Shown here piece by piece: positions 1 to 64,000 of a DNA stretch of 64,000 nt. The translations under genes were made by a program, and so were the position numbers. The notes under the pieces are model-generated. The model did not search any database. It was not told the DNA's origin and worked only from the letters and a program-made list of their open reading frames with translations. Each line of letters begins with the position of its first letter. The stretch's first letter is position 1. The stretch lies in the NCBI RefSeq assembly GCF_025526975.1, contig NW_026515681.1, positions 496,001 through 560,000 on the forward strand, given 5' to 3'. The DNA comes from Fimicolochytrium jonesii. Lineage: Eukaryota.

Positions 1-1270
1 CGTCGTCGGTCTGTGTGTTGAAAAGTGAACGGAAGTCAGCATGCTCCTTTTCTGCGTGCGACTTTTAGCGAAAGGCACCTACACAAAGAACTGAGGGATG
101 GTCCTCTCTCAATGCATCTCCCAGATGGTGTTCCTGTCATTACACAGGGGACATGAGACAACAGCGGCACGATCTGCCCAGATAAATAAGAGTTCAAACC
201 TCATAGGAGGGAACCGTTTTCGTGAGAACGTTGGATGTCATGCAGATTTCAATAGGGATCCTTTCCTGATATACCCGCTGTCGAACTTCGTCGGACATGT
301 ATGTCGCATGGCCTAAGCGATCTGGTGGTATCGAGAGCATAGAAAGTGACTCGTCATGGCGACCGTCGACCTCGCCTAAGTGAATGGTGACTGTTAAGAC
401 AACAGGAGGAAACGGCGTCAGTTCGTCCCCAGAGGAAATCACAAGAAGACCTACTCAGTAATGAGCGTCACCTTTCAGACCAGCACTTTTGGCCTTCCTC
501 ATAGCATCCTTCGCAACGTTATCAAAGTGACCATAACTGGGATCTCCGCACAGATCGACACCAACAATGCCCTCGTCCCGGTGTTTCAAAGCCAGATCAA
601 TCACCCCTTCTGCTCCGTCTTTGGTCTGCTTCCGATCAATCGCGACAATCAGCTTTACCAAGATATCATCGCAACTTGCTGAACCAAACGCCTTCAGTAG
701 TGTCTGGATGTATGTCTCCTTGGTCATTCCCGTCTCCGGAGCGTCCCTTGGGCCAGATCTGACTTCGAGGTAGCGCACTCCGTCGTTTTTGAAGCCATCG
801 ATCACCGAGTGTGCGATAAACGTCAATGACTCTTCGTCGTTCGTCAGCGCGTAAATGGCTGGGAAAAGGGGGAAAAACCTGACGCAAATTCCAAAAGTAA
901 GACCGGTGCACTCCACCTCGCTGTCCCAAAGGTATCCCAGCACCGTTACGAACTCCGACAGTGCAAACTCCTCCTTCCACTCGAGAGCGTTCAGGACATT
1001 TAGTGCCTCCTGAGCTGCGTCGTCCTTGTGGAGCCGCTGCCCGAGTTTCCTTAACGCCAAGTCCTTCAACGCTGCTGGGGGTATCGATCCATTTAGGTGC
1101 GCGTGGAGTTCCTATAGGTACTCCAGAATTGAGGCCGTTGACATCTACAAAGGTTTAGGGAATTCTCCCCTTACTACTTTCGGTAATCGCCGGCAAAAGT
1201 CCAGGAGGTCTTCGAGTGAGCCGTAGGCGGCTTGAATAAACGGGGTGAGCCGTACAGACGTTGGCCTCAT
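1..1270 (-). CDS. Adenosine deaminase-like protein (ADAL / N6-methyl-AMP deaminase family); multi-exon, 3' end runs off the window
   Basis: Spliced reading gives LPKV|ELHAHLNGSI, DGVRYLEVRS, IVGVDLCGDP, TIHLGE, DRLGHAT, IEICMTSNV and HPSVLC|TDD, the amidohydrolase metal motifs. In-frame ATG at 1270. Confidence 0.88.
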
Positions 1271-1970
1271 CGGAGTTATTGCAAAATCGGGTGGCATGTT
1301 GTTGACAACTTGACCGATGTGCATGCACTAAATGCACTCTGAGATGCACTTCGGCCAAAAGCGAGGCGCGTCTGGATTCAGGTCTGGATTTCGCGAGTCC
1401 GAAGCCGTCCGAAGCCTCCGAAGCAGGGTGGTGTAAAAAGCAGCCGGCCTCAATCAAACTGCAATAAACCTTGGTTTGCCGCCGAGAGTTTGATTCCGTG
1501 ACGGCATATCACATACGCCCAGATCATACGCGGCGAGACAGGTTGACAAAGTATCGCAGCCGCGACGTGGGGCAAGTACTTTCGATTTCGTTTAGTTTAC
1601 AACATAGTTTAGTTTAGCGAATCTCCCTGTGTGCGATGACAGCATCGTCACGTAGTTTCCTGGCAACCAGAGCCCCACTGCCGATCGAGGGTATGGCCGC
1701 TACAGCGGTTGGAGCCGTTAATCTTCTGGTACTTCGGATTGAAAATCGGGCACTACCGTCAAGGTTGGGTATAGCAAGGGTCGACGGTAAAACTATTGAA
1801 GTAACTACAGAAACAGGGGAGCTTCCGCTAAATACATATGTACACGAAAGCACCAAGAACAATCAGTTGAGTGGCTTTCGGGACGGCTTGATGAGGAGAG
1901 GATGTAAAGAAGGGTCGGAGCCTTCGTCCACCCATCGGGCGAACGACGGTGTAGTGATAAATCGTCGTCA

Positions 1971-4900
1971 TCAGTTTGCGCCGTGCCGAGCACCGGCAGC
2001 CCTGTCCTGTATGGCCCACTCGGAAACATAGTTGAAGTCGGCAAACTCGTTCTGGTCCGCAGATGTTAGGACAGAGTTGATGGGTGTGAGGACAGCTTTT
2101 TCGCGCGTGAACTCGGGATCAAAGTTGGAAACGTCCGTTGCGTTTTTCTGCAAAACCAGTATTTTGGCGGGGTCAGATTGGATCCGATCACGGACGAAAC
2201 AGCAAGTTGAGACTTACGATAATGGGAACCCATGGAGGTGGTACCCTCTTGTCCATAAACGCTTGCCAGTCGACGCCAAGGAAGTAGGGATGCCTTTTGA
2301 TCTCTTCCGCATCAAGGCGCCCTCCTCCGAGACGCCGCGCTGGGTTCTTGTTCATCAACTGCGCAACGAGGGTGTTGATGAGCATCGAATCAGATATTCA
2401 AATGACGTATGTCGCCACAAAATAATGTACGTACCCCCTGCAACAAGGACAGCGTGTCCCTCGGAATGTTCGACGGGTACTCCACCGCATCGTTCAGGAT
2501 CGCATCCAACACATCTTGCTCGTCCTCGCCATGGAAAGGATACCGCCCAACAAGCATGACATAGATCAAAACCCCGAAACTCCACCAATCGACGGACCGG
2601 CCGTAACGGTTGGAGCTGAGGATTTCTGGGGCCATGTAGTCGGGAGTCCCACAGAACGTTCGGGTGGTTTGGCCGTATGGCATGTTTTCTTTGCAGATAC
2701 CGTAGTCGGCAACTTTGATGTGACCGTCCGGGCACATCAGGATGTTGTCGAGCTTCAAGTCACTAGATGTTATAGAGAATTTTAGATTGGTTGCGTAAAA
2801 CAATAGGCGGCAGTCTTCTACGCACCGGTAGATGATGTTGTTTTTGTGGAAGTACTCCAATGCCAACAGCACCTCACATGCGTAGAACTTCGCCCTCGCC
2901 TGCGAAAATCTTTTTTTGTCCTGAATGTGCGCCATCAGATCTCCCCCACTGACATACTCCATAACAAAATACACTCGATTATCCGTCTGGAAGCAGGAAT
3001 GCAGGTTCACCAAGAACGGGTGATGCGCGGCTGAGGCCGCCTGGAAAATGCGCTTCTCCAGCTTGGTGGACTTGACATCATCGTTTTGAATAATGAATTC
3101 CTTTTTGAGGGCCTTGACGGCGTAGAGTTGCTGAGTTTGCTTTTCCGCGGCCATCATCACCTTTCCGAAAGCACCGCGACCGAGAACCGCGATGAAATCG
3201 AAGTCATTCAAGGTGATATTTGTCGGCGGCAGGTTCATCATTGGGCGGTGCTGTTGTGTTACAGCGGCCGGCGGGGTCTGGCCATGGTAGTAGTGCGGCG
3301 GGAGCTGCTGCTGCTGTTGCGGAGCGATCTGAGGCTGAGGTGAAATATGTTGATGAGAGCCAGGGGGAAGGTGTTGATGAGACGGGGGCGGTACATTCTC
3401 GCTGACGGGTGGACGCGGCGCAGCAATGGCAGGAACGCTGATGCGCGGTTGTGGAGGTTGCTGAGTGTAATACGGTTGTTGCTGAGGTTGTCCGTAAGGA
3501 TGCGCGTAGGGTTGCTGGTAATACTGTTGCGACGGGGGCTGCTGCTGCTGATGCTGCTGCTGTGGACTAACAGGCGCAACAGAGGACGAAGGCCGTGACT
3601 GCTGGTTATCCGGATACTGCTGGATCTTGGGCGATTGCTTGATCTCCACGGTGGTGCTCGGTAAAGTCTCGCCAATACGCAGCTGTGCTAAAGCGTCATA
3701 TGGAGTGGCACTATGGGCGCTTTGCGAAGGCGGGGTGGGCAACGGCTTAGCTTGAGGCGGCATTTGTTGGTATGCCGAGATGATGGCTTCGGTTCCAGCG
3801 ATCGAGTCGCCACGAGGCGGTGCGATCATGGAGCTCGGCAACGATCCCGGCGTCACGGCTTGAGATGGTGGCCGCTGTAACTGAGCATGGGTAGAGTCTT
3901 CAAGGGTAGCTCTTCGCGCCCGTTCAGCTTCTTCCATCTCCCTTTGATGCAACTTGCGCTCATGTTCTTCAAAAGCCGCAACAAGCATATCCGCCATCTC
4001 AGGAGCTAGGCCACAAAAGTTGGGGACGCACGGTGAACACTCCCTATGACTCGTCTGTTGACATTCGGAACAGCGATGCATCTTGCGACCAGGTGGTAGG
4101 ATGTAACCGCAGTGGGTACACCAGGCTGCCCCGAGGTTGGTGGTCGTTTCCCATCGATGGGGAATATTGTACTTGAGCAGTTGTCCGGAATTGTTGTCCC
4201 TCGTTGGCTCCTGCAAAAGATTCAGCTCAGCATTCGGATACCCATTTCAAACGCCTTCGGTAAACTCACTCCTCGGATCTCCTCTTTCGTGATGCACTTT
4301 GTGATGACCCGGCTATAGCACTTTGCATGTACAGTGTACGAGCAGTCTGGGAAGGTGAAATGAGGTAAGGTGAGTAAATGAAGTGGCGCCTTCATACATA
4401 TCCGCTTTCCACGCGCACTCACTTTGGCATTGGTAGCCTTGCCTGCCCAAAAACTCGTGACATAGAGCACATTGCATGACATGATAGAAACTTTGCGGCA
4501 AGAATCGGTGCCCGTTCTTCGGGAAAACTTTCTGGACTGGATTTCGACGAAACACTTGATCCCTCGCGGTTTTTGTACGTCCCAAGGGCACAAAGTTCAT
4601 CTTCAGCAGCAATTGTCCAGCAGGCTCCATATCAAGCCAGGTCTCCTCTACATCCGCGCGATCATGCTCTTGACCGTATTTGGCCGTGATATCCTCGTCG
4701 AGCTCCCATAATCGATACCAAACAAGCCCGAGCAGTGTCAGATTGCGATCGTACACGGCGATCTCCACCTCCTGAGCTTTGTCGACTTGCAGATCTATGT
4801 ACTCGTTCCATTGATTGCGAGTGTACTTTGTCTCGTGCTTGATGACTCCATCGACCCGAATGAGGGCTTTGAGCTCTTCCTTGCTATTTCTCCGTCCAGG

Positions 4901-5966
4901 TAGGTTCGTCGCCCCGAGAAGCTTCAACTTCAGGCGGCCAGTCTTGCGAAGGCGCACGTCTACGGGTGGAGACAATATTAGCCACAAAGCCCACTTCAAG
5001 CCAATCCGCACAGCGGCTCAGTGAACATGATTCTGTACCAGCCAGATAGTTCTCCTCCTCTTCCTCGTCCTCTACATTCAGGCCAGCATACTTGTGCTCC
5101 GACTTTTGCAAAAACGCCAGTTTTGCATTCGCTTCAGCAATCTTCTCAAGCAGCTCTGTCATTACCGACGGATCCTGCGACGCGGCAGGAGCGTCAGCGA
5201 TAGCTTTGACCATGTTTTCAGTCCCTGTCTTGACTTTCTGTTCCACGTCCAACTTATGACGGACTTGCTTCAAGCGGTACTTGATTTTGTCGGACGTCAA
5301 GGCCGTTCCGTACTTCATGTTATCGAAAGCGGTGGTTCCGCTCGGTTGTGCGTAATCTAGAGAGTTTGCGGACGAGCTACGATTCGGGGATGTCACACCG
5401 GACCCAGGTTGGGAACCACGGCCGATTATGTTCCCAAAGAATCCAGAGCCTTGTGACTGCAATCCGCGATGCCCAGCTGGGGAAGTTGGCCCGCCGGCCG
5501 AGGAGTGCATCACATCTTCTAAAGAGCTGTGTCGGCTGCCGAAGGTTCTGACAGAGCCTTCCGATGTGGGTGTCTGTTGGGTGAAGCTCTGCTTTCGCAC
5601 GTACAACTTGCGAAGCTCTCCGTCGAGGAAGTCGAGCCTCCTCTTTGACTCTGTTGCGTTCATCTCGCACTGGTTTCTCGCGCTCTTGTCCGTGAGGTTC
5701 TTCAACATCTTGAGAGCACCATCGTGAACAGTCTGTTCGATTGTGATTTTTTTTCTCAAGTCGGCGATCTTGCCGTCAACGGCCGCCGGGTCAGCCTAAG
5801 ATGCCAATACACGTACGGTGAGAAACTGTGCGCCGAGGACCGAGTCAGAGCGATTCCCATCCTTCGTCAGAAGCTCCACCACAGCGTATCCCTCTCCCCA
5901 GTCCCGTGGTCAGATGGACATCAAAAGCTCCAAGTTTCCACCAATTTCCTGCACAAACCTCACCAT
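1971..5966 (-). CDS. PKC1: Fungal-type protein kinase C (HR1-HR1-C2-C1-C1-kinase), multi-exon
   Basis: HR1 (IADLRKKITIEQTVHDGA), C1 domains (HRFLPQSFYHVMQCALC; HRWETTTNLGAAWCTHC), kinase motifs (LGRGAFGKV, DLKLDN, TFCGTPDYMAPE) and AGC tail (SNFDPEFT, FADFNY). The start is modelled as ATG 5966 followed by an intron (5963-5796) and is less certain. Confidence 0.93.
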
Positions 5967-6291
5967 TGCTCTTGAGTTCTGTTGACGAGGTCAACTCCTG
6001 AACGCACGAGAACAAGTGGGTGCTGGAATTGGCCTATAGGACAGGCGAAGGAGGAAACCAGCGAACTCGATGCTGCGTTCGACGGAGGTTGTCCGGAGCT
6101 AAGCACAGTAATGCAGATTGGGGGGTTCACCGTTTGGGGTAGCGGTGGTGGGTTCCGGCTGTTGCATGTGCGGCGGCGACATTCTCTCGGCTCTATCCAT
6201 CGATATGAAATTTTGGGAACGCGTGTGCGGAGCCTCTCTGCCCCGTGGGGGGAAATTTACAATGGGATCATCGTCCTCTATTGTCAACACT

Positions 6292-6318
6292 AGGGCGTTT
6301 CACTAGCCCACATAATCG
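6292..6318 (+). repeat. Left terminal inverted repeat
   Basis: AGGGCGTTTCACTAGCCCACATAATCG versus the right end reverse-complemented, AGGGCGTTTCACTAGCCCCCAATAATCG. Confidence 0.95.
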
Positions 6319-6684
6319 GACTTTTGCTCGGATTATCTCGCGATTATCTGCCGATTATTCCGGCGCGCACAGGAACGCGGTTGCTACGCGCTCCCCGATC
6401 GGCCCCCCAAGACACGTCATCCGGGGCCCGGCGCACCCCCCATCGCACCCCAGAAAATCGACAAAAATCGGCGGTTTCGCTGATCTGGGGTGTGCAGAAA
6501 AAGCTGCGTTTGGGGTGTTTTTTCTGCCCCACATAATCCGATTATCTGCACCCCCCCCGATTTTCTCCCTGCGGCGCAGGGTCCGTGCGGCGCAGCCCTG
6601 GACCCTGACCCCACGTGCCCCTCACCCCATGGGTCGCAGGAGTCTGAGGACGCCGAGCAACAGACTGACCTCAACCAGCCCAAC

Positions 6685-7947
6685 ATGCCTGGGACGTCTG
6701 ACCGTCAGCGGGCGATCGCGGAGCTCGCCGAGCGCATTGTCCTCCGGGAGGTGGTGGGATACTTCGACGGCCGGACTAGCGACGAAGACTCGTGGGCCGG
6801 GTCGTCGTCGGAATCGGAAGCCGAGCTCGAGTTCGACATCCTGGTGGCGCTGATGAGCAAGACGTACCTGGCTTCGCGGGACCCCGTCCCCAAACGGTTG
6901 TTTTGGGGGCTCCTGCACACCGTGGACGATGAACGGTGGCTGAACAAAGTGCGCATGAGCCGCACAGCATAAGGACAACTGCTCGACCTTGTCAAGGATC
7001 ACCCGGTCTTCCAGTCCCGAAATTCCGCCATCAAGCCGCAGGAGCCCGTATCTTCCCAGCTGTTTGTCGCTCTTTCTCGGTTGGGGCAGTATGGCAATGG
7101 GACCCGCGTGGGCCACATCGCTCGCATGTGGGGGGTATCTGAGGGGTGCGTTGGTAACTACACCCGCCGGGTCCTCGCGGCCATTGAGGAGGTCGGTAGC
7201 CGTGGCGGCTGGCTCGACTGGCCCACGGCCCAAGGGAAGGAGCTCATCAAGGAGCGCATCTACCGCAAGTCGTTCTTCAAAAACTGCATCGGCTTCGTGG
7301 ACGGGACACACGTTGTGTTTTTCCAGAAGCCCGGCGTAGATGGGGAGGACTTCTTCAACCGGAAGAGGATGTACAGTCTCAACGTGATGGTGGTCAACGA
7401 TGACACGGGACGGATTACCTACGTTCACACGGGAATGTGCGGGAGCGCCTACGACGCCCGCGTGTTCAGCCATTCGGCTTTGGCGCTGCAGCCAGACCTG
7501 TACTTTGGAGAGAACAAATATCTCATCGGGGACAGCGGGTACACCAACACCCTCACTGTCCTTGACAGCATGAAGGGACTGCACGCGGACGTCCCCGTTA
7601 ACAAGGTGTTCAACACTTACATTGCGCAGTTGCGCATCGTGAACGAGCACACGATTGGGCGCCTCAAGGGTCGTTTTCAGAGCCTCCGCGGACGCCGCGT
7701 CGTCGTGAAGGACGCCGACTCCGCCCGTTACGCGAATGCGTGGATCCGGGCGTGCTGCATGCTGCACAACTGGCTGATGGACGACGGGTATCCGCAAGAG
7801 TGGGGCGAGCAGGACCCCGATGCGTTTACGGCCGCTGGTGGTGGTGGGGTGCCGGACGTTACGACCCCCGCTTCGCGTCGGGAGGCGGATGCCCATAGGC
7901 ACAGCGTTCGGGACTACGTTCTTCGGAAACCCCTGGAGGTGGGATGA
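6685..7947 (+). pseudogene. Harbinger-type DDE transposase (HARBI1-like) with one premature stop
   Basis: ORFs 6490-6972 and 7081-7947 share a frame and are split by TAA at 6970-6972 (MSRTA*GQLL). Catalytic motifs IGFVDGTH, LIGDSGY and RIVNEHTIGRLKGRF; ACCMLHNW; HTH-like GHIARMWGVSEG. Confidence 0.93.
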
Positions 7948-8268
7948 TAGGGGCGCGTGGCGCAAGGTGTATTGTATTTGTTCCTGGAAGCGCTATAACC
8001 AAGAATGCTATTTCTGCCAACTATATATTCACGTTAGGGCCCGTGACGCCCCGTCTCCTCTCTCTCCCACCCCGTTTGCAAAGGTGCCACAACTCTCTCC
8101 TTGCTAGTAGCGCTGGAGACATCTCCTTGCTCGCTTGTCGCACCGGTTGCCCACGCGCACACCGCTCGGCCTCCGCGATATTCTGAAGCTGTCTCGGATG
8201 TCAACGGGTAAGTGTCTGCGGGGCCCAAGCGTACGACCCACATGGCAGAGGAATGTTACTCACGTGCG

Positions 8269-8407
8269 TTACTTCTTGGCTTTCGCGCCCGTGTACTCCT
8301 TCTTGCCTTTCGCTCTTGTGTCCTCCTTCTTGCCCGCTCCTGTGCCATGGTACGGCGTGCGGACCCGCTCAAATGGACCTGGTTCAAATGCAACCGGGGC
8401 GGCGGGA
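8269..8407 (-). pseudogene. 3' part of the third Harbinger gene (separated by the LTR insertion)
   Basis: Removing the LTR element and one TSD copy joins ...PVAAPVAP to AAPVAFEPGPFERVRTPYHGTGAGKKEDTRAKGKKEYTGAKAKK* in frame, and the PVAPAA repeat continues across the junction. The true 3' end is uncertain because a GTGAGT...ACAG intron-like segment follows. Confidence 0.65.
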
Positions 8408-8626
8408 TGTAATAATGCTAGGTCCGTTGCCAGAGGCTAGCTCTGTCCCCGCTCGATGTATTGAAAGAATTCTAGCGTTTCTACCTCCCGGGGCGCCGCC
8501 CGAAGGCTTTTCTTCCCTTCGGGAGTCACCCCAGAGCGTAGAACTCCAATTAAATCTATGCTACACGTGATCTCATGCCCTACGCGCTTCCCCGCACTAA
8601 GGTGACACCTGCAGCACCTCATTACA
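8408..8626 (-). repeat. 3' LTR
   Basis: TGTAAT...ATTACA; about 6 differences from 15435-15653 (counted by eye). Confidence 0.97.
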
Positions 8627-8634
8627 CCCCCCTT
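8627..8634 (-). other. Polypurine tract
   Basis: The minus strand reads AAGGGGGG immediately before the 3' LTR. Confidence 0.8.
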
Positions 8635-8854
8635 AGAGCCAAGTGTCACTCCGACAGCACCTGTCAGTCGCTCCCCGCTGTTACTTGATGTGGAGCTGAT
8701 ACAGGTGTCGGCCATGAGGAGTGCGCATGGCTCTACTGGAGCGGCTGGCGTCGCCGGCGGTCACCACGATGGCAATCAGATCCACGCCGATATGAGGTAG
8801 AGATGATTCGGCCGCATCTGGTCGTGGGGCGCTAAGGTCCTTGTCCCTGCGGCA

Positions 8855-8861
8855 TATAAAA
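8855..8861 (+). promoter_or_regulatory. TATA box of the antisense RING gene
   Basis: TATAAAA about 100 nt upstream of CACC-ATG-G (8962), with a pyrimidine-rich leader in between. Confidence 0.65.
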
Positions 8862-8961
8862 GGAAGGCAGTAGTCCCCTCGGCACCTTCCCGCCAGTCCT
8901 CGGACTTACATTTCTTGCTCCCAATCTCGTAACCTCTCACCGTCGCCGTTCCCCTCTCACC

Positions 8962-9720
8962 ATGGCCAGCGTAGCTCCTCCTGCCAAGCCCACCGCCGCC
9001 AGCCCGTCATCGGGCAAGAAGAAAGTAGGCGGAGGCCCCACCAAAGGGGACAGCCTGAAGAAGGCTCTCAAGTGACAGCGAGTGGTGAGTCCACGGAGGG
9101 CACCCAATTGACCGAACTTACGTGGTTTGACCAATTTTATCTCAGGACACCCCCGAGGTGCACTCGGACAGTACCACTGAGCCCCCGGCTCCACCGGCCC
9201 GACCTACGTGTTGGAACTGCAACAGGTAGCGCCCCCGCAAGATGTTCCTCTCGGCGTGCCAGCACGTTATATGCCGGCCTTGCATCCTCCAGCTCTGTGA
9301 TGACACCGTAAGGAACCGCATGTCATGGGTGGTTCCCGTGGGGTGACTGACAGCTCACGTCTCTTCCCGACAGACCAACACGCGCGTCGGGGCGTTCACG
9401 TGCGGCTACGTGGACAGTTTCGGGGAGGAGTGTGAAGTGCCGCGCTTCTGTCAGGCGCTACCCTGCACCTGTGTGTGGCCTGACTGCGATTGTCTGGCCG
9501 AGGACGTGCGGGTCTTCCCCTGCGACCACATCCAGTGTATGGGGCATGTCCGCGCGTAAGTACAACAGTCGTGAATTTTTGACAGGTCCCGCCACTGACG
9601 TGACGCGCTCCCTCTAGCCAGATGAACGTCCAGCAGTTCGTCCCGCTGCGTTGTGGCATGGGGACCGCCTGCCACGGCTCACGTTGCCAATGGTCTTTCG
9701 CCAAACAGGCTGGTATTTAG
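8962..9720 (+). pseudogene. Retrotransposon-borne antisense spliced gene for a ~189-aa tandem RING-finger-like protein; two in-frame stops in this copy
   Basis: Exons 8962-9084, 9146-9307, 9374-9555, 9618-9720. Introns of 61, 66 and 62 nt (GTGAGT/GTAAGG/GTAAGT...YAG; CTGAC branch sites in introns 2 and 3). The spliced frame gives CWNC-x11-CQHVICRPC...FTC-x9-C and CVWPDC...PCDHIQCMGH...RC-x5-C. Stops: TGA 9073 and TAG 9227. Confidence 0.85.
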
Positions 9721-9810
9721 CCTGGCGTCATCATTGTTCTTTCTTGTATATATTTTGTTGAATTTGATCTCTTCGGAGCGTTTCCTTTTGGTACTTCACC
9801 GATTGTCCTG

Positions 9811-10244
9811 AGCCCTGGTGCCTCGCACCCGCTCGCATCCTAGGCCTTGGTTTTGCATACCCGCCCGCATGAGCCCTGACACCTCGCTTGCCCGCTCGCA
9901 TAGGCCCTGGTACCCTGTACCCGCCCGCATCCTAGGCCTTGGTATTGCATACCCGCCCGCATGAGCCCTGACACCTCGCTTGCCCGCTCGCATAGGCCCT
10001 GGTACCTCGTACCCGCCCGCATCATAGGCCCTGGTATTGCATACCCGCCCGCATGAGCCCTGACACCTCGCTTGCCCGCTCGCATAGGCCCTGGTACCTC
10101 GTACCCGCCCGCATCATAGGCCCTGGTACTTCGTACCCGCCTGCATCATAGGCCCTGGTACTTCGTACCCGCCCGCATCATAGGCCCTGGTACTATGTAC
10201 CCGCCCGCATCATAGGCCTTGGTACTAGTACCCGCCCGCATGAG
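9811..10244. repeat. Higher-order tandem array: 14 units of 29-32 bp (92-bp trimer x3, then 32-bp monomers)
   Basis: Core CCCGCYYGCAT at 9828, 9860, 9891, 9920, 9952, 9983, 10012, 10044, 10075, 10104, 10136, 10168, 10200 and 10231. Confidence 0.95.
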
Positions 10245-10304
10245 TCCGTAATGGTAATGATCATTTCGGACAGTAGAAACTCTGTTTTGATGTATGTACA
10301 AGGT

Positions 10305-13300
10305 TCAGATATGTTTACGGCGACGTGAGACTGTCGCTCTCTCCTTCGCCTTGGTCTCCCGAGTCTGCTGGCCCTTTGCGGCTTGCTTTCGGACATATCG
10401 CCTGTGGGCCGAGGTGTCACGGACGTGTCGGAGTGGCTCCCATGTGTTCTGGGACACGTCGTAGCCGGCCCATTTGACCAGGAACATCTCGGTGTTGCGT
10501 ACCCACTTGGAGTCGAGGATGTCTTCAACTCGGTGTTCGAGTTCGCCAATGACTTCCTCCGGGGGGGGGTGGTGCGTCCACTTTTCGGTATGGGCCGTTC
10601 TCCGAAGGGTTGTACCTGCGTAGGATGTTGACGTGGAACACCGGGTGTAGTCCACTGAACTCGTGGGAGAGCTCCAGCTTGTAGGTGTCCGGGTGGGGCC
10701 CTTTTCCGCTGACGGTGAAGGGCCCGATCCATAGCGCGGAGAGCTTCTTGTTTCGGGCCGAGATACTCTTGATCTGGATGCCTTCGCGGTTCAGCAGGAC
10801 CTGGTCGCCTACTACGAACGCGTCCGTATTCTTGTTCCTGTCGTAGTATCTTGGCTGCCTGTCCTGGGCCTCTTGGAGTCTGTGCTGAACGATGCGGCTC
10901 ACCTCGGTCAGTTGCTGCATGCGCTCCTCAATTTCGATTGGCCTGTTTCAGTTGCTCTGTTGGGTCGCTGGTACCCCATTGGTCTGGTACCTTCGGGATG
11001 TACCCGATGTCGATCTCGTACGGGGACATGCCCGTGGAGGTCTGGGGCGTTCTGTTGTAGTTGTACTCGAGGAGGGGAAGCATCTTGCGCCAGTTCGAGC
11101 CGGTGTAGTTCAGGTAGAGGACCATCATCTTCTTGATTGTCTTGATGACGTTCTCCGTCTTGCCGTCGGTCTGTTGGTGGCGTGCCGACGAGAGTTCCTG
11201 CTCTACGCCGGCGCACTTCAGGAGGTGCTTCCAAAAGGCGCCGGTCCATTTGGTGTCCCGATCACTGATGATCATGTGGGGCATGCCCGTGATGCGGAAG
11301 GCCTGGTCGAAGAACAGCTGGGCGAGTTCCTTCGCCGTCACCTTGGCATGGGTCTCGAGGAGGATTACACGGCTTGATAAGTAGTCCACCAGGATGAGGA
11401 CGGCTCCCTTGTCCATGACGGACTCGTCTCCCGCTTCCCCCCCCTTAGAGTTCGTTGTGGGGAAGTAGATGTCCAAGCCGACGCAACGCCAGCGCTTGTC
11501 GGGGACCGGAATGCTGCGTAGGAGCCCGAAGTTGGAAGCCTGCTTGTTTCGTTGGCAGTCGGGACAAGTCCGGACGTACTGGTGGACCTCGCGCTCGAGG
11601 CGGGGCCAGTAGTTGAGCGCGAGGAGTTTGGCGACGGTGCGCTGGACACCCGAGTGACCGCCGTTGGCCAGGGAGTCGTGATAGAACCTGAGGAGGGGGC
11701 CCCGAAGGCCCTCGGGGACGTAGCGGCGGCCATGGTACAAAAGGAAGCCGCGGTCGTCACGCGTGAGGCAGCGGGCAAAACCCGAGAGGGTAGAGGGGTC
11801 GTCGGGGTTTGTCGCGGTGGTCTGCAGGTGGACGAGGGTGTCCCTGCAGAACTTGTCATCGTCGAGCGCAGTGAGCCACTCGGCGTCGGTAGGGAGGCGG
11901 CCGGTGATGTCCGGTAGCGGTGTCCCGGTGACAATGGAGAACACTTCGACCTTAATCTGACAGCTGGCGCACTTCGGGACGCACAGCGGGGTGCAGCTGA
12001 GTATGTCGGCGATGTGATTGAACTCGCCGGGGAGGTATTGGATAGTGAAGTTGTAGTCCTGAAGGAACTCCACCCATCCGGCCTGGCGCCGGGAGAGATG
12101 AGGCTGATTCTGGAGGTATATGAGGAATTTGTGGTCAACGAATGCACGGAATTGGCGACCGATGAGGTAGTGGCGGTTAGCGCAGATCACTTTGACCAAT
12201 GCGAGGAGCTCCTGTTCGTGCACGGTGTATCGGGTTTCGGCCGGAGCCATCTTGCGTGAGTCATATGAGATGACAAGGAGGCGCGGAAGGTTATTGAGGC
12301 CCTTTTTCGTGGTGGGCAGTGGATTCGGCATGGGAAAGTCGCCGTCCGTGCCCTGACCGATCCAGCCCCCTACAACGAAGCCCGACGCGTCAGAGAAGAC
12401 GTAGGGGAACTTATTGGGGTCGAAGAACGCCAGGCAAGGGGCATCGGCGACGTGCGCCTTGATGGTGTCCAATGCTGCTTGTTCCTCGGCGCCCCACTGC
12501 CACGGGTGGGTGCCGGATTGAAGGTTGGTCAGCGGGAGGGCTGTGTCAGCATGATACGGAATGTATTCCTTGACATAGTTGACTGGCCCCATGAAGGAGA
12601 GGAGCTCGAGGGCGCTGGTGGGTTCGGGTCGAGCGCGGACAGCCTCGACCTTGGCCGGGGCAATGGAAAGGCCGTCCTTACCAACCATGTGCCCGCAGAA
12701 CTTGACCTGGTCCACTGGCCACTGACATTTGGACGGTTTCACGTGTAGGCAGTGAGCCGAGAGGGTCTTGAGCACTTCGGTGACATGCCCGATGTGTGAG
12801 TCCATGTCGGGGCTGAAAATAAGGATGTCATTGTGGTAAGAGATGAGGTATGAATCGTACTTGTCGCCCAGGAGTTTGTTCGTAAGGCGTTGGAACGTCG
12901 CGGGCGCGTTCGTCAGCCCGAAGGGTAATACGTTGTACTGGAAGTGGCCAAAGCGCGTTCGGAAGGCAGTCTTCTCACGGTCTTCCTCCCGAATGAGGAT
13001 GCAACGGTAGGCATCGCGGATGTTGATAGCGGTCAAGACCTTCATGCCGACAAGGCGGTCCCAAAGCTCGTTGAGGTTCGGGAGGGGCGAGGCGTCCTTA
13101 TGGGTCATCTTGTTGAGGGCCCGGTATTTGATGCAGCAGCGGAGGCCACCGTCCTTCTTCGGGGCGAACAGCACGGGTGCCCCCCAGGGGCTCTTAGAGT
13201 GGGAGATCCACCCGCGGGATGATAGGCGCTCGAGTTGCTGCCGTAGCTTGTCGAGTTCATCGGGGGCCAATCCTCGGCTTTGGCGACGTCCGCGAGGGCG

Positions 13301-13895
13301 TCGTCTGTGGCCAGGTCCACCTCCGTGTCCGTGCGTGAGACCCATGCTTATCCCTCTTGATCGCTCGCTTGAATTGTTTGGTCGTGAGGAAGCCCTCCTC
13401 ATTTAAGGCCGCGCGCTTTGGGTAGAAACGGCGGGGGAGAGGGCCCGTATGAGGTTCGAGTAACCGGGCCGCGCAAGCGCTGGGTTGTTGCCATCAGCGG
13501 GTGGTAGGTTTAGCGCGGAAAGTTAGTACGGTTGCGTTAGCCTCAAATTGAAGCGCCGGGAACCCATTGTCGCGCCATGAGCGTATGAGGTCAAGGTCCA
13601 GGATGTAGGGTAGCCCTAGGATAACATCCGCGCGGATCGGGGCCACGACAAATGGGACCCGAGGGGTCTTATGAGGTATTCGTTCCTCTGTGAAGACGGA
13701 GAGGTCGGCACAAATCATCTGCGTGGCACCGTATGATCCGGCTTTGTCACCCCAGCGCACCTCGAGGGGCGTGGGACAGTCATACGTGTTAAGATCATGG
13801 CGTTGGGCTAATGAGTCGCCGATGAGCATGGTATTGCAACCAGTGTCTATGAGGATGCGGCAGAAGATGCCGCCGACACGTCCGGGAGAAAATCC
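10305..13895 (-). pseudogene. pol: pol: protease, RT, RNase H, integrase and chromodomain; frameshifted, with a mutated RT active site
   Basis: PR ILIDTGC; RT SPWGAPVLF, KTAFRTRFGHF, LPFGLTNAPATFQ and YHNDILI (expected YxDD); RH FSDASG, EQELLA; IN H-H-CPDC, IISDRD, DGKTE, WIGPF; chromodomain RVEDILDS...FLVKWAGYDVSQNTWEP. Frame breaks near 13500-13300, 10930 and 10560. Confidence 0.95.
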
Positions 13896-15340
13896 TGACT
13901 GTCAACGGAGTATGCGGGGCTCGGGGGCTCCTCCGCGGCCGAATGGAACTCGTCGTTGTCATCATCGAAGGCCTCGGCGGGCGCCGCCGAGATCTTGAGT
14001 CGGTCCGGGTTCTTAGGGCACGCTCGGGCGTAGTGGTCCTTGCTGCCGCAAGTGTGACATTCGCCTCGCTAAGTTTTCCTCTCCTTTCCAAGGGGTACTC
14101 GGTTGGAGTTGAAGGTGCGGGGCGTATCGCGCTTGTCGCGAGCCTGGGCCGGAGTGGCCGTAGCGGGTTGGATCCGTTTGCCGTCTTCCGAAATGCGGGC
14201 GATCCCATCAGCATAACCCCTGATGCGGAAGGCCCTCTGGGCGGCTTCCTTAAGGGTCTTGATGGGGATGTCTTTGTCCTCATTGCCCTGTTGTAGGATG
14301 AACTGGTAACACTGCTCACGGATGCGACGTCCGACCTGGTGGAAGGTCAGCCCGTTCAGGAAGTATTCACGCTCCTGTCGCGGCGTGAGATGTTCCTTTT
14401 CGGGGAGGATAGCGATCTGTCTGGTCAGTGCGCTGAAGGCCGAAACGTAGTCGGACATGCTGTCTTTGAACTTCAGGGCGGCCAGTTTCGCCTCAACCGA
14501 ATTACAGAGGTTGGCGGGGTAGAACCTGCGCCTGAGTGCCTTCAGGAACCGTTCTAGGGTGGCGGGAGACTCTCCGGAGCGAGCCTTGAGCTTCCACCAC
14601 TCAGCAGCGTCTCCCGGCAAGTGGGCTACGAAGTGTTTCACATCCCCGTCCTCCGTTTTGAATTCGGTGGCTTCCAGATAGCGTAGGTGGGCGTCGACAA
14701 ACTCGTCCAGTTTGGCGACCATGTCTTTACTGTTAGCCTTACCATCGAACTCGGTCAGCATCTTAGCCAAGGTGGCTCGGAACTCCTTCTCGGTGGCCGC
14801 CTTGCGCTTACGCTCTTCGCTAGCTGCCAAATGGTCCTCGCGGCTAACTTGTACTCCAGCAAAGAGGCTGTCATCTGGGCGGTCCCTCTCCAGGCGCTCG
14901 AATCGCTGCTGGAGTTGGGCGGTGGTGTTGGCCAGCTGGGCTAGGATTTGGAGGATTGTTGCCTGTCCGTTCTCCTGTCGGGCTGGGATACGGCTCCTGC
15001 GCCGCATGGGGGAGCGGCTTCGGGTCCTCGCCGGGGAGCGGCTGCGGTAGCGGCTTGCTGAGCGGCTCCTTCGATGGGGTGGGGAGATGCTCCTGCGACC
15101 TTGTCGTCCGCGCCTGTATCGCTCTGGCGTCCGATTCCGGCGTCGGGGGTCCAGGCTTCGACAACGACGAGGTGAGCGTGAGCGGGAGTGCCTCCTTCCA
15201 GGTGCAACCACGGGGGGACCCCCTGCGCCTGTGCAAGGGGCGGTTATGCTCCGCGGGGCGGTTGCCTTGGCGTTGGTCGCCGTCGAATCGTTGCGCTCTT
15301 CGATGCGGGTGTTCAAATGGGTCAAGCTCTAAGCGGTCAT
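13847..15340 (-). pseudogene. gag: gag with RS-rich N-terminus, capsid-like region and CCHC knuckle
   Basis: ORF 14069-15325 (HLPGDAAEWW, FLKALRRRFYP, SDYVSAF) continues past TAG 14069-14071 into CHTCGSKDHYARAC and stops at 13847. The start codon is uncertain (15340 or 15395). Confidence 0.88.
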
Positions 15341-15424
15341 TGTTAACTATCGCATAGCTGACGGCAGTATTAGCACCCGCCTGAGAGTTGCTCATCGTAG
15401 GTTGCCGGAGAGATCTTGAAGGGT

Positions 15425-15434
15425 GGTGCTACCA
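15425..15434 (-). other. Primer-binding site (initiator-Met tRNA type)
   Basis: TGGTAGCACC directly after the 5' LTR, close to the Ty1/Ty3 PBS TGGTAGCGCC. Confidence 0.8.
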
Positions 15435-15653
15435 TGTAATAATGCTAGGTCCGTTGCCAGAGGCTAGCTCTGTCCCCGCTCAATGTATTGAAAGAATTCT
15501 AGCGTTTCTACCTCCTGGGGCGCCGCCCGAAGGCTTTTCTTCCCTTCGGGAGTCACCCCATAGCGTAGAACTCCAATATAATCTATGCTACACGTGATCT
15601 CATGCCCTACGCGCTTCCCCGCACTAAGGTGACACCTGCAGCACCTCATCACA
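15435..15653 (-). repeat. 5' LTR
   Basis: 219-bp direct repeat of 8408-8626. Confidence 0.97.
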
Positions 15654-16445
15654 CAGGAGCGACGGGAGCGGCAACCGGAGCAGCGGGGGCGACGGGAGCA
15701 CCCGGGATAGTGTCTCTCTCAGCGTGGGTCAGACCCGACCTACCCGGCGCTTTCGAGTAGTAGTTGCGGGCTCCCTTCTTGCTCGTCGGGGGAGGGGTTG
15801 TCGCGCGCCCGTTACCCTTCTTGAGTCGCTTTCGTTGAGGCTCTTCCTCATCCGAGTTCACCTCGACCACTTCGATCGCCCCTGCAGGACGGTAGCTCGG
15901 GTCAACATCCTCGGAGTCGCTACTCCCCACCTCGATCACTTCCTGCGCCGTGATCCTGCCACTGCTTGCGGCGGTTGCCATGCAAGTCTCGATGGCCGTG
16001 AGGAGTTTCAACCCCGTGCCAGCTGGTGCATCTTGGTGGTGTGACGCCGCGCACCTTGGGGTGGCAAGCAGGCGCGCTATCGGAAGACGGGGTCAGTGGG
16101 GTCCGCCACACACAAGGAACAACACAAGGAACGAACTGTCTGACGTACCAGACGGCAAGGACTTCAAACGCGTGATCGCCAGGTCCCGGGTCACCTTATA
16201 GTCAGTCGTTGCGGATCGTGCAATGGCCTTGAATATCTCGTCCGTCGGTACCCATTCGCACATGTCCCGCAGTTCGATATATCTGCAAGCGTCATCAGAA
16301 CGGCCAGCAGGACCCCGAGCAGGACCCTCACTCTTCACTTACAAGAGAGCTAGGAGGTGCGCCGTCACATGGCGCAAGCCCGGGTCTCCGTATGACAGGG
16401 CGGCGGAGTCAAGTCTCCGCCCGTCGTGGCAAGTTGCTTGGACAT
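15654..16445 (-). pseudogene. 5' part of the third Harbinger gene: spliced, unknown nuclear protein with two SIM-like motifs and an NLS
   Basis: Introns 16342-16283 (GTAAGT..GCAG) and 16148-16077 (GTACGT..CTGAC..ATAG) join ORFs 16339-16575, 16093-16338 and 15649-16011 in frame. Motifs EVIEVGSSDSED, IEVVEVNSDEEE and PQRKRLKK. Using ATG 16445 requires one frameshift. Confidence 0.65.
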
Positions 16446-16867
16446 AGAGGGGGCTGGGACCGCAGGGTTGTTTGAAAACGCGCAAGCTACTGACAGCTGT
16501 GTGCGCTGAGACGAGGGGGGAGGCGTGCCCACCCCGACGTTTATGGGTGGATGTAGACCGCGGAGGAGCAAGCACCGGACGGTGTGGGCTGAAACATGTG
16601 GGGGTAGTGGGGTGTGGGGGGACCGGCGAGCCCTACCGCTGGGACGCGTGGCAGACGCCCGCCAAGCAGGTAAGAGGGACGGTAAGAGCTGGTCCCGGGG
16701 GGACATAGAGTCAACAGGCGTCATATTTCTGACATATGCGAGTTACCACGGAACACCTTTAAATCCATGCATGGTATAGACGGGAGTAGGGGGCCCACGA
16801 CGCCAGAGGTAGAGGTGCGGAGGGTGGGGGGGGGGGAGGGGGGGGGGGGCGCGCTCGTCAAACCAGC

Positions 16868-18041
16868 CTACTGCGCGGTGGGTTTGGTGTCCCGCAGCCT
16901 GGCCTTCATCTCGAGGGCCTTCATCTTGAAATCCCATTTGCGCTCGCTGTCCAGCCTGCGTCTCTCGGCGACCGCGCGCCGTTCCTCAAGCTTCAGCTGG
17001 AATCGTCGCTCCGCGGACTTCCTGACAAACCGCCGCTCCTCGAGCTCTGCCTCCCTCGCCTCTTGGCGCTCCTCAAGCTCCAAGTGAAAGCGTTGACCGG
17101 CCTCCTCTATGGCCAACCGCCTCTCTTCAAGTATCTGCTCATCCAGCTCATCCATCATGACTCTGCAAACCGCTAGACGGCCCCCCATCGGTTGGGGACT
17201 CCCCATCGCCGGCCGTGGACCCCTCCAGTATGTCCTCCAGGGCCATTTGCGACTCCATACCCGCAAAATCTCCCAGTTGGGAGTGAAGCTGCGACCCCAG
17301 CTGCTCCTGCGTGTCTGGTGGCGTCTGTGGTGGCGCCTCCGACGGGTTCTGCGTCTCGGACAGCGTGTCCTGCAGCGTTTCATGGGACCCTGCGGTTTCC
17401 GAGTCCTCCGGCGTCCCGGCCTTGTCCGGCGACTCACAAAGCAAAGGTGACTGTGGCGGGGCCCCCGAGACCAGCCCGGCGGCGAGGTTCGAGGGCAAGA
17501 TTGACGAGGCGGCCATTGACTCCTGAGACCCTACCGAGTGCAAGGCCGTCGTGCCAGCGCAGGACCAATAAGGCTCGAGCTCAAAGAAATATGGAAAGAT
17601 CTTGACGATACAGGCCTGTATGTTGGGGGTATTCCTCTTCTCCTCCTCCGTCAGACCCTCCCCCGTCTGATTGAATCGAAACTGGGCCTCCTTGAACTTC
17701 TTATCCTACTGTGCAAGCTAGTTCTTGATGCGAGTCTTGGTCATGTCCTTTCGGTTCTCATACATGAACATTTTTATCTTCCAAATCACGTCCGTTCGCT
17801 TATCCTTCTTCGAGCGGTTGACCCCGTTGGCGTCCGGGGTGTCGCGATGCTGCAGGGCCTTGGAGTTCTCGCCCGTAGAGAGCCAATGCACCAAGAGAGC
17901 CTCTTCTTCGTTGTCCCAAAAAGCGTATGCAGCGTTCGCCCGCTGCTTCCCCGCAGCGGACTTCGCGCTTGGCTTCTTTGCCCGGGGCTTGCGGGCCCCG
18001 GGAGCCCCGGCAGTAGAGGGTCCAGCGTCAGCAGACGACAT
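16868..18041 (-). pseudogene. Harbinger ORF2: Myb/SANT-like DNA-binding protein with C-terminal coiled coil
   Basis: FWDNEEEALLVHWLSTGEN...IKN*LAQ*DKKFKEA...NQTGEGL...IFPYFFELEP. TAGs at 17718 and 17706. A frameshift near 17185 leads into the E/R-rich coiled coil (EERRLAIEE...). Confidence 0.85.
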
Positions 18042-18359
18042 GGTGTTGGGGGCAATGGGGGGGTGTACGGTGAGGGGGGTTCGTTGTTGGTGCGGGCGGG
18101 GAGGCGGAACACCCCCAGGGTCCTGACGACCCCAGGTTCGCTGGAGGCCTTTTTGCTGCTCTCCCCCCGAGAATCCTGTTTTTCTACACCCTGGAGTAGC
18201 GGAACTGGGGAACGGGGGCCTCACTAGCCCCAGAAAATCGGGAAGCCCGACAGATCATCGGGACGTGATTGGGGGGAGCCTGCGCGCACGAACTCTGGAC
18301 GCGTCGCGAAACGCGCTCGCAGTTTCGCTAATCTCGCGATTATCTGCCGTTACTGTTTT

Positions 18360-18387
18360 CGATTATTGGGGGCTAGTGAAACGCCCT
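18360..18387 (-). repeat. Right terminal inverted repeat
   Basis: CGATTATTGGGGGCTAGTGAAACGCCCT followed by the TSD ACT. Confidence 0.95.
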
Positions 18388-18674
18388 ACTGGCTATGGCT
18401 TTGAAGCACAAAGCCAGCTTGTCCTCATCTCGGCGGCTCTTACCCAAGTGTTCACATGATTGCCGCACATCGCACCAGAAACCGCCATGGCCTGCTCTCG
18501 GAGACCCAAGCCACATCAACCACAAACCAAGTCCTAAACAATCTAATCTAGAGCTATGTTCGAAGGTAGATCCGCAACTGATGACCACTGTTCAATTCAA
18601 TTTTATATACAACAAACCAAAGAATGTTTGGTGAGGGTTGGAGGGCTGGAGGTGAATGGGTACGCACCACCGAC

Positions 18675-20495
18675 CTAATCATCGCGGTCAACGTAATTCG
18701 CCATCGGGTCCGCGGCGTTGCTCCTCGACAGCCTATATGCCTCCAACTCCTCCTCCGTGACATCCTTGACCTCCACATTGCTGCTATATTTCCCTTTCTT
18801 GGCACTTCTCGTGCGCCCTTCATCCTCCTCCCTGTCCTTTCCAAGCGCTTCGCGGGCTTTCCGTTTGCGTTCAGCGTCGAGCGCTTCGCTCAGCTTGGCC
18901 TCGTCGAGGGATACCTCCCCTTCCCCAAGACGTTCTCCTCGCCCTTTCTGTTGCTTCGCGCGGTCCAGGCGGTCTTGCGCTTGCATGCCGTTGGGCCCTT
19001 CTTTGGCAGCGCGCGCAACATACTGCTCCAAGAGACTTTTTGGTGCACTCGCCTCCTGATCTTCATTAGCCGCGGCGCCGCCCGTCAACTGCGCAACAGA
19101 TGCCCTTGCCGCTTCAATTCCTGCAGCGCCGGTACAGTACGCGCCAACAATCGTATTGTGACAACACGCGTAACCCCACTGTCCGCTCTTCCACCAACTT
19201 CCCCATACCGTCGTGTGGTTGAGAGGATGGACGTCTTCTTCGTATTTACTTTTGGCGGCAGCGCGTTCTTGACCTTTGATGACCCGACCCGTCTGCGAGT
19301 ATTCCACGTAGTTTTCGCTTTGCGCCAGGAGGAGTTCTTTCGGTGGGGCCGCCAAGTGCTCCGCTCCGCCGTATCGTTCAAGAATCGAGTTTTTGACTTT
19401 TTCCGACACCGCTCCCTTTTTCGATTGGTACTCTTGGTATAGAAGGGCCGCTTGAGTGGGGTTCGACTGCATGTGAACAGGTTTTCCCCTCTCCTCTGCT
19501 TGCCATGCAAACGCTTGCAACTGTCCAAGTTTTGGGGCGTCTCCCGTCCACCGAAGAAAGTTGTCTCCAGCATAGGTCAAGTCTCGCGGGTCGGCGTCCT
19601 CGACCGGGTTATCACGCATAGATCTCGTCTTGGGATCGTAGTAGGCGGAATTCACGTCCAAGTTGAGAAGATACTTGGCGGTATCTTCACGAATACGCAA
19701 GTTCCTGACTGTTGTTCGAGTCTTTGTGTCGAGTTTCTGACCCGGCATATCGGCTCGATCCGCGTACTTTTCTTCATCATCGTCCGAGTCGTCGCTATCG
19801 GCCGGCCCGGCAGCAACGGCTTCCTTCTCCTTTCCTTCCTGTTCCTTTTCGGGAACTGAAATTTTCCCCTCGGCCATCAACTTTTCCTTCTCTTTGACCT
19901 GCTGCTCTCTCAATTTTCTCCGCTCCTCCTCCACCAGATCCCATTCCTCCGCCAATTTGATGTGCTCTGTAGGATCATACCCATTCCATCTATCCCGTTT
20001 CGCCTCAAACCCAAGGTGCACATCCTGCACAAGTTCATCGGCATGTATATCTTTTCCGGACCATTTCGCCCCGGTTTTCCGTGGCCGCTCCACACAATCT
20101 CGGGTCTTATGTGAAAGTGCACCGCAGTTCTCACAAGCACCCTTTCGATATTTCGTGGCGGCAGGTCCGGCCCGTGCTCCTCGCGCGTACCAGTCATTTA
20201 TTGCCCCCTCTTCTTTCGGGTGGTATTTTTGGTGCTTGAGCGTGGGGTGGTTGATATCGAGATACCACGGAGCTTGGGAGATGTAGTGCGGGATGTGGGG
20301 ATTGATGTCGCGGCCAGTTTCGGGATCGACTTCTGCTGGTAATGTTCCACTAGAATCGTAGTTTGTCGTGAGTATTTTACGCTGAACCGGCACTAGCAGA
20401 CGAATTCTTTCCACTTACGCTTTACGCTGTTCTTCGATCACCTTCTGACGTTTGAAGTCCTCGCGACTCAACTTCTGGCTTTGCGCTGTCGCCAT
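18675..20495 (-). CDS. SLU7: Pre-mRNA splicing factor Slu7
   Basis: INPHIPHYISQAPWY, zinc knuckle CENCGALSHKTRDC, AKRDRWNGYD, RNLRIREDTAKYL. The first exon is MATAQSQKLSREDFKRQK. Confidence 0.95.
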
Positions 20496-20922
20496 CGTTA
20501 ACGAGATCGAGAAGAGATACCGGAGAAAGGCGATTGGGTTTCTTTTTCTCAACGAGCCCTACTAGCACTGCTATGAGTTGAGAGCTCGTGATGCTGCTGG
20601 TGGGTGTGGTAAGGTGCGTTTGCAGGGGCAGCAGAAGAAGCTGCATACATATAATATATTAAACTCACGTGACGTTTCGTGCATAGTGCTTCCCCTGCTT
20701 CCCCATCGGCTTCCCCCGCACAGACCTCTCTCGGCGCGAATGAATACCCCTGGTGCCCGAATCCCAATCAACAGTCGCCAGATCCCTCCTTCGCAGAGTA
20801 CTCGACTGGCACGTTTTCTTGCCAACCAGAACGCTCTTCAACTACCTCCTCGTTGGTCTTGTTCTTGCTAGAGATCGGCGTCTCTTCCCTTCTCCCGTGG
20901 TTATCGTTTGCTGTTGTCCGTC

Positions 20923-23548
<2,626 letters not shown>

Positions 23549-24732
23549 TGCTGCATTGATTTTTTGTGAAAGCACAGCCATGTGAATACATATGTCTATC
23601 AAAGTAAAGTCGAAACTGTCCCGTGCTGCCGATGTGGAGTTGTTGATTGAACCTGAACCACCATTCGCCGTCCGCTCTACCATCTCCTCACCATGCTTCA
23701 ACAGTTCCAAACGGTGTAAAGTTTCAAATGCAAATATCCTAAAACTGAAAGGATCCGCTTATCAAAGAGCGAAAGAGAGCTGGTGTGCCCGCAAACTGGT
23801 TAGTGACCCAACAGCGTTGGCTCGTAAAGAACGTAAAACTATTCGACTTTGAGAACTACGCAGTACAGCTTTCTGTAAATAAATCATCTGGCTGCACAGC
23901 TCATTTGAAATGAAAGCTTAGCATTATCGCCGTGAACGGTTGGTCCGACGAAGTTTGCGAGTCGATGTGAAGAAGTTTGCAACATCAACAGATCACCGCA
24001 TACGGTTACATACAGTATAAAGGGCGTCGTTGCGTGTAAGAAGCGAGCATCGACGACTGTGGGAAGGTTGATCAGCGGATCAAAGATGGTGCAGTTGCGA
24101 TGCAGATTTTCGCTACCGATTTCGACAGCGCGTAACTGTCATTAAAGCTGCCCCAGAAACAATCATGAACAGCCAGTCGCACTTATAGCATGACCGTAAA
24201 ATCAGAACAAACACTGATTGCACCCGTCTCATTAGCTCGAAGTTTGGATTCCACTGCCGCAATGGCCGCTTTGGTTACGCACTTGGTCACGCACTGAAGG
24301 CATGGATGCCGTTTCGGTCGGGCCTGAATTGCTCGGGTTTGGCTGCCGGACGTAGTTTCCACCGTCCGTTCTACCAGTTTGATATGATATGGTAGCTATG
24401 CCTGAGTAGTGAGGTGTGCGACCAGGTCAAGCATTGTTCAGCGTTTTGATGGCCAGCTGCTTTCGATAGAATGCATTCGCGTCCTCTCGTGAGGTCCAGA
24501 CCATTATCTTGATACGCTGATTCCGTGACGGCCGGCTCTCAGGCTTGTCCGAAGCTTTCGATTTAGGGAGCGGCATTCCCTTTTCCCATACCAGCACCCT
24601 TAGAAATAAACTATGCAAGTAGTCAATTCGTTTGAAACCGTTAATACTATTGAACTTCAGTGTGCATACAGCGACGAAAACTTTTCGAGCAAAATGAACC
24701 GAAAGACTCCCTACTATATCTAGTACAGGTCT

Positions 24733-26595
24733 TTACACACAGATAAAACCAGAGGCACCGGGCGGAGGAGGTGGGGAAGGTGGAGGAAGGGCCCCTGCTG
24801 TCTTGGTCTTCGTCTTAGAGTTGCGGGGGCGACCGCGTCGCTTGTGCGGCAGGTCAAAACAGAAGGCCGCCCATCCATGCTCCGAGCATGTCTCACATGG
24901 GCGCTCCACATTGCATTTGAAGTGATGGGTTCGGCAAGGAACGCAAGCGTGAGGAACCTGCGGGAGTCGCCGCCCTTTTTGACTGACGGTTGTCAAGGAC
25001 GATCCAGACGGGCCTGCTTCCGAGGACGGCACGAGTGTGCGTGCGCGTTTAGGTGTTCTGGTAGCTAGCGGAACCGGGTTGGCTGAGATTGGCAAGCGTG
25101 GCTCCTCCATTGCCCCCGAAGCCGGGCGTTTGCGCTTTCTGGCTGCGTCTTCGGGGCTGGTAGACGAAGCGTTGGACGATCCTCGCCCGAAAGTCGGAAA
25201 TGTGTAGTACGTTTGGGCGTCAACATCCAGGCGAGCAGCGGAAATGCTGTGCACCGTACGCGTAGGAATATGTGCTTGGGCGGGAGCTGGGACACTCGCT
25301 CTCATCGGAGGTGGATGCGACGGTCGCGCTTGAAATTGTTGCTGCTGCAATTCGAGCGCATTGGCCCAGTAGATGTGAAAGTATTGAGGGTCACCTCCGG
25401 CCATGACATAATTCTGGAAAGGTGTCGCTGCCAGGATTCCTCCAACTGGTCGTTTTCCGGACGAATCCCTCACCGCTTGTCGACGACCAGAAGGAGGTCG
25501 AGCAGCATGCGCTACCGTCGTGATGGTTGATGTAGAGCGGGGAGCGCGCGATTGAGGGCCACTCGCAGATACGTCTCGGCGAGAGCCGGAAGAGGCCGGC
25601 ATAGTTGGCATTGCATACGTTAAGACAGCTGTGGTGCGAGGCAGGGTGCGGAGCGTCGATGCCTCCCGATGAGGCCCACAAAGGGCCTGCAAGCCTGTCG
25701 TGCCGGTAGATGTAGGTCGGCTGTTGCGTGGCTGGGCATGAAGTAGACGGTGTGTTTGCCTCACCACTAACGAGTCGGTAGATGTAGGCCGAGTGTTACG
25801 TGGCTCGGCATGATGTGAGTGACCCGGCTGCCTCATCACTGACGAGTCGGTAGATGTAGGCTGGGTGCTACGTGGCTGGGCGTGAAGCGGGCGGCCCGTT
25901 TGCCTCCCCACTGACGAGTCAGGGCCGGAACGAATGGTTGTTGGCCGATGGTAAGGCGTACTGCCATGTGCGCGACTTCCGAGCAGGCCTTGAGGAACTT
26001 GTCGGCCTATCGTGTGTACGGGACAGGCTGGCACTTCTGACCTTGGAGGCTGTAACGCAGTAGCACCGACAGCGGACGGACCCTGGTATGGGTCCGCCGC
26101 CGTGGCGTACTGGGGGAGGTGTCTAGCGTTTATGATTGCGTCAGGCGAGGCGGAGAACGGCAACGCCGGTTCCTGACGTGCGACTGAGTTCATGAATCCT
26201 GTGAAACTCGGCTCCATGAAGGGTATGAATTGAGTGGAGTTCGCAGGCGCAGCCGGAGGCACACTGAGAGGTAACGCAAAGGATGCTGCCGCGGAAGTAA
26301 AGGTTGAGAGTGCCGAGCCATGGCTGGTCGCAGCGGCACTTGAAGATGACGAGCCTTGAGTCGATTGCGAGCGGCCTCGTTTGAGGACGATTCCTTTGGC
26401 CTTTACGAATTCGTCAAAATCGAAGATTTCCCCTTGTTCGAGGAAGTCGGCACGAGAGTGAATGTCGTCGTCTTCATGGCAGGTAGTTGAGGTGCTGGTT
26501 GCCAGCGATTCTTCCTGCTCGGCCGCCGGAGCAGCGAGATTGAGGAAGCCGTCCAGCGGGAACGAGTCGTCTTCCAGGATTTCCTGAAAGAGCAT
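24733..26595 (-). CDS. Zn(II)2Cys6 cluster protein, intronless, cluster at the C-terminus
   Basis: 620-aa ORF with HACVPCRTHHFKCNVERPCETCSEHGWAAFC followed by KRRGRP. Confidence 0.8.
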   Translation of the reverse strand: MLFQEILEDDSFPLDGFLNLAAPAAEQEESLATSTSTTCHEDDDIHSRADFLEQGEIFDFDEFVKAKGIVLKRGRSQSTQGSSSSSAAATSHGSALSTFTSAAASFALPLSVPPAAPANSTQFIPFMEPSFTGFMNSVARQEPALPFSASPDAIINARHLPQYATAADPYQGPSAVGATALQPPRSEVPACPVHTIGRQVPQGLLGSRAHGSTPYHRPTTIRSGPDSSVGRQTGRPLHAQPRSTQPTSTDSSVMRQPGHSHHAEPRNTRPTSTDSLVVRQTHRLLHAQPRNSRPTSTGTTGLQALCGPHREASTLRTLPRTTAVLTYAMPTMPASSGSRRDVSASGPQSRAPRSTSTITTVAHAARPPSGRRQAVRDSSGKRPVGGILAATPFQNYVMAGGDPQYFHIYWANALELQQQQFQARPSHPPPMRASVPAPAQAHIPTRTVHSISAARLDVDAQTYYTFPTFGRGSSNASSTSPEDAARKRKRPASGAMEEPRLPISANPVPLATRTPKRARTLVPSSEAGPSGSSLTTVSQKGRRLPQVPHACVPCRTHHFKCNVERPCETCSEHGWAAFCFDLPHKRRGRPRNSKTKTKTAGALPPPSPPPPPGASGFICV

Positions 26596-27468
26596 TCTTG
26601 ACGATTTGGAGATGGTCTGAAGAAGCTGTGTAGAAGTGGAAAAGTTTACTGTCGATGAAAAAATGTATCATGCTATTGCAAGCAGATGAGAAAATGTGTA
26701 GGGAAGAGAACGAGAAACAAGCGAGGCTTTTATTCTGCTCGCAAAAGCCCCGGGGATTCTCTCCTCTCATCGAACGCTTTGGTCATCGCACAACATGGAC
26801 TCCGCCTTCTTATCGTTGGTCATTCGGGAAGTTCCTCATAGAACATGATGTCAGGGATGTGCAGTGTCTTTGACTCCTGTCGACAAAAACAGTGACAGAA
26901 TTGACAGCATTCAAGGTCAATTCCGCTCTGAGGAGCTTACGTCAGAAGTCCGCCCTGGGGTTTATTCTACATGTCCTGGGCCCAGGACCTAAAGTTAAGG
27001 GTATTTTGGCCAGCGACGGGGGCTGAGACGTGACCTACAGAATCTGTGGGTTGAACCTCCGCCATTCGGATTTGTCAGTCCTAAAATGACAGTTTGCGCC
27101 TCCTTCTTCGGCCCCTTTGTTCGGCCTCGTTGTGCACCACGGGTCTAATGGGCAAGCTAAGCCGGCGGCCGAGGTTCGATAGCATCCAATTGTGATACTT
27201 CCATGAGAAGCTGACAATGTGCATGCACCAGAAGGAAGTGTCTTCGGGAATGCGAGTGTGGTTGCATGGAGGGAAAACGAAGGTGCCAAACCAAAGGGTT
27301 CTTACGAAGCCGTCAATCTTCATATGACCTTACCTAGCATCGCTCTTATGAAAATATATACATTACAAAATACAATATGACCTTGACACACAATTTCAGT
27401 AATTACCCACCACTCTACGGACGAATGGTTTGCTTACCGCCAGATGTACGCAGTACGATCTGGATTTC

Positions 27469-28844
27469 CTATTCTCGCGCCTTCCTTGCGCGTTTCGCAG
27501 TCTTACGCCTGGAAGACATTTGTACGGGAGTATCAACACCACGCGAGTTCTCCTCCCTGCCAGAAGAACGGGTCTTGCGTGCAGACGGAGGAGGTGTCAT
27601 GTCCATGATAGGGCGGACATGTTCAGTCAATGACGGGTATCCGCTTTGGCTACCCTCCGGGGAACGCCCGCTTTGGTCCGATCCACCTTGGACAGGTTTG
27701 GCTCGAGCTTTCCGTGGTGCCGTGGGTTGTGAGTTCACCTTGCTCTTGACGGTCTGCCTCTTCCTCTTTGATCGGGTAGACACGGAGGAGGACGGCTTTT
27801 CGGCTTGTTTGACACCTTTATCAGCCAAAGACTTGAGGTTCTTCAGTTCAACTACGAATCCGGTCGTAGAAGCGGTGCTCTTCTGAAGCTTGAGAAGATG
27901 GGTGCGATAGTGCTGCATCATATTGTCTTGGCGGGAAAAGCGAGCCTGGCAATCCGGGAGGAGGCATGGGTAAGGTTTCACTCCTGTGTGAATTCTGTGC
28001 GGTCCGGAGTAAATTAGAAGTAGATCTCCAAATGTCGACAAAGGCATCACGAAGCGTACCTCATATGACGGGCTACATGTCCACTGGAGATCGAGAGAGG
28101 TGCAATGTTTTTAGGAGTGCAAAATACGATTGACGACAGTTGTGCATCAATACCTGGTGGTGAAACCCTTCTTGCATTCTCGACAGATGTGTGGTCGGTG
28201 CGGCGACGACGGACGCGTTTTGCGAGGGGTAGGAGATCGCTCCACTCCTGACACTTCGTCTTCGATACTTTCCGAGGAACTTGAGGTACGCGCAAACGGA
28301 GTCTCTGCTTCTCGCTTGACGGACCCGACTGCCAAGCTGGCAGGCGATACTTGGGACGACCATCCGGAGGAAGAGTCGACGGAAACTCGAAGATTTTCGG
28401 CTCGGAGGCCAGATGCAACAGCCAGAGCGGCCAAATTGTCCAGGTACATGCTGCCTGAAACGTCGGAAAGATAGCGTCAGAAAACTCCCATGCATTTTGC
28501 CGTTCTCGGGCGGAATATATATGAATGGCACAACAGCTCGACATACTAGAGACATCCACTCTCTCGATAGCAGATGGTGATGCGTCCTCCAGTGCCATAG
28601 GCGATGATTCCTTGTCCGAGTAGCAGCAATCACTCGCACACGGCCAGGTAGGGGTGGCCGAACCTGGATAACCGGGCGAGCAGCCGTTGTTGTTCACATG
28701 ACATGGAGGCGAAGGAGACATTTGCCATGAGAACCGACGTTTGCAAACGGATCTCTCTTCGTCATAAGACTGAGAGTCGCAGAGGAGATTGATGGTATAG
28801 CCTTGGGAGCAGCGGCCAGCCAGGAAAGCCATGCTAGATCTCAT
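27469..28844 (-). CDS. Two-finger C2H2 transcription factor, Nrg1-like; start uncertain
   Basis: Spliced HICRECKKGFTT|SGHVARHMR|IHTGVKPYPCLLPDCQARFSRQDNMMQHYRTH resembles the Nrg1 fingers. Confidence 0.82.
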
Positions 28845-31800
28845 AATCCCTGACGATTCAACAGCTGGTGGTACAGGGCTCTGCAGCAGGTAAGCGTGGA
28901 GGATGAAGAAAAACCGTGATCAACAAAGTACTTGGGCGTGCGAGAAACGGCGTTCAAGGTCTAACGCATACCTGCGGCACAGAGACTTGAAAGCTAGTGC
29001 TGGAAGGATTGTAGGATACTGCAGCAGCGGTGGAAGGTTGAGTGCCACGGTCTTGGTGGTGATCGTACTGAACAGAGAATGTTATGCGTGAAGACCGATG
29101 TAAGAACGAAGTTACGAGTCGTGGGGGAAGACGTTAGCCTGCAGCCCTCAGGTTTTCTAGGGATGGGCGTTAAACAGCTGCGGCCATGGCATTGCAGAGC
29201 TGGCAGTCCGCATATACCCAGCCCATGCTGCGTAATTACCTGGATGGATGACTGATCCAAGTTCCGCCGGCGAAGAAATCGCTACAAGCGGGGGATATGT
29301 TCCTTTGGCTGTGGTCCACAGGGTGCTCCGCGAGGATACGAGGTACTTGGTTTTTTCCCACGCGCGAGAGTGTCGTATGCGGCGGAGAGACGGAAAATTG
29401 CGGGGGAGCACGAGCCGAGATTGGTTGACAACGAAGTGAGGCAAGATGGACGACAGCTCTGGAAGACAGAGCAGGAAGACGTGATAAGCAAAGAGGGAGG
29501 GAAGCAGTATCCTGGCAGTTATAAAGGTAATCGAGAGCCCAAAGCGACAATTTTCCCACGCCCTCTTTGCATCGATTTTCACACATACAGGGGCCTCTCG
29601 TCTATTAAGGTCTTCGGATGGGCTCTAAGGGTCACTCGCTGTATATTGATTGCAGAAGGAGGTCTTTTTTTGTGGCAGGGTGCGGCACAAGGGTGCACAA
29701 GGGCACGGCAGGGACGGGCAATTGAGCACAACAGCAAACGGAAAAGTAGCAGGACACACAAGGAAACAATGGACAGCCCCCGAGGGTGCAGCGAGAGGCA
29801 CTAAGCGTTGTGTCGCGCTGGCTGGGTCCCGTTCCTTTGGGAGCGGTTGTAGTCCGCTGCCTGGAAGCGATGAGAAAAGAGGGCTGATAATGATTCAGTG
29901 AGTAAGAGGAAGCTCGCATTATGAATGCGGAGTGTGAGCAACGGAGGTAGGGCGAGCTGTCAGTCGCAATCAAAGCGTTTGGAAAGAAATTTTCGCTTCC
30001 TGCCAGTCGCCCTCTGCGCGGTCCGGCGGCCGGAATGGGAACATCAGCCCAGCTCTGTTGCTGAAAGCAAGGCACCCCCTCCTCCCCTCCACCCGTCTCC
30101 TGGGAAACCACTGTCCCACACACTACACCATCCCTTGCCATTTATGAGTATGTGGTCATACCTCACATGGCAAAACGGATTTACATATGAGCATCTTTTC
30201 CTTAATCCCACGGCCAAAACCTCATCAGTTCCCTTGTCGTTGTTGTGTATCGATCAGCGATTTGCTTGCAAAACCCTGAAACCATGCACAGGTACAAAAA
30301 ATGTACTGCAAACGACCACCACAGCGTCGGAAACAGCGTTGGACCATCATAACATGACGCCCCGGTGATGCTTTTGGACTGACAGACAGTTACACTCACC
30401 GCTGCGTCTCTGCGGTCCTAGCCTCCACGCTTTGTTTGACTGTTGTCGGATCCGAAGGTGAACGTGTCCCTCCTCATTCCTCCCCGCGGCAACCTCCACA
30501 GCAATCTTTTTGAGCGACGGATATCCTAAGTCCTCGAGATTATTTCATCTTCACTGTCAGTTATCTGCCTCCGCATATGTCTTTGGCCCGATGGAGCAGC
30601 TCTGGTGGGCAAGCGTGCGTTTTCCCATCCCGCCAATATTCGTCAGCTCCATCTCGACCCAGAAATCCCGATATGTGCGACAAGTGGGTGTTTTCAGTGA
30701 CGCCAGAGACAGCGAAGGATGATTCTCGCCCTTTCCCCCGCCACTCCATGTCTGTGGCTTCCCTGCAACTTCCCCCGCCTTGCCTGCTGGGCCCCCACTG
30801 ACAGGCGGCAACTAGTGACAGGTCCCTGAGCGGGCTGTCAAAAAATGCCCACGTCACTGGCCGCTGCGCTGTCGAAAAATGGTCGGAATGAGTCATGCTC
30901 ACGTGTTTTATCTCTTTTGAAAGTGCTCTTGTTGTTTCATTTACTCGCTCTGACGCTGTCGACTGCCGCCGATGCTTGGAAGAATTTGGTCCACTGTAAA
31001 TTATTCGCCGCAAACAGATGACCAAGTTCTAATGAAGCTTCTCTGTCAGCCCCACAGGTAAGCTTTCTCAAATGCTTCGTCGATTCTTTTGCAGATGCGT
31101 GATAGCAATGGAAGTTGGTATGAGCCCGAGCTAGCATGGCAGAAGAGACCACAACAGCGTCGTCATAATTAGACTCTTTAATGAGGTCGTGGTGAGGTTG
31201 GCCTTCAGGGAGTCGCAATTGACCAGAGAGGTCGGAGGTGAAACATGCCGGCGCTACTTTCTCACAGCGGGGTAGCTTGTTGGACTGTGTTGATCCTCTG
31301 TCGGTATCGCTTTCCTCGCCGTCGGTCGGGACATTGCTCTCCGGTCAAGCTTCAGTGGTGGGCCGCTGCATTGCGTAACTGTCCATAGTTGAGAATTTGT
31401 CGTCGCTATGCCGAGCGTAGGGAGCGGGCCACTAGTACGAGCTGTCAAATTTCTGGTCTCAAATATACATGCACAGGTTTTTCCCCTCGCCTTCCTCTCT
31501 GTCAACCCCATCACCTACATACGCCAAAACACTTTCTCATCTCATCCAAATTTACTCCAGACTCATGAGAATGGATCCGAGAGCGACAGTCTGCTCTTGG
31601 GAAACGCCGTCGTGTGCGGAGTGAATGTCCCTACTCCCAGGCAGCTGAATATCCGCGTCCAGTGTGAACGTGTCAAACAGCGAATCTGCATCGGAGTGGG
31701 AGGCTGGCCCAGGAATGATGTAGTGGGAGATATGTGGTCCTTTCCGTCTGTCCCGGTGCAAATAGTCATCTCTTCCCCCCGCTAGGTACTGATGCCGAAG

Positions 31801-32297
31801 GAGACGCAAAAGGAGCGCAGACCCCGGACCAGGAAGAAGAAAAGAGACCGCGCAACAATAGGAGCAGGAATTGACAAGGAGGCCAATACTACTGGAAAAA
31901 GCAAACAGAAAAAACGCAGGCGCAGGCGCAAACGCAAGCCCTCGACAAAAAGGGCGGATGGAGGTGGAGACAATGGCGTGGAGGCTGTGCCCGATGTTCG
32001 TCTGGCTTCCTCTTGTTTTGTATATGCACACTTGTATTCATTCTGATCATATGTTACGTTAATCTCCACGTCGTTCAACCTACCGTACTGTACGTTCCGC
32101 CCCGACGCAGCTCCCGCTTACGGGTAAGGACGCGCTGTCGAAAATCGGCTCACCCGGACGCAAGCTTACCTCAAATAAGCGCCGACTCAGGAACTCATCA
32201 AATTCCCAACGAGGGAGACGAAGAGGGAGAATCCCAGGAAATTCTCCCTGCATCGCTGCCTCCGTATTTTAGTTTGTCACCTCACAAAACAAGCTAG

Positions 32298-33343
32298 ATG
32301 GACGTCAAGAAAGGTAATGCATCATGTGCGCTTGAATTGCACGGCGGCCGACTCTGCGCAAGACCAGGCGCCAGGCGCCGAAGAGCATATGAGCTGGATT
32401 GCTGGCCATGACGGTTTCTGTTACTCATCTCGTACCGACATATCACTCCCCGCAGAATTCCATGGACCGCGGTCGGAACGGTTCCAAACCCTTCCGCCGG
32501 TGACTGGCGCTATAGGACCTGGAGAATATGAGGTGGATAAATTCCGTCGGAAGAGAATGTAGATACTTCAAAGTAGCAGGAAAGCATTCCTAACGCAGCT
32601 CCCCTCCTGGACTCGTAGAGCACAGCGTTAACAACAGCCATTCTGGCCAAACCGACGTCGAATGTTGGCGTATACATCCGGCAAGGGGTTCGGTTTCCCG
32701 ATGTCAAACAGCAGGTACCCAGACACTTCCGCCTTTCGGTCGTCACGCTCTTACCCTCGGAATTTGCAGGCACCGCCATTAGGCCACTACGAACACAAAT
32801 CCTTCATAGAGGATCTGAAGAAGACGAAAGGGAGTGTGCGGCCGTTACTTGATAGCGGTGGTGCGAAGAGCGGCCTGGAGGCAACTTTGAGAGGAGTAAG
32901 TCATCCTTTTCATTTGGGGTGTTCAGTCTATGCGTACACCATCATCCAATAGCTAATGCAGAGACATCAGTCGAACGGGTTCATACCGGGTCCTGGTTTG
33001 TATACAGCTGCTTTTTGGATGAGAGGTTACTGGTGAGGAAACGTGACATCAACGTGCACTATGCAGGAACATACGATATCAACTATGCGATAGGACGACA
33101 TGTGGCGAACGACGATCGGTTCTCTTTGCACAAATCCGCGCGGTTACAATGGGTGCGTTGCGAATTTTCCTGGGTCGAGAAGGCTGTTACCTTGACACCT
33201 GTCCCATCTATCTCCAAAAGCGTGATCAAAAGAACCGGGGACAACTCGCTGAACTGCGGAAGCTCCTCGTGTCTGACGATATTTTCACCGATAAGCGAGC
33301 GTGCCGCCGAATGGCATATTTGGCGCTGTACTTCCCCTCCTAG
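32298..33343 (+). CDS. Pitchfork (PIFO/CIMAP3)-like ciliary PGxY-repeat protein, multi-exon
   Basis: GPGEY, PPLGHY and PGPG|TY motifs. The C-terminus FTDKRACRRMAYLALYFPS resembles the PIFO C-terminus as I recall it (TDKDFRKHRNRVAYLSLYY). Exon boundaries are approximate. Confidence 0.6.
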
Positions 33344-33721
33344 GTTTTCTTAAGTTCTTGATGTAGATCGATAGGGCATTGCGATTCGCGGGCCTCGTGT
33401 AGGACTAAGAGTTTTAGGAATAGGTGCAATTTAGGATATTCGTTGGAAGATTAGCAAGTACAATACACATAGAGCTGTGGAACGCGAGTTCTTCGCCTTG
33501 TCAAACGAGCGGCCATCGCTTCCTCGCTTCGAGGCTCGCGAAAGCTCATTCCTCGACTAGGGACTGACTTACGCCGAATAAATGCTTCATTTTCGGGCTC
33601 AGAATGTATGGACACAATATGCAGCACATTGGCAACGCCACGCATCTTTCGAGGCGCAACTGGACGTCAGCAAATACTGTCGTATGTCACAATCCAAAAT
33701 CTATGTACAGCCGTCTCTTCC

Positions 33722-34440
33722 TCACAGACCCAACGTTTCCCGTGTGTTGGCCCGGACAATCTGCTCGAACTGTTTCCTGTCAGATCTCCACATCTTCGAT
33801 GCCTCAATGTTGGCGCCACTCTCGTCATTGGGCTCTGCCAGCATACTGACGACGCTGATAAGGATTTTCTCCACGCTCTGCACAGGACTCCACCTTTCTG
33901 ACGCATGTTCGTACATGTTGGGGTCGTCCCCTGGTGGGTGAAGGATAGAAATGCAGACCGTTCCATCTGCGTACACTACACAGAATGAAAGAAGAAGTAT
34001 GAGCGCTGAGTCAACACCTTCCTGCACCTGGTCGCCTCTTACCATTTGGGTGGAACATCTTGCATGTAAACTTCATGACGGGCGGTGATAGCGGATAGTC
34101 TTTCGGGAACGTGATGATAGCTGGGAATATGCCGCCTTCGTAAGGTGTGTCGTCTGGGCCGCTGCAAGACTCAGGAATCAGACTCGAGAGCGATTGTTAC
34201 AGTCGCAGTTGCTGAAGCGGAGAACGTACGCGATAAGCGCTTCCCACTTGAAAAAGTCATCTTCGGATATTGGCCCGGCAGTGATGCCTTCTGGTGGGTT
34301 TGTTGTCAACTCTGTACGAGTGTTGAAAGGTTAGGCAAGTGTCTCTATCCTTCCCTCTTCTCGGCCGCTTGCGGCCTTCCCATACCTTTATATTCTGTCA
34401 TAAGGCGCTTGAGCGCTGTGGGTGTTCCTCGGCGGTTCAT
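33722..34440 (-). CDS. UBC7: Ubiquitin-conjugating enzyme Ubc7/UBE2G2
   Basis: [71 protein letters not shown]. Confidence 0.95.
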
Positions 34441-34820
34441 GGTGTTGACTTCTAAGAACTGTGCAGATCGCTGATATACGGTCCTCAACGGTTCCTCGCG
34501 CGGACGGTTTGAAGCTGCAAAGGGGGTAGACGGCTATGGTAGTTGGCAGAGTGCCTGGTCTTGTACGGGTTGCCGTGGGAACTTTGTGTAATTTCTACCT
34601 GTGACTCTGGGGGCCGAAGTTAATGGTACTGTAGGCTCTGTAGGTTAATGGGGCGGCTGGGCGTCGGAAAGACCAGCGGAAGGCCGCAACTCTCAGTCTC
34701 CAACACCAACAACGCATTCGTCCTCATAGACAGTCTTAGATCCAATACTAGTACTCCAACTACTCCCAACACTCTCGTCATACGCATAAATCACTCTCCT
34801 CATACGCAGAACAAAGCAGC

Positions 34821-35804
34821 ATGCAGTACGCCAACGGCACAACCGTCCGCTTGCCCGGTCCGGCACGCATCATCCTTGCCGCGTCCGGAAGCGTGGCGAG
34901 CATCAAAATTCCTATCCTCGTGCGGAAGCTCAAGGAACTGCATAAGGTTTGTTGAAAGAGGAAAGGGGGGAATGGAAATCGAGAAAGTCGTGACTGGCAG
35001 TGGGGTTAGTATGTTTGTCCGGCCTTGAAGGGCTCGGATTTGGCTGGTGGAGCACGGCCGGAGCGGTAAGTTTGCGCAAATACACACCGATAGTTTAGTA
35101 GGTTTACTTTGTTTGGGAACCCAGGTGCTGGTCATCATGCACTCTATATCCAATACAGAGCGATATAGAAATAAAGGTCATATCCACAACACATGCCCTT
35201 CACTTCTTCGATCGTACAGTGGTAGAGGCGGAAGGGGTGCCAGTCTACACCGACGCCGAAGAATGGGCAGCCTGGACTAAAATGTCAGACCCAGTCTTAC
35301 ATATCGACGTAAGTGGTGAACACTCATGATACAGTGCTGATTCATCTTTTGAAGCTGACATCTGTTCCCTTATAGCTGCGAGCCTGGGCTGACGTGCTAG
35401 TCATCGCACCGCTGTCCGCCAATACACTCTCCAAACTCACCTCAGGCGCTTCTGATAACCTCCTCACATGCGTCCTCCGTGCGTGGGACACGTCCAAACC
35501 AGTGATTCTTTGCCCAGCGATGAACACGCACATGTGGACGCATCCCTTCACCGCGCGACATTTGGAAGTTTGTACGTCATATCTAGGGTACAGAGTTATC
35601 GATCCTGTAGTGAAGAAGCTGGCATGTGGTGACCTGGGCAATGGGGCGATGGCGGAGGTGGACACTATTATTGGAGTATTAGGGCCGGTAATCGAGGAGG
35701 TTAAAAAGGTGGCTCAGCAAGGTCACATCAGCATCACAGCCGCCGCCAGTCCGCAGGACGTTCTGCAATCTAATTTGGGGCCAACGGGGATGCAGAAAAT
35801 GTGA
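34821..35804 (+). CDS. Phosphopantothenoylcysteine decarboxylase (HFCD/Hal3 flavoprotein)
   Basis: ILAASGSVASIK, PVLHID|LRAWADVLVIAPLSANTL, PAMNTHMW, LACGDLGNGAMA. Confidence 0.92.
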
Positions 35805-36073
35805 GGGATTGGATCGCGAGCTCCATTAGGGTGATCGTTGGTAGATGGCCTGAATAGACGAGCAAGGCAGTTGTAACTGGCAGGAAAGGTGAAAATGTTC
35901 TTGGTTGTGGGAAAGGATGGCGCCCCCATGAAAGAAGGACCTCAAAGGTTACGGATCGCACTGTTCGAAACGCGTCCAAACAAATGCTCCCAAGTCCGTT
36001 CTGTGTGCTCGACGTCGGTTCCACCGTTTCCGTTTTCAGACCCACTCAGCAACTATTCAACTGCATGTGCACG

Positions 36074-38041
36074 ATGCCTGCCCTGCACAGCATCCAGACT
36101 GTCCAGGTCCCTGTGGACCGCGGCCTCCTGGACCCCAGGTATTCGCACTTCTCATTAATCAGTCTGAAAACTGCAAAAGTCGTTGCTGAGCACTTCCACA
36201 ACAAAAAGGTTTGACGGCTACAAGCTTAAGATCGATGGCCCCTTCAGTGCGCCGCGGCATATTCGCCTTCCGACGAGTATAAACATGGGCAAGGTTCCAT
36301 CCTTAGCGCACGATCCTTTTCGGAAACTAGAAGCGCGAAGCAAGTTCAACCATTTGTTCGCGTTTCCTGGCACCGATGGTGCATATTATGTGGACGGCAA
36401 CTACACAATGGTGGAAGTGCTGTATAATGAGGTATGCTGAACGCAAGACTTCCCTGCGCATCTGATATTTATAGAACGCTTACCTTCAACGATCAGGCCA
36501 CTGCAGATCTTCACCTCCGCAAAGTGTACCAACTTCCAGTCCCGACTGGTCCCACAGACACGCGAGAGTATCCATCAGTGCGACGTGCTGGCTCACTATT
36601 CATCGTTAGTGATGGCGGTGGAACGATCACCATATTGCAGCATACAAGCACCGACGAATTTCCTGTTGTTGGGCAATTCAGTGGGTTACGGGGAACCCCC
36701 ATTCTGGTGGATGCACTTCTCGAGAGCGATAGGCGGGTCCTGATCATGTATTACCGGATGGAAGAACACGAAGCAGAAGAACCTACGGGCCACACCACCA
36801 CATCGTTTCGGGACAAACAGCGAAGTGAGACCCATCAGAGGTTGTCGTTCTTTCTGAGCCTACTTTCGGTTACCCTTCAGGACCCACCCGTGGGGATGAT
36901 GCTGGAACCGCGGACGGTCATGACCGTGGAAGGGTTCAGTGCGCCGTTTTTAGCCAGTATCGAACCAGATGGGAACGGGTTTGTAGTCGGTGCAGCGACT
37001 CCCTACGAAAATCCGGCACTGAAGCAGGCAGTGGATGCGGCTGCCGCGTCGTCAGCTCCCCGAGGTGTCGGGGCATCAGCACCAACTCCCAACCGGGACG
37101 AAAAGTTGGATTACAAGTGGATGCAGACGGAATCTGACATCACGATTACTGTCCGTCTCCCGCACGTCACGTTGAAAAGCGAGGTTCATTGCCTGTTTAT
37201 GAAACATTGCGTTAAATGTAAAATTCTCCCGCCAAAGGAGGAAACGATATTCGACGCAAAGATCTTCGACGACATCGTGCCATCAGACTGTCTATGGACG
37301 TTGGAGGACAACCGAATGCTTACACTGTACCTACAAAAGGCGAACGAAGGCAGTCGATGGACCCACCTGTGGGACGATGAGAATGACGATGATGTGGAAG
37401 AAACTCTTGACCCGAACGTAATAGCCGAGTTCGCATCCGCTCTGGAAAAGTACACATCTAGCGCTGTTGACACCGACATCCCTCCGTACGCTGCACAGGA
37501 CATCATGAGCGAGCGGCCCGAAGAAGTTGATTTCGAGGGCCATGCCGCTGTTCTGATGCGATACAGTCTGGATGCTAACGCAGGCCCAACGCACATGTCA
37601 CTCACCGGTGGGCGCGAATGGCTTTGTACTTCTTTTGCTTGGACGCCACCGGTCATACCAGCAGTTCCGAGAGTCTTACCTATAACCGTCGCGCTCCGAT
37701 CCGACATCGACGCGTTAGTTTACACCATCGGGACACCAAACCTTTCATTGACGCCGGCGGCAGCGTTCAACGCCTTCGGCTTCGTGCAAGCGAGCAAACG
37801 CGACAAGCGCTTCATGGCGTTCACACACGATGCGCGTTACATGTTCATCGTCGAATCGAAGCGGATGTACGTGTATGCGCAACTGCCCCATGCGGGGGCA
37901 ACTGTGGCGGATCAATATGTGGTTGACTTGGATGAGGGAGGCTTCGAGGGGCAGGGCGATGTTTTGGGAGTACAGCAGATTGCTGCCGGGGCTGTGGTGG
38001 TTCTGAGGGAGGAGTCCCTTACGTTGTTGACCTTCACGTGA
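36074..38041 (+). CDS. NUDCD1: NudC domain-containing protein 1 (CS/p23 domain)
   Basis: LLDPR|FDGYKL at the N-terminus, CS domain YKWMQTESDIT...LWTL...LYLQK, and FNAFGFVQASKRDKRF. Confidence 0.85.
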
Positions 38042-39376
38042 GGTAAGCCAGCGAGCGCTATGCAGGTCGAGCGGTCTAGAACGGGGTAGACAGTTAGCGG
38101 CACCGTCGTGTGAGGAAGTTGCTTACCCGCCCCGAACTCGTCACAAAGCTCTCACAACGCACACCATCCCCCACACCACGCTCCCACACCGCCAAACCCA
38201 CTACACCCAAACTTCACAATCCCCATCATCATCGTCAACCGACCATGTCAACCGGCACGCCAAACACCAATACTGCTCGCACCCCAGCACAACCCTCTCA
38301 AACCACATCCCAGGCTCCGAACAATGCCGCCGGATACGACTGTGTAGGAGGAGTGGAGGGCGAGGTATAGGATGCGGCACCAGCATGTGTGGAAGTTCTG
38401 GAAGGTCGCGCAGTGTACTACGCCAACCATGTGCTTACTAGCACCTTCGAATGCTTGTGCCTCACCCCCGCAAAGGACCCACGACGATTACGAGCATTTG
38501 GCTGTCGAGCACTCCACTGAACCGCCCAGTCATAAGGTTCTACATCAAGCAGTGTCACGGTGTGAAAGATAACGGCGGTAGTCGGCTTCACTCGTTAATC
38601 TTAGACCCAAATGCATAGCTCACGCGGGGGCGTGCAGGTTTCTTTTCTTACGAGTTGGCATGTGGCATATGGCACATGGAGGACCGGAGTGGAGGAAGGA
38701 ATTGCAGCATTTCAGAGCGTATATAGTTGATTAGTGAATAGTTTTTAACACGTATGTTCCGTATGAATTGATTGTGAGATGCATTGATGTAACCAGCAAG
38801 CAGCAACCAACATGCTATCTGAAGGAACCGAGGATGTGTTGCGATAACAAGAGTACTGGGGAAAGTATATTTCAACCCGGAAGAGTGCGCGCGAGTATCG
38901 TTATATATGTAGGCCGCTCCCAAACCATATATGATTAAAACTACGACGAAGGTGGGGAAAAAGCAGTGAAATGTACGGAGCAAATCGAAGATTCGCGCTG
39001 TCGAATTTTGTCTCCTGTCAATCGGACAACGTTTGGGTTCTCTCCGCACTTTCTCGATTTCCAGATCCACGCCGAAAGATAGGGACTTGAGAGCGGAACT
39101 TGGCGTCTTTCTCAACCTCCAGGAAGAGCAACCAGAATCTAGCTTCCGACCTGTAGCCTGAGACGAGCCTCCCTCACTTGCGCCCCGTCGTCCCGTCCCA
39201 AGCGTGAACAAGTCTTTCGACAGCACGCCCGTCAGTGCTTCCTCTCAGGTAGGAAGGGGCGAGCGGGGGAAGGGTGGAAGCTTGGTACCGCAACCCGTCC
39301 GTGATTTGGTAGGCTTGTATCGATAAACCGAGCCGAGCTCACCACCTTGTCCGTCCCTTCAAGAACAACATCATTC

Positions 39377-41631
39377 ATGTCCAGGTATCAAGCGACCGTC
39401 AGGCGCGGAAAGGCCAAGCGACCCTTCGACCCCGCCTGGATCTATGCAGCCATAGTGAACCCTCCGAACGCCCGTGGACCTGAAAAGTGTTATGGATGCG
39501 ACGAGGTGCTTCCGCCATACTGTTACTCGGAGTAAGTTCCTGGAGATGTGCCTCACTGCGAGCGACTCTGGAGCTGTCGAAAGTTTGATGTGCCGGAGAG
39601 TTTCCACTTTCCGTGCGACCATGCGAATGTGGCTCTGAAGACAAAGGCTATTGGCTCACATTCACCGTTTTCATCCCTTACCATCCCGTATTCAGGACTC
39701 AATGGCGAAACAAACGCCGTCGCTGCAGGAAATGCATCGAAGAGTACCGCGGCTCATGGGTAGAGTTCGAGTCCACCCTGCGTGCGCGCGAGGCGCGAGC
39801 CGAAGAGGTCCGTGCCGAGCAACAGCTACGGTTCCTGCCTGAGAGCAGCATGTCGAAGAGGAAGCCGCAGGCAAAGATGGAGAAGAGGATTGCTGCATAT
39901 CATCAACGACTAAACAGTGCGATTCTGGGCTGGGACGACGAGCCCGAACCGGTGCCTATGAGGGCCAACGAGCCGCAAGGGCAGAGATTGACTGTGACGA
40001 TCGCTAATGAGTGGCCAGCTCTAACGTCAGGTATGACTTCCATTTTGTTTCCGGGCGCATCTTTCGCTTTGATCCCGTATTGTGAGACTTACGAAATCAC
40101 ATCAACACTAATCTCTGTACATCGGACAGCTTCCACCATGTCCACCGCTCGGCCAGCTGGTAGCACGGCTAATCAAGCTAGACCGCCGCAACCCAGTGGT
40201 CCCAGCACCGCCGTCAATAAGCCAGTTCCGGCAACCGCACAGGTTACAAACGGACTAACACCGACATTCCGTCCGATCAAAAGCACCTCGACCGCCGGAC
40301 CGTCGGGTGCAACGGGCGCGCGCAATGGAATTCCCACAAGCGGCAGCATCAGTGGCGGTTCTCAGAATGGACTTCCCAAGACGCCGGCATCTGGCGGAAA
40401 TACTCCGACGGTTACGACCAGCACCGCTGAAGGCAGCAATGGAAATGGAGCTGGAGCTTCAGGCGCTGCCGGGAACGGCATGCAGCAACGACAACCTCTA
40501 GCGAATGTTCAGCCAAGTGCTGACAAGCCGGCAGTCGGATCTGCCCTTATTAGAGAGCAGCAGCGACAATCTTCGACGAAAGTTCAGCTCATTGCTGAAA
40601 AGTCGGCCATCGGATCTGTGATCACCACTGGACAGCAATGCCAATCTCCACCAACCGGCCAGCCCACCCCCGATAAATCTCTGCACGGCAAAACACCTCT
40701 CATTCGATCACCCGCAAACCAACTCGAAAAGAACAGAGTGAGGAACCACAACAGCCGAATCTCATCGCTGTTCAAAAATGCCATCGCTGATTTAGTCAAC
40801 CATAACAACCAGGCCAAGCCGGCTGCTGGGAAGAAAGATGCGGGTGATGATATTTCGGCGATGCCCGTGGTTACGGCTGCTGCTGGCGTCCCGCCTGTTA
40901 TCGTTCAACCTGTAGCGAGCGTCCCCCCCGCGGCTGAGGGTGATAAGGGACCCGTTCAAGTTAAGCAGTGGAAACGGCTCCTGCTCTCCACGTCGCCGCT
41001 GATTTCCATTGGAAGTAAGTTCCTGCGCTCCCATTCCGTCATACTGGAGCCCTCATCCACACTGGGTAGAAGAATCTCCACTCATTTCTTTTCCCCTTGA
41101 TGCTTAGAGCGCAAACTCGTCCGCGACCCTGCAATCGAGCTGCAGCTCGGCCTGGTTGTGCGCGTCGGCTCGCGTGCATTTGTTATCATCGAGGGCGAAG
41201 GTGAAAGAGTGGCGTCGTACCTCGATATGATCAAGGTACGCACATCCGGGCCGTCTGGGTGGAATTGGGGTCTTCTGCAGGTATCAGCAGTTGGAGAGCG
41301 ATGTTTTGCCGGTGGCTCACATTCACGGAAATCGCAGACCCTAGCCCCGGAAAAACTGGAAGAAGAGACGCAACTCGACCCGCGGGACAATGGATGGGCA
41401 AAACTGCTCGTCAAGAACGATGGTAATGAGCAACGTCAACCAGTGACCGACATGATTATAGGCGAGGACAAGTTCATCGACCGGTAATGTGTCCGAGTAT
41501 CCTTCTCATTCGGCTTTTCATTCGGTTGTGGAACTTACTCTTTCAAGGATTTTAGAATAAAAGAACTCAACGTCTACGGCATCTACGCCAAGTACTTGAA
41601 GAAGCTGGCGGACAAGCACGCCATCATATAA
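39377..41631 (+). CDS. Hypothetical multi-exon protein: N-terminal C4 zinc module, low-complexity middle, small alpha/beta C-terminal domain
   Basis: Intron 39532-39695 joins CYGCDEVLPPYCYSE to TQWRNKRRRCRKC. Long ORF 39613-41100, with further GT-AG exons to TAA 41631. The model is uncertain and could be two genes. Confidence 0.5.
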
Positions 41632-42231
41632 GGTGTCGACGGCAGGAGCTTATCACAACATGAACACATCCTAAATTTAGAATCACACCACACGTTCTTG
41701 GCATCAACGCTGGACTTCAAGCAGCAGCAGGATGCATCAAAAGAACTTCGATAACTAGTCGCTCAACCCGCCCCAAAATGGCGTGTCATTCGAAGAAAAA
41801 CGGCGTATATAATGACTGTTCCCACTGTTGTGTGAAAGGCATAGAACGGTTTCGATATTATCTTTCTCGTTTCGTCTCGTACGGTGTCTGCATGTGAAGT
41901 GGCAGTTCTGTATCCCAAAGAGCACCAGAGCTACTGTAGTAATGAAAGTCACGCAGTCCGTACTTGGAACTTTCCACTTGTCCAGCCGTCAAGTTATTCG
42001 CAGGATGTCGGCCACATCAATGTGCTCTGACAGGTGGCGCAGCCCATTAGCTCACGCGATCTCTCACAGCGGACAACTTTCATCTAATGCAAATCAAAAC
42101 CAAATCATGACCCATTCAAGATGATAGATACACAATTCTCCTGTACCTTGCTTGTACCATTCCATGACGCCGCTACACATCACGTTCCCTGCCAAAATCC
42201 CTACTAGCCCAACCCATTTGAATAGCCCAAC

Positions 42232-43787
42232 CTAATCTGTCTCGTCATAAGTGTTATCCACGGCCCCAACCATCAACTTGACCAACCACATTCCCGGGGT
42301 CAGGCTAACACCCTTCTTCGCCATCTCCTGCTGCTCGAGCTCAAAGTAAGACGTGCAATCAATCATCTTGCCCACAACGGGGTCGTTATCCAACGCCGCC
42401 AAGAACTTTTGCGCGCCGGCGTCTTTACCGACTTGCGCAAACTGGAACGCGACAGCGGTGGGTCCATAGCGGGTCGACGCGAGGGCCTGTTTAGCGCCGC
42501 TAATGACGGTGTTGATCTGGGAACGGGGTTCGCCGACCGGTTCGCCGTCGGTGATGACGACAACGAGGATGGGTTTAGGGAGGGAGTTATTGCGGGCGGG
42601 ACCCACGATGATGGGTTGGATGACTTTGGCGTCGAGTTTGGTGCCGAGGGGGGTGGTGCCCATGTAGTTGACGGAACGGACTAGTTTGGAGGCTTCGGCT
42701 TCGGTGCGGATGTTGTTGCCTTGCTGGTCGTTGTTCATGAAGCGGACGCTCTGTTGAAGAATGGGAGGGTTAGCATGCGTCTACGACGCTCAGGAGTATC
42801 TCAACGGGAATTATAACTTACGATGCCATCTTGATCAAACAATGATGAGATCTCGGCGACTTTCGAAACGATAAGATTCAAGTCTTCCACGCGCTCTCCG
42901 CCTTCCGCGGCAATCATGGATCCAGAATCGTCGGCGTAAATGACAATGTCATACAGCGCCAATGATGCAAGGTCGTACGCGAGTTCCGGCGTCTGGAGCT
43001 TCCACTGAGCGGTGAGGTAATCAAAGTCCACCGAGCGGGAGACCCTGTCTGCGATTTGTTGAACCGTTTGTGGGGGATAGAAGTTGCCCAATTGATTGCT
43101 TTGAACGATGAAGTTCAGCTTGTTCAGAATAACTGGGAAGGCACGTTGAGCGGCCTGTGGATGCGGGGGATTCCGTGAGACGCCCATCTCTCCGCCCTGT
43201 TGCGGAGGAGCGCCGTATTGTCCTTGAGGAGGTGCTCCGCCGTACTGCCCTTGAGGAGGTGCTCCGTATTGACCCTGGGGGGCTCCGCCGTACTGCCCTT
43301 GAGGAGGTGCTCCGTATTGACCTTGAGGGGGTGCTCCACCGTACGGATTGAGCTGAGGCGGTCCACCAAACTGGCCCTGAGGAGGTGCTCCACCATATGG
43401 TCCTTGAGGAGGTGCGCCACCATATTGCCCTTGCGGTGGCGGGACGTAAAAGCCGCCGGGACCGCCTGGCGGTGCGAACCCTCCGGGACCTTGTTGCGGC
43501 GCTCCATACTGACCATGACCTCCAGCGGGAGGAGGTGCGAAGCCACCAGGTGGTCCACTAGGCGGTGCTGATGCGGGAGGTTGACCACCGTAAGCACCAC
43601 CATACGCGCCTTGCGGAGGAGGTTGTTGTGGGTTGTAGGGCTGTTGACCTGGGGGAGCTTGGCCGTAGGCACCAGGAGGCGGGCCACCTGGGGTTCCATA
43701 CTGCTGTTGCTGCTGCTGTCCGTACGCACCAGGAGGGGCCCCACCAGGAGGAGCACCACCCGCGGCTAGTTTGCTTGCGAGACCCAT
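42232..43787 (-). CDS. vWA-domain protein with G/P/Q/Y-rich repeat N-terminus
   Basis: MGLASKLA start, (GAPPQGQYG)n repeats, MIDAS-like [15 protein letters not shown] and VVITDGEP; one intron near 42750-42820. Confidence 0.88.
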
Positions 43788-44954
43788 GATGTGTGTTAAC
43801 AGCTGTTGCTTTGGAATTTTGAGGGAACGGGTTCCAGATGGAGTGTGACGAGGTGTGATAAGTAGTTGTGATCGTGAAGATGAGAGCCTGTTTCGAGTGG
43901 TGCGGCTGTAAAACCTAAATCAAAACCAGTATGAGCATCTACTACCAATAGCTACTGGTAGTGGAGCCACCGAGAGGAGTGCTTACCGATGGTAGCTATG
44001 CGTTTGTGTGGGAGTTGCCTGAGTCTGGAGGGTGGAGGGGCGGGTGGTGGGTGCCTTTTGAGCAAGCGGGACACCTGGGGAGGAAGCCTCGCCGCCCCCA
44101 GGCAGGCAGTGCACGCGTGACTCATCATCACTTTATGACTGGACGGACGGCCACAGTGCCAAGTGTGCGTGCGACAAGGCGGTGCTGAGGGTGGGGAGCA
44201 AAACGCACTTGGCACCCATCACCAGTGCCACACCCGCTTGAGTCTTGACAACCCGCTGCAAGGGCTCCACCTCCACACCATGTCAAGCAAAGGGAGAGTG
44301 CTTCCGGAAGGGGATGAAGAATCTTTTGGGGTTCGGCATGAGCGAAAAGCTTTGGGTGCATGGAGACTTCAGGAAAAGTTCACAGGACTGCGATGCGGGG
44401 TCGCCGACGCATCGACCGTCAGACTGCTTGCCCGGGGACAATCCTCAAGTCACTTGACAGTCGCTCTACTCGTGGACGAACATGAGCATGAGCACATGCA
44501 GACCATCGGTGTCGGGACAACATTTCGTGAAGTGGAAGCTGTGGAAGTCCCCTCTCCTTGGACAGTGTGGAAGGGCCATTTCGAAGACGGTTGATGAAGA
44601 GACAGACTCACTGTGCGAGGGCGGATGCGTACTTCTTTTGATTAGCGGTGCCTAATGGCGGACGATCAGACTTGTTGTTTCTGAGTTGAAGAGTCTAACC
44701 AAAACGCGGCAGTGGGCGGCGGGTTTGCGAGTTCCCGTCTCTCCTCCTTCGCATGTGCTAACGCGTCAACCCGCTTGGTCACGGGAAAGGAACAGTTCGA
44801 GTTCAACCGGGCTCAGCCAACGGCCATTTGGGAAGAAACTCGCCCGTCGCACATGCACATACAGTAGGAAGGTCCTTCCGTAGATAAATAGAGCGTAATA
44901 GAGTAACGTGCGGGTAGTGAGGGCGGCTCTTATAGTTCATTACAGCGGGTGTCG

Positions 44955-47900
44955 ATGCACAGGATTGCACCGCTTTCTCGCACGCGAGCTCAGGCTCTTT
45001 CACTCCGACAAAGCGGTCCGTCTTTCTTTACCTCCAGAGCATATATTCGCGCAAGTGGTGAAATGTCGTCCGTCCGGTTGGCTTCGGCCAAGAGGATAGA
45101 TCTTGTCCGTTCGCATTTGTCAGGGTCCAGTAGGTTATTCAGTACGACCGCTGCAGGTGTGTTTCCACTTCCCGTTGCGCCGCGTTTTCTCACCACTGAA
45201 ACGAACCATTTGGCAACTCATATATGACTTTGCAGTACTCAGTGATTCTGACCCAGAGCGGGTCTGTATTGGAGATGTCTGCATCAATATCACTCCCGCA
45301 CGCCAACCCCAGTATGTTCCGATTGAGGCTCTGTTGTCTATGGACCGGCAGGATAATCTAGAACATCTCCAATGGATGATGAGGAAAGATCTTCTTGGTC
45401 AGGACATGTTCTTGATTGGGTAGGTACAGCCATCCGTTTCGAACGCATTGAGTCGTTTTTGAACGTACTCATTCAATCATCCTGTCAACAGTCCTCCAGG
45501 TCCATTGAAGCGGCATCTGGCCTTGACCTACCTCCACCTGACCGATAGAGAGCACGAATACGTCGCCCTGCATCGCGACACATCCGCAGAGTCAGACCTG
45601 AAGCAGCGACGAGAGATCGTCCGAGAGTCAGGGGCAATAGGTCTCACCGCACAATGGGTAGATGGAGTGGCAGTCAAAGCCGCGATAGAAGGCCGCGTGC
45701 TGGTCATTGAGGGCATCGAAAAGGCGGAACGGAACGTATTGCCTGTGTTGAACAATCTGCTGGAGAACCGAGAGATGTCCCTCGAGGATGGCCGACACAT
45801 CGTGCACCCTTCGCGCTACGACGCGCTCCTCAAAGACCATTCGAAAGAGGAACTAGATTCCTGGCGATTGGTGCGGGCGAGCGAACACTTCAGGGTCATT
45901 GCTTTGGGCGTACCGGTACCTCCTTATCCAGGAAACCCGCTGGACCCGCCTTTCCGAAGTCGGTTCCAGGTTCGTTATGTCGAATCGCCTTACGATGGGT
46001 CAGAGGGTCGGTCGCATGTTGTCGGGGCAGCGGAGCCACCTGCAGATTTGGCAGCCATCGGTGAACTACTGGCCAAACTGCGAGATGTGATACGGAGCAT
46101 AAAGTACACGCACGAGATACAGGATCAGGTGACGATTTCGAGCGGAGATGGTCTGGATTCTAGACTACTGCCCCACTTTCCGCAAACTGCGGTGGGCGGC
46201 ATTAGTGATCTCCTCACTGTGTTCCCTGATGAAGCAAAAGCCGGTGCATTCATCCTGCCTCGCTTCTGGCCAGCCGCTTGGATCGGAAATGCGTTGAACA
46301 ATGAACAGACGCAATCGTTCCAGTCCCTGGCCAAGCAGCTTGGGCTCAACCTCGAGTTGCAGCTAACCAAGAACGCCCAGCAGCTGTCAGAGTACGAACT
46401 GAGCGACGTATCTAGCGGGTCAGCGCGGTTCCTTTCTTCCAACGGGTCCGTCATCGTCCCGATCGAGATGGGCGCAACGCAGCCCGTGCCGCTGTCATCC
46501 AACAGCATCGGAAGCTATGGCGGGACGTTCGTCCACACGCCGCGATACAGGGATGTCATCTCTCGGATCGCGCAAGCCCATGCTTTAGGAGCAGACATGT
46601 GTCTCGTAGGCCCGAAAGGCAGCGGCAAGACCACTGCCATCATGCGCTTTGCGGCACTGTTTGGATTCGAAACCGAGACGCTGCACATGTACCGCGACAT
46701 GACAGCGAGGGACGTGCTGCAACGGCGCGGCACACGCAGCGACGGCAGCACGTTCTGGGAAAACTCGGGCCTAGTGCGCGCGGCGCTAGAGGGAAAGATT
46801 GCAGTGCTCGATGGCTTGCATTGGGTACGTGCCGGCACTATCGCGGCTCTGCAGCGTCTCGTGCAGGATAGGGAAGCGTTCTTGCCTGACGGTACCATCT
46901 TGACGAGCGCGGAGAACTTTGGATTTCTTAAAGAGCGCATGGGCCAGTCGACTGAGCAGCTCAATGCGGCTGGAGTCTTCAGCATCCACCCCGCTTTCCG
47001 GATCATCGCCACGTCCAGCGTCGTTTTGCATCACAAGGCGCAGAAGCAGGATCTCGCCTGGCTGACCGAGGAGATTGGCGCCATGTTCCAGTTCATCGAA
47101 GTGGGCTCCATGACGCTTGCTGAGGAAGCCGCTCTTTTGCAGACATTGACGGGATGCCCGCAAGGACCGCTGAAGCAGCTGCTGAACTTTGCAGCCAAGT
47201 TCCGGCAACTGGCCGAGGGCGGGGGCTCGGGGCACGAAACCGTGCTTGCGAAATCTGCTTCCTTGTCCACTCGACAGCTACTCCGGATCTGTCGCCGGGT
47301 AGCCAAACACCCCGACGAAAGCCTCTACACCGCTATTCACCGCACCTGTCTCAGCCCGTTCCTCCCGCAACTGGCGCGCCAAGCTTTGGAAGACGTTCTG
47401 ATCGAATGTGGGATTTCACCCGTCAAACAGCCCACGATCCACAGCATCACCACCTCTCTATCCACTGTGAGTTTCGGCGACGTTCATGTACCCAGATATA
47501 CTGTGCGCGCCGACGACGCCGAGGCACGAGCCCTCATCCCGCAAACAACAGCAGGTGGGCCAGGGTTCTTCGACAATGAGGTGCACACGCGAATCATGAG
47601 AGAGATCGCGATCGACTTTTCCCTCGGCGAGCACCTGCTGCTCATCGGAAACCAAGGCGTGGGCAAGAACCGCCTTACGGACCGCTTCCTGGAGTTGATA
47701 GGCCGGCCTCGTGAATACGTCCAGCTGCATCGAGACACCACCGTGCAATCGCTGACTGTGCAGCCCTTTGTCGAGGATGGGGTGATCATCTACAAGGACA
47801 GTCCGTTGGTTCGGGCAGCCAGGAAAGGTCGCGTTCTCATCGTCGACGAGGCTGACAAAGCGCCCGTGTACATCACCAGCATCCTAAAAAGCCTAGCAGA

Positions 47901-50002
47901 AACCGGCGAGATGCCCTTAGCTGACGGCCGCCGCATCCGCCCCGCCCCACTCGACCCCACCTCCATCGACCCCACGCGTGACATCATCCTCCACCCCGAA
48001 TTCCAGATTATCGTCCTCGCCAACCGCCCCGGCTACCCCTTCCTCGGCAACGACTTCTTCGGCGCCATCGGCGAAGTCTTCTCATGCCACGCGGTCGAGA
48101 ACCCGGACGCCGCGTCCGAGCTACAACTCCTCCGCCAGTTCGCGCCGCACGTCGACCTCGAGACGCTCTCACAGCTCGTCGGCGCGTTTGGCGAGCTGCG
48201 ACGCGCGTTCGACGATGGATTGGTCGCATACCCGTACTCATTGCGCGAGCTGATGAATTTGTTAAAGCATATGCAGCGGTTCCCGGATGAGCCGCTGGAC
48301 CAGGTGTTGAGGAATGTGTTTGATTTTGATGTGCATCGGAAGGAATTTTTTGAGGTTCTGGTTGCGGCGTTGGAGAAGCATGGGTTGAATGTGCGCGCGG
48401 TGGGGATGAGGGCATTGAAGAGGGATGGAGAGGGTGGGGCGGAGAAGAAGTTGGAGATCAAGTGGGAGAAGGGGAAGAGTAAGGCGCCGCCAGAGGTATG
48501 CCTTCATGTGATTTCCCACCAAATCAAAATCATCCTTACACCCAGCTGATATAAATTCCCAATCATAGGCGTCTGGCCCGAAGCACGGAAAAGAGGATGA
48601 CCAACCTCACGTCGGCGGAAACCAGTAAGTGCATCCAACACCCCGAAGAGCAGCATAACGGATTACCTCCCTGCCGCTAACACATAATTGCGTCCTTCCC
48701 AGATGGGCCGGTGGCTCAGGCGGCAGCGACACAGCCGGCATTGGCGGTCGGGCGGGCCCCTACCGCTTGCACAAAAAAGGGCAACCAATCGTGCGCCTCC
48801 CCGACGACGTCAAAAACGACGTTCCCGAGCACGTCAAAGAAGCCGCGCGCAAGATGGGGCGCGAGGCCCTCATGAAACGGTTGGAGGAAATCAAGATGTC
48901 GACGCATGAAGCGACGGTGTACAGGGATATTTACAATAATGTCCGCACGGAGATTAGGCAGTTGAGGGTTATTTTGGAGGGCGTGCAGGCGAGAGAGAAG
49001 GAGCGGACGTGGTTGCAGAATCAGACGGATGGGGAGCTGGATGAGGCGAAGATCGTGGAAGGTATATGTGATTGTGAACCCGTATTGGCCTTTTTTGGTG
49101 TCGCAGTGTGGCTCACGACTGCTTTCCTCATATTCAAGGTCTGACTGGGGAGACGGCCATATACAAGCGTCGCGGAGAGGAAACGCCCGAACACGGCGCG
49201 ATACAGAAGAAACCCAAGCGCCTGAAGTTTGTCTTTGACGTCAGCGCCAGCATGTACAGTTACAATGAACACGACGGGCGATTGAACAGGAGTTTAGAGA
49301 CTGCTCTTATGGTATGTGGTGTTCATCCCATGGAAGCTCTATGTTGGATGAACCTCTCTGACTGCTCTCATCACCCTTTCAGATCATGGAAAGCTTGCAG
49401 TCCCTGGGGGACAAATACGTGTACGATATTGTTGGTCATTCGGGTGATTCAGAATGCATCGTATTTGTACCGCCGGGACAGCCGCCAGCGGACGAGATGG
49501 AACGCTTGCGGGTCTTGCAATCCATGTCTGCGCATTCCCAATGTAAGACAAATCACGCGCCTTCCTGCATATCATTCCAAGCCGCAACTCAAATTCTTCT
49601 CATCCCTACAGATTGCTTTTCTGGAGACACGACGCTTAAGGCAACCGAACGGGCCGTGAAAGACATAGTCAAAGACGACGCGGACGACTACTTCACCCTC
49701 GTCATGTCTGACGCCAATTTACGGCGATACGGCATCCAGCCCGCGGCGCTGGCGAAGATCGTTGAATCGGACCCGAAAGTCAATGCCGCTGTGCTGTTCA
49801 TTGGAAGTCTGGGCGAGGAGGCCAAGATGTAAGATGCTGTATCGTGTGGAGCTTCGCATTGGATGATGGCTGTTGACTTTCTTCTCTGTACATCTGCGAT
49901 TTTAGTCTTACACGCAATATGCCTCCCGGCAAAGCCTTTGTGGCGCTCAACACTAGCGACATTCCGAAGATCCTCAAGGAGATTTTCACTGCTATTGCGT
50001 AA
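44955..50002 (+). CDS. VWA8: VWA8 (AAA+ x3 plus vWA), multi-exon, with a mitochondrial-type presequence
   Basis: HLQWMMRKDLLGQDMFLIG|PPGP, DLKQRREI, GPKGSGKT, GNQGVGKN, HVGGNQWAGGSGGSDTAG, FVFDVSASM, SDANLRRYGI. Confidence 0.92.
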
Positions 50003-63686: not shown

Positions 63687-64000
63687 ATTTTCACGCACAT
63701 TAACAAACCCATCGCCGAAAGGGTCGAATGTTTCGCCGCAATCCATGACAATCGGTCGATCGAAAGGCAGCTTTGTGGAAACAGGTGGGGCGCTCCCGGA
63801 TTCACCGTCGTTCCAAACCTTGGCGCTGAAAACACTCTGGCAATCTGTAGGTCAACCACCAAGCGCATCGGAGGGAAGCTCTCGGAGAGTACCTACTAGC
63901 GACACGGGTGACGAGGATGATGGTGAGCCGTGCAATTGCCCAAAAGAGATATGTTTCGCAATGCCTCATCGTTTCATGAAATGCAGAGTCGAGCGTATGC

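Follow-up and report, generated by a model that had tools for sequence, protein, structure and literature searches.

Additional genes in the form of antisense open reading frames, located between pol and the 3' LTR, form a recognised class in LTR retrotransposons, known from plants and from the fungal element Boty (PMC7264820, PMC4227169, PMC8365987, each available in part). The nearest case by layout is brtn of the Boty-like chromodomain Ty3/Gypsy elements of the ascomycetes Botrytis cinerea and Sclerotinia sclerotiorum, an antisense extra gene of unknown function located between pol and the 3' LTR, at the chromodomain end, for which the accessible parts of the same three sources describe no RING domain. 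In plants the aORF-3R genes of maize Grande (gene23), rice RIRE2, Silene Retand and bean PvRetro13 encode basic proteins of nuclear type; an own promoter has been shown for Grande, and a tandem array in the same region is indicated for Retand by the title of a cited paper (PMC7264820, in its available portion). The same review, published in 2020, states both the origin and the function of antisense additional ORFs to be open and, in that portion, describes them as being without similarity to host genes, other transposable elements or viruses and without clear database matches (PMC7264820). Within the literature searched, which took in few subscription papers, neither a RING gene antisense in an LTR element nor its exchange with a Polinton-like virus was found; in the accessible text of PMC10799480 Polinton, LTR retrotransposon, RING finger and chytrid all occur, but in unconnected passages.

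The window, i.e. the whole 64,000 nucleotide stretch of the Fimicolochytrium jonesii genome analysed here, contains a Ty3/Gypsy element on the minus strand. Its layout is of the aORF-3R or brtn type, with a coding unit between pol and the 3' LTR on the strand opposite to gag-pol. The initial annotation had presented this arrangement as not known from fungal chromoviruses, a view that does not hold, as brtn of Boty occupies the same place. A second instance is the contig L001, a distant Ty3/Gypsy element (33% Pol identity to the Pol protein P0002) with an intact but sequence-unrelated antisense gene 3' of pol. The features of the element in the window are the following.

8403..8407 and 15654..15658: target duplication (5 bp), CGGGA and CAGGA, flanking both LTRs
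8408..8626, minus strand: 3' LTR, TG...CA, 219 nt, 6 mismatches to the 5' LTR
8627..8635, minus strand: polypurine tract AAGGGGGG, abutting the 3' LTR
9812..10244, no strand given: tandem array, 92-nt unit repeated 4.7 times and made of 32-nt subunits, separating the antisense gene from pol, whose ends converge on it
10305..13901, minus strand: pol (protease, RT, RNase H, integrase, SH3, chromodomain), with one stop and several frameshifts
14069..15328, minus strand: gag, Ty3 capsid, with a zinc knuckle next to it in another frame
15427..15434, minus strand: primer binding site TGGTAGCA
15435..15653, minus strand: 5' LTR of the Ty3/Gypsy element

The features expected of a Ty3/Gypsy chromovirus were found, namely TG...CA LTRs, a target duplication, a primer binding site (presumably of the initiator tRNA-Met type), a polypurine tract (PPT), gag followed by PR-RT-RNase H-integrase, and a C-terminal chromodomain. 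The order of domains by Pfam is Ty3_capsid, Asp_protease_2, RVT_1, RT_RNaseH, Integrase_H2C2, SH3_Tf2-1 and Chromo. Gag-pol is neither intact nor autonomous: besides the stop and the frameshifts the YLDD motif reads YHND, and 26 of 216 near-invariant Pol columns are altered. This copy of the element is dead. Among the best 120 of 4,888 Pol matches the nearest relatives are a metagenome contig (63% identity) and Powellomyces hirtus (60%), and in a tree of the quick type the Pol of the window clusters with P. hirtus and metagenome relatives with support values of 98 and 100. These Pol affinities suggest a chytrid host close to Powellomyces (Spizellomycetales). The clade formed by the window Pol (10931-13255) and P0002-P0022 shares an insertion rich in proline within RNase H, a CxxC following that domain and the integrase motif ARHQQTDGK; it has four complete members from metagenomes, three of which carry tandem repeats near the 3' end.

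The surroundings of the LTR element are themselves mobile. It is nested inside a PIF/Harbinger-type DNA element (6291-18388) with 19-nt inverted ends and TA at both outer edges, which carries a DDE_Tnp_4 transposase on the plus strand (6973-7944) and further genes on the minus strand. The LTR insertion interrupts a third gene of the Harbinger-type element (minus strand, about 16340-15654 and 8407-8260); this gene has no Pfam match and shows a basic cluster and two hydrophobic-plus-acidic motifs (VIEV..., IEVVEV...), which resemble SUMO-interacting motifs. Other tandem repeat families are found at 43194-43448 and 25695-25920 (27-nt and 72-nt spacing), and intron-containing eukaryotic genes (PKC-like, Slu7) are also present in the window.

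The antisense gene lies inside the LTRs, between the pol stop (10305) and the PPT (8627-8635), and is composed of four exons.

8855..8861, plus strand: TATA-like box TATAAAA, putative promoter role
8962..9084, plus strand: exon 1, Pro/Ser-rich, basic N-terminus, premature TGA at 9073
9085..9145, plus strand: intron 1, 61 nt, GTGAGT...CAG, phase 0; the homologue P0124 has a 25-aa insert at the same place
9146..9307, plus strand: exon 2, first six ligands of RING-like module 1, premature TAG at 9227
9308..9373, plus strand: intron 2, 66 nt, GTAAGG...CAG, phase 0; again a 25-aa insert of P0124 at the same place
9374..9555, plus strand: exon 3, completing module 1 with its last ligand pair and beginning module 2 (first six ligands)
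9556..9617, plus strand: intron 3, 62 nt, GTAAGT...TAG, phase 2; P0124 ends at its donor
9618..9720, plus strand: exon 4, with the final four Cys/His of module 2 and the stop codon; identity of 52% to the end of the homologue P0125
9721..9770, plus strand: T-rich 3' region with TATATA, a putative 3'-end signal

The start context is CACCATGG with its ATG at 8962, and the spliced frame of 570 nt comprises 189 codons and a TAG at 9718-9720. The TATAAAA at 8855, the ATG at 8962, the three GT-AG introns and the stop at 9720, all claimed in the initial annotation, were verified, and splicing at these sites reproduced its protein letter for letter. It had also described both internal stops of the spliced frame as TGA derived from CGA, which is right as to TGA for the first (9073) and wrong for the second, a TAG (9227). 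The gene is therefore now broken by two stops. In a rough set of intron candidates outside mobile elements (n=23) the median length is 79 nt and the range 51-113.

The exon structure can be compared to intact proteins of the cultured chytrid P. hirtus. A full HMMER search with exons 2 to 3 read through with X gave three matches among 1.84 billion representative proteins, and a profile search of 5.8 billion clusters, covering lengths of 18-345 only, found the same three clusters and no others. All three are from Powellomyces and hold six accessions in all. Five are hypothetical proteins of P. hirtus, on at least four contigs and two of them adjacent, including two full-length intact proteins of 178 aa which are 94% identical to each other; the remaining one, P0124 (DAC81638.1), is annotated as oncoid [Powellomyces chytrid fungus MELD virus 1] on a contig of 21,205 nt. 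The spliced product is identical to the intact P. hirtus protein P0128 in 72 of 166 columns (43%), exon 4 included, with a local alignment score of 342 against a shuffle mean of 34 (maximum 57 in 300 shuffles), and keeps all 18 Cys/His ligands. As the spliced product aligns with intact P. hirtus proteins, the splicing model is confirmed. When all nearby GT-AG pairs were ranked by the local alignment score of the spliced product to P0128, the sites of intron 2 came first of 12 and those of intron 3 first of 28, while those of intron 1 were second among 12 by a single point (342 versus 343).

Two further accounts of the segment were discarded. Chance open frames are ruled out by the homology to the intact P. 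hirtus proteins, and for a separate insertion with ends of its own none of the 13 direct or 16 inverted repeat families provides terminal repeats or a duplication. We regard it as practically certain that the segment is a real spliced four-exon gene, and homology together with the position within the LTRs bears out the claim that it is part of the element. Since it sits between an intact LTR-PPT end and pol, the copy of the element was inserted carrying the gene.

Other searches gave no further relatives. A word-based protein search with the intron-containing read-through found no match, nor did a gene scan of phage records; none of 105 stretches from an exon 3 scan of metagenome contigs was confirmed, and the same applies to the viral contigs scanned with P0124 (5 stretches) and with the three-sequence alignment (49 stretches). 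A PDB sequence search returned four weak and unrelated rows. No single-copy orthologue was found in any other fungus among the 1.84 billion proteins and the 5.8 billion clusters. To judge by these matches, the homologues look mobile, being multi-copy in P. hirtus, present on a viral record and absent from other fungi, and this agrees with the earlier description of an accessory-type mobile gene. Because they are multi-copy and restricted to one genus, a mobile gene fits better than a host orthologue.

The product carries two Cys/His-rich modules. Module 1 (C-x2-C-x12-C-x-H-x2-C-x2-C-x17-C-x4/9-C) is a C3HC4 pattern in RING spacing, conserved in the window, P0124, P0125 and P0128, with the last pair widened to C-x4-C or C-x9-C. 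The top Pfam match in the window product (E 9e-5, 22.8 bits) and in all three homologues is zf-RING_5, with scores of 22.8-23 bits, below the curated cut-off of 27.9; Pfam RING models span the first six ligands only. The P0125 model has a mean pLDDT of 39, and of 44-59 over module 1; with it Foldseek matched RING domains, none at E <= 0.001, and a wide structural search with the same low-confidence model gave a best Z of 6.3 (rmsd 3.9 over 69), below the chance-level Z of 7-8 of the tool. The 50 structural matches listed are all RING, SP-RING or U-box domains, by title or by the identity of the chain, and most structural matches are E3 ligases. Module 1 very probably adopts a RING fold. Module 2 (C-x4-C-x11-C-x-H-x2-C-x2-H-x14-C-x5-C, then H and C, ten conserved ligand candidates) is RING-like in spacing by eye. 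It gave no match to Pfam, nor any to module 1 by profile comparison (probability 0.4%), and its pLDDT when folded alone is under 50 throughout. Of the tandem RING protein originally proposed, the first module is thus borne out as RING-like, by Pfam and structural matches, and a second RING is no more than a candidate.

Whether this domain is a ligase is a separate matter. RING ligases usually contact the E2 through an Ile/Leu after the start of the first Cys pair, a Pro after the seventh ligand and an Arg after the eighth; against this consensus the window gene and its homologues read CWNC/CWKC, CG and C-E/C-G, so that most of the contact residues are absent. For this reason the odds of the predicted ubiquitin-ligase activity are only about even, with a slight lean towards it. 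Compared to the C3HC4 (RING-HC) E3 ligases, such as the TRIM and TRAF RINGs, the ligand pattern of module 1 is alike and the best Pfam and structural matches are of this type, whereas here the scores are below cut-off, the last pair is widened, few E2-contact residues are present and the second module is unplaced. The missing contacts would suit an alternative in which the gene is a true accessory gene and its RING a zinc-binding scaffold for dimerisation or for binding chromatin or polymerase, like arenavirus Z or the RING subunit of TFIIH. The structural matches listed include the Z proteins of Lassa and Machupo as well as further RINGs that are not ligases, and the Cys-rich antisense genes of other fungal elements (L001) are not RINGs. 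On the opposite side, most structural matches listed are E3 ligases, and RING1 of RBR ligases has a widened last ligand pair and still binds its E2. We rate the scaffold as rather unlikely. An RBR ligase (RING1-IBR-RING2), with three zinc modules including the catalytic RING2, was rejected for a product of 178-189 aa which has two modules only.

The homologue on a viral record is a link absent from the initial annotation. A single Powellomyces data set yielded the assemblies of six MELD viruses, and oncoids were named from short motifs (PMC8502044, available in part). P0124 matches the query at E 9e-19 and is 47% identical to the spliced product over 111 columns, with the same ligands; at 40-53% identity to P0125, depending on the alignment, it represents a third subfamily. 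It contains two inserts of 25 aa, each running from V to Q and located exactly at introns 1 and 2 of the window gene, and it ends in VRA, as does the window frame at donor 3, the frame being open up to this third donor. In phase 0 the intron ends GT and CAG are translated to V and Q. From these insert ends and from the VRA terminus we infer that the three intron positions are common to P0124 and the window gene. The annotated oncoid thus seems to include two introns as translated sequence and to terminate at the third donor, which suggests that P0124 is better read as a spliced RING-like gene than as a single unspliced ORF. An Rb-binding oncoprotein was rejected, as the LxCxE/D motif, which alongside CR1 is an Rb-binding signature of oncoids (Starrett et al. 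2021), is absent from all four proteins, the named oncoid included. The paired CxxC motifs by which oncoids are recognised are present, and here they are RING ligands.

The gene is likely common to the retrotransposon and a Polinton-like DNA virus, on these sequence comparisons, while its true residence in the DNA virus is evenly balanced. The main rival is that the gene is confined to LTR elements and that the oncoid of MELD virus 1 is the remnant of a retrotransposon nested in the 21-kb contig. Mobile elements do nest, as the LTR element inside the Harbinger-type element of this window shows, and a figure legend of the MELD virus paper gives Gag- and retropepsin-like genes for an element (Fig. 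5 in PMC8502044, available in part). Yet the best 120 of 4,888 Pol matches include none whose name assigns it to a MELD virus, and P0124 belongs to a third subfamily with its frame open to the third donor. We consider this nested remnant somewhat unlikely.

Within the element family of the window the gene probably travels with the element. Pieces of 151 nt from two unrelated metagenome runs (two sequencing runs, small shares of each) cover exons 2-4, the array and the chromodomain and are 94-99% alike to the window; the junction of exon 4 and array is spanned by one of them, and another, with 156 nt less of the array, runs to 10278. Among the records that passed the filter, neither run gave a long piece over the gag-pol core. 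At a depth of 2 these could be a diverged allele or sibling copies. One exon 3 piece has seven changes, mostly non-synonymous and including one Cys, which at this depth may be errors, and a sibling piece shows two differences somewhere within 9226-9290, a stretch that includes the stop at 9227. In order to find complete relatives the integrase motif was scanned, giving 19 loci, of which 11 without a Pol match were dropped; of the 8 with Pol only 4 reach the PPT. By tblastn and profile the gene is absent from all four of these (L009, L010, L015 and L017, Pol 43-49% identical to P0002), in which pol and PPT are 339-909 nt apart as against about 1,670 nt in the element of the window, and no gene match was found at any of 20 loci. 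Viral contigs scanned with Pol gave 0, 1, 0 and 0 loci. The four complete relatives fall outside the Pol subclade of the window in the quick tree, and the gene is thus at most a feature of the Powellomyces-related branch. The closest complete relative, L017 (1965-3133), has about 900 nt separating the end of a long pol frame from the PPT; a TATA-like word occurs in antisense there, but no clear spliced gene.

The absence from these four relatives would also be expected if the gene were a one-off capture by antisense read-through, taken from the host or some other mobile element and decaying as cargo of no use to the retrotransposon. The stops agree with this: two in 189 codons are slightly above the 0.25-0.29, i.e. 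about 0.3, expected at the 1.4% divergence derived from the LTR pair, with P about 0.03. The excess weakens to P 0.10-0.13 at a divergence of 3%. The earlier reading of the stops as post-insertion decay like that of gag-pol is strained by the first figure and eased by the second, and loss of gene function before the insertion is possible. Against a one-off capture there is no single-copy orthologue in any other fungus in the protein and cluster searches, all 18 ligands and the six splice ends persist at 43% identity, and metagenome pieces diverged by 4-6% retain the junction of exon 4 and array. Pol is equally decayed (the altered columns, the stop and the several frameshifts), which argues for more decay in the inner region than the LTR divergence would indicate. 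We hold a one-off capture to be improbable.

The transcription unit could also act as antisense RNA, through double-stranded RNA and small RNAs, with the protein incidental, as has been proposed for antisense ORFs generally (PMC7264820, in its available portion). The transcript would stop near 9770, about 530 nt before pol, and it is the protein ligands that are conserved at 43% identity; this alternative is very remote.

Our preferred reading, to which we assign a probability of about 0.55, is that the locus holds a broken antisense accessory gene of chytrid mobile elements, likely common to a Polinton-like virus, encoding a nuclear RING ligase or adaptor that acts on a host factor. The gene would be expressed from its own promoter (TATA at 8855) and spliced by the host, the basic N-terminus would take the product to the nucleus, and the RING would bind an E2 or a partner, altering a host factor in favour of the element. 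A silencing or defence factor as its target is a tentative suggestion. Introns opposite to the genomic RNA strand escape splicing from it, and the gene is thus copied intact at each retrotransposition; a DNA virus keeps introns in any orientation. The Powellomyces-related subclade may have acquired the gene by antisense read-through with template switching or by recombination with a mobile element at the DNA level. Transfer may have gone from virus or host to retrotransposon by read-through and template switching, or in reverse by insertion and decay; the latter route coincides with the rival of a viral oncoid located in a nested LTR remnant. The boldest version, that a RING ligase gene with its introns has been exchanged between an LTR retrotransposon and a Polinton-like virus and serves both in the destruction of a host silencing or defence factor, is doubtful. 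If true, this would give the first demonstration of an accessory counter-defence gene moving between a retrotransposon and a DNA virus without loss of its introns; it would likewise be the first time that an enzyme activity could be assigned to an antisense ORF of a retrotransposon.

In its layout the locus is ordinary; the cargo is new, and its homologue on a Polinton-like virus record is unexpected. Both the origin and the function of the gene can now be tested, since it has a recognisable RING-like domain, with intact homologues in a cultured chytrid and a further one on the record of a DNA virus. The GenBank oncoid of a chytrid virus is suggested to be a mis-read spliced RING-like gene, and on this reading the record becomes a weaker case of an oncogene-like protein occurring in a unicellular host.

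The antisense gene of L001 (minus strand, 439-1 and 7117-6495, the contig being circular) has a TATA-like box, a likely 5' UTR intron and three coding introns of 39, 65 and 60 nt, and encodes 259 aa with a Cys-rich N-terminus and a weak Pfam match only. The oncoid DAC81638.1 is a true homologue, alike in its ligands and in the intron positions assigned to it, and differs by being on a 21-kb contig of a Polinton-like DNA virus and by its annotation as one unspliced ORF resembling tumour-virus oncogenes. In the bdelloid rotifer ORF3 types extra ORFs are likewise common to unrelated mobile elements within a single host group and restricted to recent branches; there the exchange is among LTR and other retroelements, with no RING or intron mentioned in the part of the source available, whereas here the partner would be a DNA virus (PMC5408684). 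The likeness to brtn is one of layout (PMC7264820, PMC4227169, PMC8365987, as available). The plant aORF-3R genes are alike in position, orientation and the basic nature of the protein, and are distinguished, as far as the accessible text of the review goes, from the gene described here by its RING-like domain, its three introns and its homologue on a virus record (PMC7264820). What is new at this locus is therefore a RING-type cargo, likely common to a retrotransposon and a DNA virus, in a layout already known.
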